This document shows, piece by piece, positions 1 through 64,000 of a DNA stretch of 64,000 nucleotides. The stretch's first letter is position 1. Every line of letters begins with the position of its first letter. Under the pieces are notes generated by a model that had not been told where the DNA came from, ran no database searches, and saw only the letters and a program-made list of their open reading frames with translations. Made by a program: the position numbers and the translations under genes. Location of the stretch: assembly GCA_044344255.1 (NCBI GenBank), contig JBIJDH010000019.1, positions 64,001 through 128,000 on the forward strand, in the 5' to 3' direction. Source of the DNA: Myxococcota bacterium. Its GTDB lineage: Bacteria; Myxococcota_A; UBA796; UBA2385.

Positions 1-568
1 GGTCGTAAGTCCAGGTGGTGGTCCGGCGACCGGCGGCGTCCTCCACCGCCTGCTCCACCCGGCGGCCGGCCCCGTCGTAGCGGTTGACCTCCCGGCGCTC
101 CAGCGCCTCGTCGCGGGTGACGAGCTGCTCGGCCAGCGCACCCTGGGCGCTGTAGGCGCGGGTCTCCAGGATGACGTGCCCATCGACCACCGCGCGCTGC
201 TCGACGAGGCGGCCCTTGGCGTCGTACCGGAATGTGGTCTCCTCGATCAGCCGCCCTTGGGAGAGGGTCAGGCGACGCACGAGGTGCCCGGCGGGGTCCC
301 AGGTCTCGCGGAGCTCGGCGGCCACCGGCGTCACCACCGCGGGGGCCGCCACAACCGCCACAGCCGCCACGGGAGACACCGGCGCCGCCGGAGGCGCTGA
401 CCAAGGCCCGCTCGGGGGCGAGGGAGTGGCCGGCGGGAGCGGCGCCGGGGTCGAGGCCGGCGCAGGCGAGGCGCGGAGGCCCCAGGGATCGCCCTCGTCG
501 GCGCGGGCCGCCGATGCGCCGAGGAGGAGCAGCACCGCCGCGCGAATCGGAGAGGGGCGGAGGGTCAT
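1..568 (-). CDS. Secreted YD/RHS-repeat protein (N-terminal part, runs off window edge)
   Basis: Hand translation: MTLRPSPIRAAVLLLLGASAARA signal peptide, Pro/Ala linker, then TWDPAGHLV..FRYDAKGRLVEQ..RYDGAGRRVEQ..WTYD repeats; ATG overlaps the upstream stop (ATGA). Confidence 0.7.
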   Translation of the reverse strand, partial: MTLRPSPIRAAVLLLLGASAARADEGDPWGLRASPAPASTPAPLPPATPSPPSGPWSAPPAAPVSPVAAVAVVAAPAVVTPVAAELRETWDPAGHLVRRLTLSQGRLIEETTFRYDAKGRLVEQRAVVDGHVILETRAYSAQGALAEQLVTRDEALERREVNRYDGAGRRVEQAVEDAAGRRTTTWTYD

Positions 569-2226
569 GGCAGGGCTCCAGCGGGGGGCATCGTCGCGGC
601 TCGCCAGGCGGCGAGGCGTTCAGGGTCATCATTATGGGCGAAGTAGAAGCCTTCGAGGTGGGCCCAAAGCTGGGCCCGCTCCGCCGCGCTCCGGTTCGGG
701 AGGGTGGGCAGGGTCTGGTCCATCCAGGCCGGCAGGTCCTCCACGACGGCGCCTCGACCGCGCAAGACCTCGACCAGGGGCTGATGATAGCGGACCAACG
801 TGGCCGTCACACCCTCCCCGAAGTCCACGCGGCTGCCAGGCGGGTGGGGCATCTCCATGCGGAAGTCGAAGGCGAGGTCGATGCCCCGCTCGCGGAGGTA
901 GGCCGGGCCCGCCTTCCGACCGTGGCCGGTGCGCGCACCGTCGGGCGTAGGGAGGCGGGCCACGAGGGCGTCGGTGAGCCCGACGTGGGGCTCGAGCGCG
1001 TAGGGGACCCGCGAATAGTAAGCGAGCATCGCCTGGGTCCCGAAGTATACCGCCTTGACCGGGGTGCCCTCCAACATCGGCGCGAGGACGCCCCCTTGCC
1101 GCCGCGCCTCCTCCACCTGCGCCGCCGGATACCAGGAGCGCTCCTCCACGATCCCGTCCACACCTCGATCATCGAGGAGCCGCCGATCAAATGGCGCGAA
1201 GGCGAGCGCGGCGAGGAGCAGGGCGCCGAGCCCGAGCCGCAGCCGGGCGCTGGACAGGAGCGCGAGGCCCTCCTCGACCGCGAGCAGGAGCGCTGGCGCC
1301 ACCGGCAGCAGGAAGCGGGCGAACATGAAGTCGCCGCCGACCCGCGCCACATAGAGCACCCAGCCGAAGGAGACGAGGCCGTAGCCGAGCACCCCCCAGC
1401 CCACACGGGGCAAGAACATCCGGCGCGTCACCAGCGGCACGGCGAAGAAGCCCAGGAGGAGGGGGGCATACATTCGAGTGAAGCCCCAGAGGTACAGCGC
1501 GCCCTGCCCCCAACGCGCGCCCTCCCCGGCCTTGGCCGTGAAGGTGTTGGGGATCACGGTCCCATAAAAATATACCTTCCAGGCCAACCATGGCGTGAGC
1601 AGCATCACCGGCGCCACCAGCACCCCGCGCAGCCCCGGCGCGCCGCCGCCCAGCCAGGCGAAGAAGACCGCGCCGCCGAGCACGAGGGCGCCGTCGGGGC
1701 GACACAGGGTGCACAGCGCCCCGAGGAGGCCCACCCGGAGCCACTCATCGAGGGCCCGCACCTCCGCCACCGCCGTGAGGGTGGCGGTCACGAGGAGGAT
1801 GAACAGGCTCGTCTCGAGGCCGCCGGTCGCGAAGATGCGCGCATGCAGCATCGCCCCGAAGCCCAGCGCGGCGAAGCCCCCGAGGCCCGCCGGCAGCCTG
1901 GCCCGCGCGGCGATGCGGTCACCGGTGCGGGCGAGGAGGGCCAGCGTCAGGGCGTAAGCGAGGAGCCCGAGCGCCACGCTCGACCGCTCCGGCCCGACCC
2001 CCAAGGCCATGCCGAGGGCGAGCAGGAGGGTCCACAAGAAGTTCGTGTAGCCCTCTACCCGCTCCCCCGAATTGAAGACCAGCCCGTCGCCCTGGACGAG
2101 GTGCTCGGCATACCGAAAGCTGATGAAGGCGTCATCGGACAGCCAGCGACAGCGGAGCGCCGCGTGGGCGACCGCCGCTGCCAACAGGGCGAGGCGCAGC
2201 AGGCGGACGAGGCCGCCGGAGATCAT
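565..2226 (-). CDS. GT-C-fold polytopic membrane glycosyltransferase, AftB/arabinofuranosyltransferase-like
   Basis: DDAFISFRYAEHL..G.GLVFN.GERVEGYTNFLW motif, LET and RPDG motifs, many TM helices; alternative GTG start at 2238. Confidence 0.7.
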   Translation of the reverse strand: MISGGLVRLLRLALLAAAVAHAALRCRWLSDDAFISFRYAEHLVQGDGLVFNSGERVEGYTNFLWTLLLALGMALGVGPERSSVALGLLAYALTLALLARTGDRIAARARLPAGLGGFAALGFGAMLHARIFATGGLETSLFILLVTATLTAVAEVRALDEWLRVGLLGALCTLCRPDGALVLGGAVFFAWLGGGAPGLRGVLVAPVMLLTPWLAWKVYFYGTVIPNTFTAKAGEGARWGQGALYLWGFTRMYAPLLLGFFAVPLVTRRMFLPRVGWGVLGYGLVSFGWVLYVARVGGDFMFARFLLPVAPALLLAVEEGLALLSSARLRLGLGALLLAALAFAPFDRRLLDDRGVDGIVEERSWYPAAQVEEARRQGGVLAPMLEGTPVKAVYFGTQAMLAYYSRVPYALEPHVGLTDALVARLPTPDGARTGHGRKAGPAYLRERGIDLAFDFRMEMPHPPGSRVDFGEGVTATLVRYHQPLVEVLRGRGAVVEDLPAWMDQTLPTLPNRSAAERAQLWAHLEGFYFAHNDDPERLAAWRAATMPPAGALP

Positions 2227-2247
2227 TCGGGACCGCACGGCGACCTG

Positions 2248-2679
2248 TCAGGGCGTAGTGACCTTCTTCTTTCGGACAAAGCGGGCCTTGACCTCGGACG
2301 TGCACTGCTCACGGGCGCAGGCCATCTTGCCGACGTCGACGTCCTCGGCCTTCGCATAGCCGCGCTTCTTGAGCTCGGCGTCGATGGTCTCGTTGACGGT
2401 CTGGCGGAGGTCGCTGCGGTGCTTGATCGGCACGCTCACCGTCAGCGTCACCCGGATCGACTCCCACTCCTCCTTCGGGGGGGGCGGCGGGGTCTCCGGC
2501 GGGGGCGGCGGGGGCTCGTCGGTCGCCGGCGGCGGGGGCGGCGGGGGCTCGGAGCCGTCCTCACCCTGCCCCTCACCCATGCCGGCGCAGGCGAGCAGGG
2601 CGCCGACCATCAAGACAAGGACGAAGGGCAGGCGCAGCGAGGCGCGTCGGGCAGGGGTCAGAGAGCTCAAGGTCTTCAC
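2248..2679 (-). CDS. Proline-rich putative lipoprotein, hypothetical
   Basis: Hydrophobic stretch ending LLAC, poly-Pro linker, small C-terminal domain; GTG start inferred. Confidence 0.6.
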   Translation of the reverse strand: MKTLSSLTPARRASLRLPFVLVLMVGALLACAGMGEGQGEDGSEPPPPPPPATDEPPPPPPETPPPPPKEEWESIRVTLTVSVPIKHRSDLRQTVNETIDAELKKRGYAKAEDVDVGKMACAREQCTSEVKARFVRKKKVTTP

Positions 2680-2963
2680 CCGGGGATCAGTCGAGGGGGG
2701 GCCACGATGTGGACGAGCCGCCGTGAGCGGACCGCGCGGCCCACGAGGCGCCAGGAGCCTATCATGCCGGCCAAATCCCGACGGTAAGCCGGCGCGTCGG
2801 GCGGATGGCTGGCCCGGGCCCCCCCGCGGGATTACGTGGAGACCCCTCAGACGGAGCGACGCGGGGAAGACCGCGTCCTCAACACCCCCGTCCGCCGCCC
2901 TTTCGCGGCGGGCCCGGGCCCCACGCCGAGGCGGGGGCCCCGCCATCCGACAAGAAGGACAAG

Positions 2964-5267
2964 ATGAAGGAACAGACCCTGGAAAGCCCGAACGAAGAGA
3001 CGGTCGTGACCTCGAGCCCCGCCCCCGCGGAGGCCGCCCCCGCAGAGGTCGCACCCGCAGAGGCCGCGCCCGCAGAGGCCCCGACCGAGCCGACGGCCGA
3101 CGCCGCGGCCGAGCCGACGCCGGACGCCGAGCCCGTCGGCCGGGTGGTCCTCACCGACTACCACTCGAACCGGGCCTTCACCGAGTTCCCGCTCTCCCCC
3201 GAGGTGCTCCAAGCCATCCTCGACAAGGGCTACACCCACGCGACCGCCGTGCAGGCCGCTGCCATCGAGCCCGCCCTCGCCGGGAAGGACCTCGTCGTCC
3301 GCTCGAAGACCGGCACCGGCAAGACCGCCGCCTTCAGCATCCCCGTCGTCGAGCGGATCCCCGCGGGCGACCGCAAGACCCGCGCCATCATCCTCGCCCC
3401 CACCCGCGAGCTGGCCCGCCAGACCGGTGAGGAGTGTGAGGCGCTGTCCAAGCACAAGGACATCCGGGTCGCCGTGATCTACGGCGGCGTGGGCTTCGGC
3501 CCCCAGGAGGACGCGCTCAAGGCCGGCGCCGAGATCGTGGTCGGCACCCCCGGCCGCATCCTCGACCACCTCCGCCGCGGCAACCTCAAGCTCGGCGAGG
3601 CCACCTTCGCCGTCCTCGACGAGGCCGACGAGATGCTCTCGATGGGCTTCTACGAGGACGTCACCAAGATCCTCGACCAGACGCCCGAGAGCCGCCAGTG
3701 CCTGTTCTTCAGCGCCACCGTCGATGACCGCGTCCGCTCGCTCATCCGCCGCTACGCCAAGGACCCCGAGGACATCCGCCTCTCCACCGACACCGACAAG
3801 GTCGATGGCATCGCGCACATCCTCTACGAGACCACGCCCGACTACCACAAGGCGCGGGCGCTCCTGGCCATCATCGATCAGGAGGCCCCGAAGAGCGCGA
3901 TCATCTTCTGCAACACCCGCGAAGACACCGCCACCGTCGCCACCTTCCTCAGCCGCCAGGGCCTCGACGCCGAGCTGCTGAGCGGAGAGCTCCCGCAGAA
4001 CAAGCGCGAGCAGGTGATGGCCAACGTGAAGAAGGGGGCCACGCAGTACCTCGTGGCCACCGACGTCGCGGCCCGCGGCATCGACATCTCCGACCTCAGC
4101 CACGTCATCAACTACTCGCTCCCCGAAGACCCCGCGACCTACCTGCACCGCACCGGCCGCACCGGCCGCATCGGCAAGACAGGCATCGCGATCTCGCTCA
4201 CCGGCGGCGCGGAGATCCACACCCGCAACTCGCTCGAGCGGCAGTTCCAGATCGCCTTCCAGGTCAAGCCCCTGCCCACCGCCGACGAAGCCGGCCGCGC
4301 CGCGGTCGACCGCCAGGCTCGGGCCATCGTGGCCGCGATGGGGACGATGGCCTTCGAGGGCTACATGCCCACCGTGCGCGCCCTCAAGGAGCGCCCCGAC
4401 GGCGACATGCTGCTGGCCGCCGCGCTGCGCGCCTTCTTCCTCTGGGACCGCACCCGCAAGGCCGCCATCGACGGCTCGCCGGACAGCGTCGGCGCCCTGC
4501 AGGAGGCCCGCGACGAGAAGCGCCGCGAGCGCTCGGAGGGAGATCGCGACCGCGGCCCCCGCGACCGCGACCGCGGCCCCCGCGACGACCGCCCCCGCGA
4601 CCGTGACCGTGACCGCGGCCCCCGCGACGACCGGCCCCGTGACGACCGACCCCGCGATGACCGGCCCCGCGACGACCGGCCCCGCGACGACCGACCCCGC
4701 GATGACCGGCCCCGCGACGACCGGCCCCGCGACGACCGACCCCGCGATGACCGACCCCGCGACGACCGGCCCCGCGACGACCGACCCCGCGACCGCGACC
4801 GGCCCCGCCGCGAGCGCAGCGATCGCCCCGCCGAGGCCCGCTCCGCCGAGCCCCGCGCCCTCGAGGCCGCCCCCGTCGTCGAAGGCGAGGTCACCGCCCC
4901 CCCCGAGGCCGTGCAGGTCGAGGTCGCGGCCGTCGAGACCCCGGCGAGCGAGCGCCCCCCCGAGCGCGAGCGGCGCCCCCGCCGCGAGCGCCCGCCCCGC
5001 CGCGAGCGCGCCCCCGAGGCCGCCCCCGCCGAGGGCAGCGGGGATGAACCCACCCCCGCCGCCGCCATCGCCGAGGGTGAGCCCAGCGAAGAGACGGAGG
5101 GCGCCACCGAAGAGGGCGGCGACCCGAAGAAGCGCCGTCGGCGCCGGCGGCGGACCCCCCGCGCCGGCGAAGAGGGCAGCGGCGAGTCCTCTGGCGGCGA
5201 GTCCTCCGGCGGCGAGTCCTCCGGCGGCGAACCCTCCGGCGGTGAGCCGAGCTCGAGCGCCGAGTAG
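2964..5267 (+). CDS. deaD: DEAD-box RNA helicase with long low-complexity charged C-terminal tail
   Basis: SKTGTGKT, PTRELA, VGTPGR, LDEAD, SAT, TDVAARGID, HRTGRTGR; ATG at 2964 after AAGGA. Confidence 0.9.
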   Translation: MKEQTLESPNEETVVTSSPAPAEAAPAEVAPAEAAPAEAPTEPTADAAAEPTPDAEPVGRVVLTDYHSNRAFTEFPLSPEVLQAILDKGYTHATAVQAAAIEPALAGKDLVVRSKTGTGKTAAFSIPVVERIPAGDRKTRAIILAPTRELARQTGEECEALSKHKDIRVAVIYGGVGFGPQEDALKAGAEIVVGTPGRILDHLRRGNLKLGEATFAVLDEADEMLSMGFYEDVTKILDQTPESRQCLFFSATVDDRVRSLIRRYAKDPEDIRLSTDTDKVDGIAHILYETTPDYHKARALLAIIDQEAPKSAIIFCNTREDTATVATFLSRQGLDAELLSGELPQNKREQVMANVKKGATQYLVATDVAARGIDISDLSHVINYSLPEDPATYLHRTGRTGRIGKTGIAISLTGGAEIHTRNSLERQFQIAFQVKPLPTADEAGRAAVDRQARAIVAAMGTMAFEGYMPTVRALKERPDGDMLLAAALRAFFLWDRTRKAAIDGSPDSVGALQEARDEKRRERSEGDRDRGPRDRDRGPRDDRPRDRDRDRGPRDDRPRDDRPRDDRPRDDRPRDDRPRDDRPRDDRPRDDRPRDDRPRDDRPRDDRPRDRDRPRRERSDRPAEARSAEPRALEAAPVVEGEVTAPPEAVQVEVAAVETPASERPPERERRPRRERPPRRERAPEAAPAEGSGDEPTPAAAIAEGEPSEETEGATEEGGDPKKRRRRRRRTPRAGEEGSGESSGGESSGGESSGGEPSGGEPSSSAE
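4620..4784 (+). repeat. 15-bp coding tandem repeat, 11 units (PRDDR)n
   Basis: CCCCGYGAYGACCGR repeated, with a 45-bp higher-order pattern of synonymous variants. Confidence 0.95.
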
Positions 5268-5306
5268 CGCCTGGACATCGGGGGGCCCGGGCCCTCCGAT
5301 GCCCCG

Positions 5307-6296
5307 TCAGACGGCCGTCATCACCGCGACCGCGAGCACGGTGGCGGTCGTCCGAGCGGGGCCGTCGAGGCGGAGCAGCGTATGTGCCTCCACCGCCTCC
5401 CCGGCCACGACGCAGTCCTGCAGCACAAAGACGAGGCCACCGGGCACGAGGCCCGGGCCCACGCGGGACACCGCTACCCGCGTGCTCGCCCGATCGGCCA
5501 TCACGTTGAGGTCGAGGTTGGGGCCGCCGAGCAGTCGGCAGGACCAGCCGTCCTCCCCCGGGAAGCAGAAGGGCAGACCGGCCTCGGTGAGCCGCAGCGA
5601 GAGCCCGTCCGCGCGCTCGAGGGCCATGCCGTCGCCCCGGAGCAGGCAGAGCACGCGGTCCACCCCCGGGAAGCGGGAGAAGGGGCCGTCCGCGCTCACC
5701 TCGGCCATCGAGACCCGCAGCGCGAAGCCCTGCGCGCCCTCCCCCTCACGGTGGAGCTCGTGGGTCACCCCCTGGCCATTCTTCCAGGGCATACGCCTGG
5801 CGTCGACCGCTCGAACGCGGCCGGTGATCTGCCCCCCGCCCAGGCCGCTGTGGTCCGTGACCACGCCCGGCGCGCCGCCCTGGAGCCCGTCCCGCTCCAA
5901 GGGCGTGAGGGGCTGGGGTCGGCCGCTGGCGCCGTCCACCCGCACATAGGTGGTCTTCACCACCGCGAGCGCGGCGCGATCCCGGGCCCGCGTGAAGCGG
6001 GACTCCACCTGGAAGGACGAACGCCCCACCTCGGTGACCGTGGGCGCCACCCACACCCCGTCGTCGAAGCGGGCGGGCACCAGCCAGTCGGTCTGCTGCA
6101 CCCGCAGCCGGTACTCGAATGCGCCCTCCCCCGAGGCGAGCCAGCCCGGTGAGATGGCCCGGAGGAGCTCGGTCGTGGCGAGGTCGGTCCAGTCGCCGTA
6201 GCGGGCGTTGAAGACGATGCCCTGCGCGTCACACTCGGGGTAGCGCGCGCGGAGCTGGTAGCGGAAGGGGCCGGGCGGCGGGGCGGGGGGCAGCAT
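5307..6296 (-). CDS. Fusion of acyl-CoA thioesterase (YbgC/4HBT hotdog) and HutD/Ves-family domain
   Basis: N-half RARYPECDAQGIVFNARY; C-half RMPWKNGQGVTHEL..RVSMAEVSADGPFSRFPGVDR..DLNVM. Confidence 0.8.
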   Translation of the reverse strand: MLPPAPPPGPFRYQLRARYPECDAQGIVFNARYGDWTDLATTELLRAISPGWLASGEGAFEYRLRVQQTDWLVPARFDDGVWVAPTVTEVGRSSFQVESRFTRARDRAALAVVKTTYVRVDGASGRPQPLTPLERDGLQGGAPGVVTDHSGLGGGQITGRVRAVDARRMPWKNGQGVTHELHREGEGAQGFALRVSMAEVSADGPFSRFPGVDRVLCLLRGDGMALERADGLSLRLTEAGLPFCFPGEDGWSCRLLGGPNLDLNVMADRASTRVAVSRVGPGLVPGGLVFVLQDCVVAGEAVEAHTLLRLDGPARTTATVLAVAVMTAV

Positions 6297-6414
6297 CCGA
6301 CGCGCCTATCGTGGGGCGCCCGTTGGGGATGAGCTCCTCCTCCAGGAGGTCGTTCACCAGCGCCTCGAACACCTCGGCCGTCAGGTTGTTCTGCTCGCGC
6401 GCCAAGTCTCCCCC

Positions 6415-7488
6415 TCAGCGCCCCTTCTTCGAACCCGCGCCCCGCTTCGGCGCCGCCTTCGGGGCGTATCGTTTGAGCCGCCCGAGGAGGAGGTCCTCGC
6501 GGGAGACGACGCCGGTGTCGAGCACGAGGGACGTATAGACGCCGCCGGGGGTGACGTCGAAGGCCGGGTTGAACACCGGCGTGCCGGCGGGCGCCACGCG
6601 GCGCGCCTCGCCGCCTGCGCCGATGAAGCCGCGCACCTCGTCGGGGTCGCGCTGCTCGATGGGGATGGCCGCCTCGTCGGGCGTGGACAGATCGACCGTC
6701 GACCAGGGGGCGACGAAGTGGAAGTCAATCCCGTGCAGCGTGGCCTGCATCGCGAGGCCGTAGGTGCCCACCTTGTTGGCGGCGTCCCCGTTGGCGGCGA
6801 TGCGGTCTGCCCCCACGAGCACGCGCTGCACGCGCTCGGCGCGCATCAGCAGGGGGGCCATGCTGTCGGTGATCAGCGTGTGGGGGACGCCGAGGCGACC
6901 GAGCTCCCAGCAGGTGAGCCGCGCGCCCTGGAGGAGGGGCCGCGTCTCGTCCACCCAGACGTGGATGTCTCTCCCCGCCTCGTGCGCCCGCCGAATGACC
7001 CCGAGGGCCGTGCCGATGCCCGGCGTGGCGAGGCCGCCCGTGTTGCAGTGGGTGAGGATGCCGTCGCCCGGCTCGATGAGGGAGAGGCCATGCTCGGCCA
7101 TCTGGTCGCAGCGGCGCAGCTCCTCGTCGAAGAGGTCGATGGCCTCGGCCTCGATCGCCAGCGCCCCGCGGTCGAGGAGGGGCAGCAGCCGGTCGACGGC
7201 CGCCATCAGGTTCACGGCCGTGGGGCGGGCGGCGCGCAGGCCGGCGGCGGCGAAGCGCAGCGTCTCCGGGGCGTCTCCCGCGCGCGCCCGGCGGGCGAGG
7301 CAGAGGGCCGCGGCCACACCGAGCAGGGGCGCCCCGCGCACGCGGAGGGCGCGGATGTGGTCGACCATGTCGGCGACAGAGTCGGCCGGGAGCCAACGCT
7401 CGACGTCAGGGAGGGCCTGCTGGTCGAGGAGCTCGAGCCGGCCTTCATCGTAGCGCAGAGACAGGGAGGCCCGCTTCCACTCGTTCAT
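6415..7488 (-). CDS. mtnA: Methylthioribose-1-phosphate isomerase
   Basis: LLDQ..LP, VRGAP, RPTAVNL, ILTHCNTGGLAT, DETRPLLQGARLT, GADRIAANGD.ANKVGTY, NPAFDVTP. Confidence 0.95.
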   Translation of the reverse strand: MNEWKRASLSLRYDEGRLELLDQQALPDVERWLPADSVADMVDHIRALRVRGAPLLGVAAALCLARRARAGDAPETLRFAAAGLRAARPTAVNLMAAVDRLLPLLDRGALAIEAEAIDLFDEELRRCDQMAEHGLSLIEPGDGILTHCNTGGLATPGIGTALGVIRRAHEAGRDIHVWVDETRPLLQGARLTCWELGRLGVPHTLITDSMAPLLMRAERVQRVLVGADRIAANGDAANKVGTYGLAMQATLHGIDFHFVAPWSTVDLSTPDEAAIPIEQRDPDEVRGFIGAGGEARRVAPAGTPVFNPAFDVTPGGVYTSLVLDTGVVSREDLLLGRLKRYAPKAAPKRGAGSKKGR

Positions 7489-7491
7489 GCT

Positions 7492-9759
7492 TCACCGACT
7501 CCAGGGGAACTTCTTCTCGGGGGGCGCCGCAGGGCGGGCCGACGCCGCGGCCGGGGGGGCGGGCAGGGGGACCTCCGGCTCCGTGGCGCTCGGCGGGGCC
7601 CGCAGCAGCTTCGGGCTCGTGACGTAGCGGAGGGCCTCTTCGTAGCTGATCTGGTTCGACTCGTAGAGGTCGACCAGGGCGTGATCGAGGGTGACCATGC
7701 CGTCCTTTCGAGCGGTCTCCATGATCGAGCGGGCCGTGTGCATCTTGTCGTCTCGGATGAGGGAGCGGATGGCCGTGGTCGCCACCATCACCTCGAAGGC
7801 CGGCACTCGCCCCGTCCCGTCCTTCTTCGGGAGGAGGCGCTGGGACACGACCGCGAGCAGCGCCGAGGCGATCTGGCTCCGGGCCTGCCCCTGCTGGTGC
7901 CCCGGGAAGACGTCGACGATGCGGTCAATCGCCTGGACCGCGTCATTGCTGTGGAGGGTCGCGAGCACGAGGTGGCCCGTCTCCGCGGCGGTGATGGCGT
8001 TCGACACCGTCTCCATGTCGCGCATCTCGCCGACGAGGATGACGTCAGGGTCCTGGCGGAGGATGTACTTCAGCGCCGAGGCGAAGCTCTTGGTGTCCGC
8101 GTACACCTCGCGCTGGTCGACCGTCGCGAGGTGGCTCTCGTGGACGTACTCGATCGGGTCCTCGACCGTGATGATCCGACAGGCGCGGGTTCGGTTGATA
8201 CGGTCGAGCAGGCAGGCGAGGGTGGTGGACTTCCCCGAGCCGGTCGGCCCGACGACGAGCAAGAGCCCCTGCGCCTTCCCGCCGAGCTGCACGACCGACT
8301 CGGGCAGCCGGAGCTCGAGAGCGGAGGGCACGCGGCTCGGGATGGCCCGCAGGGCCGCCGCCATGTGCCCCTTCTGGAAGTAGGCGTTGACCCGGAAGCG
8401 CCGCCCGTCCTCGAGGGAGATGGCGAAGTCGAGCTCGCGCTCGAGCTCGTAGATGCTGCGCTGCCGCGACGTGAGGATGCTGAAGAGGAGGATCCGGAGG
8501 TCCGCGTCGGTGAGGGGGCGATCGCCGAGCACGCGCATCTCCCCGCGCACCCGGAGCATCGGCGTGCGGCCGACCGAGAGGTGGAGGTCGGAGGCCCCGG
8601 CGTCGAGGGTGGCCCGCAGCAGGGCCCGCATGTCGAGACCGCCGAGCTCATCAGCGTTGTCGAGGCGGAAGCTGCGCGTGCTGGTGGTCATCCCCTTGGC
8701 CATCAGCGACAGCTCGTCGGGCTGGGTCGAGGCGCCCAGGGCCACCTCGAGGCCGATCTGACCCTCCTTCAGGAGGCGCAGCAGCGCGTCATTGAAGGAG
8801 GAGACCTCGGGCGAGCGGAAGGCCCGCATCAGGTCTTGGAGCTCCTCCACCCGCTGCTCGCGCAAGAGCTTGGTGACCGCGGGAGTGGCGGTGAGCACCT
8901 CGGCCGCCACCACCCGACCCTCGCCGTCAGCCCGCGGCAACAGGCGCTGCGACAGGACGCCCACGAGGCTCATCCCGAGGTCAGAGGCCACCTGATTGCG
9001 CATGTGGACCGGGAAGTAAGCGAGGATGCGCTGGAGCGTCTGCGAGGCGTCGATGGTGTGTAAGGTCGCGAACACGAGGTGGCCCGTCTGGGCGGCGGCG
9101 AGGGCCACCTCGATGGTCTCGGCGTCCCGCAGCTCGCCCACCAGGATGACGTCGGGGCTCTGGCGCACCACCTGGCGGAGGGCGGTCTGGAAGGAGCGGG
9201 TGTCGCTGCCCACCTCTCGCTGGGTCACCCGCGCGAGCAGGCCCACGTGCACGAACTCGATGGGATCTTCGATCGTGACGATGTGTACGGGCCGCGTGCG
9301 GTTGACCTCGTGCACCAGCGCCGCGAGGGTGGTCGACTTGCCGGAGCCGGTGGCCCCCGTCACCAGCACGAGGCCGCGGCTGCGGTGGGCCCAGGTGCGG
9401 ACGCTCTCGGGGAGGCGGAGCGCCGCAAGATCGACGGCCCCGCTCGGCACCGCCCGCGCCACCGCCGAGCTGCGCCCCTGCTGGCGGAGCAGGTTGATGC
9501 GGTAGCGCGAGCCGTCCGGGAGGCTGATGCCCACGTCGGCGTCGCCGCTGCGGTCAAACGTGGCGCGGGTCTCGTCGTGGAGCACCGATCCGAGGAGCTC
9601 GGCCATCTCGTCGGCGGTCGTCGCCGGCTCGTCGAGCGGCAGGACCCGGCCGTGAAGGCGCACAGAGGGCACGGCGCCCTCGGTGAGGAAGAGGTCGGAG
9701 GCCTGGAGCGCATGGAGCGCCGCGAGCAGTCGAGCGAGGGAGGGCGGCAAGGCAGACAT
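7492..9759 (-). CDS. pilT: Tandem double PilT/PilU-family pilus retraction ATPase
   Basis: Two full domains, each with Walker A (GATGSGKSTT, GPTGSGKSTT), Asp box EDPIE, Walker B PDVILVGE and His box TGHLV.ATLH. Confidence 0.9.
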   Translation of the reverse strand: MSALPPSLARLLAALHALQASDLFLTEGAVPSVRLHGRVLPLDEPATTADEMAELLGSVLHDETRATFDRSGDADVGISLPDGSRYRINLLRQQGRSSAVARAVPSGAVDLAALRLPESVRTWAHRSRGLVLVTGATGSGKSTTLAALVHEVNRTRPVHIVTIEDPIEFVHVGLLARVTQREVGSDTRSFQTALRQVVRQSPDVILVGELRDAETIEVALAAAQTGHLVFATLHTIDASQTLQRILAYFPVHMRNQVASDLGMSLVGVLSQRLLPRADGEGRVVAAEVLTATPAVTKLLREQRVEELQDLMRAFRSPEVSSFNDALLRLLKEGQIGLEVALGASTQPDELSLMAKGMTTSTRSFRLDNADELGGLDMRALLRATLDAGASDLHLSVGRTPMLRVRGEMRVLGDRPLTDADLRILLFSILTSRQRSIYELERELDFAISLEDGRRFRVNAYFQKGHMAAALRAIPSRVPSALELRLPESVVQLGGKAQGLLLVVGPTGSGKSTTLACLLDRINRTRACRIITVEDPIEYVHESHLATVDQREVYADTKSFASALKYILRQDPDVILVGEMRDMETVSNAITAAETGHLVLATLHSNDAVQAIDRIVDVFPGHQQGQARSQIASALLAVVSQRLLPKKDGTGRVPAFEVMVATTAIRSLIRDDKMHTARSIMETARKDGMVTLDHALVDLYESNQISYEEALRYVTSPKLLRAPPSATEPEVPLPAPPAAASARPAAPPEKKFPWSR

Positions 9760-9766
9760 GGCCCGC

Positions 9767-9772
9767 AGCCTA
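9767..9772 (-). promoter_or_regulatory. Putative -10 box (TAGGCT) of leaderless pilT transcript
   Basis: TANNNT 7 nt upstream of the ATG, no SD in the spacer. Confidence 0.45.
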
Positions 9773-9847
9773 CTCCACTCTCAGACCTGGAGGACCCTCG
9801 CGCCTTCCGGCATACCCGCCGGAGCCACCGCAAGAAGCCGAAAAAAG

Positions 9848-9921
9848 TGCCCTCTAGAGGGCTCGAACCTCTGACCTGCGGCTTCGAAGGCCGACGCTCT
9901 ATCCAACTGAGCTAAGAAGGC
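9848..9921 (-). tRNA. tRNA-Arg (anticodon UCG), CCA not encoded
   Basis: GCCTTCT TAGCTCAGTTGGATAGAGC G TCGGC CTTCGAA GCCGC AGGTC AGAGG TTCGAGC CCTCT AGAGGGC A: acceptor, D, anticodon and T arms all fold. Confidence 0.95.
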
Positions 9922-9932
9922 AGGCCCGCTCA

Positions 9933-12449
9933 CTATCCAGCCCGCCCCAGATCGGCCAGCCCCTCCGGCGCGGGGGGCGGCGGCCAGCTCCGGGCGAGGC
10001 GAAAGGAGATGTCCACCGTGCGGTGCCGGGGATCGATCCAGCCCCGCGAGCAGACCCGGCTCCAGCGGCGGTCGCCGAGCCAAGAGCCCCCGCGGGAGAC
10101 GCGCATGCGGGGCTGGTCGAGGGCGAGGTCGTCGGGGGGCTCTAGGCGGTCCCAGGCGTCGGCCAGCCAGTCGCGGTAACCGCCGCCGAGGCCGTGCACG
10201 CCGAAGGGGCTCTCGTCGGTGGGATAGGCCGTCACCGGCAAGGGCAGCGGGCGACCCGCCTGACTGCCATCCATCGAACAAAAGGCGGGGTCGAGGTGAT
10301 GCCCCCAGGGATAGGGGCGCCGATCTGCCCCGCGCCCCGCCTTCTCCCGCTCGAGCTCCCGCGGGAGGCGCCAGGGGAGGCCCGTGCGCCGCGCGAGGTC
10401 TGTGGCATAGGCCTGGACGTGGTCCCAGGAGACGTAGATCACGGCCCAGTCGAGATCCCAGAGGTCGCCCTCGGCGTCGGGGACGAGGATGAAATCGCCC
10501 GCCGGGTCTCGCCCATAGACCACCGGCGACTCCTCCCCCTCTCGGGCGGCGATCGGCCGCGGGGCGGCGACGAGCGCGGCCTCCTTTCCCCCCTCTCGGC
10601 GGAGGCGATTGAGATAGGACAGGTACTCGGCCTGGGTGACGTTCTCTCGCTGGAGGATGAAGCCCTCCAGCCACCGGCGCCGCGCGGGGAGGCCGCTGAT
10701 CGCCAGCTCATCTCCGCCCTGATGGAACCAGCCGGCCGGCACATAGCAGTCATTCGGGCCGAGGGTGCCGAGCGGCGGCAGCCGGACAGGGCGCACCGCT
10801 CCCCGATCGTCGCGGCCGTCGTGGTGCTCCCCGCGATCGAGGCTGACCGGGTAGCGCGTGGGGTGGTGGCCGGGGGCCTCGAGCAGGAGCAGGTAGGAGC
10901 CCCGCGGGAGCGGCTCCCGGACGAGCGGCCCCGCCCCGAAGCGGCGCTCGAAGACCGGCCGCAGCAGGCGGTCCTGCTCGACATACCGATAGAGCGTGAT
11001 CACGGCGTCCGCAGGCTCGGTGGTCAGGCTGAGCTCGGCCCCGCCCTCCAGCCAGACCCGGTGCCGACCGCGATCGTGGGCCCGCAGCAGGGCCTCGAGG
11101 CGCAGGGCCTCCGGGTGGTCCCCGCGGCCCTCGGCGGCGGCGTGGCGGGCCTGGTAGTGGTCGGCGAGGCGGGCGTGGGCCTCGACGGCGTCCGGATCGT
11201 GGACGAGCGCCGCCTGGAGGTGGGGCACCACCCGCGCCAGCGCGACCTCGGCGGCCTCCTCGAGCCGCCGCGCCGCGTCCTCCTCGGCCCAGCCGGGCGC
11301 CTTCGCGGACAGCGGGTCGGCCGCCTGGACCCCCGAGAGCAGGGCGGCGGCGCGGGCGCGGTGCACCGCCGCCTCGGCGAGGATGGCCGCCCCGTCTTCC
11401 TCCGCGGTGGTCGCGAGGCGCAGATCACGCTGCGCCCGGGCCCGCCGCCCCTCCCCGTCCCGCCAGTCGAGCAGGGCGGAGCGGAGCCCCTCGGCGTCGG
11501 CGTAGCGGGCGTCGGGCTCGAGGGAGAGGGCGGTGGCCACGATGTCGTGGAGGTCTTCGGGGATCGGGAAGGGGGCCTCGAGGGGCGGCGCGAGGTCGGT
11601 CGGCCGGCGGCCGGCGGCGAAGGGCGGGCGACCGGCGAGGATGTTGAAGAGCACCGCCCCGAGCGCGAAGACGTCGGCCGCGGGCCCGACGGCGCCGAGC
11701 GTGGGATCGAGCTGCTCGGGCGCGGCCCAAGCCGGGGTCCCGAGGGTGGAGCCGAAGCGGGTCTCGAGCGGGTCGACCTCGAGCTCGGCGGTGTGCAGCT
11801 CAATGCCCTCCTCGTCGATGGTGGCGAGGCCCCAGTCGAGGAGGAGCACCTCGCCGCGACGGCCGACCATGATGTTCTGCGGCTTGACGTCGCGGTGGAT
11901 GACGCCGCGGTTGTGGGCATACGCGAGGGTCTCGGCGACACGGCCGAGCTCATCGAGCAGCCGCCCCGGCAGGCGGTCGGGCCGCCGCTCCCAGGCGGCG
12001 CGGATGCGGGCGTCGAAGCGCTCCCCCCGCACCTCCCGCATCGAGAAGGCCCTGCGGCCCGAGACGTCCTCCTCCAGCGCGAAGATGGGCACCACGCCGG
12101 GGTGATCGAGGCGGGCCATGATCCGCGCCTCCTGCACGAGGCGGGCCTCAAGCTCCTCGCTCCAGCGGTCGGGGCGCACGGCCTTCCGCACGTAGGTGCG
12201 GCCGAGGGCAGGGTCGCGCAGGCGCCGCACCTCCCCCATGCCGCCCCGCCCGACGAGGCCGAGGTCTTGCGGGGGCGCGGTGACCCGCGGGGAGACGAGG
12301 CCCGGCGGGCGCTCCGGCGAGTCGGGGCCCCGGCCGGCGGAGGCCGAGGGAAAGGAGACGTCGGAGGGATCCTCCGCGCAATCTTCTGCGGGATCGCCGG
12401 CGGGGTCGTCCCCGATGAGCCGGTCGAGGGTGGGGTCGGCAGAGGGCAT
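9933..12449 (-). CDS. Ser/Thr protein kinase fused to C-terminal FGE-sulfatase (SUMF1-like) domain
   Basis: GRGGMGEV, HRDVKPQN, DWG, GTPAW.APEQ; C-terminal VTQAEY, VSWD, RLPRE.E.EKA.RG, YPWG, SPFGV, RGGSW, FRLAR. Confidence 0.9.
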   Translation of the reverse strand: MPSADPTLDRLIGDDPAGDPAEDCAEDPSDVSFPSASAGRGPDSPERPPGLVSPRVTAPPQDLGLVGRGGMGEVRRLRDPALGRTYVRKAVRPDRWSEELEARLVQEARIMARLDHPGVVPIFALEEDVSGRRAFSMREVRGERFDARIRAAWERRPDRLPGRLLDELGRVAETLAYAHNRGVIHRDVKPQNIMVGRRGEVLLLDWGLATIDEEGIELHTAELEVDPLETRFGSTLGTPAWAAPEQLDPTLGAVGPAADVFALGAVLFNILAGRPPFAAGRRPTDLAPPLEAPFPIPEDLHDIVATALSLEPDARYADAEGLRSALLDWRDGEGRRARAQRDLRLATTAEEDGAAILAEAAVHRARAAALLSGVQAADPLSAKAPGWAEEDAARRLEEAAEVALARVVPHLQAALVHDPDAVEAHARLADHYQARHAAAEGRGDHPEALRLEALLRAHDRGRHRVWLEGGAELSLTTEPADAVITLYRYVEQDRLLRPVFERRFGAGPLVREPLPRGSYLLLLEAPGHHPTRYPVSLDRGEHHDGRDDRGAVRPVRLPPLGTLGPNDCYVPAGWFHQGGDELAISGLPARRRWLEGFILQRENVTQAEYLSYLNRLRREGGKEAALVAAPRPIAAREGEESPVVYGRDPAGDFILVPDAEGDLWDLDWAVIYVSWDHVQAYATDLARRTGLPWRLPRELEREKAGRGADRRPYPWGHHLDPAFCSMDGSQAGRPLPLPVTAYPTDESPFGVHGLGGGYRDWLADAWDRLEPPDDLALDQPRMRVSRGGSWLGDRRWSRVCSRGWIDPRHRTVDISFRLARSWPPPPAPEGLADLGRAG

Positions 12450-12491
12450 GGAGAGGGCTATCCTGCGCGCCGATGCGACCCCTGGCCCCGC
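12425..12491 (+). repeat. 67-bp direct repeat, copy 1 (kinase start / activator start junction)
   Basis: 63/67 identical to 13247-13313. Confidence 0.95.
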
Positions 12492-12579
12492 CGCTCACCC
12501 TGCCCCTCTCCCCCCAGCTCTCCCCCGCGCTCACCCGCCTCCTCGACGCGCTGCGGGCGAGCCTCCGTGGGGAGGGCCC

Positions 12580-13203
12580 ATGACCGCGCCGCCGGAGGGG
12601 CGCGCCTTCTGGGAGCGCAGCGCGGCCCGGTACGATCGCTCGATGGCCCTCCTCGGCGGCCCCATCCCCGCCGCGATCGACGGCGTGGTCGCGCTGGTGC
12701 GCGGGTCGACGCGGGTCTTGGAGGTGGCCTCGGGGACCGGCCTCTTCACCGTGGCGATGGCGCCCACGGTCGGTGAGGTCATCGCCACGGACTACGCCGA
12801 GGCCATGGTGGCGCAGACGCGGGCCCGCGTCGCCGGCCTGCACAACGTGCGCTGCGAGCTTCGAGATCTGTACGCCTTGGGCGAAGACATCGCACCCGTG
12901 GACGCCGTCGTGGGCGCGAACCTGCTTCACCTCCTGCCCGATCTGGAGGGGGGGCTGGCCGCCATGCGGGGCGCGCTCCGCCCCGGGGGCCTGCTCGTGG
13001 TCCCGACCTACTGCCACGCCCAGACGCCCGTCTCGCGCGCGGTCTCGACCGTCCTCTCTTGGGTGTCCTTCCCCGCCCGCCGGCGCTTCGATCTCGACGG
13101 GCTGCGCGAGGCCGTCTCCTCCGCCGGGTTCTCGATCGTGCGGGCCGACCTCCTGCCCGGGCTGCTCCCCATCGGCTTCGTGGCCGGTCGAAAGGAGGGC
13201 TGA
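12580..13203 (+). CDS. Class I SAM-dependent methyltransferase
   Basis: FWERSAARYD, VLEVASGTG motif I, TDYAEAM, NLLHLL, LRPGG; GGAGG upstream of ATG. Confidence 0.9.
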   Translation: MTAPPEGRAFWERSAARYDRSMALLGGPIPAAIDGVVALVRGSTRVLEVASGTGLFTVAMAPTVGEVIATDYAEAMVAQTRARVAGLHNVRCELRDLYALGEDIAPVDAVVGANLLHLLPDLEGGLAAMRGALRPGGLLVVPTYCHAQTPVSRAVSTVLSWVSFPARRRFDLDGLREAVSSAGFSIVRADLLPGLLPIGFVAGRKEG

Positions 13204-13246
13204 GCGGCGCCGGAGCGGCGGCCGGATCGCCACGGGAGGGGCCCGC

Positions 13247-13313
13247 CGAGGGTGGGGTCGGCGGAGGGCAGGGAGGGGGCTATCCTGCCCGCCGATGCGA
13301 CCCCTGGCCCCGC
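13247..13313 (+). repeat. 67-bp direct repeat, copy 2
   Basis: 63/67 identical to 12425-12491. Confidence 0.95.
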
Positions 13314-16042
13314 TGCCTTCCCCCCTGCTCACCCCCCTCCTCCATGCGCTCGGCGCGCGCGGGGAGGCCACCCTGCCGGCGGCCCCGGGGCGCAGCGGCG
13401 CGGCGATCGTGCGCCACCTCTGGGTGGAGGCCGCCCGCCACCTCGGCGGGCCCTTCCCGCTCGTCTTGCTCGACGGGCAGCGGCTCGTCGGCCTCCCCGA
13501 CACCGCCCTCCGCGAGCAGGCAGAGGCGGCGGCGGGCCAGGCCGACGGCGGCTGGCTCTGGGTCGGCCGCGGGGCCCCGGCGGCCCTCGGCCCGGCGGCG
13601 CGGGCGGCCACGGCGGGGCGGGCGGGCCTGCTCTGGGAGGGTGAAGACCCCGACGCCGCCTTGTCCCTCGCGATGGAGGCCGCTCCAATCGACGCCGCGC
13701 TGGCGGTCGAGCGGGGGGCAGACCCCGCCCTCCAGGTCGTCCTCGAGAGCGCCCAGGCGCAGCTCCAGGCGAGCGGGCTGGTCGTGCTGGTGGGCCCGCC
13801 CGGCAGCCGCCCCGAGCGCCTCGCCCCGGCGCTGGTGGGCGAGCCCATCGTGTCCGCCGGGGGTGGGCGGGCGGTCCCCTCCCACCGCCCCGCCCTCTTC
13901 GCCGAGCTCGGCGAGCTCCCCGAGGACGCGGTCGCCGAGCTCGCCAGCCGCCTGCGGACGGAGCCCCCCGCCGCGCCGCCCCTGTTCTCCGCGATGCGCC
14001 CGCGCCCCGACGACCCCGCCTTCGCCCCCATCCTCGGCCAGAGCCCGGCCCTCGTCGGCCTGCTCGAGGCGGCGGCAGCGGCGGCCCGGAGCGCCCGCCC
14101 GGCCCTGCTGCTCGGGGAGGCCGGCACCGGCAAGGAGGGCCTCGCGCGGGCGCTGCACCGGGCGAGCGGCCGGCGCGGCCCCTTCCACGCGATCGACCTC
14201 GGCGCGATCCCCGCCGAGCTCCTGGAGAGCGAGCTCTTCGGCCACGCCCGCGGCGCCTTCTCGGGGGCCGATCGCGCCCGGCCCGGCGCCTGGCGGGCCG
14301 CCGAGGGGGGCACCCTCTTCCTCGATGAGCTCGGCAACCTCGACCTCCGCCTGCAGGCGCGGCTGCTGCGGGTCCTCCAGGAGGGGGCCGTGCGCCCGGT
14401 GGGCGAAGACCGCACCATCTCCGTCGACGTGCGCGTGATCGCCGCCACCAACGCCGACCTCGAGGGGCGGGCCGCCCGCGGAGAGTTCCGAGAGGACCTC
14501 CTCTTCCGCCTCAACACCTTCACCCTCCGCCTGCCGCCCCTCCGCGAGCGGGGCGACGACATCCTGCTGCTCTTCCGCGAGTTCCTTCGTCGGGAGCTCG
14601 GCTTCGTCCCCACCATCGAGGGGTCCGCCGCGGCGCGCCTCCGCCGCTGGCCCTGGCCCGGCAACGTCCGCGAGCTCGACAGCCTCGCCGCCCTCGTCAC
14701 CACGCGCCTGTCGCCCGGCCGGGCCCTCACCGAGGCGGAGCTCCCCGAGATCGACCCCGCCCGCCGCCGCCCCGGCCCCACCGTCGTCACCTGGACCGAG
14801 GCCCCGGGGGAGCGCGTGAGCCTGCCGCCCGCCCTCCCCCGCGCCGCCGCCCTCCGCCTACAGGCCCTGCGGGTGCCGATCCCCGCCCTCCGCGACCGCC
14901 CTCGCCCGGCCCTCCGCGCGCTCCTGCGGGCCCGCCTCGGCGATCTGCCCGTCACCGACGCCGCCCTCGACGCCCTGGTCCGCCGGCCCTGGTGGGGCGA
15001 CGAGGCCGAGCTCGCCGCCGCGGTGGCCACCCTGCGCGCCGGCTGCCCCGGCCTGCTCGACCTCCCCGACATCCGCCGCCTGCTGCCGAACCCCGCAGGG
15101 GCGGCCGGGATCCGGGTGCTGCTCTTCCCGAGCGTCGGCCCCGACGGCACCCTGCGCGGCCTCCGCGAAGACCACGAGGCCCCCGCCCTCCTCCTCGGCC
15201 GGGCCCGCGAGCTCGGCGCCGCCCTCCGCGTGGCCGAGCGCCTCCCCGGCGGCGCCGCCCGACTCCAGGCCCACGGCCGCCCCGCCCTGCAAGACCTCTC
15301 CCTCCTCCCCACCCTGAGCCGCCTCCACGCCCTGCTCTTCACCGCCGAGGAGGGGCTCGCCATCGAGCTCTTCCCCTGGGTGCGCCAGCCCGTGCGGGTG
15401 ACCTCGCTCCGCGCCGAGTCCGCCCCCCGCCTCCTCCGGCCCGGAGAGGTCGCCCCGCTCGGCGACGCAGCGCGGATCGACCTCCTCGGGCCCGACCACC
15501 AGCTCCTGCTCACGCTCTGGGCCTTCGCCGGCCCGGTCGCCTGGGAGGACCGCTCGCCCCACCTCCTCGAGCTGCTGCGCAGCGACGAGGCCGCGGCCAC
15601 GAAGATGTCCTCCCCGCCGCGCGCGCCCTCGCCCGCCGCCCTCCCCATCGAGCCCCTCGCCGCGCCGGCCGCCCCCTCGACCTCCCTCACCCCTGTCCCC
15701 GGCGCCCCCACCGAGCCGCGCACCCACCGCTGGGTCCTCGGCGAGCACGAGCAGGATGCCCTCATCACCCTCATGCTCGCCTTCCCCGGCGGGGAGCTCA
15801 AGGCCTGGGTCTTCGGGGAGATCGCGGCCTGGTCAGGCCCGCAGGAGCGCCTCGCGACCTACCTCCGCTCCGCCCCCAAGACCGCCGACTACATCGGCCG
15901 CCTCTTCGACTTCGAGCCCAACGACGCCCTCCGCCGCCGCTTCGCCGCCCGCCTCCACGGCCACCCCGAGCTCGAGGCCCTGATCCGCCGGCTCCCCGCC
16001 CGCCTCGCGCGCCTCGCCCGCGAGCTCGCCGAGGCCGGATAG
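13295..16042 (+). CDS. Sigma-54 enhancer-binding protein (AAA+) with degenerate second AAA segments and C-terminal FHA-like domain
   Basis: GEAGTGKE, ESELFGHARGAFSGA, GGTLFLDE, QARLLRVLQEG, VRVIAATN, FREDLLFRLN, WPGNVREL; later LLGR...LSRLHA. Confidence 0.85.
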   Translation: MRPLAPLPSPLLTPLLHALGARGEATLPAAPGRSGAAIVRHLWVEAARHLGGPFPLVLLDGQRLVGLPDTALREQAEAAAGQADGGWLWVGRGAPAALGPAARAATAGRAGLLWEGEDPDAALSLAMEAAPIDAALAVERGADPALQVVLESAQAQLQASGLVVLVGPPGSRPERLAPALVGEPIVSAGGGRAVPSHRPALFAELGELPEDAVAELASRLRTEPPAAPPLFSAMRPRPDDPAFAPILGQSPALVGLLEAAAAAARSARPALLLGEAGTGKEGLARALHRASGRRGPFHAIDLGAIPAELLESELFGHARGAFSGADRARPGAWRAAEGGTLFLDELGNLDLRLQARLLRVLQEGAVRPVGEDRTISVDVRVIAATNADLEGRAARGEFREDLLFRLNTFTLRLPPLRERGDDILLLFREFLRRELGFVPTIEGSAAARLRRWPWPGNVRELDSLAALVTTRLSPGRALTEAELPEIDPARRRPGPTVVTWTEAPGERVSLPPALPRAAALRLQALRVPIPALRDRPRPALRALLRARLGDLPVTDAALDALVRRPWWGDEAELAAAVATLRAGCPGLLDLPDIRRLLPNPAGAAGIRVLLFPSVGPDGTLRGLREDHEAPALLLGRARELGAALRVAERLPGGAARLQAHGRPALQDLSLLPTLSRLHALLFTAEEGLAIELFPWVRQPVRVTSLRAESAPRLLRPGEVAPLGDAARIDLLGPDHQLLLTLWAFAGPVAWEDRSPHLLELLRSDEAAATKMSSPPRAPSPAALPIEPLAAPAAPSTSLTPVPGAPTEPRTHRWVLGEHEQDALITLMLAFPGGELKAWVFGEIAAWSGPQERLATYLRSAPKTADYIGRLFDFEPNDALRRRFAARLHGHPELEALIRRLPARLARLARELAEAG

Positions 16043-16120
16043 GGCTCACCGCCCGCCTCGCGCGCCCCGCCCGCACGCTCACCGCGGCCAGGGCGCCCCG
16101 CTCCCCGCCGGGCGCGCTCC

Positions 16121-16203
16121 GCCGGTACCTCGCTGTACCTCGCTGTACCTCACAGGCCGCCGCTGTACCTCGCTGTACCTCGCTGTACCTCGCTGTACCT
16201 CGC
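16121..16203 (+). repeat. Phased 10-bp tandem array (CGCTGTACCT), candidate enhancer (UAS)
   Basis: Six exact and one degenerate unit, interrupted by one 10-nt spacer that keeps the register; non-coding. Confidence 0.9.
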
Positions 16204-16252
16204 GGGGACCGCGCCGGCGGGCTCCGGCGGGGCGGAGGCGGCCGCTTGGGGC

Positions 16253-16268
16253 TGGCACGAGGGTTGCA
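16253..16268 (+). promoter_or_regulatory. Sigma-54 (-24/-12) promoter
   Basis: TGGCACG-AGGG-TTGCA matches consensus TGGCACG-N4-TTGCW, ending 34 nt before the ATG at 16303. Confidence 0.9.
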
Positions 16269-16302
16269 AAAGCAGGCTCCGTCCCTACCCACGGAGCCTT
16301 GA

Positions 16303-18783
16303 ATGTCCCGCCTCCTCCTGCCCATGTCCATCCTCTCCCTCGTGGCCTGCGCCGCGCGCCCCGGGGCCCCCTCGACCGCAGGCGACACGGCCGCGGATGT
16401 CACCCCCGCCGCGGAGGTCGGCGCCGGCGCCCCCCTGCGCTCGAAGATGGAGATCGCCTTCGCCGGACAGGTGGGCACGCCCATCCTCCTCACCCTCGGG
16501 GAGGGCGACAGGGCGATGGTGGTCCCCGCCCATGTCATCGACGGGCTCGTCGTCTCCGGCGACGTCGTCTTTGGCACCGTAGACGAGGTGATGGCCCAGG
16601 CCGACTACGAGGCCGCCGATGGCCCCCGCGCCGCCACCTTCCGGCTGCCGGCGAACCTCTGGCCCGACCGGCGCATCACCTACTACATTGACCCCATCGC
16701 CTCCGCCGCGGTCGAGGGCCTGATCGAAGACGCGGTCGACGACTGGAATGACCTCGGCATCATCACCTTCACCCGCGCCACCTCCCGGCCCACCACCGAC
16801 TACCTCGAGTTCGACGTCCCCTCGACCAACGACTGCTCCGACGGCGTGAACAGTGACGGGGACGAGGACAGCGCCATCGACGCCGCCGATGATGAGTGCG
16901 CCCGCGGCTACACCTCCGAGACCTTCTCCTGCTACACCACCGGGATCGGCAAGGGGGGAGACGGCACCACCATCCACGCCGAGGGCTGCTCGACCGGCAA
17001 CTTCCGCCACGAGATCGGGCACGCCGTGGGCCTCTACCACGAGCAGTCCCGCTGTGACCGCGACAACTACGTGGACGTCCACCTCGAGAACATCGACGCG
17101 GACTGGGAGGACCAGTACGACACCTGGTGCAGCACCACCTCGAATGGCCAGGACGTCGGCCCCTTCGACTTTGACTCGATGATGCTCTATGGCTCGGGCA
17201 GCGAGACGAGCCCGGCGATGACCGACGAGGACGGCAACACCTTCGGGGGTCAGCGGACGCACATCTCCGACCTCGACGCCCGCGCCGTCGCCTGGCTCTA
17301 CTCGGTCGACCTCGCCCGCTCTCGCGACGTGGACGGTGATAACGTCGATGACCTGCTCATCGGCGTGCCCTACGAGGACCACGGCACCACCACCATCTCC
17401 TCGGGTGGCTTCAACATCCTCTATGGTGCGGACGGCGGCCTCTCCGGGACCGGCTCCGAATTCTGGGACCAGGGCTCCACCGGGGTGGAGGGCACGCTGC
17501 AAGACTATGACCACATGGGCGCGGCCCTGGCGATCGGCGACATCGACGGCGACGGCTACGCAGATGTCATCGTGGGCTCCCCCGAGGAGGACCACAACCT
17601 CGACAACGACGCCGGTCTGCTCAACGTGTTCTATGGCGGCTCCTCTGGCCTGACGGTGGAGGGAGACAAGTGGTCCCAGGCCCACATCGGCGTCGCCGGC
17701 ACCTCGCAGGGCGGGGACAACTTCGGCGCCGCGCTGGTGATCGCCGACTACAACGGCGACGGCTACGGCGACGTGACGGCCGGCGTCCCGGGAGATGGCC
17801 CCACCAGCACCACCGACGAGGCGGGCGGCGTCAACATCATCTACGGGAGCGCCTCCGGCCTCGGCTTCGGCGGCGACGACTGGTATTACCAGGACGCCTC
17901 GGGGGTGGTGGGCTCGGGAGAGGCGAATGACCACTTCGGAGAGACCCTGGCCTCGGGTGACTTCGACAACGACGGCTACGCCGACCTCGCCATCGGCGTC
18001 CCCGGGGAGGACGTGGGCTCGGTCTCGAACGCGGGCTCGGTCAACGTGCTCTATGGCTCCAGCACCGGGCTCAGCACCAGCGGCAACCAGCTCTGGAACC
18101 AGGACATCACCGGCGTCGAAGACACCTGTGAGGCCAACGACGACTACGGCTCCGCCCTCGCTGTGGGTGACTTCAACTGCGACGGCTTCGACGACCTCGC
18201 GGTGGGCGTGCCGGGAGAGGCCGTGGGCACCGTCACCGGCGCCGGGCAGGTCTCTGTCCTCTGGGGCAGCGCCGCCGGCCTCACCGTGACCGGCGACACG
18301 CTCATTCACGCGAATTCGTCCTACGTCCCCGGCACCGCCGAGACGAATGACCACTTCGGCGAGACCCTGGCCAGCGCCGACCTCAACTGGGACGGCTGTG
18401 ACGACCTCGCCATCGGCATCCCCGACGAGTCCGGCACCGCGGGGGCCTATCAAGGGGAGGTGGTGGTGATGTACGGCGCCACCGCCGGCCTCCTCACCCG
18501 CACCGGCAGCCAGATCACCTGCTCGGGGAGCTGTGAGGCCGGCGACCAGCTCGGCTCGGCCCTCGGCACCGGTGACTGGAACGGCGACGGCTACATCGAC
18601 CTCGCGATGGGCGCCCCGGGCGAAGACGTGGGCACCGTGAGCAACGCGGGCGCGGTCGTCGTGGCCTACGGCGCCAGCGTCAGCCTCGACACCGCGGGCG
18701 CCGAGTGCTGGTACCAGGACTCCACGGGGGTCTCCGGCACCTCCGAGACCAGCGACGCCTTCGGCGACGCCATCGCCCAGTAG
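16303..18783 (+). CDS. Lipoprotein: astacin (M12A) zinc metallopeptidase plus FG-GAP repeat beta-propeller
   Basis: LSLVAC lipobox; HEIGHAVGLYHEQSR.DRD.YV, Met-turn SMMLY; repeated FG..LA.GDFN.DG..DLA.G.PGE. Confidence 0.9.
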   Translation: MSRLLLPMSILSLVACAARPGAPSTAGDTAADVTPAAEVGAGAPLRSKMEIAFAGQVGTPILLTLGEGDRAMVVPAHVIDGLVVSGDVVFGTVDEVMAQADYEAADGPRAATFRLPANLWPDRRITYYIDPIASAAVEGLIEDAVDDWNDLGIITFTRATSRPTTDYLEFDVPSTNDCSDGVNSDGDEDSAIDAADDECARGYTSETFSCYTTGIGKGGDGTTIHAEGCSTGNFRHEIGHAVGLYHEQSRCDRDNYVDVHLENIDADWEDQYDTWCSTTSNGQDVGPFDFDSMMLYGSGSETSPAMTDEDGNTFGGQRTHISDLDARAVAWLYSVDLARSRDVDGDNVDDLLIGVPYEDHGTTTISSGGFNILYGADGGLSGTGSEFWDQGSTGVEGTLQDYDHMGAALAIGDIDGDGYADVIVGSPEEDHNLDNDAGLLNVFYGGSSGLTVEGDKWSQAHIGVAGTSQGGDNFGAALVIADYNGDGYGDVTAGVPGDGPTSTTDEAGGVNIIYGSASGLGFGGDDWYYQDASGVVGSGEANDHFGETLASGDFDNDGYADLAIGVPGEDVGSVSNAGSVNVLYGSSTGLSTSGNQLWNQDITGVEDTCEANDDYGSALAVGDFNCDGFDDLAVGVPGEAVGTVTGAGQVSVLWGSAAGLTVTGDTLIHANSSYVPGTAETNDHFGETLASADLNWDGCDDLAIGIPDESGTAGAYQGEVVVMYGATAGLLTRTGSQITCSGSCEAGDQLGSALGTGDWNGDGYIDLAMGAPGEDVGTVSNAGAVVVAYGASVSLDTAGAECWYQDSTGVSGTSETSDAFGDAIAQ

Positions 18784-18842
18784 GCGGCCTGACCCCGCGG
18801 GGGCCCGGCCCCGGGCGGGGCGGAGGGATAAGGCGGGCGCGC

Positions 18843-19919
18843 ATGCACACCGTCTTCCTCTCCGCCGCCGAGCCCTCCGGAGACCTGCTCGCCGCCGAGC
18901 TGCTCCAGGCCCTGCAGCGGCGTGCCCCGGTGGTGGCGCGGGGCTGCGCAGGGCCGGCGATGCGGGCCGCTGGGGTCGAGGCCATCGTCGAGATGGAGTC
19001 GATCACGGCGATGGGGGTGGCCGAGGTGCTCGCGAAGCTCGGGCCCCTGAAGCGAGCCCGCGCCGCCCTCACCGCCGGCCTCCGCGAGGGGGCCGACCTC
19101 TTTATCGGGGTGGACGCCCCCGACCTCCACCTCCCGCTGGCCCGGATCGCGCGCCAGCAAGGCACCCCCGCCGTCGGCTACGTGAGCCCCCAGGTCTGGG
19201 CCTGGCGGCCGGGGCGGGTGGAGGGCATCGCCGCCAGCCTCGACCAGCTCCTCTGCCTCTTCGCCTTCGAGCCCCCGCTCTACGCCGAGGCCGCCGCGCG
19301 CCACGGCTGCGACGTGCGCTTCGTCGGCCACCCCCTCCTCGACCGCCTCCCCGCCCGCGGCGCGGTCGATCCCGATCTCTACGGCCTCCTGCCCGCCTCG
19401 CGGGAGCACGAGCTCCGCCGCCACCTCCCCGTCTTCTTGGCGGCCGCGGAGGCCCTGCAGGCCGAGCGGCCCGGCGCCCGCTTCGCCCTCGTGGTGCCCG
19501 AGGCCCTCCACGGCGCGCTCGGCCCCCTGCCCGAGGGGGTGCGCCTCGCCGCCCGCGCCGCCGACCTCGCCGGGGCCCGCGCCGCCCTCACGAAGAGCGG
19601 CACCGTCACCCTCGAGCTCGGACGGATGGGGGTGCCGATGGTGGTGGCCCACCAGGTCCACCCCCTCACCTACGCGCTCGGCCGCCTGCTCGTCCGCGGC
19701 GTGAAGCACATCGCCCTGCCGAACATCCTCGCCGGCCGGGAGGTGGTGCCCGAGCACCTCCAGTCGCTCGATCCCGCCGCGCTCTGCCGCGCCCTGCTCG
19801 AGCTCCCCGACCACCAGGCCCTCGACCTCTCCGCCCTCGGGGAGCCCGGCGCCGCCGACCGCGCCGCCTCCGCGGTCACCGATCTCTGGGCCGCCCGCCC
19901 CGCCCCCGGTGGGGAGTGA
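18843..19919 (+). CDS. lpxB: Lipid-A-disaccharide synthase
   Basis: AAEPSGDLL, DAPD, YVSPQVWAWR, FVGHPL, KSGTVTLE, IALPNILAGREVVPE. Confidence 0.9.
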   Translation: MHTVFLSAAEPSGDLLAAELLQALQRRAPVVARGCAGPAMRAAGVEAIVEMESITAMGVAEVLAKLGPLKRARAALTAGLREGADLFIGVDAPDLHLPLARIARQQGTPAVGYVSPQVWAWRPGRVEGIAASLDQLLCLFAFEPPLYAEAAARHGCDVRFVGHPLLDRLPARGAVDPDLYGLLPASREHELRRHLPVFLAAAEALQAERPGARFALVVPEALHGALGPLPEGVRLAARAADLAGARAALTKSGTVTLELGRMGVPMVVAHQVHPLTYALGRLLVRGVKHIALPNILAGREVVPEHLQSLDPAALCRALLELPDHQALDLSALGEPGAADRAASAVTDLWAARPAPGGE

Positions 19920-21265
19920 CCGTGTCGGGCGCTCCCCTCGCGCGCGGGCTGCCCTATGTCCTGCTCGGGCTGCTCACCGCCGCGCGGCTCGCCTTTGGCG
20001 GCAGCTTCGGCCTCGCCGAGGACGAGGCCTATTACGCGGTCTGGAGCGAGCGCCTCGCCGCCGGCTACCTCGACCACCCCCCCGCCATCGCCTGGCTCAT
20101 CCGCGGCGGTCTGTCGCTGCTCGGCCCCACCGAGCAGGGGGTGCGCCTGCTGCCCCTCCTGCTCGGCGGCCTCACCGCGGCCGTGGCCTCCCGCCTCTCC
20201 CCCGAGCGGGGCCTGCTGATCGCCCTCTTCTCGACCATGCCCCTCTTCGCCCTCGGCGGGATGCTCGCCACCCCCGACGTCCCCCTGCTCGCCGCCTGGG
20301 CCCTCGGCCTCTTCGCCGCCGAGCGCGGGGCCTGGCCGGCGGTGGGCCTCGCGGCGGGGCTCGCCATGCTGTCCAAGTACACGGGGCTCCTGCTCCTCCC
20401 GCTGCTCGTGCTGGCCGAGCCCGCCGCGCTGCGCCGCCGGGGGCCGTACATCGCCGCGCTGATCGCGCTCCTCGTCTATCTGCCGAACGCGGTCTGGAAC
20501 GTGTCGAATGACCTCGTGTCCTGGCGCTTCCAGTGGGCCCACGTCGGCGCGGGGACAGACCGCCTCGGCCTCTTCGCGGCCCAGCTCGGCCTCGGCGGGC
20601 CCCTGCTCTTCCCGGCCCTCCTCGCCTGGGCGGCCGTCGGGTGGCGGGGAGACAACCTCGAGCGGCGCTGCTGGTGGGCGAGCGTGCCGGTGCTGCTCCT
20701 CGCTGTGGCCTCCGGGGGAGAGGCCAATTGGGCGGCCCCCTTCTATGTGGGCGGCCTCATCGGCCTCTCGCGGCGGGCGGGGCGCTGGAGCCGGGCGGCC
20801 TGGATGGGCCTCGGGGTGAACGGCCTCCTCTCTGGGGTGGTGGTGCTGCACGTGCTCCACCCGATCGCCCGCCCGCCGGTGGAGCCCCGGGCCTGGCTCG
20901 ACCGGGGCCAGAACCTCGGCGATTCGGTGGCCGCCTGGGGGGCGAGCGCCGTCTACACGAGCCGCTACCAGGAGGCGGCGCTGATTGACTTCTATGGCGG
21001 CGAGGCCCTCGGCGGCGTGCGCCCGCGGCCCCTCCCCGGGCTCGGCCGCCCCACCCAATACGACCTCTGGGAGCCCGAGGCCGCCGAGCAGCTCGCGCCC
21101 TCCGCCCTCTTCGTGCGCCCCGAGCGACAGAGCGAGGAGATCGCGACAGACCGCCTCGGATATTCCCACGGCGACGCCCACCGGGTGAGCGCTTACATCG
21201 ACGGGATCGACCCCCTGCACCCCCTCGCCATCGCGCAGTTCCAGGTCTACGAGGTGCGGCGATGA
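19916..21265 (+). CDS. ArnT/PMT-family (GT39/GT83-like) membrane glycosyltransferase
   Basis: DEAYY..W...LA.GYLDHPP, TPD.PL, LSKYTG; lies between lpxB and msbA. Confidence 0.8.
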   Translation: MTVSGAPLARGLPYVLLGLLTAARLAFGGSFGLAEDEAYYAVWSERLAAGYLDHPPAIAWLIRGGLSLLGPTEQGVRLLPLLLGGLTAAVASRLSPERGLLIALFSTMPLFALGGMLATPDVPLLAAWALGLFAAERGAWPAVGLAAGLAMLSKYTGLLLLPLLVLAEPAALRRRGPYIAALIALLVYLPNAVWNVSNDLVSWRFQWAHVGAGTDRLGLFAAQLGLGGPLLFPALLAWAAVGWRGDNLERRCWWASVPVLLLAVASGGEANWAAPFYVGGLIGLSRRAGRWSRAAWMGLGVNGLLSGVVVLHVLHPIARPPVEPRAWLDRGQNLGDSVAAWGASAVYTSRYQEAALIDFYGGEALGGVRPRPLPGLGRPTQYDLWEPEAAEQLAPSALFVRPERQSEEIATDRLGYSHGDAHRVSAYIDGIDPLHPLAIAQFQVYEVRR

Positions 21266-23085
21266 GCGCGGGACAGGGACAGGGTCAGGGACAGGCCAGC
21301 GCCGCGCGCGCCCAGAGCGCCCGCCGCCTCCTTCGTTACTTCCGGCCGCACCGGGCCCGCATCGCCCTGTCGCTGCTGCTGCTCGCCTTGCACTCGGCCG
21401 TGCCCGGCCTGCTCGTCCTGCTCATCGAGGGCACGCTCGACGACGTGCTGATCGAGAAGGACGCCCTCCGCTTGAAGCTCCTGCCCTTCCTGCTCGTGGG
21501 CCTCTACGCGGCGAACGGCGCCCTCGGCTACGGGCGGGGGATGCTCACCCGCACCATCGCCTGGTCGGTGATCACCGAGCTCCGCCGCGAGCTCTTCCAA
21601 GCCATGCTGCGACAGGACGTGACCTTCCACCAGCAGCGGCCCACCGGCGAGCTGCTCGCGCGGCTGACCAACGACGTCCAGAACGTACAGTACGGGCTCA
21701 TCGGCGTCATCACCGGTGTCCAGAAGCCGCTCACCCTCGCGGTCCTCGTCGCCACCGCCTTCATGATGAACGCCCGCCTCGCCGCCATCGGCGTCGTGGT
21801 GCTGCCGATCATCGCCGTGCCGATGGCCCGCTTCGGCCGCCGCCTCCGCGAGAGCGCGCGGGCCTCCCTCGACAACCTCGCGGCGCTCACCGGCTCCACC
21901 TCCGAGACCCTCACCGGCATCCGCACGGTGCAGGCCTTCGGCGGCGAGGCCGAGCGCTCCGCCGTCTTCGACCGCGACAACGAGGCGCAGCGCCGCCTGC
22001 AGATGGCCGAGTTCGCCGCGCGGATGCTACCGAGCCCGATCATCGAGCTCATCGCCTCGATCGGCGTGGCGGTGGTGCTCTACGTGGGGGGGCGGCAGGT
22101 CTTCGCGGGCGAGATCGAGCCCGGCGAGCTCATCGCCTTCATGGTGGCGCTGGGCCTGCTGAACGAGCCGCTGAAGGGCCTCGCCGAGGTGCAGTCCCTC
22201 CACCAGCGGGCGGTGGCCGGGGCGAGCGTCGTCTTCGAGATCATCGACCGGCCGCCCCTCATCGCCGATCTCGGGCAGCGGCGCCTCGACAGCCGGCGGG
22301 TGACCCTCTCCTTCGAGGGGGTCTCCTTCAGCTACGGCAGCGGCCCGGTGCTCGACCGAGTGAGCTTCACCGCCGGGGAGGGCCGGCTGATCGCGCTCGT
22401 CGGGGCCTCGGGCTCGGGGAAGAGCACCATCGCCAGCCTCATCCCGCGCTTCTATGACCCCACCGAGGGCCGCGTCTGCCTGAACGGCGTCGACGCGCGC
22501 GACTTCAGCCTCGCCTCCTTACGGGCCCACATCGCCGTCGTCTCCCAGGAGCCCTTCCTCTTCAACGACACCGTGGCCGCCAACATCCGCCTCGGCTGCC
22601 CGGGGGCGACGCAGCCGGAGATCGAGGCCGCGGCGAGGGTCGCCAACGCCCATGACTTCATCCTCGGCTTGCCCCGCGGCTACGAGACCCCGATCGACGA
22701 GCTCGGGCTCCGGCTCTCCGGGGGCCAGCGGCAGCGCATCTGCATCGCCCGCGCCGTCCTCCGCGACGCGCCGCTGCTCGTGCTCGACGAGGCCACGAGC
22801 GCGCTCGACGCCGAGAGCGAGGCCCTCGTGCAGGAGGCCCTCGACCGCCTGATGAAGGACCGCACGGTGCTGGCGATCGCCCATCGCCTCTCCACCGTGC
22901 GCAGCGCCGATGAGCTGCTCGTGCTCGAAGCCGGCCGGATCGTGGAGCGGGGGCGGCACGCCGAGCTGCTCGCCCAGGGCGGGGCCTACGCCCGCCTCGT
23001 CCGCCGGCAGGAGGGCGGGAGCGTACTCCCGACGCCCCGGGTCGGAGACACCCTCGTACTCGACCCCGAAACAGAAAGCCGCTGA
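21262..23085 (+). CDS. msbA: Lipid A export ABC transporter (TMD plus NBD)
   Basis: TM domain, GASGSGKST, LSGGQRQR, LDEATSALD, IAHRLST; lipid A operon context. Confidence 0.85.
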   Translation: MSAGQGQGQGQASAARAQSARRLLRYFRPHRARIALSLLLLALHSAVPGLLVLLIEGTLDDVLIEKDALRLKLLPFLLVGLYAANGALGYGRGMLTRTIAWSVITELRRELFQAMLRQDVTFHQQRPTGELLARLTNDVQNVQYGLIGVITGVQKPLTLAVLVATAFMMNARLAAIGVVVLPIIAVPMARFGRRLRESARASLDNLAALTGSTSETLTGIRTVQAFGGEAERSAVFDRDNEAQRRLQMAEFAARMLPSPIIELIASIGVAVVLYVGGRQVFAGEIEPGELIAFMVALGLLNEPLKGLAEVQSLHQRAVAGASVVFEIIDRPPLIADLGQRRLDSRRVTLSFEGVSFSYGSGPVLDRVSFTAGEGRLIALVGASGSGKSTIASLIPRFYDPTEGRVCLNGVDARDFSLASLRAHIAVVSQEPFLFNDTVAANIRLGCPGATQPEIEAAARVANAHDFILGLPRGYETPIDELGLRLSGGQRQRICIARAVLRDAPLLVLDEATSALDAESEALVQEALDRLMKDRTVLAIAHRLSTVRSADELLVLEAGRIVERGRHAELLAQGGAYARLVRRQEGGSVLPTPRVGDTLVLDPETESR

Positions 23086-23149
23086 AGTCCGCGTCCATGG
23101 GGCATCTCTTCGCGCCCCTCCCGCCGGGATGGTGTACTCATTGGGGACC

Positions 23150-23998
23150 ATGGCCCTCCCCGACCTCTACACGTACCTGGACTATCGCGCGTACCTGCGC
23201 GACTGGTTCTCCGCGAAGAAGAACGCGAACCCGCGGTTCAGCCACCGCTTGTTCGCCCGCAAGGCCGGCCAGAAGTCGCCGAGCCTGCTGCTGCATGTGG
23301 TGGAGCGGAAACGAAACCTCACGCCGCAGACCGTGGATGCTTTCGGGCAGGCCATCGGGCTCAGCGGAGAGGAGGCCGACTTCTTCGCCGCCCTCGTGCA
23401 GCTCGATCAGGCCGAAGATCCCGACGAGCGCAACCGCGCCATGGAGAAGGTGAGGGCAACCCGCCGCTTTCGCGAGGCGCGCCGCCTGCAAGGAGAGTCC
23501 TTCGAGTACCTCTCCTGCTGGTACTACCCCGCGATCCGAGAGCTGGCCCTCTGCCCCGGCTTCCAGGCCGACCCCGAGTGGATCGCCGCCAACCTGCGCC
23601 CGCGCATAACGGGGGCGCAGGCCAAGAAGGCCCTCGAGCTCTTGTTCGCCCTCGGGCTGCTCAAGCGCGAGGCCGAGGGCGCCGTGCACGTCGCCGACGG
23701 CAGCGTGGTCACCCCCCATGAGGTGTTGAGCCTCGCGGTTCACAATTACCACACCGGCATGATCGACCGGGCGCGCGAGGCGTTAGGCGGCTTCCCCCAC
23801 ACCGAGCGACACTTCTGCGGAGTCACCGTGGCCGTCCCCGCTTCGCTGCTGCCGAAGCTCAAGCGAGAGCTGGACGCTTTCCAAGAGCGCCTGCTCGACC
23901 TCTGCGACGGCGCCTCCGACGAGCGGACCCGCATCTTGCAGGTCAACCTGAACCTGTTCCCGCTCTCGGCGGAGCTCCCGCCCACCGGTGCCCCGTGA
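23150..23998 (+). CDS. TIGR02147/DUF4423-family protein (N-terminal HTH-like)
   Basis: Y.YLDYRAYLRD...K...PRFSHR.FARKAG..SPS, WYYPAIREL, C-terminal QVNLNLFPLS. Confidence 0.85.
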   Translation: MALPDLYTYLDYRAYLRDWFSAKKNANPRFSHRLFARKAGQKSPSLLLHVVERKRNLTPQTVDAFGQAIGLSGEEADFFAALVQLDQAEDPDERNRAMEKVRATRRFREARRLQGESFEYLSCWYYPAIRELALCPGFQADPEWIAANLRPRITGAQAKKALELLFALGLLKREAEGAVHVADGSVVTPHEVLSLAVHNYHTGMIDRAREALGGFPHTERHFCGVTVAVPASLLPKLKRELDAFQERLLDLCDGASDERTRILQVNLNLFPLSAELPPTGAP

Positions 23999-24738
23999 AC
24001 CCGTCCCTGCTCGCTCCGCTCCTCCTGGTCACGCTCTTCGCCTGCCGCGGCGAAGGGGAGGGCGCCAAGGGGACGGCCGTCGGCAACCCCATCGGCATGC
24101 AAGCCGCAGCGGCGCCGGCCCAAGACGCGACGCTCACCCGCTTTGACGCGCCCACCGAGCACGTCGAGCTCGAAGACTGCCGCGGCGGCCTCGTCACGGT
24201 GCCGGTCCAGCGGAGCCTGGACCTCGTCCAGGGCGAGCCCCTCCCGCTCCCCGAGGGCACCTGGTGCACCCTCACCCTCCAGTTCTCGGGCCCCCTCGCG
24301 CTCCTCGGCAGCGCCGGCACCCACGGGGACTTCAGCGCCGACCTCACCCTCGACCGCCTGAGCTTCTCGAGCTCGAGCGGCATCGGGGCGCTGAGCGCCT
24401 ACGTGCTGGAGCTGGGCGCTCCCGGCTGGATCGACGGCCAAGAGCTGACGCTCGCCTCGGGGGTCACGACCGTGATCGACCCGGACTCAGACGACTACGC
24501 CCACATGGTGAGCGCCCTCCAGCTGCAGTCCGCGGTGTACCGCGACGACGACGAAGACGGCGATCTCTCGGAGGCGGAGCGCGACGAGGGCGCGGAGGCC
24601 GAGCACGACGACGGGGATGACGACGGCTCCGATGGCTCCGACGGCTCGGATGGCTCCGACGGCTCCGACGGTTCGGACGGCTCCGGAGACTCCGGCCGCT
24701 CCAGCGACACCGGCGACCGCCACGAGGCCGAGGACTGA
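23995..24738 (+). CDS. Lipoprotein with GTAVGNP motif and acidic DGS-repeat tail
   Basis: LFAC lipobox; GTGA overlap with the TIGR02147 gene. Confidence 0.7.
   Translation: MNPSLLAPLLLVTLFACRGEGEGAKGTAVGNPIGMQAAAAPAQDATLTRFDAPTEHVELEDCRGGLVTVPVQRSLDLVQGEPLPLPEGTWCTLTLQFSGPLALLGSAGTHGDFSADLTLDRLSFSSSSGIGALSAYVLELGAPGWIDGQELTLASGVTTVIDPDSDDYAHMVSALQLQSAVYRDDDEDGDLSEAERDEGAEAEHDDGDDDGSDGSDGSDGSDGSDGSDGSGDSGRSSDTGDRHEAED
24622..24684 (+). repeat. 9-bp coding repeat (DGS)x7
   Basis: GAYGGYTCS repeated seven times. Confidence 0.9.
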
Positions 24739-24811
24739 GGCGCGCCGGCCGCGCGGGGGCCCTGCTGCCCCACGGCCCAACCCGGGCTAAACTCCTCCGC
24801 TGGAGGCCCGG

Positions 24812-25786
24812 ATGCGGACCCTTTTTGTCATGGATCCCCTCGATCGGATCAACGTCGCCGGGGACTCCACCTACATGATGATGCTGGAGGCGGCCGCTCG
24901 CGGCTGGCCCGTCTCGTATTGTGTCCCCGATGACCTCTACGCCGAGGGCGGCGTGGCGCGGGCGCGGGTGGGGGACGTGCGGGTGCAGCGGGGGGCCCAG
25001 CCCTTCGAGGTGCTGCGCCGGGAAGACCGCGCCCTCGGCGACTTCGACGTCGTCTGGATGCGGAAGGACCCTCCCTTCGACATGGAGTACATCTTCGCGA
25101 CCTACCTGCTCGACCTCGTGCCCCCCACGACGCTCGTGCTGAACCGCCCCTCCTCCTTGCGCAACTGCAACGAGAAGCTGTTCACGCTGGAATTCGCCGA
25201 GTTCATCACGCCGACGCTGATCACGCGCGACGTGGCGCGGGGCCGGGCCTTCGCCGAGGCCGCCCCCGACCGCATCGTGATCAAGCCCTGGGACGGCAAC
25301 GGCGGCCGCGGCGTGCTGGTCAGCCACAAGGGCGACCCCAACCTCCGCTCCATGCTCGAGATCTTGACCGGAGAGGGCAAGCAGGCCTGCATCATCCAAC
25401 ACTATGTCCCTGAGATCGTTCAGGGGGACAAGCGCGTGATCCTCGTGGACGGTGAACCCGTGGGCTGGATGCTGCGGGTGCCCTCCGCAGGCGACCACCG
25501 CGGGAATATGCACGCCGGCGCACGGGTCGCCGCCTGCGAGCTCACGGAGCGGGATCGGGAGGTCTGTGCGCGGATCGGGCCGAAGCTGCGCGAGCTGGGG
25601 CTCTTGTTCGTGGGGATCGACCTCATCGGGCCCGCCCTGACGGAGATCAACGTGACCAGCCCCACCGGCATCCAGGAGATCAACGCCCTCATGGGCCTCC
25701 GCCTCGAGGTCACCCTGACCGACGCCGTCGAGGCCCGCCTGATCGCACACCGCGCCCAAGCCGGCGGCGCGGGGGTCCAGGGATGA
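24812..25786 (+). CDS. gshB: Glutathione synthetase
   Basis: FVMDPL, MRKDPPFDMEY, NEKLF, GDKRVIL.DGEP, RGNMH.G, EINVTSPTGI. Confidence 0.95.
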   Translation: MRTLFVMDPLDRINVAGDSTYMMMLEAAARGWPVSYCVPDDLYAEGGVARARVGDVRVQRGAQPFEVLRREDRALGDFDVVWMRKDPPFDMEYIFATYLLDLVPPTTLVLNRPSSLRNCNEKLFTLEFAEFITPTLITRDVARGRAFAEAAPDRIVIKPWDGNGGRGVLVSHKGDPNLRSMLEILTGEGKQACIIQHYVPEIVQGDKRVILVDGEPVGWMLRVPSAGDHRGNMHAGARVAACELTERDREVCARIGPKLRELGLLFVGIDLIGPALTEINVTSPTGIQEINALMGLRLEVTLTDAVEARLIAHRAQAGGAGVQG

Positions 25787-27036
25787 GGGCCGTCCTCCTC
25801 GCCCTCGCGCTCGCCACCGGCTGCCTCACCGCGGGCGCGGCGCGGGCCGAGGAGCCCGCCGAGGAGATCGATCACGACGACACCATCGGCGGCAAGCGGC
25901 CGAAGACGGTGGTGGCCGAGCCCTCCGGCCCGGTCGACAACACGGGCTACGCCGCCGGCCTCGCCCGCCACCAGGGCAAAGAGTTCCCCGCCGTCGAGAT
26001 GCTCGGCGCCGAGTGGCTCGGCCTGCAGCCGGTCTTCTTGCACGACACGCGCGTCGGCATCGAGCAGCTCTACCGGGGCGACTACAAGGCCGCCAAGGCG
26101 CACTTCGACAGCCTCGGCATCAAGTACCGCGGCAGCGGCGTGGCGCCGGTGGGGCAGCTCCTGATCTGGCAGGCGCTGATGATCGAGAACTTCGACTTTC
26201 GCTACGACAGCCAGTACCGCAATTCCTACAAGATCTCTCGGCAGGAGCTCCAGCAGGCCCTGCTCGTGCCCGGCAACGAAGCCTGGGAGTACTTCCTCCA
26301 GGCGAGCGTGCTCGGCGTCGACGCGATCCACCTCCTGCGGAAGGAGGAGTGGGTGACCGCCGTGGGCCGCGGCTACGAGGCGCTGAAGTCGGTCGAGAAG
26401 GTGCGCCAGCTCGCCCCCCGCTTCGTCGATGTGCAGCTCGGCGACGGTCTGTTCAACTACTGGACCACCGTGATCTCCATGTCTACGAAGTCGATCCCCG
26501 ACACCGGTGACAACCGGCAGAAGGGCATCGCCCAGATGCGGCAGGTCGAGCAGCAGGGCATCTTCCTCGGCCCCGCCGCGACGCTGGGGCTCACCTTCAC
26601 CTGGATCGAGGAGGGAAAGAACAAGACCGCCCTCGAGTGTGCGCTCCGAAACCACAAGGCCTACCCGAGCAACGTGATCAACACGCTCATCCTCGGGCGG
26701 GTCTACTCCTACAACCGGGCCTACCCGGACGCCGAGCGGGTCTACAAGGAGGTCGTGGCCTCCTCCCCCAACAACCAGCGGGTGCACTACTACCTCGGGC
26801 TGCTCTACCTCCGCTGGAACAAGCTCCCCGAGGCCGAGGCCAGCCTCGACCGCTACCTCGCCTTCACCGACCTCTCCCCCACCTTCCGCGCCAGCGCCCT
26901 GTACTACAAGGGCGCGCTCTACCAGCGGAAGCAGGACATCCCGACGGCCAAGAAGTACTACCAGGACGCCGTGCGGATCGGGAAGATGAAGCGGGCGCAG
27001 CAGCGGCTCGACAAGCTGGCCAAGCAGGGGAAGTGA
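25783..27036 (+). CDS. Exported TPR-repeat protein
   Basis: Signal peptide; C-terminal TPR-like helical repeats. Confidence 0.7.
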   Translation: MRAVLLALALATGCLTAGAARAEEPAEEIDHDDTIGGKRPKTVVAEPSGPVDNTGYAAGLARHQGKEFPAVEMLGAEWLGLQPVFLHDTRVGIEQLYRGDYKAAKAHFDSLGIKYRGSGVAPVGQLLIWQALMIENFDFRYDSQYRNSYKISRQELQQALLVPGNEAWEYFLQASVLGVDAIHLLRKEEWVTAVGRGYEALKSVEKVRQLAPRFVDVQLGDGLFNYWTTVISMSTKSIPDTGDNRQKGIAQMRQVEQQGIFLGPAATLGLTFTWIEEGKNKTALECALRNHKAYPSNVINTLILGRVYSYNRAYPDAERVYKEVVASSPNNQRVHYYLGLLYLRWNKLPEAEASLDRYLAFTDLSPTFRASALYYKGALYQRKQDIPTAKKYYQDAVRIGKMKRAQQRLDKLAKQGK

Positions 27037-27069
27037 CCGGCCCGGGCGCCGCCCGCCCCCCGCGCACCT

Positions 27070-28371
27070 TCAGGGCTGGACGCCCACCGCCCCGACGATG
27101 CCCTCGAGGCTGCTGCCGAGGGCCGTCACGCCCTGGTCGGTGACCGCGGGGCCCGGGGAGAGCTGCAGCACCCGCAGGCCCTCCACCTCGGAGACGAGCA
27201 CGAGGCCGGCCAGCGCGCCGCGGGTGACCTGGGCCAGGGCGCCGGGGAGCTGGGGGCGGCCGCCCACATAGCTGGGCTCGCCCTGGGCTTGGAGCGGCTC
27301 GCTGGCGTCGGGGTCGGCGGCGAAGAGCAGCAGGGCGTCGCCGTAGCCGGAGGCGACGAAGAAGCCGTCGCCGTGGGCGGAGGCGACGAGCGCGATGGGG
27401 TCCTCTACGTCGAGCACGCCCCGGGCCGTGAGCGTGCCGGCCTCGGCGTCTACGCCCACCGCGGCGATGCGGGTGGGGACGCCGGAGAACTCGCTCACGT
27501 CGGTGATGAGGGCGAGGCGGTCGTCGAAGCTGAGCGCGGCGTCGCCCACGTAGGACTCATCGTCGCCGAAGGCATCGACGGTGGCGCTCACGAGGCCGTC
27601 GGCGAGGGCGAGGCGGGCCATGTCGGAGCGCCCGGCCTCCCCGCCCACCTCCCGGGCGACGAACAAGGCGTGGTCGAGCGCGTGGCGGAGCAGGAGCAGG
27701 CGGGCGCCGAGCTTCGACGGGGTGAGGAGGGTGGGCTCTCCGAGCGCGCCGGTCTCACAGTCGATGGGGGCCCGGTAGAGGCCGCCGCCGTTGTTCGCCC
27801 AGTTGCCATCGACCACGTAGAGCCACTCTCCGCTCGGGTCGACAGCGAGGCCCCCCGCGTAGAGGCCGCCGCCGCTCCAGCCGGGGTCGACCACCGAGAC
27901 CTCGGGCGCGGCGCCCACCTCGGCGGGCATGGTGAAGACGCCGATGGTGCCGTCGTCCTGAGCCGCGAAGCCCACCCGGGCGTCGGGGGTGAAGGCCACG
28001 GTGCCATAGTTGGCCCGGCCCATCGTGAAGCGGAGGCCGTCGGGGTCGAGCGCGCCGTCGGCGTCGAGGCGGGCGGCCACCCAGGTGTCGCTCTGATCGC
28101 CGTCGGCGTCGTAGGGCAGGGCGGCGACGACGAGGCGGTCGCGATCGGCGGCGGGGGGCGTGGCCCGGCAACCCTCTGCCTCGGGGAGGGGCTCGCCGGT
28201 GTCCGAGCCACCGTCGCTCCCGTCACTACCGTCACTTCCGTCGGCGCCGTCGCTCCCATCGGCGCCGTCGCCCCCGTCACTCCCGTCGGAGCCGCCCGCC
28301 TTATCACCCTTTTCCGCAGCGCAGCCGACGAGGAGGCCCATCAGCACGACGACATCGACGAGGCGTGTCAT
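27070..28371 (-). CDS. Lipoprotein, probable beta-propeller, with GSDG linker
   Basis: LLVGC lipobox, (GSD/GAD)n linker, propeller-like strands (VAFTPD, AVDPSGEWLYV). Confidence 0.65.
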   Translation of the reverse strand: MTRLVDVVVLMGLLVGCAAEKGDKAGGSDGSDGGDGADGSDGADGSDGSDGSDGGSDTGEPLPEAEGCRATPPAADRDRLVVAALPYDADGDQSDTWVAARLDADGALDPDGLRFTMGRANYGTVAFTPDARVGFAAQDDGTIGVFTMPAEVGAAPEVSVVDPGWSGGGLYAGGLAVDPSGEWLYVVDGNWANNGGGLYRAPIDCETGALGEPTLLTPSKLGARLLLLRHALDHALFVAREVGGEAGRSDMARLALADGLVSATVDAFGDDESYVGDAALSFDDRLALITDVSEFSGVPTRIAAVGVDAEAGTLTARGVLDVEDPIALVASAHGDGFFVASGYGDALLLFAADPDASEPLQAQGEPSYVGGRPQLPGALAQVTRGALAGLVLVSEVEGLRVLQLSPGPAVTDQGVTALGSSLEGIVGAVGVQP

Positions 28372-28373
28372 GG

Positions 28374-28799
28374 TCAGACCCCCGCGAGCTGGTAGAGCAT
28401 CAGGTAGACGAGCACGCCGGTCACCGAGACGTAGAGCCAGACGGGCAGCGTGAGCTTGACCACCTTCTTGTGCTGTTCGAACTTACCCTTCCAGGCGAAG
28501 TAAATGGCGGAGACCGCGCCGAAGGGCACCGTGGCGGCCAGGATGACGTGGCTCGCCAGCATCACGAGGTAGAAGCTGCGCCCCGGCGCGCTCTCGGGGT
28601 AGGGGTGCGTGCCGGAGAGGGCCACCCGGGTGAGGTAGCTCACCAGGAAGACCGCCGAGATCCCAAAGGCGCCGAGCATCGCTCGCCGGTGCCCCTCCCG
28701 GTTCCCCTGGCGGATCAACCACCAGCCGAGGAGGAGGGAGAGGCCCGAGAGGCCGTTGAGGGTGGCGTTGAGGGCGGCGAGGCGGTCGGCGAGTTCCAT
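28374..28799 (-). CDS. DUF420 family membrane protein
   Basis: LNATLN, HRRAML, FLVSY, H.K......PVWLYVSVTGV.VY.MLY. Confidence 0.9.
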   Translation of the reverse strand: MELADRLAALNATLNGLSGLSLLLGWWLIRQGNREGHRRAMLGAFGISAVFLVSYLTRVALSGTHPYPESAPGRSFYLVMLASHVILAATVPFGAVSAIYFAWKGKFEQHKKVVKLTLPVWLYVSVTGVLVYLMLYQLAGV

Positions 28800-28878
28800 G
28801 GGCGGCCCCCTACCACGGGCCCCGGCACCCTCCCAGCACGAGGGCCCGAGCGGTCCCAGCAAGGGTTACGGCGGCCCC

Positions 28879-30591
28879 ATGCGCACCTTCTCCGGCCGTC
28901 CATGGGCCCTCCGCGCGGCCGAGCTCCCCGGGGCCGCCGCCCTCTCCGCCCGCACCGGCCTCCCCGCCGCCGCCGCCGCCTGCCTGCTCTCGCGGGCCGG
29001 CCCCGAGGCCGACCGCTGGCTCCGCCCCGCCTTCGCCCACCTGCACGACCCCTACGCCATGGCCGGGATGGAGGTGGCGGTGGCGCGGGTCCGGCGGGCG
29101 GTCGAGCGCGGGGAGCACGTGCGCATCGTCACCGACTACGACGTCGACGGCACCACCTCGAGCCTCATCCTCCAGAGCGCGCTCCGCCTGCTCGGCGTCG
29201 CCCGGCTGAGCTACCACATCCCCGACCGCTTCGTCGAAGGCTACGGCTTCTCGCGCCTCGCCGCTGAGCAGGCGGGGGCAGACGGCGTGGGCCTCCTCAT
29301 CACCGCGGACATCGGCGTCCGCGACCACGAGGCGGTAGACCGCGCCGCCGCGCTCGGCGTCGACGTCATCATCTGCGACCACCACCTGCCGGCCGGGGAG
29401 GCCGTGCCCGAGCGGGCGCTCACCGTGCTCTGCCCGCCCCAGGTGGGCTGCGGCTACCCGAACAAGGCGCTGGCGGCCTGCGGGGTCTCCCTCAAGCTGG
29501 CCCAGGCCTTGCTCAGCGCCCTGCCCCGCTTCGCCGACCCCGCCGCCCTCGAGCGGGTGCTGCGCTCGATGTTGAAGGTGGCGGCGATCGGGACGGTGGC
29601 CGACGTGGTCGACCTCTCCACCCTCGAGAACCGCGCCATCGTCGCGCTGGGCCTGGAAGAGCTACAGCGCGGGCGGCACTCGCCGGGGCTCCGCGCCCTG
29701 CTCGACTGCGCCGGACTGAAGGCGGGGCCCATCACCGCCGAGGACCTCGGCTTCCGGGTCGGCCCCCGCATCAACGCCGCTGGCCGCCTCGAGCGCGCCA
29801 CCGCGGTGATCGAGCTCTTCGACGAGTCGGACCCTGAGGAGGCCGCCCGCCGGGCCGGCGAGCTCGACCAGCTCAACCGGGCGCGCCAGGGCATCCAGGA
29901 GGAGCTCGTCGACAAGGTGATGGGGCAGCTCCCCGACCCCCTGCCCGCCTTCCTCCTCGCCGCCGGCCCCGAGGCCGAGGGCTGGCACCGCGGCGTCGTC
30001 GGCATCGTCGCCGCCCGCGTGCGCGACCGCGCCGACCGCCCCGCCGCCGTGGCCGCCATCTACGGCGACTTCGCGCACGGCAGCGTGCGCTCGCCCCCGA
30101 CCGTGCACGCCGTCCACGCCCTCGACACCGTCGCCGACCTGCTCGTGCGCTACGGCGGGCACGCCGCCGCCGCCGGCTTCACCGCCCGGGTCGCCGACCT
30201 CCCTGCGCTCTCCCGCCGCCTCGCGGACTACGCCGCCCCCCGCCTCGGCGGCGAGGCCCTGCCCCTCGAGCTCGACGCCGCCTGCCCGATCAGCCTCGTC
30301 GGCCCCGAGCTCGTCACCGCGATGGAGCGGCTCGGCCCCCACGGTAAGGGCAACCCCCAGCCCCTGCTGCGCATCGACGGCGTGCGCCCCACTGGGGTGC
30401 GCACGATGAAGGACAAGCACCTCGGCTTCCGGGCGGGGGCGGTCGACGCCGTCTGGTGGGGGGCCGCCGAGCACGCCCCCCGGATGCAGGGGGCCCTCGA
30501 TCTCGTCGTCACGCTCGGCTGGAACGTCTATCGGGAACAGCGGCGCGTGCAGCTCACGGTGGTAGACGCGCGGCCGGCCGAGGGCCCCTGA
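28879..30591 (+). CDS. recJ: ssDNA-specific exonuclease RecJ (DHH family)
   Basis: DYDVDG, PDRFVEGYG, DHH, GTVADVV, PRINAAGRL, GGHAAAAG. Confidence 0.9.
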   Translation: MRTFSGRPWALRAAELPGAAALSARTGLPAAAAACLLSRAGPEADRWLRPAFAHLHDPYAMAGMEVAVARVRRAVERGEHVRIVTDYDVDGTTSSLILQSALRLLGVARLSYHIPDRFVEGYGFSRLAAEQAGADGVGLLITADIGVRDHEAVDRAAALGVDVIICDHHLPAGEAVPERALTVLCPPQVGCGYPNKALAACGVSLKLAQALLSALPRFADPAALERVLRSMLKVAAIGTVADVVDLSTLENRAIVALGLEELQRGRHSPGLRALLDCAGLKAGPITAEDLGFRVGPRINAAGRLERATAVIELFDESDPEEAARRAGELDQLNRARQGIQEELVDKVMGQLPDPLPAFLLAAGPEAEGWHRGVVGIVAARVRDRADRPAAVAAIYGDFAHGSVRSPPTVHAVHALDTVADLLVRYGGHAAAAGFTARVADLPALSRRLADYAAPRLGGEALPLELDAACPISLVGPELVTAMERLGPHGKGNPQPLLRIDGVRPTGVRTMKDKHLGFRAGAVDAVWWGAAEHAPRMQGALDLVVTLGWNVYREQRRVQLTVVDARPAEGP

Positions 30592-30628
30592 GGCGGGTGG
30601 CGCCCTCGCCCCGCGACCCGGGCGGCCC

Positions 30629-31720
30629 TCAGAGGCGGTGCGCCCGCTGGAGCTCGCCCACCTGCCGCGCGGTGGCGAGGAGCTCGGCCTCACCGCCCTC
30701 AAAGGTGGTCGGCAGGGCCTGGGCCTCCCCGCCGCGCCGGCCGAGCTGGCGCGCGAGCTTGAGCAGGAGCGCCCCCGCCTCTCGAGCGTGGCCGCTCTGC
30801 TGGTGGAGGCTGCCGAGCAGGCGGAGGTCGCGGTCCACCGAGCCCCGGTGCGCCGGGCTCTCGGGGCGCAGCGGGCCGAAGCGGCGACCGACGCTCCACA
30901 AGAGCGCCGCGTAGATCAGCCCGAGGTGGCCCATCAGGAGGTCGAAGGGCAGCGCGGTGGCCTCCACCGCCTCGGGGGACCGCGCCTGCTGGCCCTGGTG
31001 CCAGGCGTCGAAGTAGAGGCCCCGGCGGGTGTCGAGCTCGGCCATCGCCACGTCGAGCAGGGCGAGGTTGCCGGCCTCCTGGAGGTAGCCGTTCGTCCAG
31101 GGGCCAGCGCTCGGCAGCACGAGCACCGTCCCGCGGTGGAGGCGCCGGAGCTGCACCACCGGGTCGCCCTCGGGGCCGCGGAAGAGGCCACGGGCGCCCA
31201 CCGTCGGCACCACCTGGGCGCCGCCGCGGGGGTAGCGCAGCGGCGCGGTGAGCACCCAGGGGGAGCTGGGGTCCGGCGTCGCCTCGTGGACGGTCTCGGC
31301 GAAGGTGAGGGCCGCGCCGAGGCTGTCGGGGGGCTCGACCTCCTCGGCGGCCACGTCGAGCTCGAGGGCGAGGTGGAGGGGCGCCTCGAAGGCGCCGGGC
31401 AGGCCGCCGGAGGGCAGCAGCACGACGTCTCCGCCCACGAGCAGCCAACGGCGGAGCGCGTCGGCGTCGGTCGACGTGAAGGGGACGCGCAGGGGCTCGA
31501 TGAGCACCAGCACGCCCGGGGCCAAGGGGAGCTCGCTCAAGGGGCGCTCCCAGGCGACCGGGGCGTGCCCCCGCAGCTCGAGGTAGCGGAACAGGGCCCG
31601 GAGGCCGCCGGCTCGGCGGCTGGTCACGGTGGGCCCCTCGTCGGGGGGCGTCGAGAGCAAGCCGGCGACCGCGATCCCGATCAGGCTCGTGAGCGCGAGC
31701 ATCCAGGCGACCCGCTTCAC
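30629..31720 (-). CDS. DUF4350-like membrane protein
   Basis: N-terminal TM, G.RAL..YL motif, FD.WH, RRFGP; RDD/SpoIIM cluster context. Confidence 0.7.
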   Translation of the reverse strand: MKRVAWMLALTSLIGIAVAGLLSTPPDEGPTVTSRRAGGLRALFRYLELRGHAPVAWERPLSELPLAPGVLVLIEPLRVPFTSTDADALRRWLLVGGDVVLLPSGGLPGAFEAPLHLALELDVAAEEVEPPDSLGAALTFAETVHEATPDPSSPWVLTAPLRYPRGGAQVVPTVGARGLFRGPEGDPVVQLRRLHRGTVLVLPSAGPWTNGYLQEAGNLALLDVAMAELDTRRGLYFDAWHQGQQARSPEAVEATALPFDLLMGHLGLIYAALLWSVGRRFGPLRPESPAHRGSVDRDLRLLGSLHQQSGHAREAGALLLKLARQLGRRGGEAQALPTTFEGGEAELLATARQVGELQRAHRL

Positions 31721-32361
31721 GGCGACCTCAGCCCGCGCGCGACCTCGGCGAGGCCCCGCACCTCCGCGAGCTCCGGCGCGGCCTCCCCGTAGAGCAGCCG
31801 ATCGACCGAGCGCGCGAGGCCCTGGAGCGCCGTGAGGCCGTGCCAGTGGGGCTGGGCCTGCCGCACCGAGGCGACGAACTCCCGGTTGGTGACCTCGGGG
31901 CCGAAGCGCCCGAGGCCGCGCTGCTCGAGCGTGAGCGCCAGCCCCACCCAGAGCGCGCGGAGGGCGGCGCGCAGGTCTCCGCTGGCGAGGGCGCGGAGGA
32001 GGGCGTCGTCGGGGTCGGCGGGCAGGGCCAAGGGGACCACCGCGAGCGACGGCGGGGCCGCGGCGGCGGCCTGTCGGTGGCGGCGGCCCACGAGCCAGCG
32101 GCGGAGCTGCCAGAGGCCGAAGCCCAGCACGGCGAGGGCCAGCAGCGCGGCCACCCCCTCGACGAGCCAGAAGAGGAGCACCGGATCGATCCCCACCTCG
32201 GGCGCAGCGTCCCGGAGCCGCCCCCAGAGGTACCGGCCGAGGGTGGTGAGGCGCTCCGTGAGCCCGTCGTCCACCCGGCCTTCAATGTCCTCCTCGGCGA
32301 AGACCCGCTCCAGCAGGGCCGGATCGGGCAGGGCCCTCCCACCGCTCGGCTCAGCGGGCAT
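31717..32361 (-). CDS. DUF4129-like membrane protein
   Basis: TM segment, A.RAL, TNREF, LYG motifs. Confidence 0.7.
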   Translation of the reverse strand: MPAEPSGGRALPDPALLERVFAEEDIEGRVDDGLTERLTTLGRYLWGRLRDAAPEVGIDPVLLFWLVEGVAALLALAVLGFGLWQLRRWLVGRRHRQAAAAAPPSLAVVPLALPADPDDALLRALASGDLRAALRALWVGLALTLEQRGLGRFGPEVTNREFVASVRQAQPHWHGLTALQGLARSVDRLLYGEAAPELAEVRGLAEVARGLRSP

Positions 32362-32364
32362 GGC

Positions 32365-33270
32365 TCAGGCGCCTCGGGCTTCGAGACGCTGGTCGAGGGC
32401 CTGCCGGAGGTCTGTGCCCTCCATGAGGCGCCGCTGGTCCTGGTAGAAGGAGCCCCAGAGGATCGTGCCGTAGCTGCCGACGACGCCCATCCCGAGCCCG
32501 TTGAGCACGAGGGTGGGCATGACGGCCCACATCGGGGGTGAGATCGCGGCCGGGCTGGTGGCGAGGCCGGCGCTGATGCCCCGCAGCGTGTACCAGAGGG
32601 ACACGCAGAGGTTCGGCAGGCCCGTCACCGAGGTGATGGCGAGGCCGACGCCGAGCATGACGTGCAGCAGCAGCACGATGCGGAAGAGGGAGGACCCGCC
32701 GGCGCCGTTCGCCGGGCGGTAGTGGGCGACCCGCAAGCAGCGGCGGATGGCGTCGGGGGGCCACTCATCGCCAAAGACCGTGACCGCCGTGAGCGGGGCG
32801 AGCGCCATGATCGGGTAGAGGACCCCGAGCCCGCAGATACAGAGCGAGACGATGCCGATGGAGATGTAGATCAGCCAGCCCACCATGCTCGTCAGCCACC
32901 ACCGCAGGCGGAGCGCCGCCTTGTAGGCCTCGAAGAGGCTGAGGCTCCGCCCGGCCAGCAGCTCCCGGTAGGCCACCATCTTCGCGAGCTCCGCCCAGAT
33001 GGTGAGCACGACCGCGATCGCCCCCATCACGCCGAGCACGAGGTAGAAGCCCATCATCCGGCTGATGAGCCCCATCGGATCCCGGGACATCTCGGCGGGG
33101 TCGCCCATGATCCCCTTCATCATGCCCTGGTTGGCCACCTGGGCCACCACGCCGAAGAGCGTCGGCACGAGCGCGATGGGCACGAGGGTGCGCCAATGTT
33201 GAAGGAGGAAGCTGAGCGGCTGGTCGGCCAGCTCGGCGGTGGTGGTGGGGCTTGAGGTTTGGAGTCTCAC
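32365..33270 (-). CDS. Polytopic membrane protein, hypothetical
   Basis: About 6 TM segments, C-terminal Y.D.R...EG.DL typical of this cluster. Confidence 0.65.
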   Translation of the reverse strand: MRLQTSSPTTTAELADQPLSFLLQHWRTLVPIALVPTLFGVVAQVANQGMMKGIMGDPAEMSRDPMGLISRMMGFYLVLGVMGAIAVVLTIWAELAKMVAYRELLAGRSLSLFEAYKAALRLRWWLTSMVGWLIYISIGIVSLCICGLGVLYPIMALAPLTAVTVFGDEWPPDAIRRCLRVAHYRPANGAGGSSLFRIVLLLHVMLGVGLAITSVTGLPNLCVSLWYTLRGISAGLATSPAAISPPMWAVMPTLVLNGLGMGVVGSYGTILWGSFYQDQRRLMEGTDLRQALDQRLEARGA

Positions 33271-33283
33271 GGTCGGCGGCCCC

Positions 33284-34255
33284 TCAGGGTGTGCGCGCGC
33301 GGGGGGGGCCGACGCGCAGCGTGTAGAGCAGGAAGGTGGCCAGCAGGCCGATGCCCAGCGCCGCCTTGACCGGGGTGGGGATGTCCATCCGCGGCGAGAG
33401 GTTGCCCTCGAGGAGGCCGAGCAGCACGAACCAGGGCAGCGTGCCGGCCATCAGCAGGAAGGAGCGCCGCCCGCCCTCGGCGGCCGTGAGGCTGCGGGGG
33501 CGGTTCCCGGAGCCGACGAGGCCGCGAGTGAGCTCGAAGCCCGCCGCACCGGCGACGATGATCAGCGTGAGCTCGAGCGGCCCGTGCCCGCTGATGAAGG
33601 CGAAGACCCGGTCGAGCAGCTCATACCGCCAGCACAGCGCGAGCAGGCTCCCCACCATCGCCCCGTTGAAGAGCAGCAGCAGCGCCGTCCCCACGCCGAA
33701 CAGCCCGCCGAGGGCCCAGGCCTTCATGGCCACGCCCATGTTGTTCGTCGAGATGAAGCTCGAGAGGACCGAGCCGGGCATCGCCTCTCCGAGGTGGTCG
33801 GTCCAGATCGTGCCCCGCCGGAGGCCCGCCACCCCCTCCGCCCCGAAGAAGAGGTCGCCCACCGAGGGCACCGCCCCCGTGAGCACGAAGCCGAACAGCA
33901 GCCCGAACACGAAGAGCGAGAGGGCCGCCCGCACGGCGGGGAGCGAGCCGCGGAACACCTCCGGGTAGCCGGTGCGGAAGAAGCGGAGCAGGCGCGGACC
34001 CCAGGGGGGCTCCACCCCGGTGAACAGCCGGTGGCCCTGGAAGGAGAGGGCGCGCAGCCGGCGCTCGGCCTCTGTGCCCGGGAAGTGGGTGCGAGCCCAG
34101 GCGAAGTCGGAGAGCACCCGACGATGGGCCGCGGCGAGCTGCTCCACCTCGGCGAGGTCAAGGCGCCCGAGCCCGCCGGTCTTCACGCGGCCGAGCAGGC
34201 GCTCAGCGGCCTCCCAGTCGGGGCCGCCACGGCGCAAGAAGGCCGGGTAGTCCAC
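33284..34255 (-). CDS. Stage II sporulation protein M (SpoIIM/DUF95) family membrane protein
   Basis: TNN..VA, FNG.MVG, HGPLEL, EG.LSP. Confidence 0.85.
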   Translation of the reverse strand: MDYPAFLRRGGPDWEAAERLLGRVKTGGLGRLDLAEVEQLAAAHRRVLSDFAWARTHFPGTEAERRLRALSFQGHRLFTGVEPPWGPRLLRFFRTGYPEVFRGSLPAVRAALSLFVFGLLFGFVLTGAVPSVGDLFFGAEGVAGLRRGTIWTDHLGEAMPGSVLSSFISTNNMGVAMKAWALGGLFGVGTALLLLFNGAMVGSLLALCWRYELLDRVFAFISGHGPLELTLIIVAGAAGFELTRGLVGSGNRPRSLTAAEGGRRSFLLMAGTLPWFVLLGLLEGNLSPRMDIPTPVKAALGIGLLATFLLYTLRVGPPRARTP

Positions 34256-34258
34256 CGA

Positions 34259-34984
34259 TCAGCCCGTCACGGCGAAGGCGGCGCGAAGCGAGGGGAGCGG
34301 GCTCTTGAGGTCAGCCCCCTCGGGCAGGAAGCCTGGGTGATCACGCCGAATCCAGGTGAGCAGCTTGCGCGCGAGGTCGAGCTGCGCCGCCACCTCCATG
34401 CCGTCCACCCGCGCGAAGAAGGCCTCGACCAGCACGACGTCCTCGGCGCGGAAGCCCTCGGGGAAGCGGGTGGGCCGGGGGGCGGCGCGCGCCTCCCGCT
34501 CGACCACCACCACGGTGCCGGCGAAACGATCGCCGAGGCGCTGGTGGCGCTCGGTGAGCACCATCGAGGCCACCCCGATGGCGCCCCCGCCGGGGAAGAG
34601 GTCGAGCGGCCGCGCCAGGTTGCGGATGAGAGAGCCCACCACGCCGACGTCTCCGCCGTCAGCGGTCACCACCCGGAGGCCCACGAGGCGCTTGCCGGGG
34701 GTCTGCCCGTTCCAGGCCTGCTCGAAGGCGATGAACCAGCCCATCTCCAGGGTGAACCACCCGACGATGAGGAGGGCGACGAAGATGCCCCACTGGTCGG
34801 TGTCGGCGATGACAGAGCCCATCACGCCGAGGACCTGGAGCACGAGGATCAGCACCAGCGCGATGAGGAGCAGGCAGAGCCAGTCGGCGAGGTAAGCGAG
34901 GCTGCGGCTGCCGGCCGAGGCCAGGGGGAGCTCGAGGGGAACATCGAGGGCGCCGATGAAGCGCCCCTGGTCAGACTCGGGCAT
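34259..34984 (-). CDS. RDD family protein
   Basis: LAS.GSR.LAYL.D, GQTPGKR..GLRVV, RNL.R..D, QRLGD..AGT.VV. Confidence 0.9.
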   Translation of the reverse strand: MPESDQGRFIGALDVPLELPLASAGSRSLAYLADWLCLLLIALVLILVLQVLGVMGSVIADTDQWGIFVALLIVGWFTLEMGWFIAFEQAWNGQTPGKRLVGLRVVTADGGDVGVVGSLIRNLARPLDLFPGGGAIGVASMVLTERHQRLGDRFAGTVVVVEREARAAPRPTRFPEGFRAEDVVLVEAFFARVDGMEVAAQLDLARKLLTWIRRDHPGFLPEGADLKSPLPSLRAAFAVTG

Positions 34985-35091
34985 CTCGGAGCCTCAGGGC
35001 GGGGGGAGATCGGTGCGGTCACCGCGGAGAACATGGCCCATCACCGCACCCGGGGCAAGCGGGGCGCAGTACACTCCCCTCGGAGGTCCCC

Positions 35092-36189
35092 ATGCGCCCA
35101 CCCGCTGCCCTGCTCTCCGCCGCCGGGGCGCTCGCCCTCGCCGCCGCGCTGCTCCCCGCCTGCTCCGGCGACAAGGGCTCGACCGGCGCCGACAGCGCCG
35201 CCGAGGGGGACGCCGACACCGACGCCGACGCCGACGCAGACTCTGACACCGACATCGACGTCGACTGCGAGGCCCGCCTCGCCGAGGGCAAGTTCTTCCC
35301 GGACGGGGCCGTCTGGTTCGAGGACGTGAGCGGCGCACCCACCGACCCCACCTCCGAGGAGGTCATCACCTTCCTCCAGGGCTACGGCTGGGGCCTCGGC
35401 CGCCTCCAGATCGACTTCTCGATCGAGGTGCTCACCGCCGACGCCGACACCCCGAAGATGAGCTTCGACCCCAGCCCCGACTATTTCTACAGCCCGGACT
35501 GCGACCAGCAGGACATCCCCATCCCCGAGGGCGGCGCCCTCGAAGGTGAGGCGGGGTACTCCTGCTCCGACTACGAGAACAGCGACTGCCACCTGATCGT
35601 CGCCGACTGCGACGCCGGCCGCCTCTACGAGATGTGGAAGGCCGACATCGACGGCGCGAATTTCCAGGGGGGCTGCCTCGCCGTCTGGGACATGAACACG
35701 GTCTACGGGCCGGAGGGGCGCGGTGAACAGTGCACGAGCGCCGACGCCGCCGGCTACCCGATCGCGCAGCTCCTCTTCACCGCCGATGAGGTGGCGGCCG
35801 GCCACATCGACCACGCCATCCGCTTCATCCTGCCGAACGACGCCATCCGCGACAGCGGCTTCATCGCGCCGGCCACGCACGCCACCACCGCCGGGGACGA
35901 CCCGCCGAGCGGGGTCCTCTACGGCGCCCACCTTCGCCTGCGCGCCGACTACCCCGTCGACACGCTGCCGAACGAGGCCTCCAAGGTGGTGGCCCGGGCG
36001 CTGCAGACCTACGGGATGTACCTCGCCGACGGCGGCAACGTAGCGCTCACGGCCCGCAGCGACCGCTCCACCACCGCGAAGTGGGCCGACCTCATGGAGT
36101 CGCGTGACCTCGAGGACATCGAGCCCGCCGACTTCGAGCTCCTCGAGATGGGGCCCGAGATCCCGCTCACCTTTGACTGCGCGCGCTGA
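35092..36189 (+). CDS. Lipoprotein of unknown function with DADTD linker
   Basis: LPAC lipobox; RLYE, TSADAAG.PI, IDHAIRF, ALQTYGM motifs; TACACT and GGAGG upstream. Confidence 0.7.
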   Translation: MRPPAALLSAAGALALAAALLPACSGDKGSTGADSAAEGDADTDADADADSDTDIDVDCEARLAEGKFFPDGAVWFEDVSGAPTDPTSEEVITFLQGYGWGLGRLQIDFSIEVLTADADTPKMSFDPSPDYFYSPDCDQQDIPIPEGGALEGEAGYSCSDYENSDCHLIVADCDAGRLYEMWKADIDGANFQGGCLAVWDMNTVYGPEGRGEQCTSADAAGYPIAQLLFTADEVAAGHIDHAIRFILPNDAIRDSGFIAPATHATTAGDDPPSGVLYGAHLRLRADYPVDTLPNEASKVVARALQTYGMYLADGGNVALTARSDRSTTAKWADLMESRDLEDIEPADFELLEMGPEIPLTFDCAR

Positions 36190-36231
36190 GCCCCTCGCCT
36201 CGGGGCGCGCGGCTCAGCCCGTCACTGCCGT

Positions 36232-37161
36232 TCAGCCCGTCACAGCCGCCCAGCCCCGCTCGAGCTCCGCAGGGTCGATCCCCCGCCCGATCACGACCAG
36301 CGCGCTCTCGAGCGGGGGCTCCATCGTACCGGGGCCGAGCTCGAGCCACTGATAGACGCCCTGCGCCACCACCGCCGTGCTGTGGCCAGGGCAGCGGAAG
36401 ATGCCCTTGAGGCGGAGCAGCTCCCAGCCGCGGCGGGAGGCGATGAACTGGAGGTACATCTTGAGCTTCGCGAGCTCGACCGGCCCGCCGCGGAGGCTCT
36501 TGGTCATCACGCCTGCGGAGTGTGTGACCACCTCGGGGATCTGCCAGCGCGCCGGGTCCGCGCCGCCGATTCGCAGGAGAGGCGCCACGTCGACCGCCGC
36601 CCGCTCCGAGCGGGAGAGGGTGGCGAGCGGAGAGACGGCCCGCACCGCGGCCTCGGCCCCCTCGATGTCGTCGGCCTGATCGACGTGGTTGAGCAGCACG
36701 CGGTCGGCGGTGGCGAGCTGGGCGGCCACCTCGGGGTGCTGGTCGAGCTGCGCCACCACCCGCCCGGCGTGGGCCACCGCCACCACCCCGTCCACCCGCG
36801 TCTGAGCGGCGAGGGTGGGGTCGAGCAGGAAGGTCTGCAAGAGCGGGCCGGGCGTCGCCAGGCCGGAGGTCTCGATCACCACCCGCTCGAAGCGCAGGGG
36901 CCTCCACCAACGGGAGCGTCTCTGTAACAAATCGAGGGCGGTGACCCGCAGGTCCTCCCGCACCTCGCAGCAGACGCAGCCGTTGCGGAGCTCGACCACG
37001 CGGTCCGAGGCGCCGACGACGAGCCGCCCGTCAATGCCGAGCGCGCCGAACTCGTTGACGATCACGGCGGTCGGCGGCGTCGCGGGGTCGCTCAGCAGCC
37101 GGTTGAGCAGGGTGGTCTTGCCGGCGCCGAGGAAGCCCGTGAGGAGCGTGACCGGGACCAT
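36232..37161 (-). CDS. CobW/COG0523 GTP-binding metallochaperone
   Basis: GFLGAGKTT, NEFG, NGCVCC, ETSGLA.P, RLKG. Confidence 0.9.
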   Translation of the reverse strand: MVPVTLLTGFLGAGKTTLLNRLLSDPATPPTAVIVNEFGALGIDGRLVVGASDRVVELRNGCVCCEVREDLRVTALDLLQRRSRWWRPLRFERVVIETSGLATPGPLLQTFLLDPTLAAQTRVDGVVAVAHAGRVVAQLDQHPEVAAQLATADRVLLNHVDQADDIEGAEAAVRAVSPLATLSRSERAAVDVAPLLRIGGADPARWQIPEVVTHSAGVMTKSLRGGPVELAKLKMYLQFIASRRGWELLRLKGIFRCPGHSTAVVAQGVYQWLELGPGTMEPPLESALVVIGRGIDPAELERGWAAVTG

Positions 37162-37691
37162 CAGTCCCCGAGGTAGCCGAGCGCCTTGAGCGCCTCGATC
37201 TCCGCAGGGTCCCCCGTCTTGGCGAGCTCGTCGATGGCCGCCTGGAAGGAGGGATCATCCGGGTACTTCTTCTTCCCGGCGTCGAGCACGCTCACCGCGC
37301 CAGGGCCGTCCCCGGCTGCGCGCAGCTTGTCGGCGAGGGCGCGGTACAGGGCGGGGTTGATCTGCGTCGGGTAGGCGCCGGTGAGCCGCTCGAGGCCGGC
37401 CACCACCTCCGCCCCCTTGCCGCCCTCGGCGAGGCCCTGGAGGCGCAGCGACTCGAAGCGCCAGGCCTTGGCCGGCTCCTTCGAGATGGCCTCGACCTTG
37501 AGGGCCTCATCGGCCTTGGCCACCGCGCCCGCGTAGTCCTTGGCCTGCAGCGCGGCCTCCACGTCCGCCTGCATCGCGGCGGCGTCGGGACCGCTCTCAC
37601 AGCCCGGGAGCGCGGCCAAAGAGAGGGCGAAGGCGAAGGCGAAGAAGAGGGCGCGTGGGCCGCGGAGGGCGCCCGCGAGGGAGGAGGGCAT
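37161..37691 (-). CDS. TPR-like lipoprotein with C-terminal LKALGY tail
   Basis: LPGC lipobox, helical repeats, ends IEALKALGYLGD; stop overlaps the CobW ATG. Confidence 0.7.
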   Translation of the reverse strand: MPSSLAGALRGPRALFFAFAFALSLAALPGCESGPDAAAMQADVEAALQAKDYAGAVAKADEALKVEAISKEPAKAWRFESLRLQGLAEGGKGAEVVAGLERLTGAYPTQINPALYRALADKLRAAGDGPGAVSVLDAGKKKYPDDPSFQAAIDELAKTGDPAEIEALKALGYLGD

Positions 37692-37817
37692 GAACGGGCT
37701 CCGAGGGGATGATCCAAAGGGACGAGCGGCAGGACGAGAGGCAGGACGAGCAGGCGCGCCTCACGGGTCTCTGCGAGGTAGCTCGTCTCCTGCCTGACGA
37801 CTATATGGCCGGCACGC

Positions 37818-40049
37818 ATGAGACCCTCGACCCCTCGCCCTTCGTCCCTCCTCCTGCGCTCAAACGTGCGGTTGGCTGTGCAGCTCTGCCTGTTCAGCCT
37901 GCTGCTCTGGCCCAGCGCGGCCTGGGCTTACATCGGCCCCGGCGCCGGCTTCGCCTTCGCAGGCTCCCTGGCCGTGATGCTGGCGGCCTTCGCCCTCGCG
38001 GTGGGCACGATCCTGCTCTGGCCGATCACCTTCGTGATCCGCACGATCCGGGTGGGCAACCCCTTCAAGCACGCCCTGGCGAAGCGGGTGATCATCATCG
38101 GCCTCGACGGGATGGACCCTGGCATCACCTCCCGCTTCATGGCCGAGGGGCGCCTGCCGAACCTGAAGAAGCTCGCCGATCAGGGGGTCTTCCGCCCGCT
38201 CAACACCTCGAACCCCTCGATGTCGCCGGTCGCCTGGTCGAGCTTCGCCACCGGCGTGGACCCCTCCCGCCACGGCATCTACGACTTCCTCACGCGTGAC
38301 CCCTGCACCTACGCGCCGATGCTGTCCTCCACCGACATCCAGAACGCCGAGAAGGTCTGGAACATCGGCAAGTACATCATCCCGCTCGGAAAGCCCAAGA
38401 TCAAGCTCCTCCAGAAGTCCCAGGCCTTCTGGAAGCTCCTCGGCGAGCGGCACATCCCCTCGATCATCCAGCGCGTGCCGATCACGTTTCCGCCGGTGCC
38501 CTTCCGCGGCCTGCTGCTGTCGGGCATGTGCGTGCCCGACCTGCGGGGGAGCCAGGGCACCTTCAGCTTCTTCTCCACGGCCAGCGCGGACGGCAAGGCC
38601 GCCTTCACCGGCGGGGAGCAGACCGTCCTCCGCCGGAAGGGCGACGTCATCCGCTCCCGCATCGTCGGCCCCGACAACGGCATGGTCAAGGACGGCGGGC
38701 GGATGACCCTGCCCTTCACGATCACGGTGTCCGAGGCCGCGGGTAAGGTCCACGTCGCGATCGACGGCGGCGAGGCCTTTGACCTCCCGCTCAAGGCCTA
38801 CTCCGCCTGGATCCACCTCACCTTCGAGGCCGGCCTCGGCGTGAAGGTGGCGGGTATCGCCCGCTTCTACCTGAACTCGATCTCGCCCGACGTCAACCTC
38901 TACATGACGCCGATCCACATCGACCCGGAGTCTCCGGCGATGCCGATCAGCCACCCTGAGGTCTACGCGGTCTACCTCGCCAAGAAGTTCGGCCCCTACG
39001 CCACCCTCGGCCTCGCCGAAGACACCTGGGCGCTGAACGAGCGGGTCATCGACGAGGGCGCGTTCTTTGACCAGGCGATGGCCTTCTGCGACGAGCGCGA
39101 GAAGATGCTCTTTGACGCCATCGAGCACACCCGCACGGGCCTCGTCACGACCGTCTTCGACACGACCGATCGTGTCCAGCACATGTTCTATCGGTACCTG
39201 GACCCCACCCACCCTGCGAACCGCGACAAGGAGGCCACCGCCTACGCCGACGCCATCCAGCGTGTCTACACACACATGGACGGCATCATCGGCAAGGTGG
39301 CCGAGAAGCTGGGCGACGACGCCGTGCTGATGGTGATGAGCGACCACGGCTTCACGAACTTCCGCCGCGGCGTGAACATCAACTCCTGGCTGCGCGACAA
39401 CGGCTACCTCTTCCTCAAGGACGGCAAGACCACCTCGGGCGAGTGGTTCGAGGACGTCGACTGGTCGCGCACCCGCGCCTTCTCGCTCGGGCTCACCGGG
39501 CTCTTCATCAACCGCAAGGGGCGCGAGCAGTCCGGCATCGTCGAGGAGGGGGAGGCCTACCGCGCCCTCTGTGACGAGCTCGCCGCCGGCCTCGAGGCGC
39601 TGATCGACCCCGAGACGGGCGGCCGCGCCATCCGCCACGTCGAGGCCGCTTACAAGTGCTTCGACGGGCCCTACCGCCTCGACTCCCCCGATCTGCTCAT
39701 CGGCTACGAGGGCGGCTACCGGCACTCCTGGGAGTGCGCGACCGGCTCCTGCACCCCCGAGGTCTTCCGGGACAACACCAAGAGCTGGTCGGGCGACCAC
39801 TGTGTCGATCCCTCGATCGTGCCCGGTGTCTTCTTCTGCAATCGTACGATCCTGGACGAGACGCCGCACATCATGGACATCCCCTTCTCCGTCCTGTCGC
39901 TCTTCGGCGCCAAGCCGCCCGGCTACATGCAGGGGAAGATGCTGTTCGCCAAGGCCGGCGAGCAGGCCGGCGTGCGGGGCCCCCTCGACCCCCGCACCCT
40001 CTCCCAGTCGGGCTCGGCGCCCGGCGCGCTCGTCTCGAAGGAGCGCTGA
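37818..40049 (+). CDS. Alkaline phosphatase superfamily / nucleotide pyrophosphatase-phosphodiesterase-like protein 1, with N-terminal AYIGPG motif and TM anchor
   Basis: IIGLDGMD, SPVAWSSFATG..P..HGIYDF, DRVQH, MSDHGF, WSGDH. Confidence 0.85.
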   Translation: MRPSTPRPSSLLLRSNVRLAVQLCLFSLLLWPSAAWAYIGPGAGFAFAGSLAVMLAAFALAVGTILLWPITFVIRTIRVGNPFKHALAKRVIIIGLDGMDPGITSRFMAEGRLPNLKKLADQGVFRPLNTSNPSMSPVAWSSFATGVDPSRHGIYDFLTRDPCTYAPMLSSTDIQNAEKVWNIGKYIIPLGKPKIKLLQKSQAFWKLLGERHIPSIIQRVPITFPPVPFRGLLLSGMCVPDLRGSQGTFSFFSTASADGKAAFTGGEQTVLRRKGDVIRSRIVGPDNGMVKDGGRMTLPFTITVSEAAGKVHVAIDGGEAFDLPLKAYSAWIHLTFEAGLGVKVAGIARFYLNSISPDVNLYMTPIHIDPESPAMPISHPEVYAVYLAKKFGPYATLGLAEDTWALNERVIDEGAFFDQAMAFCDEREKMLFDAIEHTRTGLVTTVFDTTDRVQHMFYRYLDPTHPANRDKEATAYADAIQRVYTHMDGIIGKVAEKLGDDAVLMVMSDHGFTNFRRGVNINSWLRDNGYLFLKDGKTTSGEWFEDVDWSRTRAFSLGLTGLFINRKGREQSGIVEEGEAYRALCDELAAGLEALIDPETGGRAIRHVEAAYKCFDGPYRLDSPDLLIGYEGGYRHSWECATGSCTPEVFRDNTKSWSGDHCVDPSIVPGVFFCNRTILDETPHIMDIPFSVLSLFGAKPPGYMQGKMLFAKAGEQAGVRGPLDPRTLSQSGSAPGALVSKER

Positions 40050-40050
40050 G

Positions 40051-42132
40051 ATGCGGCCCGGCGCCCCTCCGCACGCCCCCCGCTCGCCCTGGCGACGGGT
40101 CGGCCTCTCCGCCGCCGCCACGCTCGGCTTCGGCCTCGGCCTCCTGCCCGCCTGCGACACGCCCCCGCCCGCCGGGCCCGGCGTCTTCGTGCTCGGCGTG
40201 GACGGCATGGACCCCGTCATCCTCCGCCGCCTGATCGACGCCGGCCGGATGCCGAACCTCGCCAAGCTGGCGGCCAACGGGAGCTTCCAGGAGCTCGGCA
40301 CCTCGAACCCGCCCCAGAGCCCCGTCGCCTGGTCAAACTTCGTCACCGGCGAGGATCCAGGCGGGCACGGCATCTACGACTTCGTCCACCGCGACCCCAA
40401 GACCTACCTCCCCACCTCCTCGGCCACCCCGGCCCCCGGCGAGCCGCCCTCCTCCATCGACGTCTTCGGCTACTACCTGCCGATCGGCGGCGATGACGTG
40501 GTGAACAACCGCTCCGGCACCCCCTGGTGGGACTCCCTCCACGGCGCCGGGGTCGACGTCGAGGTCTACCGCATCCCCGGGAACTACCCGCCCACCCCCT
40601 CCGAGGCCCGCACCCTCTCCGGGATGGGCACCGTCGACATGCGCGGCGGCTACGGCATCTACTCCTGGTTCACCGATCAGGCGGTGACCTCGAAGGAGGC
40701 GCTCAAGGGGGACATCCAGCTCGTCACCGTCGAGGACTACGACCTCGACGGCAAGGGCGACACCGTGAAGGGCAAGCTCAAGGGGGCCCCCGACATCTTC
40801 CACCTGCCCCCCGGCCAGATCCCGACAGAGAGCGACTACCTCACCGCCGCCTTCACCGTGTCGATCGACCCCACCGAGGACGTCGCCTTCATCCGCTTCG
40901 GCTCCCCGGGCGACGGCGGCGCCGAGGCGCTGCTGCGCGAGGGCGAGTGGACCGACTGGATGAACGTCAGCTTTGACGCCCTGCCCGCCGGCGCCCTCCC
41001 CCTCGCCGGTGCGGTGCGCTTCTACGCCAAGGAGCTGCGCCCCGCCTTCAAGCTCTACGCCTCCCCGGTCAACATGTCGGCCGAGGAGCCGCCCCAGCCC
41101 ATCTCCACCCCCGACGAGTTCGCCCCCGACCTCGCCCTCGCGGTGGGCGGCGGCTTCTACACCCAGGGGATGCCCGAGGAGACCAACGCCCTCCGCGACG
41201 GCACCTTCACCGACGACGACTACGAGCGGCAGGTCCACCTCGTGATGGAGGACGCCGAGCGCATGCTCAGCGTGGCCCTCGACCGCTTCCAGCCGGGCGA
41301 CGCCACCTTCTTCTACCTCTCCGACATCGACCTCCAGTGCCACATGCTCTGGCGCCACGGCGACCCGAAGCAGCCCGGCGGCCTCGCCCACCCCGCCTAC
41401 GAGCCCGAGTCCGCCCAGGCCCACGCCGACGACATCGACGGCTACTACGAGAACGTCGACCGCCTCGTCGGCAAGATCGTGAGCGGGCTGCCCGCCGACT
41501 CCCTCCTCCTCGTGATGAGCGACCACGGCTTCCAGCCTTTCACCCGCAAGGTCCACCTGAACAGTTGGCTCCGGGACAACGGCTACCTGACCCTCAAGGA
41601 CGGCAAGCGGGAGGGCCACATCGCGCACGGTGACGTGGACTGGTCGAAGACCCGCGCCTACGCCCTCGGCTTCAACGCGATCTACCTGAACCTCCAGGGT
41701 CGCGAGCGGGACGGCATCGTCTCCCCCGCGGAGGCCGGCAAGACCATGGCCGAGCTCCAGGCCGCCCTCACCGCCTTCACCGACCCCAAGGACGGCGCCA
41801 AGGTGGTGCTCCGGGTGGACAGAGGCGCCGACATCTACCACGGCGCCCGTGTCTCCGAGTCACCTGACCTCGTCGTCGGCTACGACCGCGGCTACGGGCA
41901 CTCCGACGAGTCCACGCTCGGCGAGCTGCCCGAGGCCGAGCTCGAGGACAACACCTCGAAGTGGTCGGGCAACCACCTCATGGCCCCCGAGGTCGTGCCC
42001 GGCGTGCTCCTCTCGAGCCGCCCCCTGCAAGGCAGCGGCTACGACCTCACCGACGTCACCGCCACGCTCTACGCCTGGTACGGCCTCGCCCCGCACGCCG
42101 GGATGATCGGCCAGCCCATCCTGACCCCCTAA
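40051..42132 (+). CDS. Alkaline phosphatase superfamily / phosphodiesterase-like protein 2, lipoprotein
   Basis: LPAC lipobox; LGVDGMD, SPVAWSNFVTG..P..HGIYDF, DLQCH, MSDHGF, WSGNH; paralog of the upstream gene. Confidence 0.85.
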   Translation: MRPGAPPHAPRSPWRRVGLSAAATLGFGLGLLPACDTPPPAGPGVFVLGVDGMDPVILRRLIDAGRMPNLAKLAANGSFQELGTSNPPQSPVAWSNFVTGEDPGGHGIYDFVHRDPKTYLPTSSATPAPGEPPSSIDVFGYYLPIGGDDVVNNRSGTPWWDSLHGAGVDVEVYRIPGNYPPTPSEARTLSGMGTVDMRGGYGIYSWFTDQAVTSKEALKGDIQLVTVEDYDLDGKGDTVKGKLKGAPDIFHLPPGQIPTESDYLTAAFTVSIDPTEDVAFIRFGSPGDGGAEALLREGEWTDWMNVSFDALPAGALPLAGAVRFYAKELRPAFKLYASPVNMSAEEPPQPISTPDEFAPDLALAVGGGFYTQGMPEETNALRDGTFTDDDYERQVHLVMEDAERMLSVALDRFQPGDATFFYLSDIDLQCHMLWRHGDPKQPGGLAHPAYEPESAQAHADDIDGYYENVDRLVGKIVSGLPADSLLLVMSDHGFQPFTRKVHLNSWLRDNGYLTLKDGKREGHIAHGDVDWSKTRAYALGFNAIYLNLQGRERDGIVSPAEAGKTMAELQAALTAFTDPKDGAKVVLRVDRGADIYHGARVSESPDLVVGYDRGYGHSDESTLGELPEAELEDNTSKWSGNHLMAPEVVPGVLLSSRPLQGSGYDLTDVTATLYAWYGLAPHAGMIGQPILTP

Positions 42133-42167
42133 GCACCGCACCCCACGTACCGCCCTCAGGAGCCCCC

Positions 42168-42371
42168 ATGTTCGGCTTCGGCAAGAACGTCAGCGTCAAG
42201 ATCGACAAGGACCTCCACGCCCGCGTGGCCAAGGTGGCCGACGTGGCCGGCTACGCCACCGTGGAGGAGTTCATCCAGCACATCCTCGAGAAGGAGATGC
42301 TGCACTTCGAGGACACCAAGAACGACGCCGACATCCGCGCGAAGCTCAAGGGCCTCGGCTACATCTCCTAA
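42168..42371 (+). CDS. Small ribbon-helix-helix (CopG-like) protein with LKGLGY tail, 67 aa
   Basis: AGGAG RBS; VSVKIDKDLHARVAKVA..AGYATVEEFIQHILEKE; ends IRAKLKGLGYIS. Confidence 0.75.
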   Translation: MFGFGKNVSVKIDKDLHARVAKVADVAGYATVEEFIQHILEKEMLHFEDTKNDADIRAKLKGLGYIS

Positions 42372-42413
42372 GCCACCGCTCCGGCGCAGCGCACCACCGA
42401 TGGGCACCGTCCA

Positions 42414-43232
42414 GTGAACACGTTCAACCGAATCGCGAGCGCCATCTTCGACGTGCTGCTCGCGCCGCTGGGTCACACGCGGCCGTGGTTTGACCTGCTC
42501 CTCTGGCCGGTGCTGGCGGGCATCGTCGCCCTGCTCGTCTACAAGGCGATCAGCAACCAGGCGGGCATCACGCGGGCCAAGAACTTCATCCAGGTGCACC
42601 TCCTCGAGGTGGTGCTCTTCAAGGATGACCTTCGGGTCGTGCTCCCCGCGACGATGAAGGCCCTCGGCTACAACGTGCTGTACCTCGGCAACAACATCCT
42701 CCCGATGGTGGTGATGTTCGCGCCGATGACGGCGATCCTCGTCCAGCTCGTCTCGAACTACGGCTACGCCCCGCTGCCCGTCGGCGAGACCACGCTGCTG
42801 GTGGTCGAGCTCGACCGGGACAGCGCCGTGAAGCCGGCAGACGTCTCGCTCGTGCTCCCGCCGGGCGTCTCCCTCGACGCGCCCCCGGTGCGCACCGCCG
42901 ACGGCGAGGTCGCCTGGCGCCTCCGCCTCGACGCCCCGGGCGACCACGTGCTCCAGCTCCACGCCGGCGCCGAGACCGAGGAGAAGCTCCTCCAGGTGGG
43001 CGGCGAGGCGCGTAAGGTCTCCCCCCTACGCACGAAGTCGTGGGAGGCGCTGCTCTACCCAGCCGAGCCCGTCCCCGCCGCCGACTCCTTCGTCGCCAGC
43101 ATCCGCATCGACCGCCAAGACCAGGACCTCGGCCTCTTCCCCGCGGGAGAGAGCGGGATCCTGGGCTGGTTCTTCGGCTTCTCCCTCCTCGCCGGCCTCC
43201 TGCTCAAGGACCGCTTCGGCGTCACCCTCTAG
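42414..43232 (+). CDS. Membrane protein, DUF106/Oxa1-superfamily-like N-terminal half plus beta-rich domain
   Basis: TM1-YK..SNQ-helical hairpin-TM2 (P.....P), soluble domain, C-terminal TM; family call is tentative. Confidence 0.55.
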   Translation: MNTFNRIASAIFDVLLAPLGHTRPWFDLLLWPVLAGIVALLVYKAISNQAGITRAKNFIQVHLLEVVLFKDDLRVVLPATMKALGYNVLYLGNNILPMVVMFAPMTAILVQLVSNYGYAPLPVGETTLLVVELDRDSAVKPADVSLVLPPGVSLDAPPVRTADGEVAWRLRLDAPGDHVLQLHAGAETEEKLLQVGGEARKVSPLRTKSWEALLYPAEPVPAADSFVASIRIDRQDQDLGLFPAGESGILGWFFGFSLLAGLLLKDRFGVTL

Positions 43233-43239
43233 GGGTCCC

Positions 43240-43869
43240 ATGTCTGGCTTCCTCTCTTCTCTGTTCGGCGGCGGCAAGGCCAAGTACGGCGAGCCCCTCA
43301 TCATCGTCTCGGGGCTCCCCCGCTCGGGCACCTCGATGATGATGAAGATGCTGGAGGCGGGCGGTCTGCCGATCATGACCGACTCCATCCGCACCGCCGA
43401 CATCGACAACCCGAAGGGCTACTACGAGTACGAGCGGGTCAAGGACCTCGAGAAGGAGACGGACAAGTCCTACATCAAGGAGGGCCGAGGCAAGGTGCTC
43501 AAGGTCATCTCCTTCCTCTTGAAGGACCTGCCCGACGAGAACGCCTACAAGATCATCTTCATGCGGCGAGACCTCGGTGAGGTCATCGCGTCGCAGAACA
43601 AGATGATCAAGCACAGAGGCGAGAAGGACGACAGCGACGACAAGATGATGATCGACGCCTACATGAACCACCTCGCGGCGGTTCGGATCATGGTGCGCAA
43701 GCGGCCTAATTTCGAGATGGTGGAGATCCGCTACGACACCACCGTTCAGGATCCCAAGGAGGCCGCCCGCCAGGTCAACGTCTTCTTAGGCGGCAAGCTC
43801 AATGAGGCGGCGATGGGCCAGATGGTCGACGCCGACCTCTACCGCAACAAGAAGGGCGCCACCGTCTGA
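43240..43869 (+). CDS. PAPS-dependent sulfotransferase family protein
   Basis: IIVSGLPRSGTSMMM (5'-PSB loop), NPKGYYE, IFMRRD...VIAS (3'-PB motif). Confidence 0.85.
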   Translation: MSGFLSSLFGGGKAKYGEPLIIVSGLPRSGTSMMMKMLEAGGLPIMTDSIRTADIDNPKGYYEYERVKDLEKETDKSYIKEGRGKVLKVISFLLKDLPDENAYKIIFMRRDLGEVIASQNKMIKHRGEKDDSDDKMMIDAYMNHLAAVRIMVRKRPNFEMVEIRYDTTVQDPKEAARQVNVFLGGKLNEAAMGQMVDADLYRNKKGATV

Positions 43870-43916
43870 GGCGGCGGCGCGGCGCCTGAGGCGGCCGGTG
43901 CACCCGTAGCGGCCGC

Positions 43917-46121
43917 TCAAGCCCCCCGCGGGTCCTCGAGCGGGCCGGGCGCCTCCATCAGCCCCGGAGCCTCCAGCAGCCGGTCGGCGAGGCGGGTCCA
44001 GCGCTCATCCCCGCCGCGGGTGGTGACGGCGGTCTCGATGGCCCAGGGGTCTCCCACCACGCAGCAGAACTTCCGGGCGCGGGTGATGGCCGTATAGAGC
44101 AGGTTCCGCCGCAGCATGATGCGGTGGGAGCGGTGCATCGCCACGACGACCGCGGGGTACTCGCTCCCCTGGCTCTTGTGGATGGAGATGGCGTATGCGA
44201 GCTCGACGTCATCGAGCTTCTCACCGCTCACCTCCACCATGTGGCCCTCGAAGTCGATCAGCAGGGAGCGCTCCCGCGCCTCGACGATGCGCCCCGTCTC
44301 GCCGTTAAAGACCTCGTTGTCGTAGTCGTTGCGCACCTGGATGACGCGGTCCCCCTGGCGGTAGCGGCGCTCCCCGCGCTGGAGGGCGGGGCCGCTGGGG
44401 TTGAGCACCCCCTGGAGGCGCTCGTTCAAGGCCTCGGTGCCGAGCAGGCCGTTGTGCATGGGGGTCAGCACCTGCACGTCGCGGAGGGGGTCGAAGCCCT
44501 TGGCCGGCAGCCGTTTGGACACGATCTCCAGCAGGGCCGCCTGGGCCTGGAGCGCCTCCTCCCGCAGCACGATGAAGAAGTCCGGCGCCCCGGCCCCCTC
44601 CGGGGAGACGTCGCGCTCTCCGCTCTCGGGGGCCTCGCCGCCGTTGATGCGCCAGGCGTTACGCACGATGCCGGACAGGGCCGCCTGCCGGTAGACCTGG
44701 GTGAGCGTCGCCACCGGCACCTCGCCGGAGCTCACCATCTCACCCAGCACCCGCCCGGGGCCCACGCTCGGGAGCTGGTCGGCGTCGCCCACGAAGATGA
44801 GGCGGCAGCCGCTCGGCAGCGCGGCCAGCAGGCTCTCCATCAGGCGGATGTCCACCATCGAGGCCTCGTCTACGAGCACGGCCTGGGCGGGCAGGGGGTT
44901 GCGCAGGTCGCGGGTGAAGGCGCCCGTGCGCGGGTTGAACTCCAGCAGGCGGTGCAGCGTCTTCGCCTCCTGCCCGGTGGTCTCGGCGAGGCGGCGGGCG
45001 GCGCGGCCGGTGGGGGCGGTGAGCAGCCAGGCCTCGCCCCGCAGGGCCGCGAGGTGCACGAGGGCGCGGACGATGGTGGTCTTGCCGGTGCCCGGCCCGC
45101 CGGTGATCACGACGAGCCCGTGCTGGAAGGCCGCCTCGACCGCTCGCTTCTGGTCACTGTTCAGCGTGAGGCGGATCGCGGCCTCGGCCACCGCCACGTC
45201 GACGCGGGAGGGCCGCCCGGCGGCGACGAGGTCACGCAGCCCCTCGGCCACCCGCGCCTCGGCCCGCTCGAGCTCCGGGCTGTAGACGGGACGCCCCGCG
45301 GGGTCGGCGGCGGGGTGGACGACCACGCGGCCCTGCCGCTGGACCCGCAGCAGCGCGGCCGCGGCCTCCTCGCGGGGCACGGCGAGGTGGTTGGCCCGAG
45401 TCAGCAGCTCGCCCTCGGGCACGAAGCAGTGGCCCTGCCCCTCCGCCTCCTCGAGGAGGTAGACCACGGCCGCCTCCGCGCGGGCGGGGTCGCTCCGGCT
45501 GATGCCCTGGATGAGGGCGATGCGGTCGGCCGTGCGGAAGCCGACGCCGCGGATCTCCGAGGCCAGCCGGTAGGGCTCCTTCGAGACCACCCCCATCGTG
45601 CTCTTGCCGTAGCGCTCGAGGATGCGGTTCGCGAGGGCCTGTCCGATGCCGAGGCCGCGCAGCGAGGCCAGGACCTCGCGGTTCAGGCGGTCCTTGCTCC
45701 ACTGGGCGAGGATCTGCTCCGCCCGCTTGGGGCCGATGCCCGAGACCTCCTGGAGCTTCTCCGGCTCTTCGTCGAGGATGCGCAGGGTGTCGAGGCCGAA
45801 GCGGTCGACCACGCGCTTGGCGAACTCGGGGCCGAGCCCCTTGATGCTCGCGCTCGAGAGGTAACGCTCGAGGCCGAGGATCGTCTTTGGATCATCGACG
45901 AGGAGCTGGTCGACCTTGAAGCGCCGGCCGTATTGGCTGTGCTCTGTCCACTTCCCGACCATCGCGAGGTGCTGCCCCGCCGAGACGTGGCCGATCGGCC
46001 CCACGGCGATCACCTCGCGGCGGTCGGCCCCCCGCACGCGCGCGACCGCGAAGCCGCTGTCGGCGGCCTGGTAGGTGAAGCCGATGAGCTCCCCCTCCAG
46101 GCGGTCGTCCCAGGCGCTCAC
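43917..46121 (-). CDS. recD2: ATP-dependent RecD-like DNA helicase
   Basis: HhH GLGP/GIG, TGGPGTGKTT, APTGRAA, VDEASMVD, GDADQLPSVG, HKSQGSEY, LLYTAITRA. Confidence 0.95.
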   Translation of the reverse strand: MSAWDDRLEGELIGFTYQAADSGFAVARVRGADRREVIAVGPIGHVSAGQHLAMVGKWTEHSQYGRRFKVDQLLVDDPKTILGLERYLSSASIKGLGPEFAKRVVDRFGLDTLRILDEEPEKLQEVSGIGPKRAEQILAQWSKDRLNREVLASLRGLGIGQALANRILERYGKSTMGVVSKEPYRLASEIRGVGFRTADRIALIQGISRSDPARAEAAVVYLLEEAEGQGHCFVPEGELLTRANHLAVPREEAAAALLRVQRQGRVVVHPAADPAGRPVYSPELERAEARVAEGLRDLVAAGRPSRVDVAVAEAAIRLTLNSDQKRAVEAAFQHGLVVITGGPGTGKTTIVRALVHLAALRGEAWLLTAPTGRAARRLAETTGQEAKTLHRLLEFNPRTGAFTRDLRNPLPAQAVLVDEASMVDIRLMESLLAALPSGCRLIFVGDADQLPSVGPGRVLGEMVSSGEVPVATLTQVYRQAALSGIVRNAWRINGGEAPESGERDVSPEGAGAPDFFIVLREEALQAQAALLEIVSKRLPAKGFDPLRDVQVLTPMHNGLLGTEALNERLQGVLNPSGPALQRGERRYRQGDRVIQVRNDYDNEVFNGETGRIVEARERSLLIDFEGHMVEVSGEKLDDVELAYAISIHKSQGSEYPAVVVAMHRSHRIMLRRNLLYTAITRARKFCCVVGDPWAIETAVTTRGGDERWTRLADRLLEAPGLMEAPGPLEDPRGA

Positions 46122-46124
46122 GGG

Positions 46125-47660
46125 CTACCGCGAATAGACTTCGTAGCGCTCGATGTGGTAGGTGCCCATCGCCCGCACCACCAGCCGCTTCTGGAGCTTC
46201 TGCTCCAGCGTCTCGAGGCTCGCCATCTCCTCCCCGTACATCATGTCCGCCACCGTGGGGCTGGCGTTGACGTAGATGGTGGGGCGGGCCGGGTTGCGGT
46301 TGGCCTCGCGGCGGACCTCGCGCAGGATGTCGAAGACCACCGTGGTGCGGGAGCGGGTGTAGCCGCGGCCCTCACAGTAGGTGCAGGGCTCCGAGATGCT
46401 GCGGATGAGGTCGTCCTGCACCCGCTTGCGCGTCATCTCGACGAGGCCGAGCTCCGAGATGCGCAGCACGTTGGTGCGGGCGCGGTCCTTCTTCAGCTCC
46501 TCCTCGAGGGCCCGGTAGACACGGTCGCGGTTCTGCGCCTTCTCCATGTCGATGAGGTCGAGGACGATGATGCCGCCGATGTTGCGGAGGCGGAGCTGGT
46601 AGACGATCTCCTTGACCGCCTCGAGGTTGATCGCGAGGGTGGTGTCCTCGAGCGAAGTGTTGCCGACGAACTTGCCGGAGTTCACGTCGATCGCGGTGAG
46701 CGCCTCGGTCTGGTCGAGGATCAAGTAGCCGCCGCTCTTCAGCCAGACCTTGCGGCCGAGGCTGCGGATGATCTCCGTCTCGATGCCGAAGGTGTCAAAG
46801 ACGGGGTCGTTGCCGCGGTAGAGCTGCACCCGCTCGCGGAGCACGGGCATGAAGTCCTTCATGAACTCCATGACCTCGTCGAAGAGCGAGCGGTCATCGA
46901 CCACCATGCGCTCCACCTCCTCGTTGAAGGCGTCGCGGACGACGCGCAGCACGAGGTCGTGGTCGGCGTGGATGAGCGAGGGGGCGCGGGCGGTGGAGGC
47001 CCCCTCCTGGATCTTGGCCCAGGTGCCGATGAGGTAGTCGATGTCCTGCTTGAGCGCGGTCATCGGCTGGCCGTCGCAGACGGTGCGGACGATGAAGCCG
47101 GCGCCCTTGGGGCGGTTCTTCTCGACGAATTCGCGGAGCTTGCGGCGCTCGCGGTCGCGGTCGATGCGGCGCGAGATGCCCACGTGGTCGACCGTCGGCA
47201 TGAAGACCATGTACCGACCGGGCAACGTGATGTGGGTGGTGATGCGGGCCCCCTTGGTGCCGATGGGGTCCTTCGCCACCTGGACCATGATCTCCTGGCC
47301 CTCCTTGATGAGGTCCTGGATCGGCGGCTGGCCGGCGCGCGGCTGCGAGCGGGGCGCGGCCTCGGCGACCGTGGCCTCCGGATCGTCGATCTCCTCCTCG
47401 GGGCCCGCGTTGTCGATGAATTCCGGGTAGATGTCGCCGACGTAGAGGAAGGCGGCGCGCTCGAGCCCAATGTCGACGAAGGCCGCCTGCATGCCGGGGA
47501 GCACGCGCACGACCTTCCCGAAATAGACATTTCCGACTTGGCTCTTGTTGTCTCCTCGGTCGACGTGCAGCTCGGCGAGCTGCCCGTTCTCCATCAGCGC
47601 GACGCGGGTCTCCCTCCCGGTCCGGTTGACGATGATCTCGTTACCCAAAGCGTACTCCAT
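46125..47660 (-). CDS. rng: Ribonuclease G (Rne/Rng family, catalytic domain only)
   Basis: ETRVA, VLPGMQAAFVDIG, VQVAKDPIGTKGAR, IDVNSG, LRLRNIGGIIV.D, C..CEGRG; alternative TTG start at 47648 with GGAG. Confidence 0.95.
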   Translation of the reverse strand: MEYALGNEIIVNRTGRETRVALMENGQLAELHVDRGDNKSQVGNVYFGKVVRVLPGMQAAFVDIGLERAAFLYVGDIYPEFIDNAGPEEEIDDPEATVAEAAPRSQPRAGQPPIQDLIKEGQEIMVQVAKDPIGTKGARITTHITLPGRYMVFMPTVDHVGISRRIDRDRERRKLREFVEKNRPKGAGFIVRTVCDGQPMTALKQDIDYLIGTWAKIQEGASTARAPSLIHADHDLVLRVVRDAFNEEVERMVVDDRSLFDEVMEFMKDFMPVLRERVQLYRGNDPVFDTFGIETEIIRSLGRKVWLKSGGYLILDQTEALTAIDVNSGKFVGNTSLEDTTLAINLEAVKEIVYQLRLRNIGGIIVLDLIDMEKAQNRDRVYRALEEELKKDRARTNVLRISELGLVEMTRKRVQDDLIRSISEPCTYCEGRGYTRSRTTVVFDILREVRREANRNPARPTIYVNASPTVADMMYGEEMASLETLEQKLQKRLVVRAMGTYHIERYEVYSR

Positions 47661-48030
47661 GAGGCCGCCGGGGCGCCCGGCCAGGAGCGGGCGCGCGGGG
47701 GACCCACTGCCGCGAGGAGCGGGGGGCCCAACACACGGTCGGCGCGCGCCGGATACCGGCACCGCCAAGCGGCCTTTCGGGTTGGTAGGATGAAGTTCAA
47801 GTAGAAAAAAGCCAGATAGTTCGAAATTTCCAGACCCGGACCAAATGCGTCGGGGACGGAAGCGATGTGAGGATGCGTAGAAGCAGAGAAGCCAGGATGG
47901 GGGGATCAGAGAAGTGAGAAGAGGGATTCGGGGAAGGGGGGAGGACGCAGGTCCTCTGCTCCTCGGTCATGCCACGGCGAGCGGGTTTCGTCAACGCCAG
48001 GGGGCCGCTCCGTGGTACATCTCCGCCGTC

Positions 48031-50190
48031 ATGGCCTCCACCCTCCGCCCGCACCGCCTCCTCCCGCTCCTGGCCCTCGGCCTGCCGCTCGCCGCGGGCG
48101 CCGGGGGGCCGCCGGTCGATCCCTACGAGGAGACCGATGAGACCGAGCTCTTCCGCGCCGAGCAGAAGGTGGTCACCGTGGCCTCGCGCTACGCGCAGAC
48201 GGTCCGCCAGGCCCCGAGCATCGTCACCCTGATCACGGCGCTCGAGATCCGCAACCGCGGCTACCGCACGCTGGCTGATCTCCTCGCCGACGTGCCGGGC
48301 GTGCATGTCACGATGGCCAAGGAGGGGCGCTCCCTCGCCTGGTTCCGCGGGGTGATCAGCCCGGACAACAACAAGATCCTGCTGCTCGTAGACGGCGTGC
48401 CCTGGTACGACGGCGTCTACACCCACGCCTGGATCGACGACTACATCCCCCTCTCCAACGTCAAGCAGGTCGAGATTATCAAGGGCCCGGGCTCGGCGGT
48501 CTACGGCTCGAACGCCTTCGCCGGCGTGATCAACGTGGTCACCTTCGGCGCCAAAGACCTGCAGGGCGGCTTCGTCCGCGCCGAGGTGGGCAGCGACGGC
48601 CGCGGCAGCGTCTCGGCCATCGCCGCCGACCGCGTGGGCCTCCGCGGCACCGAGATCCAGGTCCGCAGCTTCGCCCGTTACCTCGACCTCGACGGCGACG
48701 GCATCAACCTCACGCCCAAGGGCGAGCCGAGCGTGGTCGGCACGAACCCCCGCCGCTCGATCAACGGCAGCTTCGGCCTCAAGGTGGGCGGGCTCGACCT
48801 CGGCGTCGACTTCGTCGACTATCGGCACACCTACTTCACGAACGCCCAGAACGACGCGTTCGACGTCCTCTTCCAGGACGACAGTCAATATCAGTTCGCC
48901 TACCGCAACCAATTCGTTCACGCGCGCTACGAGGCCTTCCTCGGCTCGCTGGGCACGGTCACGCCCTACGGCTACGCGCAGCGCTACGACAACCCGGGCC
49001 TCTACGCCTTCTTCCAGCCCACCACCACCGTCGAGAACGAGGACGGCAGCTTCACCACCGAGCTGCACAGCACCCTCGTCTCCGCCCAGAAGGTGACCGA
49101 GCGCTACGGCTTCGGCGCCGAGCTCCGCCTACACCCGAGCCCCGACCACACCACCGTCGGCGGGCTGGGCGGCGAGGCCACCCACGTCACCACCCTCGAG
49201 GACTTCCGCTTCGAGGACTTCGAGCCCGATCCGGTCACCCCCTCCGGCTTCCGCGTCGACGACGACCGCCGCGCCATCACCGACTTCTTCGCCTTCGCCC
49301 AGCACACCTGGACGACCACCTGGTGGATGGAGCTCACGGGCGGCCTGCGCGCCGACTACCAGAACTTCTACGGCTTCTTCTTGAGCCCGCGCGCCGGCGT
49401 CCTGCTCATCCCCACCGAGGACACCACCGTCAAGGTGCTCTACGGCCGCGCCTTCCGCGCCCCCAACGCCCGCGAGCTGCTCGTGGTGGTCGGCAAGAAC
49501 GGTGAAGGGAGCAATCTGTTCACCGCCGGCAACCCGGCGCTCCAGCCCGAGTCGATCGACACCATCGAGACCGAGCTCACGCTCACCCCCATCTCCCGGC
49601 TCGAGCTGCGCACGGCGGCCTTCGGCTCCTTCATCCAGGACGAGATCAACACGATCTCCGGCAACGACCCCGTCCTCGGCGACTACTACGTCACCAACCG
49701 CGGCGAGTCGAGGGCCTTCGGGGCCGAGGCCGAGGTGAAGGCGACGGTGGCCACAGTGGAGCTGGGGGCCGACTACGCCTGGACTCACGCCATCGACACC
49801 GACACCGAGTTTCGCCAGTACGGCGTGCCGGTGCACATGGCCCACGCCCGCGCCACCTGGACGGTCACCAAGGGCCTGCGCCTCGCCGCCCTCGGCAAGT
49901 TCGTCGGCACGCAGCCCAGGGCCGAGTGGAGCCCCGACGCCGGCCTGCCCGACGGCGAGCCCTACGCGACCATCGACCTCGCCGCCTCCACCGACGTGCT
50001 CGCCAACGACCGGCTGCGGGTCGACCTCAGCGTCCACAACGTCGTGGACAACAACACCGAGCACCTCATCTACCTCGACGACGCCAACGCCACGACCACC
50101 GACGACGCGGGCGCCGTGGTGGCGAAGTACCCCTACGACATCCAGGCCGAGGGCCGGGTCTTCACGGCCGCCGTCGAGATGCGCTTCTGA
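48031..50190 (+). CDS. TonB-dependent outer membrane receptor
   Basis: Signal peptide, VTVASR..Q....AP, plug IEIIKGPGSAVYGSNA.AGVIN, FRAP, NP.LQPE, C-terminal Phe. Confidence 0.9.
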   Translation: MASTLRPHRLLPLLALGLPLAAGAGGPPVDPYEETDETELFRAEQKVVTVASRYAQTVRQAPSIVTLITALEIRNRGYRTLADLLADVPGVHVTMAKEGRSLAWFRGVISPDNNKILLLVDGVPWYDGVYTHAWIDDYIPLSNVKQVEIIKGPGSAVYGSNAFAGVINVVTFGAKDLQGGFVRAEVGSDGRGSVSAIAADRVGLRGTEIQVRSFARYLDLDGDGINLTPKGEPSVVGTNPRRSINGSFGLKVGGLDLGVDFVDYRHTYFTNAQNDAFDVLFQDDSQYQFAYRNQFVHARYEAFLGSLGTVTPYGYAQRYDNPGLYAFFQPTTTVENEDGSFTTELHSTLVSAQKVTERYGFGAELRLHPSPDHTTVGGLGGEATHVTTLEDFRFEDFEPDPVTPSGFRVDDDRRAITDFFAFAQHTWTTTWWMELTGGLRADYQNFYGFFLSPRAGVLLIPTEDTTVKVLYGRAFRAPNARELLVVVGKNGEGSNLFTAGNPALQPESIDTIETELTLTPISRLELRTAAFGSFIQDEINTISGNDPVLGDYYVTNRGESRAFGAEAEVKATVATVELGADYAWTHAIDTDTEFRQYGVPVHMAHARATWTVTKGLRLAALGKFVGTQPRAEWSPDAGLPDGEPYATIDLAASTDVLANDRLRVDLSVHNVVDNNTEHLIYLDDANATTTDDAGAVVAKYPYDIQAEGRVFTAAVEMRF

Positions 50191-50220
50191 GCCGCCTCGG
50201 CCGCGGTCCGTACACGTCGG

Positions 50221-51489
50221 TCAGTACACGTCGGTCAAGTAGGTGATGCCGAGGCACATCTCATCGCCGGTGCCCTCGCCCCACTGGGCGTCCTGGTCGG
50301 TGGTGTTGTCCCAGCTACACTCGAGGCGGAACACGTCGCCCTGCTGCACCTGGACGGGCTCCTCCATCCAGTAGGTGCGCTGCCAGGCGAAGTCCCAGTC
50401 GGAGATGCTGGCCATGCAGGTCTCCGTACCGTCGGCGTGGGCGATGCTCATCCTCGCGGTGCGGCCCATCTGGTGCATGTGCAGCGCGCTCGAGTGGAGG
50501 AAGAAGCCGCCGTCTCCCGCCGAGATCGGGTACTCGAAGGTGTGCGACACCCCCGCCTCGCCGGCGGGGATCTCCATGCCGTTGCCCATCACCCAGGCGA
50601 TGTCGGTCCAGGGCTGGATGTAAGCGCCGTGCTCCACCGAGTCTTCGAGCTGGAGGTCGATGGTGGTGAGGTCTTCGCCCGTGGTGGTCGCGGTGTTGTA
50701 GTGCATCTGCATGACCACCAGCGAGCCCGGCTCCATGCGGATCCCCGTGCCCTCGGGGAAGACGTTGGTGCCGCCGCCGGGGGCCCAGGAGCCCAGCCAG
50801 CCCGTGTTGGAGAGGGACTCGATCGAGTCGGGGCCGGGGCCGCCGTAGCAGGTGTAGCCGGGGGCGGGATCGGCCTCGTCGAGGGCGCGGTAGGGGGCGT
50901 CATCGCCGGGCTCGACGATGAAGAGCACGACGTGGTGCAAGATCTCGAGGTTTCCGGGGCGGATGTCGAAGCCCGTCACGTAGCGGGCCGTGTCCCCCGG
51001 CCACTCGGCGAGGAAGCAGCGATAGTCGTCGGGCGCGGCCGTGGGCGTGTAGGTGATCGGCATCGGCAGCTCGAGGTCTACCCGCGCCAGCGCCTCGTCG
51101 CGCCAGGGCTCCACCGCGAAGTGGTCCGCGGGGTCGCCCTCGGGGCCGCCCGCCTCCGACCAGGCGACGATGGTGTCGATCTCCTCGTCGGTGAGCGAGG
51201 GGTCTCCCAGGTAGTCGTTGCAGCCGGGGTCAGCCTTCCAGGGCGGCATCCGGCGCGTCACCACCGAGGCCGCCACCGCCTCGCGGATGGCCTTCACCGC
51301 CTCGTAGTCCGAGAGCGGGAAGCCCCCGATCTCCCCCGCGGTGTGACAGCCCACGCAGCGCGAGGCCACGATGGGCTCGACGTCGCCGTACCAGGTGGGT
51401 GCGTCGGGATCCGCGCTCGCCGGCGCGCTGTCGCCGCTCTTCGAGTCGGAGCCAGAGCCAGAGCAGGCGGCGAGCAGGAGCCAGAGCAT
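50221..51489 (-). CDS. Lipoprotein: c-type heme domain plus copper type II ascorbate-dependent (PHM/DBH-like) monooxygenase
   Basis: LAAC lipobox, CVGCH..MPP, DDYRCF, LHH, MHY, LHMH, WDF.WQ, DEMC. Confidence 0.85.
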   Translation of the reverse strand: MLWLLLAACSGSGSDSKSGDSAPASADPDAPTWYGDVEPIVASRCVGCHTAGEIGGFPLSDYEAVKAIREAVAASVVTRRMPPWKADPGCNDYLGDPSLTDEEIDTIVAWSEAGGPEGDPADHFAVEPWRDEALARVDLELPMPITYTPTAAPDDYRCFLAEWPGDTARYVTGFDIRPGNLEILHHVVLFIVEPGDDAPYRALDEADPAPGYTCYGGPGPDSIESLSNTGWLGSWAPGGGTNVFPEGTGIRMEPGSLVVMQMHYNTATTTGEDLTTIDLQLEDSVEHGAYIQPWTDIAWVMGNGMEIPAGEAGVSHTFEYPISAGDGGFFLHSSALHMHQMGRTARMSIAHADGTETCMASISDWDFAWQRTYWMEEPVQVQQGDVFRLECSWDNTTDQDAQWGEGTGDEMCLGITYLTDVY

Positions 51490-51648
51490 GGGTCACCGGA
51501 GCGCGGGGGAGACGAACCGCGGTCGCCCTCGGCTAACCCGCCGGCGAGCCGCGGCGAAGGCGGCGACACCGCCGCCGAAGGCCCACCTGGGGGCTCAAGG
51601 GGACGCCTCCTGGGGACAAGGGGTCCACGCGCTCGCCACCTCGCAGAC

Positions 51649-51677
51649 TTGACCAGCTTGGTCAGGAGCGCTACGCT
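51649..51677 (+). promoter_or_regulatory. Sigma-70-type promoter with overlapping palindromic operator for the TA operon
   Basis: TTGACC-17 nt-TACGCT; inverted repeat TGACCA-GCT-TGGTCA at 51650-51664; ATG 6 nt after the -10 box. Confidence 0.75.
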
Positions 51678-51683
51678 CTCGAC

Positions 51684-51926
51684 ATGAACCCCGTGAACAT
51701 CTACGAAGCCAAGACCCACCTCTCTGAGCTGGTCCAGCGTGCTGCGGGCGGCGAAGAGATCGTGATCGCGCGCAACGGGAAGCCTGCCGCTCGACTGGTC
51801 GCGTTGGCGGCCCAGCCCGCGCGTCAGCCAGGCGGATGGGAGGGCCGGGTCTGGGTCTCGTCGGACTTCGAGGAAGCCGACGACACGATCGCTGCGCTCA
51901 TGCTCGGCGGCGACAACCCGGTATGA
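51684..51926 (+). CDS. Phd/YefM-family antitoxin
   Basis: VNIYEAKTHLSELV.RA..GEEIVIARNGKP.ARLV. Confidence 0.95.
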   Translation: MNPVNIYEAKTHLSELVQRAAGGEEIVIARNGKPAARLVALAAQPARQPGGWEGRVWVSSDFEEADDTIAALMLGGDNPV

Positions 51927-52300
51927 GGCTCCTGCTCGACAGCCACGTCTTCCTTTGGTGGAAGGCGGCGGACCCGCGCCTCTCCCCCCAGATGGTGCGC
52001 GCGATCGCGGAGGCAGACGAGGTCTACGTCAGCGCTGCCACGGCCTGGGAATTGGGCCTCAAGGTCAGCCTTGGGAAGCTCCGGCTCCCGGAGTCCGTGG
52101 AGGACGGCGTCGCGGCAGCGGGGTTCACGGAGCTCTCCGTCCAGTTCCGTCACACACGGGAGGCCATCGCCCTGCCGCTCCACCATCACGATCCCTTCGA
52201 TCGAATGCTCGTGGCTCAGGCCCGCTGCGAAGGTCTCACGCTGATGACACACGACGACAAGATCACCCGATATGAAGTTTCAATATTGCGCGTTTCCTGA
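51923..52300 (+). CDS. vapC: PIN-domain VapC toxin
   Basis: LLLDSHVFLW, S.A..WE..K...GKL, HHDPFDRMLVAQA, THD; ATGA overlap with the antitoxin. Confidence 0.95.
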   Translation: MRLLLDSHVFLWWKAADPRLSPQMVRAIAEADEVYVSAATAWELGLKVSLGKLRLPESVEDGVAAAGFTELSVQFRHTREAIALPLHHHDPFDRMLVAQARCEGLTLMTHDDKITRYEVSILRVS

Positions 52301-52316
52301 CCAGCCGAGCAGGCTG

Positions 52317-53000
52317 TTAAATGGAACAGCCGTCCGAGAGGCATGTGTAGCCTTCGCTCGAAGTGGAGGCACATTGTGGATAGCCGGGATCGAGGCAGTC
52401 GTCGCTCGTATGACAGGTATCCATTGCAGCGCGGCACGCGAGGGACCGTCTGCTGCCGCACCCGTCAGAGAAGGTAGAGTATCCGCACTGCCCAGATTCG
52501 CAGGAATCGTTCTCGGCACACGACGCGTAGATGCAGCCAGATAGCCCGAAGTTTCCGCTCAAACTGGAGGGAGCACAGATCTCAGTGGAGCTGGAGCCAT
52601 TGGAGGCACAGTCGGCGTCGGTCTCGCAGGCATAGACACAGCCGCAGTAGGTCTCGGTGAATTCAAAATTGGTCGATGAGATGCAGTGTCCATTGGGCCG
52701 CTCGGCGCAGTCTTCGTCTCCGGTGCACAGGAGGCGGTCCTCCGTGCCCTCGCAGGCCGACGCCGCGGTTCCTACGGAGACTGCCACAGCCGCACGTCGG
52801 TTGATCGCACCGTCCGCGCAACGCTCAAAGCCGGTGGGGGCGCCGCGGTCGTCGATGGAGGCGGGCGACTCGCAAGGAGGAGCGGTAGGGCCGGTCTCTT
52901 CGCCTCTCTCACCCTTCTCACAGGCCTCTGAGCCAATCGTAAGGAAGACGAGGAGGCAGAGGCGACCGAACGGACCGCAGGTGGAGACGGGCTCATGCAT
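52317..53000 (-). CDS. Cysteine-rich putative lipoprotein, lower GC
   Basis: Hydrophobic stretch ending EAC, repeated C..D.DC motifs; start uncertain. Confidence 0.6.
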   Translation of the reverse strand: MHEPVSTCGPFGRLCLLVFLTIGSEACEKGERGEETGPTAPPCESPASIDDRGAPTGFERCADGAINRRAAVAVSVGTAASACEGTEDRLLCTGDEDCAERPNGHCISSTNFEFTETYCGCVYACETDADCASNGSSSTEICAPSSLSGNFGLSGCIYASCAENDSCESGQCGYSTFSDGCGSRRSLACRAAMDTCHTSDDCLDPGYPQCASTSSEGYTCLSDGCSI

Positions 53001-53164
53001 GACCCATGATACGCCATCCGGTCGCTGAAACTTCCAACAGATCTGGTGCCATCTGTCTTGCTGGCACAATCGCAGCCCGGCCCACGTCAGCGAGACCCCC
53101 GGCCCTCCGCGGATCGCCCCGCGCCAACCCGCCTCCGCCCCCAGTCACTCGGCCTCTCAGCCCC

Positions 53165-54088
53165 TCAGCCATCCCGCATCCAGGCCACCGCCGCGGCGAG
53201 CCCCTCCGCGAGCGGCGTCTTCGGCGCCCAGCCGAGGACCTCGCGGGCGCGGGAGATGTCGGCGTGGGTGCGCGGCACGTCCCCGCGCTGCTCGGGGTGA
53301 CGCTCGACGGTGAGGGGGCGGCCGACGGCGACCGAGACCGCGGCGACGAGGCCGTCGAGGCTGATCGGCGCGCCGCCGCCGATGTTGAGCACAGCCCAGC
53401 GCTGGGGGCGGTCGATGGCGGCGAGGAGGGCGTCGACGGCGTCGTCAGCGTAGGTGTAGTCGCGGAGGCTGCTGCCGTCGCCGTAGAGGGGCAGGGGCTC
53501 GTGGGCCAGGGCCCGGCGGAGGAAGCGGCTGATCGCCATCGCCGGTCGCTGGCGCGGCCCGTAGACGGTGAAGAAGCGGAGGCAGGTGACCGGCACCGAA
53601 GAGCCCATCGCCGCGGCATAGCCAAGGAGCTCCCCCGCCTTCTTGGTCGCGGCGTAGGGGCTGTGCGGGGCGTCGGTGGGGTCCTCCTCACGGAAGGGGC
53701 CGCCGGCGCGGGAGCCATAGACCGAAGAAGAGCTGGCGAAGACCACCCGCGCCCCGAGGCGGCGGGCGGCCTCGAGGACGACGGCGGTGCCGTCGATGTT
53801 CACGGAGCTGTAGAGGAGCGGGTCGAGCAGCGACTCCCGCACCCCGGCCCGCGCCGCGAGGTGGACGATGACCGGCGCCCCCTCGGCCGCCGCGGTCACC
53901 GCGCCGAGGTCGCGGACGTCCGCGGGCACGAACTCTGCGTCGAGCCCGCGCAGGTTGTGCGCCTTGATCGCTGGATCGTAGGCGTCGTCAAGGTTGTCGA
54001 GCACGGTGACCGTGTCACCCCGCGAGAGCAGCCGCCGCACGAGGTGGGAGCCGATGAAGCCGGCGCCGCCAGTGACGAGCACCTTCAT
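53165..54088 (-). CDS. NAD-dependent epimerase/dehydratase (UDP-glucuronate 4-epimerase-like)
   Basis: TGGAGFIG, HLAARAGVR, ASSSSVYG, YAATK, RFFTVYGPRQRP. Confidence 0.9.
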   Translation of the reverse strand: MKVLVTGGAGFIGSHLVRRLLSRGDTVTVLDNLDDAYDPAIKAHNLRGLDAEFVPADVRDLGAVTAAAEGAPVIVHLAARAGVRESLLDPLLYSSVNIDGTAVVLEAARRLGARVVFASSSSVYGSRAGGPFREEDPTDAPHSPYAATKKAGELLGYAAAMGSSVPVTCLRFFTVYGPRQRPAMAISRFLRRALAHEPLPLYGDGSSLRDYTYADDAVDALLAAIDRPQRWAVLNIGGGAPISLDGLVAAVSVAVGRPLTVERHPEQRGDVPRTHADISRAREVLGWAPKTPLAEGLAAAVAWMRDG

Positions 54089-54125
54089 GCGCAGGCCCCC
54101 CGCGGATGGACCGAAGCCACCGGCC

Positions 54126-55460
54126 TCAACGGAGCACCCGGTAGCGCTCGGCGAGCTTGGACTGGCGGGTCTGGCGGCTGGTGAGCGCGCCGTCGATCCA
54201 GACGCGGCGCACCGACTGGCGGGCCTGGAGCGGGTCGCCCGTGGCCTCGAAGAAGGTGGCCGGCGCCCCGACGGCGAGCTGGCCATAGCCCTCGCCCAGG
54301 CCGAGCAGCCCGCCTGCGCCGCTCGTGAGCGCCGTGATCGCCGTCTCCCAGCGGAGGCCGTGCGCCACGGTGACGCCAGCGTCCACCCGCAGGCCGCGCG
54401 AGAAGTGGTTGGCGCCCGAGCGGAAGGCGAGCTTCACCCCGGCCTCGTCGAGGCGCCGCGCGTTGTCGTAGCGGGCGTGCAGGGTCTCGAAGCTGTCGGG
54501 CTGCACCATCAGCGGGCCGAGCAGCACGCCCAAGCCAGAGGCCGCGAGCTCCCGGGCCACGAGGTGCCCCTCGGCGCAGCCCACCAGCGCGCCCTTCAGC
54601 TTGTGGTCCCGGAGGAGCGCGACCGCGGCAAGGATGTCGTCGGCCCGCTCGGCCTTGACGAGGGTGAGGAGCTTGCCGCGCTTCCAGTCCCGCAGGGCGC
54701 GGTCGCGGGGGGATGCGTCTTTGTCGTCGGGGGGCTCGTCCTTGTCGTCCTTGTCGTCCTGCGCCTTGTCTCGGCGGCGCCGCCCCTTCTTTTCGTCGTC
54801 CTCGTCCTCGTCCTCGTCCTCGGGCAGCTTGGTGGCGTCGAGCAGCTCGCGCAGCTTCATCGCCACGCCCATCCGGCTCTTGGGGCCGCTCGGGTGGGCC
54901 TCTCCCGCCCCGCCGAGGTTGACGCAGAGGCCGATCGGGGCGCGGATCAGGGCCTCCTCGAGGGTGCGGCCGGCGGAGCGCACGAGCCCGGCCTGCCCGG
55001 TGATGAGGTGGTTCGCCTCTGGCTGGAGGAGGAGCGCCGTGATGCCGGCCACCCGCGTCACCGGGACGACCTCGGAGAGGGGGTTGTAGCCCTCCCAGGC
55101 GCGGGCGTCGGGGGTGACGGCGTCGCTCGACTCGTCCTCGTCGTGGGTGCCCTGCTCGAGGCCAATCTCGAACATGCCCACCGTGCAGCCGGCGTCGGTG
55201 AAGCCGGGGCAGAGCCAGGCGCCGCCGAGGTCTTCGCCGCTCGTGACCGCTTCGCCCAGGGCGGCGATCTTCCCGCCCTCCACGCGAACCCCGCCGCGCC
55301 CGAGCGCGCCGCCCGGCAGGACGAGGGTGGCGTTTCGAAGCGTGAAGTCCGCGGCGGCGAAGCGCCCGCCGACGGGCTCGGCCTCCCTCGCCGCCGCGAG
55401 GCCCAGGCGCGGGGCGAGCAGGCCGGCGGCGCCGAGCGCGAGGAGCTGGCGGCGGTTCAT
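54126..55460 (-). CDS. Amidohydrolase-fold protein, Tat signal, lacking HxH metal ligands
   Basis: MNRRQLLALG twin-arginine signal; PGFTDAGC in place of DxHxH. Confidence 0.75.
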   Translation of the reverse strand: MNRRQLLALGAAGLLAPRLGLAAAREAEPVGGRFAAADFTLRNATLVLPGGALGRGGVRVEGGKIAALGEAVTSGEDLGGAWLCPGFTDAGCTVGMFEIGLEQGTHDEDESSDAVTPDARAWEGYNPLSEVVPVTRVAGITALLLQPEANHLITGQAGLVRSAGRTLEEALIRAPIGLCVNLGGAGEAHPSGPKSRMGVAMKLRELLDATKLPEDEDEDEDDEKKGRRRRDKAQDDKDDKDEPPDDKDASPRDRALRDWKRGKLLTLVKAERADDILAAVALLRDHKLKGALVGCAEGHLVARELAASGLGVLLGPLMVQPDSFETLHARYDNARRLDEAGVKLAFRSGANHFSRGLRVDAGVTVAHGLRWETAITALTSGAGGLLGLGEGYGQLAVGAPATFFEATGDPLQARQSVRRVWIDGALTSRQTRQSKLAERYRVLR

Positions 55461-55473
55461 CCCCGCCGGTGAG

Positions 55474-56694
55474 TCAGGGCCGGCCATCGGGATCTCCCTC
55501 CACCGCTCGATCGTAGACGAGCTGTCCGTCGATCCAGGTGCGGCTGACGAGCGTGGTGGTGTCGAGCGGGTGCCGGCTGAAGAGGGCCATGTCGGCGTCC
55601 TTCCCGGGGCTGAGCGTGCCCACCCGCCCCTCCACGCCGAGGAGGGTGGCGGGGTCGAGGGTGATGGTCTCGAGCGCGTCGGCCTCGCTCATCCCGGTGC
55701 CCACGAGCTTGGCGGCCTCGGTGTAGAGGCGCTGCACGGTGTTGGCCGAGTCGGAGTGCATCGCGACCCGCACGCCGGCTTGCTTGTTGAGCAGCGCGTT
55801 CTCGGGGACGGCGTCCCAGGCCTCCATCTTGAAGCCCCACCAATCTGGCCAGGTGGCCACGCCGGTGCCGTGGGCGGCGAGGAGGTCGCGCACCTTGTAA
55901 GCCTCGAGCCCGTGCTGGAAGCTCGCCACCTTCACGCCGTACTGGTCCATGACCCGGTAGATGCCCTCGATGTCATCGGCCCGGTAGCAGTGCACGTGGA
56001 CGCGGATCTCGCCGTCGAGCACGTCGAGCAGCACCTCCTGGTCGAGGTCCATCGGGGGGCGATCCTTCGTGCGGGCGCGCTCCGTCCGATAGTCGAGCGC
56101 CCCCTGGAAGGCCGCCCGCATCGCCGCCATGTTGCCCATCCGCGTGCTCGGGCCGTCCTCGTCGGCGGCGTAGACCCGCTTCGGGTTCTCGCCGCAGGCC
56201 ATCTTGATGCCGCGCGGCGCCCCCTCGAAGATCATCCCCTTGAGCGTGCGCGAGGGCCGGAGCTTCAGCACCGCCGACTGCCCGCCGATGAGGTTGGCGC
56301 TGCCCGGCAGCACCTGGATGGTGGTGACGCCCCCCGCGCGGGCCCGAGACAGCGCAGGGTCCTCGACGTGGAAGCTGTCGCCGGCCCACACCCGCGGGGT
56401 GGTGGGGGCGGTGGCCTCGTTGCCGTCGTCGTTCCCGCCGGAGCCCGGCCAGGAGTAGACGCCCATGTGGGAGTGGACGTCGATGATGCCGGGGAGGAGG
56501 AACTGCCCCGCCCCGTCCACCACCGTGGCTGTCCCGGGCGGCACGGGGAGCCCGGCGCCGAGGGCCTCGATCTTGCCCCCGGTGACGAGGACGGTGGCGT
56601 CGGCGACGGGCGGCCCGGAGATCGGCAGCGCCGTCACGTGGACGATAGCGAGGTCGGCGGCCCAGGCCGCAGCGAGGAGGGAGATCAGGAGCAT
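55474..56694 (-). CDS. Amidohydrolase family protein (exported)
   Basis: PGIIDVHSH, KMACGENPKRVY, VHCYR, HSDS, G.L.PGKDAD. Confidence 0.9.
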   Translation of the reverse strand: MLLISLLAAAWAADLAIVHVTALPISGPPVADATVLVTGGKIEALGAGLPVPPGTATVVDGAGQFLLPGIIDVHSHMGVYSWPGSGGNDDGNEATAPTTPRVWAGDSFHVEDPALSRARAGGVTTIQVLPGSANLIGGQSAVLKLRPSRTLKGMIFEGAPRGIKMACGENPKRVYAADEDGPSTRMGNMAAMRAAFQGALDYRTERARTKDRPPMDLDQEVLLDVLDGEIRVHVHCYRADDIEGIYRVMDQYGVKVASFQHGLEAYKVRDLLAAHGTGVATWPDWWGFKMEAWDAVPENALLNKQAGVRVAMHSDSANTVQRLYTEAAKLVGTGMSEADALETITLDPATLLGVEGRVGTLSPGKDADMALFSRHPLDTTTLVSRTWIDGQLVYDRAVEGDPDGRP

Positions 56695-56749
56695 CGGCGC
56701 AGGGCCTCCTCGTTGAAGGGCCGCGCTCGCCCGCTCTCCGCTCCCCGGC

Positions 56750-57331
56750 TCATCCGACGAGGCCGTCGAGGAGGCGATGGAGGTCGGTCGGGAGCTGGTG
56801 GCCGCGGTAGCGGATGAGGCCGTCTTGATCGAGGATCAAGACGAGGGGGATCGACTCGACCCGGAAGGCCCGGCTGAGCGCCCCCATAGGATCGAGCAGC
56901 ACCCGGCCGCCGACGCCGATGCGCGGCGCGGCGTCCGCGACGAGCGCCGCCGACTCCCCGGCGTTGACCGAGAGGAACTCGACGGTGTCCCCATAGGAGG
57001 CCGCGGCGGCCGCCACGGCCGGGGCCTCGGCCCGACAGGGGCCGCACCAGGAGGCCCAGAAGACCACCACCGTCGGCTTTCCCCCATGATCGGCGAGGCG
57101 GTAGGTCTCCCCCGAGAGGGCGGGGGCCTCGATCTCGGGGGCGGTGTTGCCCTCCGCCGAGCCCACCGGCGGCCCGCCGCAGCCGATGACGCCGACGAGG
57201 CTGACGAGGCCGATCAGCAGCAGCCCGAGCGAGCGAGCGCGCGACCACCGGGCCGTCTGCGCCGCCGCGGGCGCCGTCGCGGAGGGGGTACAGGCGTCGC
57301 GGGGGGCGCCGGGGAGGGGGGCTCGGGGCAT
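56750..57331 (-). CDS. TlpA-family thiol-disulfide oxidoreductase
   Basis: FWASWCGPC, cis-Pro IP, N-terminal anchor/lipobox. Confidence 0.85.
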   Translation of the reverse strand: MPRAPLPGAPRDACTPSATAPAAAQTARWSRARSLGLLLIGLVSLVGVIGCGGPPVGSAEGNTAPEIEAPALSGETYRLADHGGKPTVVVFWASWCGPCRAEAPAVAAAAASYGDTVEFLSVNAGESAALVADAAPRIGVGGRVLLDPMGALSRAFRVESIPLVLILDQDGLIRYRGHQLPTDLHRLLDGLVG

Positions 57332-57378
57332 GGGCGACGATGCTATCACGCTCGACCGGGCGCCCCCGCCGGGCTCGC

Positions 57379-58101
57379 CTACCGGCCGTTCACCCCCCAG
57401 TCATAGCGCTGGTAGGACACGGAGAGGCCCCCCGCGCTCACCGCCGCCTGCTGCTCGGGGCTGAGCCAGGGGAAGAGGAAGTTGAGCGCCGCCTCCTGCT
57501 TGCCGGAGACCCCGGGGAGGTCTCGCTGTGACTGCGCCTCGAAGTCCTTGCCGTACCAGTCGAAGATCGAGCTCAGCTCAACCTTGTGGGCCCCGAGGTC
57601 GAAGCGGAGGGCGTTGCTGCCGGCCCAGGCGCGCGCGGCCTGGTCGAGCTCCGCCGAGAGGCCCGCCGCCGTGAAGGCCCGCGGCGAGAGCGGCGGGCAG
57701 CCGAGGCTCGCGCAGTTGAGCGCCGCGTGGACGCGGGGGTCACCCAGCGGGCGCAGCGTCTTGTGCTCGATGTCGTTGAGGGTGAGCTCCCGCCCGGCGA
57801 CCGTGAAGCGGCGGCGGTCCCAGGGGTCTCCGCCGGCGATGTCCTTGATCGACTTCACCGGCCACGCGTCGGCGATCATGTCGATGGTGAGCGCGTTGTA
57901 GGCGTTGATCCAGAAGGCCGTCTTCGCGGCGCGATCGCTCGGCTCGGGGGCGGCGGCGAGCGCGGCCACCGTGCGGTCCAGCGCGCCCGAGGCCCGAATG
58001 GCGGCGTAGTCCACCCGACCGTCCCGCAGGTGCCGGTCGAGGGCGGCCTGGTAGGGGGCGTCGTCGAAGGCGAGGGCGGCGGTCACGAGCAGCAGCAGCA
58101 T
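57379..58101 (-). CDS. DUF547 family exported protein
   Basis: VDY, FWINAYNA, LNDIEH, DPRVH.ALNCAS.GCP, LS.IFDWY, YDW. Confidence 0.9.
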   Translation of the reverse strand: MLLLLVTAALAFDDAPYQAALDRHLRDGRVDYAAIRASGALDRTVAALAAAPEPSDRAAKTAFWINAYNALTIDMIADAWPVKSIKDIAGGDPWDRRRFTVAGRELTLNDIEHKTLRPLGDPRVHAALNCASLGCPPLSPRAFTAAGLSAELDQAARAWAGSNALRFDLGAHKVELSSIFDWYGKDFEAQSQRDLPGVSGKQEAALNFLFPWLSPEQQAAVSAGGLSVSYQRYDWGVNGR

Positions 58102-58238
58102 GGGGCTCCCGGGGGCGACGGGCCCGGCGGCGGGCCCCGATCCTGGTATCGTCAATGTGGGCCGTCGGTTACCGCCCGCCCCCCCGGCCACGCCAACCCT
58201 GTCCCCTGGGCGAACCACCCCGCCCCCTGGCCGAACCC

Positions 58239-58325
58239 ATGAAGCTCCTGCTCGTCGCTGGCATCCTCGTCGTCCTGCTCGTGCCTGTCGCCGTCTTCGG
58301 CCTGCTGACCGCGGAGTCGCGTTGA
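58239..58325 (+). CDS. Putative 28-aa single-pass membrane peptide
   Basis: MKLLLVAGILVVLLVPVAVFGLLTAESR; GC-rich third positions; TGA overlaps the next TTG start. Confidence 0.45.
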   Translation: MKLLLVAGILVVLLVPVAVFGLLTAESR

Positions 58326-58648
58326 TCCCCTTCTGCGTCGAGCCCTGGCAGCTCATCGTCGGCGAGGTCCTGCCCCAGCAGATCGTCGACATGCGGAGCG
58401 CAGAGCGCTTCCATCGAGGCCACCTGCCCGGGGCCCGCTGCCTCAGCTACGAGGCCTTCCAGGGCGAGGCGCTCACCCTCCTCGATCGCGGCCAGAGCGT
58501 GCTGGTGGTCGATCCCCAGGGCGCGCGGGCCGCCGAGATGGCCACCTGGCTGCGGGCCCGCGGCTACGACGCGGGCTACCTCGAGGGCGGCATGGCGAGC
58601 TGGACCGGCCCCCTCACCCAGGGCCCTGGCCGCCGCCCAGATCCCTGA
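58322..58648 (+). CDS. Rhodanese-like domain protein (no active-site Cys)
   Basis: IVDMRS..F..GHLPGA, L...GY...LEGG..SW; VVDPQG at the catalytic loop; TTG start after GGAG. Confidence 0.75.
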   Translation: MIPFCVEPWQLIVGEVLPQQIVDMRSAERFHRGHLPGARCLSYEAFQGEALTLLDRGQSVLVVDPQGARAAEMATWLRARGYDAGYLEGGMASWTGPLTQGPGRRPDP

Positions 58649-58683
58649 CCAGCGCTGAGCCCCCACGGAGCGGCCCCACCGAG

Positions 58684-59076
58684 ATGCGCGTCCCCTTCGC
58701 CACCCCCTTCGACGAGGCCATCGCCCGCTCGGGCGTCGCCGCGCTCTTCACGGCCGACCACCGCGGCGAGCTGCGCCTCACCTCCGACCGCAGCCGCGAC
58801 GTCTGGAACCTCCTCACCGGCCCGCCGCGCCCCGGCTGGGCCCACTGCCTCTACCGCGACCGCGGCACCGGCTTTGTCCAGTACGTGCTCGCCACGAGCC
58901 CAGACCTCTGCGCCAGCCATCCCCGGGCCGACATCCGCGTCTACGCCGACCAGGACAGCGCCCTCGCCGCCCTCGATGCGTGGGGCCGGCCCCCGATCGC
59001 CGCCGAGCCCTGGCCCGAGGCCGCGCCGCCGCTCAGCCCGCCCGAGGCGGCGCCCCCGGCCCCGCCGGTGGGCTGA
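58684..59076 (+). CDS. Hypothetical protein
   Basis: Coding-like codon usage, same strand as the rhodanese gene. Confidence 0.6.
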   Translation: MRVPFATPFDEAIARSGVAALFTADHRGELRLTSDRSRDVWNLLTGPPRPGWAHCLYRDRGTGFVQYVLATSPDLCASHPRADIRVYADQDSALAALDAWGRPPIAAEPWPEAAPPLSPPEAAPPAPPVG

Positions 59077-60340
59077 GCGCGGCACGGCTCCGCGAGACGG
59101 CCCCGGTGAGCCAGCCCACCACCGGCAGCAGGCTCAGGCTCAGCGCCACCGTGAAGACGACGATGCGCTCCATGCCCTCGAGCCGATCGGTGACAGCGGC
59201 GTCGAGCAGGAGCGAGGAGATCATCGCCCCCGCCGCCGCCGCGAGGTGCTGCACCGCTGACTGCGCCGACTGGAAGCGGGCCCGCTCGTCCGGGCCCGGG
59301 ATGAGCGAGGAGAGGGACTGGAAGGCAACGTTCCGCACCGACATCGACCCCATCATCAGCGGGAAGAGCAGCACCGCGGGGATGAAGGGGTGATCGGAGT
59401 AGAAGCCGAGCGGGACGATGAAGGCGAGCAGCAGGCTGCCCGCCGCGAAGAGCACGAAGGAGCCGTACCGATCGACGAGCGGCCCCGCGATCCGCAGGCA
59501 CACGAAGGAGGTCGCCCCGCCGAGCATGTAGAGCAGCCCGAGGTGCTCGCGGGGATAGCCCACGTTCATCAGCAAGAAGGGGGAGATGTTGGGGATGAGC
59601 GCGAAGCCGGCGGCGTTCATCACCCCGGTGGCGGCGAGGCAGGCCACCACCGTCCGCCGGCCGACGAGCTCGCGGAGCGGGGTGACCGGACCGCCGCGAC
59701 CGATGTGGCCCCGCATCGGCGGGAGCAGCGTCGCCGCCGCCACCAGCACCGCGAGGCCGAGCCCGGCGACCACGAAGAAGGGGAGGCGCCAGCCGCCGAG
59801 CGTGGCGAGCTCGAGCCCGGCCGGCACGCCGAGCACCGAGGCGATCGAGAAGGCGCCCATCACCACGCCCATCGCCCGCCCCCGGCGGGAGGCGGGGACG
59901 GCGTCGGCGACGATCGAGAGCGACAGCGCCGTGGCCGGGCCGCCGAAGACGCCGGCGAGGACGCGGGCGGCGAGCAGCGAGGGCAGGCTCCACGACAGGG
60001 CCCCGAGCGCCGTGCCGACGCCGAGGCCCGCCATCGCCACGAGCAGGGCCCGCCGACGGTCAAAGCGGTCGAGGAAGGTGGAGCAGAGGATGCCGCTGAT
60101 CGCCGCCGCGGCGGTGTAGGAGCCGCCGATGACCCCGAGGTGGGCCGGCGCGATGCCGAGCTCCCGCGCGAAGTCCGGCCCGAGCGGCATCACCATCATG
60201 AAGTCGAGGATGTTGACGAACTGCACGGCGGCGATGACGAGCAGCAGCCGCGACTCGGCCTTCGTCGCCTCGGGGGGTGGGCTGGCCTCCGGTGGGCGGG
60301 CGGCGGGGGCCGCCTCGGGCGGGGTCTCAGGTGTCGTCAC
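59033..60340 (-). CDS. MFS transporter
   Basis: QFVNILDFMMVMPLGP, DRFDRR motif A, about 12 TM helices. Confidence 0.9.
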   Translation of the reverse strand: MTTPETPPEAAPAARPPEASPPPEATKAESRLLLVIAAVQFVNILDFMMVMPLGPDFARELGIAPAHLGVIGGSYTAAAAISGILCSTFLDRFDRRRALLVAMAGLGVGTALGALSWSLPSLLAARVLAGVFGGPATALSLSIVADAVPASRRGRAMGVVMGAFSIASVLGVPAGLELATLGGWRLPFFVVAGLGLAVLVAAATLLPPMRGHIGRGGPVTPLRELVGRRTVVACLAATGVMNAAGFALIPNISPFLLMNVGYPREHLGLLYMLGGATSFVCLRIAGPLVDRYGSFVLFAAGSLLLAFIVPLGFYSDHPFIPAVLLFPLMMGSMSVRNVAFQSLSSLIPGPDERARFQSAQSAVQHLAAAAGAMISSLLLDAAVTDRLEGMERIVVFTVALSLSLLPVVGWLTGAVSRSRAALSPPAGPGAPPRAG

Positions 60341-60468
60341 GGGCAGCCCCTCTTCGGCGGCGCCGCCCTAACCCACCCCTCAGGCCTTGCGGGTGGTCAC
60401 CGCGGTGCGCAGATCGGCCCGACCGCGGCGCCGCCGGAGCTCTCTCCGGACCGACCCGGGAGGTGGAC

Positions 60469-60999
60469 GTGGGTGGAATCTCGCAGCTCGTGGGTCAGCT
60501 CCTCTCTCGAATGGGCGTCTCGCTGAGCGGCCCACAGCTTGTGCTCGTGTTGGCCGTCGTCTCCGCGCTGATGCTCCCCGGCTTCGTCCGCAACGCGCGG
60601 GTCTCGGTCGCCCGCAGCCACCTCGCGCGGGCCCGCCTGCTCAGCGGTCCGGAGCGCCAGGCCGCCGAAGACTCCGTCCTCCGCGCCGCTGGCGAGCAGC
60701 CCGCGGTGCTGGTCGCCGTCGCCGAGGAGGCGCTGCGCCTCGGCCGCGAGGGGCTCGCCCGCGCGGCCACCGAGCGCCTCGGCGCCACCGGCAAGGAGCG
60801 CAAGGCCTACCGCGCGCTCCAGCGGAGCCTCGCCCCGCCCGCCCCGAAGGAGGCCCTGCTCGAGGAGGTGCTCGTCGTGGTCGAGCGGCTCATCGACGAG
60901 GGGCGCACCGAGGAGGCCGCCCGCCGGCTCGACATCGCCCGCCAGCGCTGGCCCGACGCCCCCACCGTCGAGGCCCTCCAGGCGACCCGGCCGGCCTGA
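60469..60999 (+). CDS. Membrane-anchored helical hypothetical protein
   Basis: GGAGG then GTG; TM helix followed by TPR-like helices. Confidence 0.55.
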   Translation: MGGISQLVGQLLSRMGVSLSGPQLVLVLAVVSALMLPGFVRNARVSVARSHLARARLLSGPERQAAEDSVLRAAGEQPAVLVAVAEEALRLGREGLARAATERLGATGKERKAYRALQRSLAPPAPKEALLEEVLVVVERLIDEGRTEEAARRLDIARQRWPDAPTVEALQATRPA

Positions 61000-61009
61000 C
61001 CGCCCCCGC

Positions 61010-62305
61010 TCAACTCCAACGGGTGACGTGCCAGGCCTTCTTGCCACGCCGCAGCGCGATCAGGCGGCCGTGGAGGAGGTCTTCGGTGGTCAGTCGATAG
61101 TCGCCCCCCACGGTGCGGCCGTTGACGGCCACCGCCCCGCCCTGGAGGAACTCCCGGGCCTCCCGCTTCGACTTCACCAGGGTGGTGAGCGTCAGCGCGT
61201 CGACGAGGGGCAGCCCCCCCTCGAGCAGGGCGCGGGCGTGCTCGGTGGAGGGGGCGCCGGCCAGCACCTCATCGAGGGTGTCGGCGGGCAGGGCCGCGAG
61301 CTCCCCCGAGAAGAGCGCCCGCCCCGCCGCCTCGGCCTGGTCGCGCGCCGCCTCGCCGTGCACGAAGGCGGTGACGTTCCGCGCCAGGGCCCGCTGGGCG
61401 ACCCGCGCGCTGCGGTCCCCGGCGTGGGCGGCCTCGATCTCCAGCACACCCGCCTCAGAGAAGGTGGTGAAGATGCGCAAGAAGCGCAGCACGTCGTCGT
61501 CGGAGGTGTTGAGCCAGAACTGGTAGAAGGCGTAGGGGCTCGTACGATCGGGGCTCAGCCAGATCGCACCCGACTCGGTCTTGCCGAACTTGCCACCGTC
61601 CGCCTTGGTGACCAGCGGCGAGACGAGGGCGAAGGCCTCGTTCTGCCCCGCCGGCAGGATGCGGCGACAGAGGTCGGCCCCCGACACGATGTTGCCCCAC
61701 TGGTCAGAGCCGCCCATCTGCAGGGTGACGCCCTCATGCTCCCGGAGGTGCAGGAAGTCGTAGGCCTGGAGGATCATGTAGCTGAATTCGGTGTAGGACA
61801 GGCCCTGGTTGCGCGTGAGACGGTCACGCACAGAGTCCCGCTGCACCATCGCGTTGACGCTGAAGTGCTTGCCGACGTCGCGCAGCACCCGGATGTAGCC
61901 GAGCCCGCCGAGCCAGTCGTGGTTGTTGACCACGATCCCTCGGTTGGGGGCGAGGTCGAGGATGCGCTCGTAGATCTTACGCTGGCCCGCGATGTTCGTC
62001 TCTACCCCCGCCTCGTCGAGGAGCTGCCGCTCGGCCGACTTGCCCGAGGGATCGCCGATGAGGCCGGTGCCGCCGCCCACCACCACCACCGCCTGGTGCC
62101 CCGCCTGCTGGAAGTGCCAGAGCAGCTTGATGCTGACGAGGTTGCCGATGGTCAGGGAGTCCGCGGTGGGGTCAAAGCCGATGTAGGCCCGCCGGCTGCC
62201 GCTGCTGAGGTGGGCCCGGAGCTCCGCCTCGTGGCTGAGGTCATGGATGAGGCCGCGCCAGCGGAGCTCGGCGATGAAGTCCTGGTTCGGGATGAAGTGT
62301 GTCAT
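61010..62305 (-). CDS. tyrS: Tyrosine--tRNA ligase
   Basis: Y.GFDPTADSL-TIGN, GDPSGK, EFSY..LQAYD, GGSDQWGNI, KFGKT, C-terminal S4 domain RRGKK. Confidence 0.97.
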   Translation of the reverse strand: MTHFIPNQDFIAELRWRGLIHDLSHEAELRAHLSSGSRRAYIGFDPTADSLTIGNLVSIKLLWHFQQAGHQAVVVVGGGTGLIGDPSGKSAERQLLDEAGVETNIAGQRKIYERILDLAPNRGIVVNNHDWLGGLGYIRVLRDVGKHFSVNAMVQRDSVRDRLTRNQGLSYTEFSYMILQAYDFLHLREHEGVTLQMGGSDQWGNIVSGADLCRRILPAGQNEAFALVSPLVTKADGGKFGKTESGAIWLSPDRTSPYAFYQFWLNTSDDDVLRFLRIFTTFSEAGVLEIEAAHAGDRSARVAQRALARNVTAFVHGEAARDQAEAAGRALFSGELAALPADTLDEVLAGAPSTEHARALLEGGLPLVDALTLTTLVKSKREAREFLQGGAVAVNGRTVGGDYRLTTEDLLHGRLIALRRGKKAWHVTRWS

Positions 62306-62391
62306 CCGCGGAGCCTAGCACGCCAGCCCCGGGCTCGGCGAACCCTCCCCCTCTCGCGGTCGGCCCTCCGTGCGGCCCCTATTCCCGGCCG

Positions 62392-62994
62392 TCAAAACTC
62401 CCGGCTGTCAATCCGCCGCAGCCCGTCGGCCTCGGCCATCTCGATGAGCTCGTCTCGGAAGCGCTTGTACCAGAGCCACTGGGCGACCTCTCGCATCGCG
62501 AAGACGATGGGGATGGTGATGATGAACATGCTGCCCACCGAGCCCAGGATCCAGCTCACGAAGAAGAAGAGGATGTGCTCGCCGGGGTACTTCATGACGT
62601 GCCGCAGAGAGAGCTTCGCGCAGTCGATGGGGTCGTGCCGCCCCTCCACCACCAGCGGGAAGAACAGCACCAGCGCGATGCCGATCGCCGCGCTCAAGAG
62701 GCCGCCCGAGGCCCCGCCGAGCCAGAAGGGCACGATGTAGAGCAGCACCGCCACACAGTCGGCGCCGATCCGATCCATCTGGATGAGGCCGCCGATCCGC
62801 GGGCCCCGCCCCTCCTCCACCGCGGCCCGCGCCTCGCGAAGCACGTTGACGATGAGGACCGTCCCGACGCCGCAGGTGAACACGAAGGCGAAGAAGAAGG
62901 CCCCAAAGAACAGGAACCAAGACAGGATGTCGCGGCTCACCACCGTCCAGGCCTGCTTGTGAACATCTACGGGGGACAGGGCGGTCTCAGACAT
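62392..62994 (-). CDS. Membrane protein, hypothetical
   Basis: Several TM segments, GGAGG RBS. Confidence 0.65.
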   Translation of the reverse strand: MSETALSPVDVHKQAWTVVSRDILSWFLFFGAFFFAFVFTCGVGTVLIVNVLREARAAVEEGRGPRIGGLIQMDRIGADCVAVLLYIVPFWLGGASGGLLSAAIGIALVLFFPLVVEGRHDPIDCAKLSLRHVMKYPGEHILFFFVSWILGSVGSMFIITIPIVFAMREVAQWLWYKRFRDELIEMAEADGLRRIDSREF

Positions 62995-63030
62995 CGGGCC
63001 TCCAGCCCAGCCGCCCTATCCCGAGCCCGC

Positions 63031-63723
63031 CTACTTCGCCGGGGGAGGGCTGCCCACAGCGCCATCGGCTGTGGCAGTGCCGACGGCGGCTCCGTCGGCG
63101 GGGGCGCCCTCGGCCGGGACGGCGGCGGCAGCGGCAGCGGCAGCGGCGGCAGCGGCGGCCTCCTCGGCGAGGCGCTTGGCGTCGGCCTCGGTGACCTGCT
63201 TCATCGCGGCGAGGCCCTTCTCGAAGTCCCCCCCCACCATCTCATCCATCGGCATGACGAGGCCGAAGGCCTTGGACATGAAGTTGTTGTGACCGGTCAT
63301 CGCCCAGACCACCTTGGAGCCCTCCCCCTCGGGGGAGACCGTGAAGGTGGTGACGTTCTCCGCCTCAAAGGGGGTGAGGAAGTGCAGATCGATCACCACC
63401 TCGGCGGGCGGAGTCGAACCCTTGATCGTCATCTTCCCGCTGCCCACCTCGTCGTTACCGTCCCAGGCGTAGGCCGCGCCGACCCCCGTCTCGGGCCCCG
63501 TGTAGGTGGTCTTCATCTGGGGATCGATCTTCGCCCAGGGCGACCAGGCCTCCCACTTGTGGAAGTCGTTGATGTGGCTGAAGACCAGCTCCGGCGACGC
63601 CGACACCGAGGTGGTGCGCTGCACCTTGAAGTCCGCCGGCTGCATGGCGATCACGCCGACGAGCGCGGCGACGAGCACGCCGGCCCCGAGCGCGATCTTG
63701 GGGAGGATGGACGACTTGGACAT
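63031..63723 (-). CDS. SRPBCC (START/polyketide cyclase-like) family protein with poly-Ala tail
   Basis: VQR...V.A.PE.VF..INDF.KW..WSPW...DP, G.GA.Y.W.GN..VG.G.M, DFEKGL..MK. Confidence 0.9.
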   Translation of the reverse strand: MSKSSILPKIALGAGVLVAALVGVIAMQPADFKVQRTTSVSASPELVFSHINDFHKWEAWSPWAKIDPQMKTTYTGPETGVGAAYAWDGNDEVGSGKMTIKGSTPPAEVVIDLHFLTPFEAENVTTFTVSPEGEGSKVVWAMTGHNNFMSKAFGLVMPMDEMVGGDFEKGLAAMKQVTEADAKRLAEEAAAAAAAAAAAAAVPAEGAPADGAAVGTATADGAVGSPPPAK

Positions 63724-63921
63724 GCGGACCTCGATCAAGAGAGAAGATTCCCGAACTATCCGCGCCCCCCGATCCGGGTCCAGGGATGATCGCGCACAAT
63801 TTGACAGAACAAATCGGAGGGACGATCGGGGTCGCCCGCGAATCGGCGCCAGCGCTCCGCCCGCCGCAGCGGCGGTGGCGGCCCAGATCCAATAGGCAGG
63901 CCCGTCACCGGAGCCCCCTCG

Positions 63922-64000
63922 ATGTTGTCCCTCGCGATCGCCCTGTCCCCGCTCTGCCTCTCCGGCTTCACCCTGCTGGTCGACACGGCGCACGCCGACG
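63922..64000 (+). CDS. Start of an exported protein (truncated by window edge)
   Basis: GGAG RBS, MLSLAIALSPLCLSGFTLLVDTAHAD signal-peptide-like. Confidence 0.5.
   Translation, partial: MLSLAIALSPLCLSGFTLLVDTAHAD

Follow-up and report, generated by a model that had tools for sequence, protein, structure and literature searches.

The window analysed here, a 64,000-nucleotide stretch of a Myxococcota bacterium genome (contig JBIJDH010000019.1, positions 64,001 to 128,000), contains five genes on the plus strand for two long AlkPs, a 67-aa protein, a membrane protein and a sulfotransferase, with two minus-strand genes upstream. All seven open reading frames of this arrangement are present where the initial annotation had placed them (Table 1). 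Along the plus strand, successive genes from AlkP1 to the sulfotransferase are separated by 1, 35, 42 and 7 nt. The promoter-like element ahead of AlkP1 did not match the sigma-70 consensus; read by eye, it was found with the same spacing in 14 of 43 relatives, all of them close ones. The CAGGACGAG repeats in the intergenic gap were not kept in relatives, and no plasmid record covered 80% of AlkP1. Six of the seven genes have near-identical short contigs in two freshwater metatranscriptome runs; such contigs cannot prove transcription, and they may stem from carried-over DNA.

Table 1. Genes and features of the locus, with positions in the window.
Feature	Positions	Strand	Details
CobW-like G3E GTPase (COG0523), GCVCC motif	36232-37161	-	PF02492, PF07683
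TPR-like lipoprotein, LPGC lipobox, C-terminal EIEALKALGYLGD with Tyr173	37161-37691	-	TPR_14, TPR_19
Promoter-like element, (R)GTAGC-N16-GACTATA	37776-37805	+	12 nt 5' of AlkP1 ATG
AlkP1	37818-40049	+	PF01663; Ser136
AlkP1 YIGPGAG tip and membrane segment, residues 38-74	37929-38039	+	conserved columns
AlkP2, lipoprotein paralog	40051-42132	+	PF01663; LPAC lipobox; Ser90
67-aa RHH-like protein, C-terminal IRAKLKGLGYIS with Tyr65	42168-42371	+	53/54 loci
Oxa1-superfamily (DUF106/EMC3-like) three-TM protein, Ig-like domain inserted	42414-43232	+	family profile
PAPS-type sulfotransferase	43240-43869	+	PF13469, PF00685

Both AlkPs matched PF01663 in a Pfam search and had an NPP as their best PDB match. 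They share with the Xanthomonas NPP (PDB 2GSN/7N1S; PF01663) its fold, its six zinc ligands and the position of its nucleophilic hydroxyl, the Ser of their SPVAW motif aligning with the Thr nucleophile of that enzyme; unlike it, they carry an insertion of ~250 residues, form two paralogs that are predicted to be oppositely targeted and belong to a PAPS-linked operon. The two-zinc ligand set (D, D-H; DxxxH, H) and Ser/Thr nucleophile of the NPP branch are complete in AlkP1 (D97/S136/D451/H455/D509/H510/H661) and in AlkP2 (D51/S90/D427/H431/D491/H492/H642), and the six ligands and the Ser are invariant in 40/40 orthologues. The C/S-x-P-x-R motif (CxPxR) of formylglycine S1 sulfatases is absent from both paralogs, which have SPVAW. 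The alignment thus confirms the initial reading that the metal ligands and the Ser are retained and CxPxR is missing. Phosphoryl transfer is the chemistry known for two-zinc sites of the NPP type. The AlkPs had no NCBIfam match to the LtaS, EptA or OpgB families, and neither AlkP1 (one anchor, catalytic domain predicted inside) nor AlkP2 (a lipoprotein) has the multi-TM anchor and extracytoplasmic Thr-nucleophile domain of that type.

AlkP2 is 35% identical to AlkP1. Neither paralog of the window has the C-terminal LGY tail carried by many of their shorter relatives; among orthologues it was seen in 0/125 AlkP1 and 3/89 AlkP2, the fused tail of these three being L[DP]YI, with the Gly changed and the Tyr kept. 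Lone long AlkPs, considered as AlkP2 orthologues, were rejected as such, forming in a quick tree a third, exported clade of their own. In 6/7 genomes, members of this clade lie at most three genes from a multi-TM LGY enzyme, often in capsule/EPS clusters.

AlkP1 consists of a signal peptide, the Y38-IGPGAG tip, a long uncharged membrane segment and then the NPP-fold two-zinc domain. Y[IV]GPGAG was found in 44 of 50 AlkP1-class sequences, the six misses being contig-cut or of AlkP2 type, and is preceded by a hydrophobic AxA-type signal in 40 of these 44 (one is borderline and three have no signal). Columns Y1, G3-A9 and P32 of the tip and membrane segment are invariant (40/40), the first charged residue comes no earlier than position 34-38 (40/40), and the net charge around the anchor is 0 before it and +4 to +10 after it (40/40). 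The catalytic domain of AlkP1 is predicted to be cytoplasmic, anchored by the signal-cleaved tip. AlkP2 is predicted to be exported: an export-type signal was present in 44/44 orthologues with a readable N-terminus (35 with a lipobox and 9 Cys-less, one of them twin-Arg), a count that left out 7 sequences too short to score. Because of these export signals, seen in every complete orthologue, the two domains are predicted to lie on opposite sides of the membrane, in agreement with the initial annotation. We consider the YIGPGAG tip and its membrane segment a candidate trans-membrane tyrosine shuttle.

The membrane protein had been described as insertase-like, and the description passed a profile test. 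The profile of its family (121 members) matched the archaeal insertase MJ0480 (5C8J) at an E value of 5.7e-8, suggesting membership of the Oxa1 superfamily, and the alignment spans the amphipathic N-helix, TM1, helical hairpin, TM2 and C-terminal TM3. Homology to this superfamily (DUF106/EMC3/TMCO1) thus covers TM1-hairpin-TM2 and TM3, with the N-helix/TM1/hairpin/TM2/TM3 order of MJ0480. PF01956 was found in 18/121 members, at E values up to 1 (best 1.4e-6), and the window protein alone and a 30-row profile gave no Oxa1-superfamily match. A structural model (pLDDT 87) has the expected helix order; fold searches with it found Ig domains and otherwise nothing but helical hairpins of a generic kind (best Z 8.2 over 44 residues), and were uninformative on Oxa1. 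Unlike MJ0480, EMC3 and TMCO1, this bacterial protein carries an Ig-like domain inserted after TM2 and before TM3 and is restricted to the module operon rather than being a general insertase.

The sulfotransferase is predicted to be a cytoplasmic, PAPS-type enzyme. It matched PF13469 and PF00685 and has the 5'-PSB loop (PRSGTS) and 3'-phosphate-binding Arg and Ser of PAPS-dependent sulfotransferases (3'-PB R110/S118, invariant in 35/35); its best PDB profile matches were TPST1/2 (E 4e-6, mainly over the PAPS loop), with SULT1 enzymes next. The 67-aa protein ends in LGY in 58/58 cases. It fell in Atlas clusters named CopG/RHH (0.93-0.94) and matched the NikR RHH domain at E 0.023, with no Pfam RHH match, and is a candidate cytoplasmic sulfate carrier. 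RHH regulators at the head of sat operons also bear the LGY tail. The TPR lipoprotein, a predicted periplasmic LGY carrier, scored slightly above the cut-off for TPR_14 and slightly below that for TPR_19, and its C-terminal tail was present in 32/33 loci, the miss being contig-cut. The CobW-like protein has the G3E GTPase domain, CobW_C domain and CxCC motif of COG0523 metallochaperones, fell below the CobW, ZigA and PRK11537 equivalog cut-offs, and may act as a chaperone that supplies the two-zinc AlkPs with their metal.

AlkP1, AlkP2, the 67-aa RHH-like LGY protein and the membrane protein form a conserved core found in several phyla. Of the seven-gene locus initially described, a core linked far beyond chance has stood: in 54 loci the 67-aa protein was present in 53, whereas the TPR lipoprotein (33) and CobW (18) are not core components, CobW being rejected as such on this count, and the sulfotransferase (39) is replaceable. 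Two loci without the TPR gene have an LGY-tailed AlkP-fold gene directly 5' of AlkP1. Among 201 sampled genomes, the membrane protein was found in 17, all with at least two long AlkPs, and was absent from the 7 with a single long AlkP. The best sulfotransferase matches occurred in 16 genomes, all within these 17; the 17th has the best match to c7, an AlkP-fold enzyme found elsewhere between ATP sulfurylase (sat) and APS kinase (cysC), directly 5' of the AlkP1 start. Of the 54 loci, five that lack the sulfotransferase have c7, four of them as sat-c7-cysC. A linkage to the sulfotransferase in other genomes, as the initial annotation anticipated, is thus borne out, with a tie to the sulfotransferase or PAPS-synthesis genes in 44/54 loci and in 16/17 genomes, plus the one with the c7 substitute.

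Among 80 AlkP1-anchored metagenome loci, the sulfotransferase was present in 25, PAPS-synthesis genes in 20 and c7 in 11, and the sulfotransferase and c7 never co-occurred. The notion that c7 occurs exclusively in place of the sulfotransferase holds within loci but fails at the genome level: c7 is also found unlinked in this genome, and in 16/201 genomes, mostly without the module. A sulfotransferase or PAPS gene was nearby in only 10/18 long-flank metagenome loci, and 2 of the 54 loci are complete with neither. In module-free genomes, none of the more distant homologues of the sulfotransferase was beside a module (13 of 23 neighbourhoods examined, gene called in 12). The family comprises 2,361 clusters at 50% identity and, tied as it is to PAPS genes, would be an uncharacterised family even if the mechanism proposed below were wrong. 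Literature searches of main texts, few of them from subscription papers, found no account of the module.

This genome encodes ~24 LGY-bearing sulfatase-fold enzymes, and LGY-tailed enzymes of this fold are possibly the likeliest clients of the module. Within the same order, module carriers and non-carriers could not be told apart by their LGY-motif counts (median 10.5 vs. 8, p 0.69), and three LGY-rich genomes (G161, G057 and G107, with 22-26 LGY matches) had no long AlkP or RHH match with the queries used. The module is therefore not required for LGY enzymes generally, and we rejected the idea that it charges all of them. APS kinase (CysC) is itself LGY-tailed in 6 metagenome loci. In 6 loci the CysC tail retains the helix with Phe replacing Tyr; tails of this latter kind fit docking better than carrying.

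We tentatively read the operon as a relay in which sulfate would leave cytoplasmic PAPS and travel to the periplasm bound to tyrosine and serine by turns, a reading that we favour while holding it somewhat short of probable. The sulfotransferase (or c7 where it is absent) would sulfate Tyr65 in the LGY tail of the RHH protein; tail-less AlkP1 would accept the sulfate on Ser136 and hand it to Tyr38 of the YIGPGAG tip; and the Oxa1-family protein would allow this short uncharged tip to cross or dip into the membrane. AlkP2 would collect the sulfate on Ser90 and load the LGY tails of exported proteins, namely the TPR lipoprotein and some LGY-tailed Thr-nucleophile sulfatase-fold enzymes, which would then sulfate envelope glycans, lipids or proteins. 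Tyr65, Ser136, Tyr38, Ser90 and Tyr173 are thus direct test points. The invariant tip Tyr counts for such a relay, as do the co-occurrence of the core with the sulfotransferase or c7, the LGY-tailed CysC, the nearness of the third AlkP clade to LGY enzymes, and the prediction of a tailed partner in each compartment together with tail-less AlkP1 and AlkP2. Against it stand the LGY-motif counts, the Phe-ended CysC tails, the loci with neither a sulfotransferase nor a PAPS gene, the unlinked c7 copies, the two-zinc sites, which favour phosphoryl chemistry, and the energetics, since a Ser-to-Tyr step is expected to be uphill for sulfate. A trans-envelope sulfation relay had been suggested from the window at the outset: gene content, catalytic residues, export signals, co-conservation and the tie to PAPS genes agree with it, while the transfer, its direction and its acceptor are what we infer. 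A protein-only sulfuryl wire, in which the insertase-family protein would swing a sulfotyrosine N-terminal tip between the sister enzymes, with LGY tails as sulfotyrosine carrier arms, seems to us somewhat unlikely.

The full NPP two-zinc ligand set, with an NPP as top PDB match, would also suit a reading that we judge unlikely: on both membrane faces the AlkPs would work as hydrolases of the NPP type or as nucleotidyl transferases, with PAPS, APS, PAP or a related nucleotide as substrate, LGY tails would serve for docking or regulation, and the Oxa1-like protein would do no more than insert the N-out anchor of AlkP1. The Phe-ended CysC tails and the tailed RHH regulators heading sat operons are in keeping with this, as are the three AlkP1 without a signal peptide, expected of an insertase client, and the role guessed for the NPP gene of an archaeal copG-sat-DHH-NPP-cysC cluster in the accessible text of that report (PMC8268124). 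It leaves unexplained, however, the exported paralog, PAPS being cytoplasmic, the invariant Tyr of the outer tip and the strict co-occurrence of the membrane protein and the two paralogs.

It is distinctly unlikely, in our estimate, that the sulfotransferase acts on a membrane lipid or phenol, whose sulfated form crosses with the help of the Oxa1-like protein and then serves AlkP2 as a donor, much as in LtaS/EptA, with structural roles for the tyrosine motifs. AP-superfamily transferases commonly use lipid head-group donors, the likeness of the sulfotransferase to TPST lies mainly in the PAPS loop, with the SULT1 phenol enzymes close behind, and many LGY enzymes have LtaS/EptA-like multi-TM anchors; but a lipid carrier gives no clear role to the catalytically intact, predicted cytoplasmic AlkP1 or to a tailed partner in each compartment, and the neighbourhoods contained no conserved lipid-synthesis gene. 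The symmetric architecture, with one motif common to both paralogs, could also serve inward transfer, with AlkP2 drawing on sulfate esters of the environment and the relay handing their sulfate to a reversed sulfotransferase that converts PAP to PAPS. Aryl sulfates can drive PAPS-type enzymes backwards, and PAPS-synthesis genes are missing from the surroundings of some long-flank loci. Sat and cysC, which provide PAPS from free sulfate, nevertheless share the operon where the sulfotransferase is missing, cysD/cysNC are present elsewhere in this genome, away from the module, and a related lone paralog sits in capsule-export clusters; we hold this direction to be very unlikely.

If sulfate were indeed relayed outwards on tyrosine and serine residues, surface sulfation despite a sulfate donor made inside would be explained. 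A large class of annotated 'sulfatases' would turn from degraders to builders, affecting readings of sulfur cycling from genomes. Tools for periplasmic sulfation would suggest themselves, an Oxa1-family protein would have a non-insertase job, and the relay would be the sulfate counterpart to tyrosine acyl shuttles, of which DltX is one. Under the less likely sulfuryl-wire reading, periplasmic sulfotransferases would include many 'sulfatase-like' proteins with a Thr nucleophile in Myxococcota, Planctomycetota and Acidobacteriota, 24 of them in this genome, and Tyr-tip microproteins would represent a general group-shuttle device.

In the accessible text of a study of MBOAT-SGNH and AT3-SGNH systems, including OatA, acetyl groups travel from PatA to PatB on a tyrosine-bearing peptide (PMC12148441). 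Such systems lead from a cytoplasmic activated donor to an outside Ser-nucleophile enzyme via the invariant Tyr of a short membrane-tied peptide, in parallel with the proposed relay; the Tyr of the predicted Y[IV]GPGAG tip, invariant in 40/40, has this property. They move acyl groups via an MBOAT/AT3 channel, whereas the module has an AlkP pair and an Oxa1-family protein, with sulfate as the proposed cargo, and its conserved core lacks an MBOAT/AT3 acyltransferase and SGNH partner. The module also addresses the question of prokaryotic sulfation outside the cytoplasm, and of the donor of AP-fold sulfotransferases such as Agl30 (VNG1056C) and Agl31 (VNG1057C). These AP-superfamily proteins, one membrane-bound and one soluble, are required for N-glycan sulfation in Halobacterium salinarum, each acting on its own sugar; in the accessible text the donor is unnamed, 'PAPS' is absent and, unlike in the module, no insertase, RHH carrier or canonical sulfotransferase is described (PMC11980604). 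Compared by description only, they share a superfamily with AlkP1 and AlkP2 but are closest to sulfatases, not to the long NPP-like paralogs.

The Pyrococcus yayanosii copG-sat-DHH-NPP-cysC cluster (pych_17520-17560) has, in the accessible part of its description, no known sulfate-using enzyme and only a guessed role for the NPP (PMC8268124). It mirrors the RHH-sat-c7-cysC block adjoining the module in Planctomycetota; unlike the module, it is cytoplasmic only, without an exported paralog or a membrane protein. As in the module, the NoeA/NoeB cassette of Sinorhizobium meliloti, which has an upstream microprotein and whose chemistry is also undescribed in the accessible text (PMC9758233), combines a Tyr-x-(D/G)-P-G tip, exposed by signal cleavage and carried on a single TM helix, with an enzyme that activates a group in the cytoplasm and an AP-fold enzyme in the membrane. 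It differs in having a kinase-methyltransferase rather than PAPS genes and a tip that is a separate protein. The likeness of the YxDPG and AlkP1 tips is limited to 7 residue columns (hhalign probability 1.8%), and the NoeB-like anchor did not match the membrane-protein profile. Of 28 pattern matches, 10 were separate microproteins with a similar YxDPG-TM tip, 8 of them 5' of a NoeA-like gene.

The seven genes that the initial annotation had grouped here are real ORFs and lie in the arrangement it described. The two long AlkPs, AlkP1 (743 aa) and AlkP2 (693 aa), both match PF01663 and are 35% identical across 648 columns. In alignment, their SPVAW serine falls at the position of the Thr nucleophile of Xanthomonas NPP, and this serine and the six zinc ligands are unchanged in 40/40 orthologues of each protein. 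The last gene, the sulfotransferase, has both PAPS-binding motifs; cysD and cysNC are present elsewhere in the genome. The closest named loci are mostly labelled as Myxococcota or Deltaproteobacteria MAGs. The ATG at 37818 is supported as the AlkP1 start because the promoter-like element upstream of it is conserved.

Features of the window and of compared loci (L numbers); G000 is the window's own genome and C18 one of its contigs
Position	Feature	Remark
30629-34984 (-)	Five-gene membrane operon	Presumably resembles an RDD / SpoIIM-type cluster
35092-36189	365-aa lipoprotein, DADAD repeats	Convergent with CobW; no Pfam match; neighbours the module in just 1 of 54 loci
36232-37161 (-)	CobW-like GTPase	
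37161-37691 (-)	TPR lipoprotein	
37720-37750	CAGGACGAG twice, plus partial third copy	Divergent intergenic gap; none seen in relatives
37776-37805	Promoter-like (R)GTAGC-N16-GACTATA	Kept upstream of AlkP1 in 14 close relatives
37818-40049 (+)	AlkP1	
40051-42132 (+)	AlkP2	
42168-42371 (+)	67-aa ribbon-helix-helix (RHH)-like protein	
42414-43232 (+)	Membrane protein	
43240-43869 (+)	PAPS-type sulfotransferase	
G000:C18:29895-30713 (L097:7896-8711)	c7 orthologue	Unlinked to the module
L033:1986-2222, L173:7124-7345	Second RHH-LGY type, 74-79 aa	At head of sat/cysC block
L120:6480-8597, L121:6236-8359, L123:5647-7314	Sulfotransferase homologues fused to other domains	Genomes without the module

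The proposed linkage between the AlkPs and the sulfotransferase was borne out in most of 54 genome loci retrieved via the membrane protein (Myxococcota-like, Planctomycetota, Acidobacteriota, Binatia and PVC records). Counted by gene, the loci number 53 with RHH, 49 with AlkP2, 48 with AlkP1, 39 with the sulfotransferase, 33 with the TPR lipoprotein and 18 with CobW. Five loci without the sulfotransferase have c7, another AlkP-fold gene, and in four of these RHH-sat-c7-cysC lies immediately upstream of AlkP1; of the other ten, eight are truncated where their contig ends, and two have neither gene. Among 201 genomes of the phylum, the 17 with the membrane protein all have at least two long AlkPs, and seven others have one. 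The 16 genomes with top sulfotransferase matches all fall within these 17, and the seventeenth has the best c7 match, adjoining an AlkP1 start. A quick tree separates AlkP1 from AlkP2, each as a supported clade that spans phyla. A CHASE4-GGDEF-EAL gene is interposed between AlkP2 and RHH in L025 / L111. Titles such as Klebsiella, Enterobacterales or Spirochaetales (L002, L010, L014, L016, L017, L025, L030) look like mislabelled MAGs, since these loci are placed among Myxococcota-like sequences.

In the best 80 of 581 AlkP1-anchored metagenome loci, many of them short, we found the sulfotransferase in 25, PAPS-synthesis genes in 20 and c7 in 11; c7 and the sulfotransferase never co-occurred (Fisher p 0.014, a significance that kinship exaggerates). 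Of the 18 metagenome loci with long flanks, just 10 have a sulfotransferase or a PAPS gene in the vicinity. The second RHH-LGY type, with a longer and better conserved N-terminal strand, may be the true regulator. Additional short, tail-less cytoplasmic AlkP genes lie beside cysC or AlkP1 in L173, L195, L199 and L202.

The suggestion that AlkP1 works inside and AlkP2 outside agrees with the topologies predicted from their sequences. The tip motif Y[IV]GPGAG is present in 44/50 AlkP1 rows, the remaining six being contig-cut or AlkP2-type, and is preceded by a hydrophobic AxA-type signal in 40 of the 44 (one borderline, three without). Two of the signal-less orthologues (L018, L042, L052) seem to begin Met-Phe-Ala immediately before the Tyr. 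From the tip Tyr, 33-37 uncharged residues are followed by a stretch of net charge +4 to +10 (40/40), so that the positive-inside rule predicts a cytoplasmic catalytic domain. Each of the 44 AlkP2 whose N-terminus could be read carries an export-type signal, 35 with a lipobox and nine Cys-less, one of these twin-arginine (seven rows were too short to count). As these signal types are independent, we argue that export itself is under selection.

The membrane protein, whose family comprises 2,361 clusters at 50% identity, is modelled (pLDDT 87) as running from an N-terminal helix through TM1, a helical hairpin and TM2 to an Ig-like sandwich and, last, TM3. Its proposed insertase-like character gained sequence support: a 121-member profile had a single significant protein in the PDB, the archaeal Oxa1-superfamily member MJ0480 (E 5.7e-8), matched from TM1 to TM2 and weakly over TM3. 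The relationship was not found with a narrower profile or in fold searches, and the most frequent Pfam match among members was PF01956 (18/121).

The C-terminal tyrosine motif, or LGY tail, occurs in 58/58 RHH proteins and 32/33 TPR lipoproteins. It is missing from 125/125 AlkP1 and 86/89 AlkP2, the other three AlkP2 having an L[DP]YI tail fused to them. In six metagenome loci the LGY tail is also on APS kinase; in six other loci (L033, L035, L038, L039, L168, L169) the cysC tail keeps the acidic helix and ends in L[KN]F[IV], with Phe in place of Tyr. Of the 48 sulfatase-fold ORFs in the window's genome, 24 bear the LGY motif and just two a canonical formylglycine motif. Sixteen of the tailed enzymes, when aligned, all have a Thr nucleophile and an invariant Gly-Tyr behind a low-complexity linker; among 25 tailed enzymes checked, 22 have membrane helices or a lipobox ahead of the catalytic domain. 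A tailed enzyme gene lies immediately upstream of AlkP1 in two full loci. Within the same order, LGY counts were alike with and without the module (medians 10.5 in 6 genomes and 8 in 22, p 0.69), and no long AlkP or RHH match was found in three tail-rich genomes, which together argue against a general role for the module. A third, exported long-AlkP clade lies at most three genes from a multi-TM LGY enzyme in 6/7 genomes, often amid capsule genes, and is possibly a second variant of the system. In L095, L096 and L100-L103 its long SPVAW lipoproteins are encoded beside sulfatase-fold genes of the multi-TM LGY kind, and the setting is often a capsule/EPS cluster.

The module is real, widely conserved, undescribed in the literature covered and strongly tied by genome context to activated sulfate, and it is very probably a two-sided, PAPS-linked envelope system. 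We consider an outward sulfuryl relay plausible, at slightly under even chances, and infer every chemical step. Sulfate would pass from PAPS to the tail Tyr of the RHH protein, then to AlkP1 Ser136 and tip Tyr38, which would cross the membrane aided by the Oxa1-family protein; beyond it, AlkP2 Ser90 would receive the group and load exported LGY tails, which would serve envelope acceptors. Precedents appear in the accessible portions of two papers, one on AP-fold proteins that have a part in sulfation (PMC11980604), the other on shuttles that use tyrosine to cross membranes (PMC12148441). The same parts could instead serve docking plus nucleotide housekeeping, which we think unlikely, or a lipid or small-molecule carrier could take the place of the tyrosines, which seems a little less likely still; a relay running inward is improbable. 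The outward relay is a specific, testable and unproven proposal.

Each part of the module comes from a known superfamily and the whole composition matches no described system; we found no description in the literature covered, namely the main texts of openly accessible papers. As far as the accessible text of each source goes, the nearest known systems are Agl30/31 (PMC11980604), PatA/PatB-type shuttles (PMC12148441), an archaeal gene cluster, copG-sat-NPP-cysC (PMC8268124), and the NoeA/NoeB cassette (PMC9758233). If the relay model holds, the module would work like tyrosine-shuttle systems, but it is not one of them, because MBOAT and AT3 proteins are absent.

A search for the tip pattern in the 201 genomes gave 28 matches in 26 genomes: 11 AlkP1 tips, 10 stand-alone signal-YxDPG-TM microproteins and seven chance matches. 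Likeness between microprotein and tip is limited to seven residues, and we therefore regard it as analogy. The microproteins in L153-L155 and L157-L160 lie mostly upstream of NoeA-like genes and sometimes of membrane sulfatase-domain genes. Downstream of eight of the ten microproteins lies a gene for a conserved protein about 460 aa long, followed by a membrane sulfatase-domain gene in 3/8 loci fetched at length, and one microprotein matches a small ORF before noeA in Sinorhizobium.
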